Positions 1 through 566 of a DNA stretch of 566 nucleotides are shown here, piece after piece. The stretch comes from a phage. The notes beneath the pieces were generated by a model that saw nothing but the letters and a program-made list of their open reading frames with translations, did not search any database and was not told the DNA's origin. Numbering within the stretch: position 1 is the first letter of the stretch; the number at the start of each line of letters is the position of its first letter. The position numbers were made by a program, and so were the translations under genes. The DNA lies in sequence record EF517030.1. One strand, given 5' to 3'.

Positions 1-1
1 C

Positions 2-106
2 TGGGAAAAAGAAAACCCGCCAGTACAAGCAACTGGGTGTATAGCTTGCTTAGAGAAAGATGACCGTTATCCACACACATCTGTAACAAAGAAGCTAACG
101 ATATGA
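2..106 (+). CDS. 5'-partial ORF in frame 2, resembling the N-terminal segment of a T7 gp1.7-like nucleotide kinase; ends prematurely at TGA 104-106 (possibly a frameshift-truncated fragment)
   Basis: Frame 2 is open from the window edge for 34 codons (WEKENPPVQATGCIACLEKDDRYPHTSVTKKLTI) and stops at TGA 104-106. Through ...DDRYPHT it matches my recollection of the T7 gp1.7 N-terminal region; the last 7 residues (SVTKKLT I) look like out-of-frame read-through. The start codon lies upstream of the window. Confidence 0.5.
   Translation, partial: WEKENPPVQATGCIACLEKDDRYPHTSVTKKLTI
89..94 (+). promoter_or_regulatory. Weak Shine-Dalgarno-like purine run (AAGAAG) upstream of ATG 103
   Basis: AAGAAG at 89-94, 8 nt before ATG 103. 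It matches only GAAG of the AGGAGG consensus, so it is a poor ribosome binding site by sequence. Initiation may instead rely on termination-reinitiation coupling at the ATGA overlap (103-106). Confidence 0.35.
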
Positions 107-566
107 CCGAACGTGAACAAGAGATGATTATTAAGTTGATAGACAATAATGAAGGTCGCCCAGATGATTTGAATGGCTGCGGTATTCTCTGCTCCAATGT
201 TCCTTGCCACCTCTGCCTCGCAAATAACGATCAAAAGATAACCTTAGGTGAAATCCGAGCGATGGACCCACGTAAATCACATCTGAATAAACCTGAGGTA
301 ACTCCTACAGATGACCAGCCTTCCGCTGAGACAATCGAAGGTGTCACTAAATCTTCCCACTATATGCTGTTTGACGACATTGAGGCTATCGAAGTGATTG
401 CTCGTTCAATGACCGTTGAGCAGTTCAAGGGATACTGCTTCGGTAACATCTTAAAGTACAGACTACGTGCTGGTAAGAAGTCAGAGTTAGCGTACTTAGA
501 GAAAGACCTAGCGAAAGCAGACTTCTATAAAGAATTCTTTGAGAAACATAAGGATAAATGTTATGC
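103..566 (+). CDS. 1.7: T7 gp1.7-like nucleoside monophosphate (dTMP/dGMP) kinase, C-terminal portion or short form; 3' end runs off the window
   Basis: ATG 103-105 is the first start codon after the frame-1 stop at 61-63. The frame is open for 154 codons to the window end: MTEREQEMIIKLIDNNEGRPDDLNGCGILCSNVPCHLCLANNDQKITLGEIRAMDPRKSHLNKPEVTPTDDQPSAETIEGVTKSSHYMLFDDIEAIEVIARSMTVEQFKGYCFGNILKYRLRAGKKSELAYLEKDLAKADFYKEFFEKHKDKCY. This agrees with my memory of T7 gp1.7 (unverified). T7 is known to make a shorter gp1.7 form from an internal in-frame start. Confidence 0.8.
   Translation, partial: MTEREQEMIIKLIDNNEGRPDDLNGCGILCSNVPCHLCLANNDQKITLGEIRAMDPRKSHLNKPEVTPTDDQPSAETIEGVTKSSHYMLFDDIEAIEVIARSMTVEQFKGYCFGNILKYRLRAGKKSELAYLEKDLAKADFYKEFFEKHKDKCY
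550..554 (+). promoter_or_regulatory. Shine-Dalgarno (AAGGA) for a downstream gene starting at ATG 563
   Basis: AAGGA at 550-554 lies 8 nt upstream of ATG 563-565 (frame 2), embedded in the last codons of the kinase ORF. This is the typical compact phage arrangement in which the next gene's RBS sits inside the preceding gene. Confidence 0.4.
563..566 (+). CDS. Probable start of the next early gene (T7 gene 1.8-like), only 4 nt inside the window
   Basis: ATG 563-565 with good SD spacing. From memory, T7 gene 1.8 begins a few nt before the gene 1.7 stop. The other nearby ATG (558-560) is only 3 nt from the SD and is less likely. It cannot be confirmed without downstream sequence. Confidence 0.3.

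Follow-up and report, generated by a model that had tools for sequence, protein, structure and literature searches.

Gene 1.7 of a T7-type phage sequence with a two-nucleotide frameshift and nine G:C-to-A:T substitutions: reading frames, short form and probable laboratory origin

The gene 1.7 locus and its interrupted reading frame

The window, i.e., the whole stretch of 566 nt from record EF517030.1 that was analysed here, finds its best match over its entire length in T7 8190–8753, with 98.1% identity over 566 nt, which confirms the assignment to T7 gene 1.7 made in a preliminary description of this DNA. In a megablast of 50,697 phage records, many T7 records were matched full-length at 98.1%, none was closer to the window than wild-type T7, and the matched region takes in gene 1.7 together with the opening bases of gene 1.8. 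With respect to T7 gene 1.7, the window extends from codon 9 to the penultimate codon. In wild-type T7 (AY264774, 8167–8757; AAP33921.1), gene 1.7 is a single ORF of 196 codons that reads ...DDRYPHTCNKGANDMTEREQ..., in agreement with the earlier description of gp1.7 as one 196-aa protein. The window and wild-type T7 gene 1.7 share the locus, the DUF3310 core, the internal ATG (Met42) and the overlap with gene 1.8, but the window differs in an insertion of two nucleotides after codon 34, a mutated Shine–Dalgarno (SD) sequence and four substitutions in the short form of the protein. The features of the window are as follows.

2..106, + strand: 5' part of the long-form frame, with native codons 9–34 at 2–79, the out-of-frame residues SVTKKLTI at 80–103 and TGA at 104–106
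72..79, + strand: (CA)4 tract, read from the sequence; T7 has (CA)3 and then C
79..80, + strand: insertion of the dinucleotide AT, a frameshift relative to T7 and all natural relatives, from pairwise and multiple alignments
89..94, + strand: degraded SD sequence of the internal start, AAGAAG in the window and AAGGAG in T7, through G92A
92..535, + strand: nine substitutions relative to T7, namely G92A, C129T, C201T, C218T, C277T, G351A, C352T, C363T and C535T
103..106, + strand: ATGA overlap of the short-form ATG (T7 Met42) at 103–105 with the stop codon of the frameshifted upstream ORF at 104–106
103..566, + strand: short-form gene 1.7 ORF of 155 codons, from the frame-1 translation and alignments, with its stop codon beyond the window
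343..531, + strand: DUF3310 domain (PF11753), Pfam score 79.5 bits against a cut-off of 24, residues 81–143 of the short form
563..565, + strand: gene 1.8 start codon, with the T7 sequence unaltered and within the last bases of gene 1.7; in T7, gene 1.8 lies at 8750–8896

DUF3310 (PF11753) was found by Pfam both in T7 gp1.7 and in the frame-1 product of the window, and it is the conserved core common to gp1.7-type nucleotide kinases. A search for a solved structure of gp1.7 returned none. T7 gp1.7 also contains two Cys-rich motifs (residues 21–35 and 67–79; window 38–84 and 178–216), CIAC...HTC and C...C...C..C, which from their residue pattern look like metal-binding knuckles.

Three-frame translation of the window reproduces the arrangement given in the preliminary description, with frame 2 upstream, frame 1 downstream and a stretch lacking a start codon before the ATG at 103. 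Frame 2 reads WEKENPPVQATGCIACLEKDDRYPHTSVTKKLTI and ends at the TGA at 104–106, while frame 1 has a stop at 61–63, continues as PLSTHICNKEAND without any ATG, GTG or TTG, reaches the ATG at 103–105 and is then open to the end of the window. No further substantial ORF was present in the ORF listing of both strands of the window. The segment DDRYPHT, formerly placed at 62–79, actually occupies 59–79, and 62–79 encodes DRYPHT only.

Positions 1–78 of the window are identical to T7 8190–8267, and in the pairwise alignment of the two sequences the sole gap is one of 2 nt, so that the window and T7 are not identical across 64–106. In T7, CCACACAC is followed directly by CTGTAAC, whereas in the window AT stands between CCACACAC and CTGTAAC; window positions 72–83 read CACACACATCTG. 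Two extra nucleotides do appear in the alignment, as had been proposed, but they had been placed at 80–81, and the insertion is AT at 79–80: removing TC at 80–81 gives back one ORF and the T7 protein but not the T7 DNA, and removing 79–80 is the sole placement that gives back the exact T7 sequence. Since the lesion is a direct alignment difference within a sequence that is 98% identical, chance is not at issue.

The long frame is out of frame after Thr34, and the 196-aa gp1.7 is therefore no longer encoded; the earlier statement that the full-length kinase cannot be made from this sequence holds, with the frame lost after Thr34 and a stop at 104–106. If the region upstream of the window is wild-type, the predicted product from the normal start has 42 aa and 4.7 kDa, consisting of 34 native residues and SVTKKLTI. 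The break falls between His33/Thr34 and Cys35, inside the CxxC...HxC motif, which is in frame in all T7-group relatives examined; likewise, the uninterrupted frame leading from CIAC...HTCNKG to the kinase core is present in all T7-group relatives examined and absent in the window. With regard to the origin of the insertion, the CA tract is a possible slippage context, in which an extra CA unit followed by C→T at position 80 would give the observed letters; such a two-step route and a direct insertion of AT fit the same sequence equally and cannot be separated.

The short form of gp1.7 and its start

T7 reportedly makes gp1.7 in two sizes of about 22 and about 18 kDa, both of them active and with similar kinase activity (work ascribed to Tran et al., 2010 and 2012). 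The calculated masses are 22,184 Da for the long form and 17,711 Da for the short form; a figure of 17,782 Da for the short form lies about 71 Da off the calculated value and was not relied on. Natural gp1.7 versions have lengths of 196–198, 178–180 and 141–155 aa. Those that begin at the equivalent of Met42 include gp1.7 of phage K1F (CAJ29353.1; 155 aa, 616–1083 of the extracted K1F segment), the nucleotide kinase of the Klebsiella phage vB_Kpn15-P3 (148 aa, 701–1147 of the extracted segment) and an ORF of the Klebsiella phage kpssk3 (MK134560.1; 141 aa, 743–1168 of the extracted segment). Since these natural homologues start where T7 has Met42, the short form represents the core of the family and the N-terminal 41 residues to an extension of the T7 group. 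In kpssk3, the annotated CDS kpssk3_010 lies at 878–1168; the ORF at 743–1168 is longer, begins with MTEREIQ and overlaps the end of the preceding gene, and the annotated start appears, judging from this reading frame, to have been set too late.

The short form encoded by the window ends in a codon GC(N), which specifies Ala whichever the third base, and carries the substitutions P80L, P100S, P125S and L186F (T7 numbering). P100S is tolerated, with Ser found at that position in K1F, while P80L, P125S and L186F (window 218, 352 and 535) are at positions that are invariant in all aligned natural homologues (58–94% identity). Because these three residues are invariant, the short form may be inactive or impaired as a dTMP/dGMP kinase even if it is made.

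The ribosome-binding site of the short form is also altered. In T7, AAGGAG sits 8 nt upstream of the internal ATG, and GGAG is kept in four natural T7-group relatives (ESh3, JacobBurckhardt, vB_Yep_15 and WW2). With G92A, the predicted pairing with the 3' end of 16S rRNA falls from −7.9 kcal/mol in T7 to −1.0 kcal/mol in the window. An ATGA overlap of stop and start codons is a classic arrangement for termination–reinitiation, and the short form could still come from termination–reinitiation at the ATGA despite the lost SD sequence. The suggestion in the preliminary description that a short form could be made from the ATG at 103 is therefore sound as regards the ORF, which is open for 155 codons, but the SD sequence is removed by G92A and reinitiation at the ATGA is the possible route.

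The junction of genes 1.6 and 1.7 in K1F is also an ATGA, like that between the remnant and the short form in the window. In K1F and the Klebsiella phages that encode the short form only, however, gene 1.6 provides the upstream ORF and a strong SD sequence precedes the start (AAGGAGGT in K1F), whereas the upstream ORF in the window is the remnant of gene 1.7 itself and the SD sequence is lost. It is conceivable, though rather doubtful, that the frameshift turns gene 1.7 into a K1F-like unit of two cistrons, in which the 155-aa core kinase would be produced by reinitiation and the lesion would be nearly silent for kinase function.

Substitution spectrum and comparison with mutagenised T7

All nine substitutions in the window are G:C→A:T transitions (on the coding strand, seven C→T and two G→A). 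At the nine sites and at the indel, the natural relatives ESh3, JacobBurckhardt and vB_Yep_15, which are 87–90% identical to T7, match T7 throughout. As the T7 state is common to its three closest natural relatives, all ten changes are derived and lie on the branch of the window, with none on that of T7. Natural divergence in gene 1.7 consists of 19–24% G:C→A:T changes, 30–37% A:T→G:C changes and 40–50% transversions, and at the natural rate of about 21%, nine out of nine G:C→A:T changes would be expected by chance with a probability of about 1e-6. The share of synonymous changes (4/9, where randomly placed G:C→A:T changes should give 33%, P = 0.35) gives no sign of selection in either direction and fits neutral accumulation.

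A comparable spectrum is found in the T7 isolates K and P, which together with K115 and P82 (AY264775–AY264778) we take to be the lines reportedly grown with nitrosoguanidine by Bull et al. 2003. Their substitutions relative to T7 compare with those of the window as follows.

Isolate K (AY264775): 423 substitutions, 93% G:C→A:T, 10.7 per kb, purine 5' of the mutated G in 80%, 7 substitutions in these 566 nt
Isolate P (AY264777): 312 substitutions, 93% G:C→A:T, 7.9 per kb, purine 5' of the mutated G in 84%, 8 substitutions in these 566 nt
Window (566 nt only): 9 substitutions, 100% G:C→A:T, 16 per kb, purine 5' of the mutated G in 7 of 9

The window resembles K and P in the dominance of G:C→A:T changes and in a similar density of changes in gene 1.7, but the changes of K and P in this stretch are at other positions, and their gene 1.7 is still one open frame, unlike that of the window. 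The mutated G follows a purine at 7/9 sites of the window against a background of 51%, which for so few sites is not significant by itself (P = 0.10). Its density of 16 per kb exceeds the genome means of K and P; at least nine substitutions are found in 18.5% of the 564-nt windows along the K genome. As for small indels, P has none and K has three, two of which are within genes and in frame, while the other is a 1-nt deletion beside the junction of a large deletion. Small frameshifting indels being rare in K and P, the AT insertion does not seem to be a typical product of the mutagen itself. K and K115 have an in-frame deletion of 3 nt (AAG) in a stretch rich in A close to the gene 1.7 start (T7 8198–8200; window 9–11), which constitutes a second independent indel in this gene. 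Several dispensable genes of K and P are annotated only as 'similar to gene X'.

The same allele was sought in other sequence collections. The insertion was absent from all 138 phage records with a match to window 50–135, where the best identity was 95.3% and a 2-nt gap appeared in every one, and short-segment blastn with window 50–135 and 325–395 gave no phage record with any window-specific variant. The 21-nt junction CCACACACATCTGTAACAAAG had no match in IMG/VR or GTDB genomes; a single JGI metagenome match (Ga0256826_1000156, 4780–4800) was dismissed as a coincidence, its context resembling a bacterial ATP-synthase operon unrelated to T7. A pattern spanning the substitutions at 351, 352 and 363 had no match in IMG/VR. 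For the predicted 155-aa and 42-aa products, no exact match was obtained in about 15 billion proteins, among which wild-type gp1.7 was matched.

A substitution spectrum made up solely of G:C→A:T changes speaks for a laboratory lineage that was mutagenised, and no mutation of the window occurs in K, K115, P or P82, so that the lineage, if mutagenised, would be an independent one. The simplest and most likely reading is that a third T7 lineage from the laboratory, heavily mutagenised and independent of the others, is at hand. This class of change arises alike with nitrosoguanidine, EMS, hydroxylamine and deamination, and nine sites are too few to tell which mutagen acted.

It has been reported that gene 1.7 is non-essential and has been deleted or replaced in viable T7 (PMC9712115; PMC7697293); that the gene is non-essential had also been stated in the preliminary description. 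Since the gene is dispensable in the laboratory, the allele would be tolerated as part of the mutational load. Taken together, we consider it probable that the window belongs to a mutagenised T7 lineage in which gene 1.7 has an AT frameshift, a short form without its SD sequence and the status of a tolerated allele. According to this explanation, the window would be gene 1.7 of a laboratory descendant of T7 loaded with G:C→A:T changes, as by an alkylating mutagen such as nitrosoguanidine; the AT insertion beside (CA)3 would shift the long frame after Thr34, with the normal start giving the 42-aa fragment; the short form, if expressed, would most likely come from termination–reinitiation at the ATGA made by the frameshift; and the disrupted allele would be one part of the mutational load.

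Alternative explanations and significance of the allele

The alternative that deserves the most attention is an error of sequencing, consensus or assembly by which the two bases were added, in which case the phage would make full-length gp1.7 with G38E and four other substitutions. The insertion ends a short CA repeat, where slippage can occur during PCR or consensus building, frameshifting indels are otherwise nearly absent from comparable mutagenised genomes, the allele is in no other public sequence searched, and the consensus of a polymorphic mutagenised population could be chimeric. However, the neighbouring differences form a coherent biological signature, unlike noise, and a 2-nt insertion outside a homopolymer is an unusual error type, atypical of Sanger, Illumina or homopolymer-prone platforms. 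In addition, isolate K also has an indel in gene 1.7, the in-frame deletion mentioned above, and, the gene being dispensable, nothing argues against a real knockout. An indel arising in sequencing had earlier been put on an equal footing with a real one; we rate it below that, as unlikely, and infer that the AT insertion is a real mutation. Far less probable is the view that loss of the long form was selected, either for dideoxythymidine (ddT) resistance or because it lets the phage evade a gp1.7-sensing defence system such as Avs5. Both the frameshift and the loss of the SD sequence are predicted to lower gp1.7 output, the unrelated laboratory clone T7_1t2 (OL964749) has independently lost codons 1–33, and gp1.7 has been reported as an activator of EfAvs5 (PMC11897194). 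The authors of that study, however, could not obtain T7 escape mutants from Avs5 (PMC11897194). The window itself gives no indication of selection, its ratio of synonymous to nonsynonymous changes being neutral, and a selected single knockout would not bring nine extra transitions in 566 nt.

Two further explanations are hardly credible. In one of them, programmed recoding, by −1 ribosomal frameshifting or transcriptional slippage, bridges the two frames and the full-length protein is still made. The sequence A_AAG is slightly shift-prone in E. coli, and it occurs at the frame-2 codon AAG at 89–91, where a single-tRNA −1 slip would enter frame 1 and give ...PHTSVTKEANDM...; but this A_AAG is bare, since positions 40–110 contain neither an XXXYYYZ heptamer nor any homopolymer run of at least 4. 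Moreover, the downstream RNA has a minimum free energy of −5.2 kcal/mol and is no better folded than its shuffles (z = +1.1), no Rfam match was obtained, the two-frame arrangement is found in no relative, the frame being single and continuous in each, and the product would be without the conserved Cys35. Programmed frameshifting or an RNA element was accordingly rejected for the want of a slippery heptamer, structure, Rfam match and conservation. The other explanation, with an equally slight probability, is that of a natural T7-like phage as the source of the window, with gene 1.7 in decay. It is true that natural relatives differ in the N-terminal part of the protein, as the three length classes show, but all ten differences lie on the window's branch and none on T7's, the nine substitutions are exclusively G:C→A:T against about 21% in natural comparisons (about 1e-6), no phage record has any window-specific variant in segments 50–135 and 325–395, and none matches the window better than wild-type T7 does. 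A natural variant was excluded on the polarity and spectrum of the changes.

The allele is an ordinary disrupted version of a known, dispensable T7 gene, already known in kind, and it involves no new biological mechanism. Its biological weight is small, gene 1.7-deficient phages being already known. For annotation, gene 1.7 should here be marked as disrupted or as short-form only, and for provenance, the spectrum made up of G:C→A:T changes only would mark the sequence as mutagenised laboratory T7. Of mild interest is that, through the frameshift, the short-only layout with ATGA coupling known from K1F has arisen again, and the core kinase might still be produced. The allele is also a possible tool for separating the long and short forms of gp1.7. 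If reinitiation does take place, it would be a natural separation-of-function mutant that loses only the Cys-rich N-terminal extension of the T7 group (CIAC...HTC), and it would allow the role of this extension to be probed, e.g., in metal binding, oligomer assembly or recognition by Avs5.

T7 mutants deficient in gene 1.7 are said to be ddT-resistant (work ascribed to Tran et al., 2008). The window is like them in that no functional full-length gp1.7 is encoded, but the known gene 1.7-deficient T7 are complete deletions or selected single lesions, whereas the window keeps the short ORF in a heavily mutated background. Another parallel is the record 'Mutant T7 clone T7_1t2' (OL964749.1), in which codons 1–33 of gene 1.7 are lost through a deletion of about 100 bp that places codon 34 directly after the end of gene 1.6 (about 735–760 of the extracted segment); a literature search returned no paper naming OL964749 or the MZ3752xx series. 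T7_1t2, a laboratory T7, and the window are alike in the loss of the long form and in having the 155-codon short ORF, the only one annotated in T7_1t2, but the SD sequence and coding sequence of the short form are wild-type in T7_1t2, whereas in the window the SD sequence is mutated and four substitutions are present. The deletion junction of T7_1t2 falls within a few bases of the insertion site of the window.
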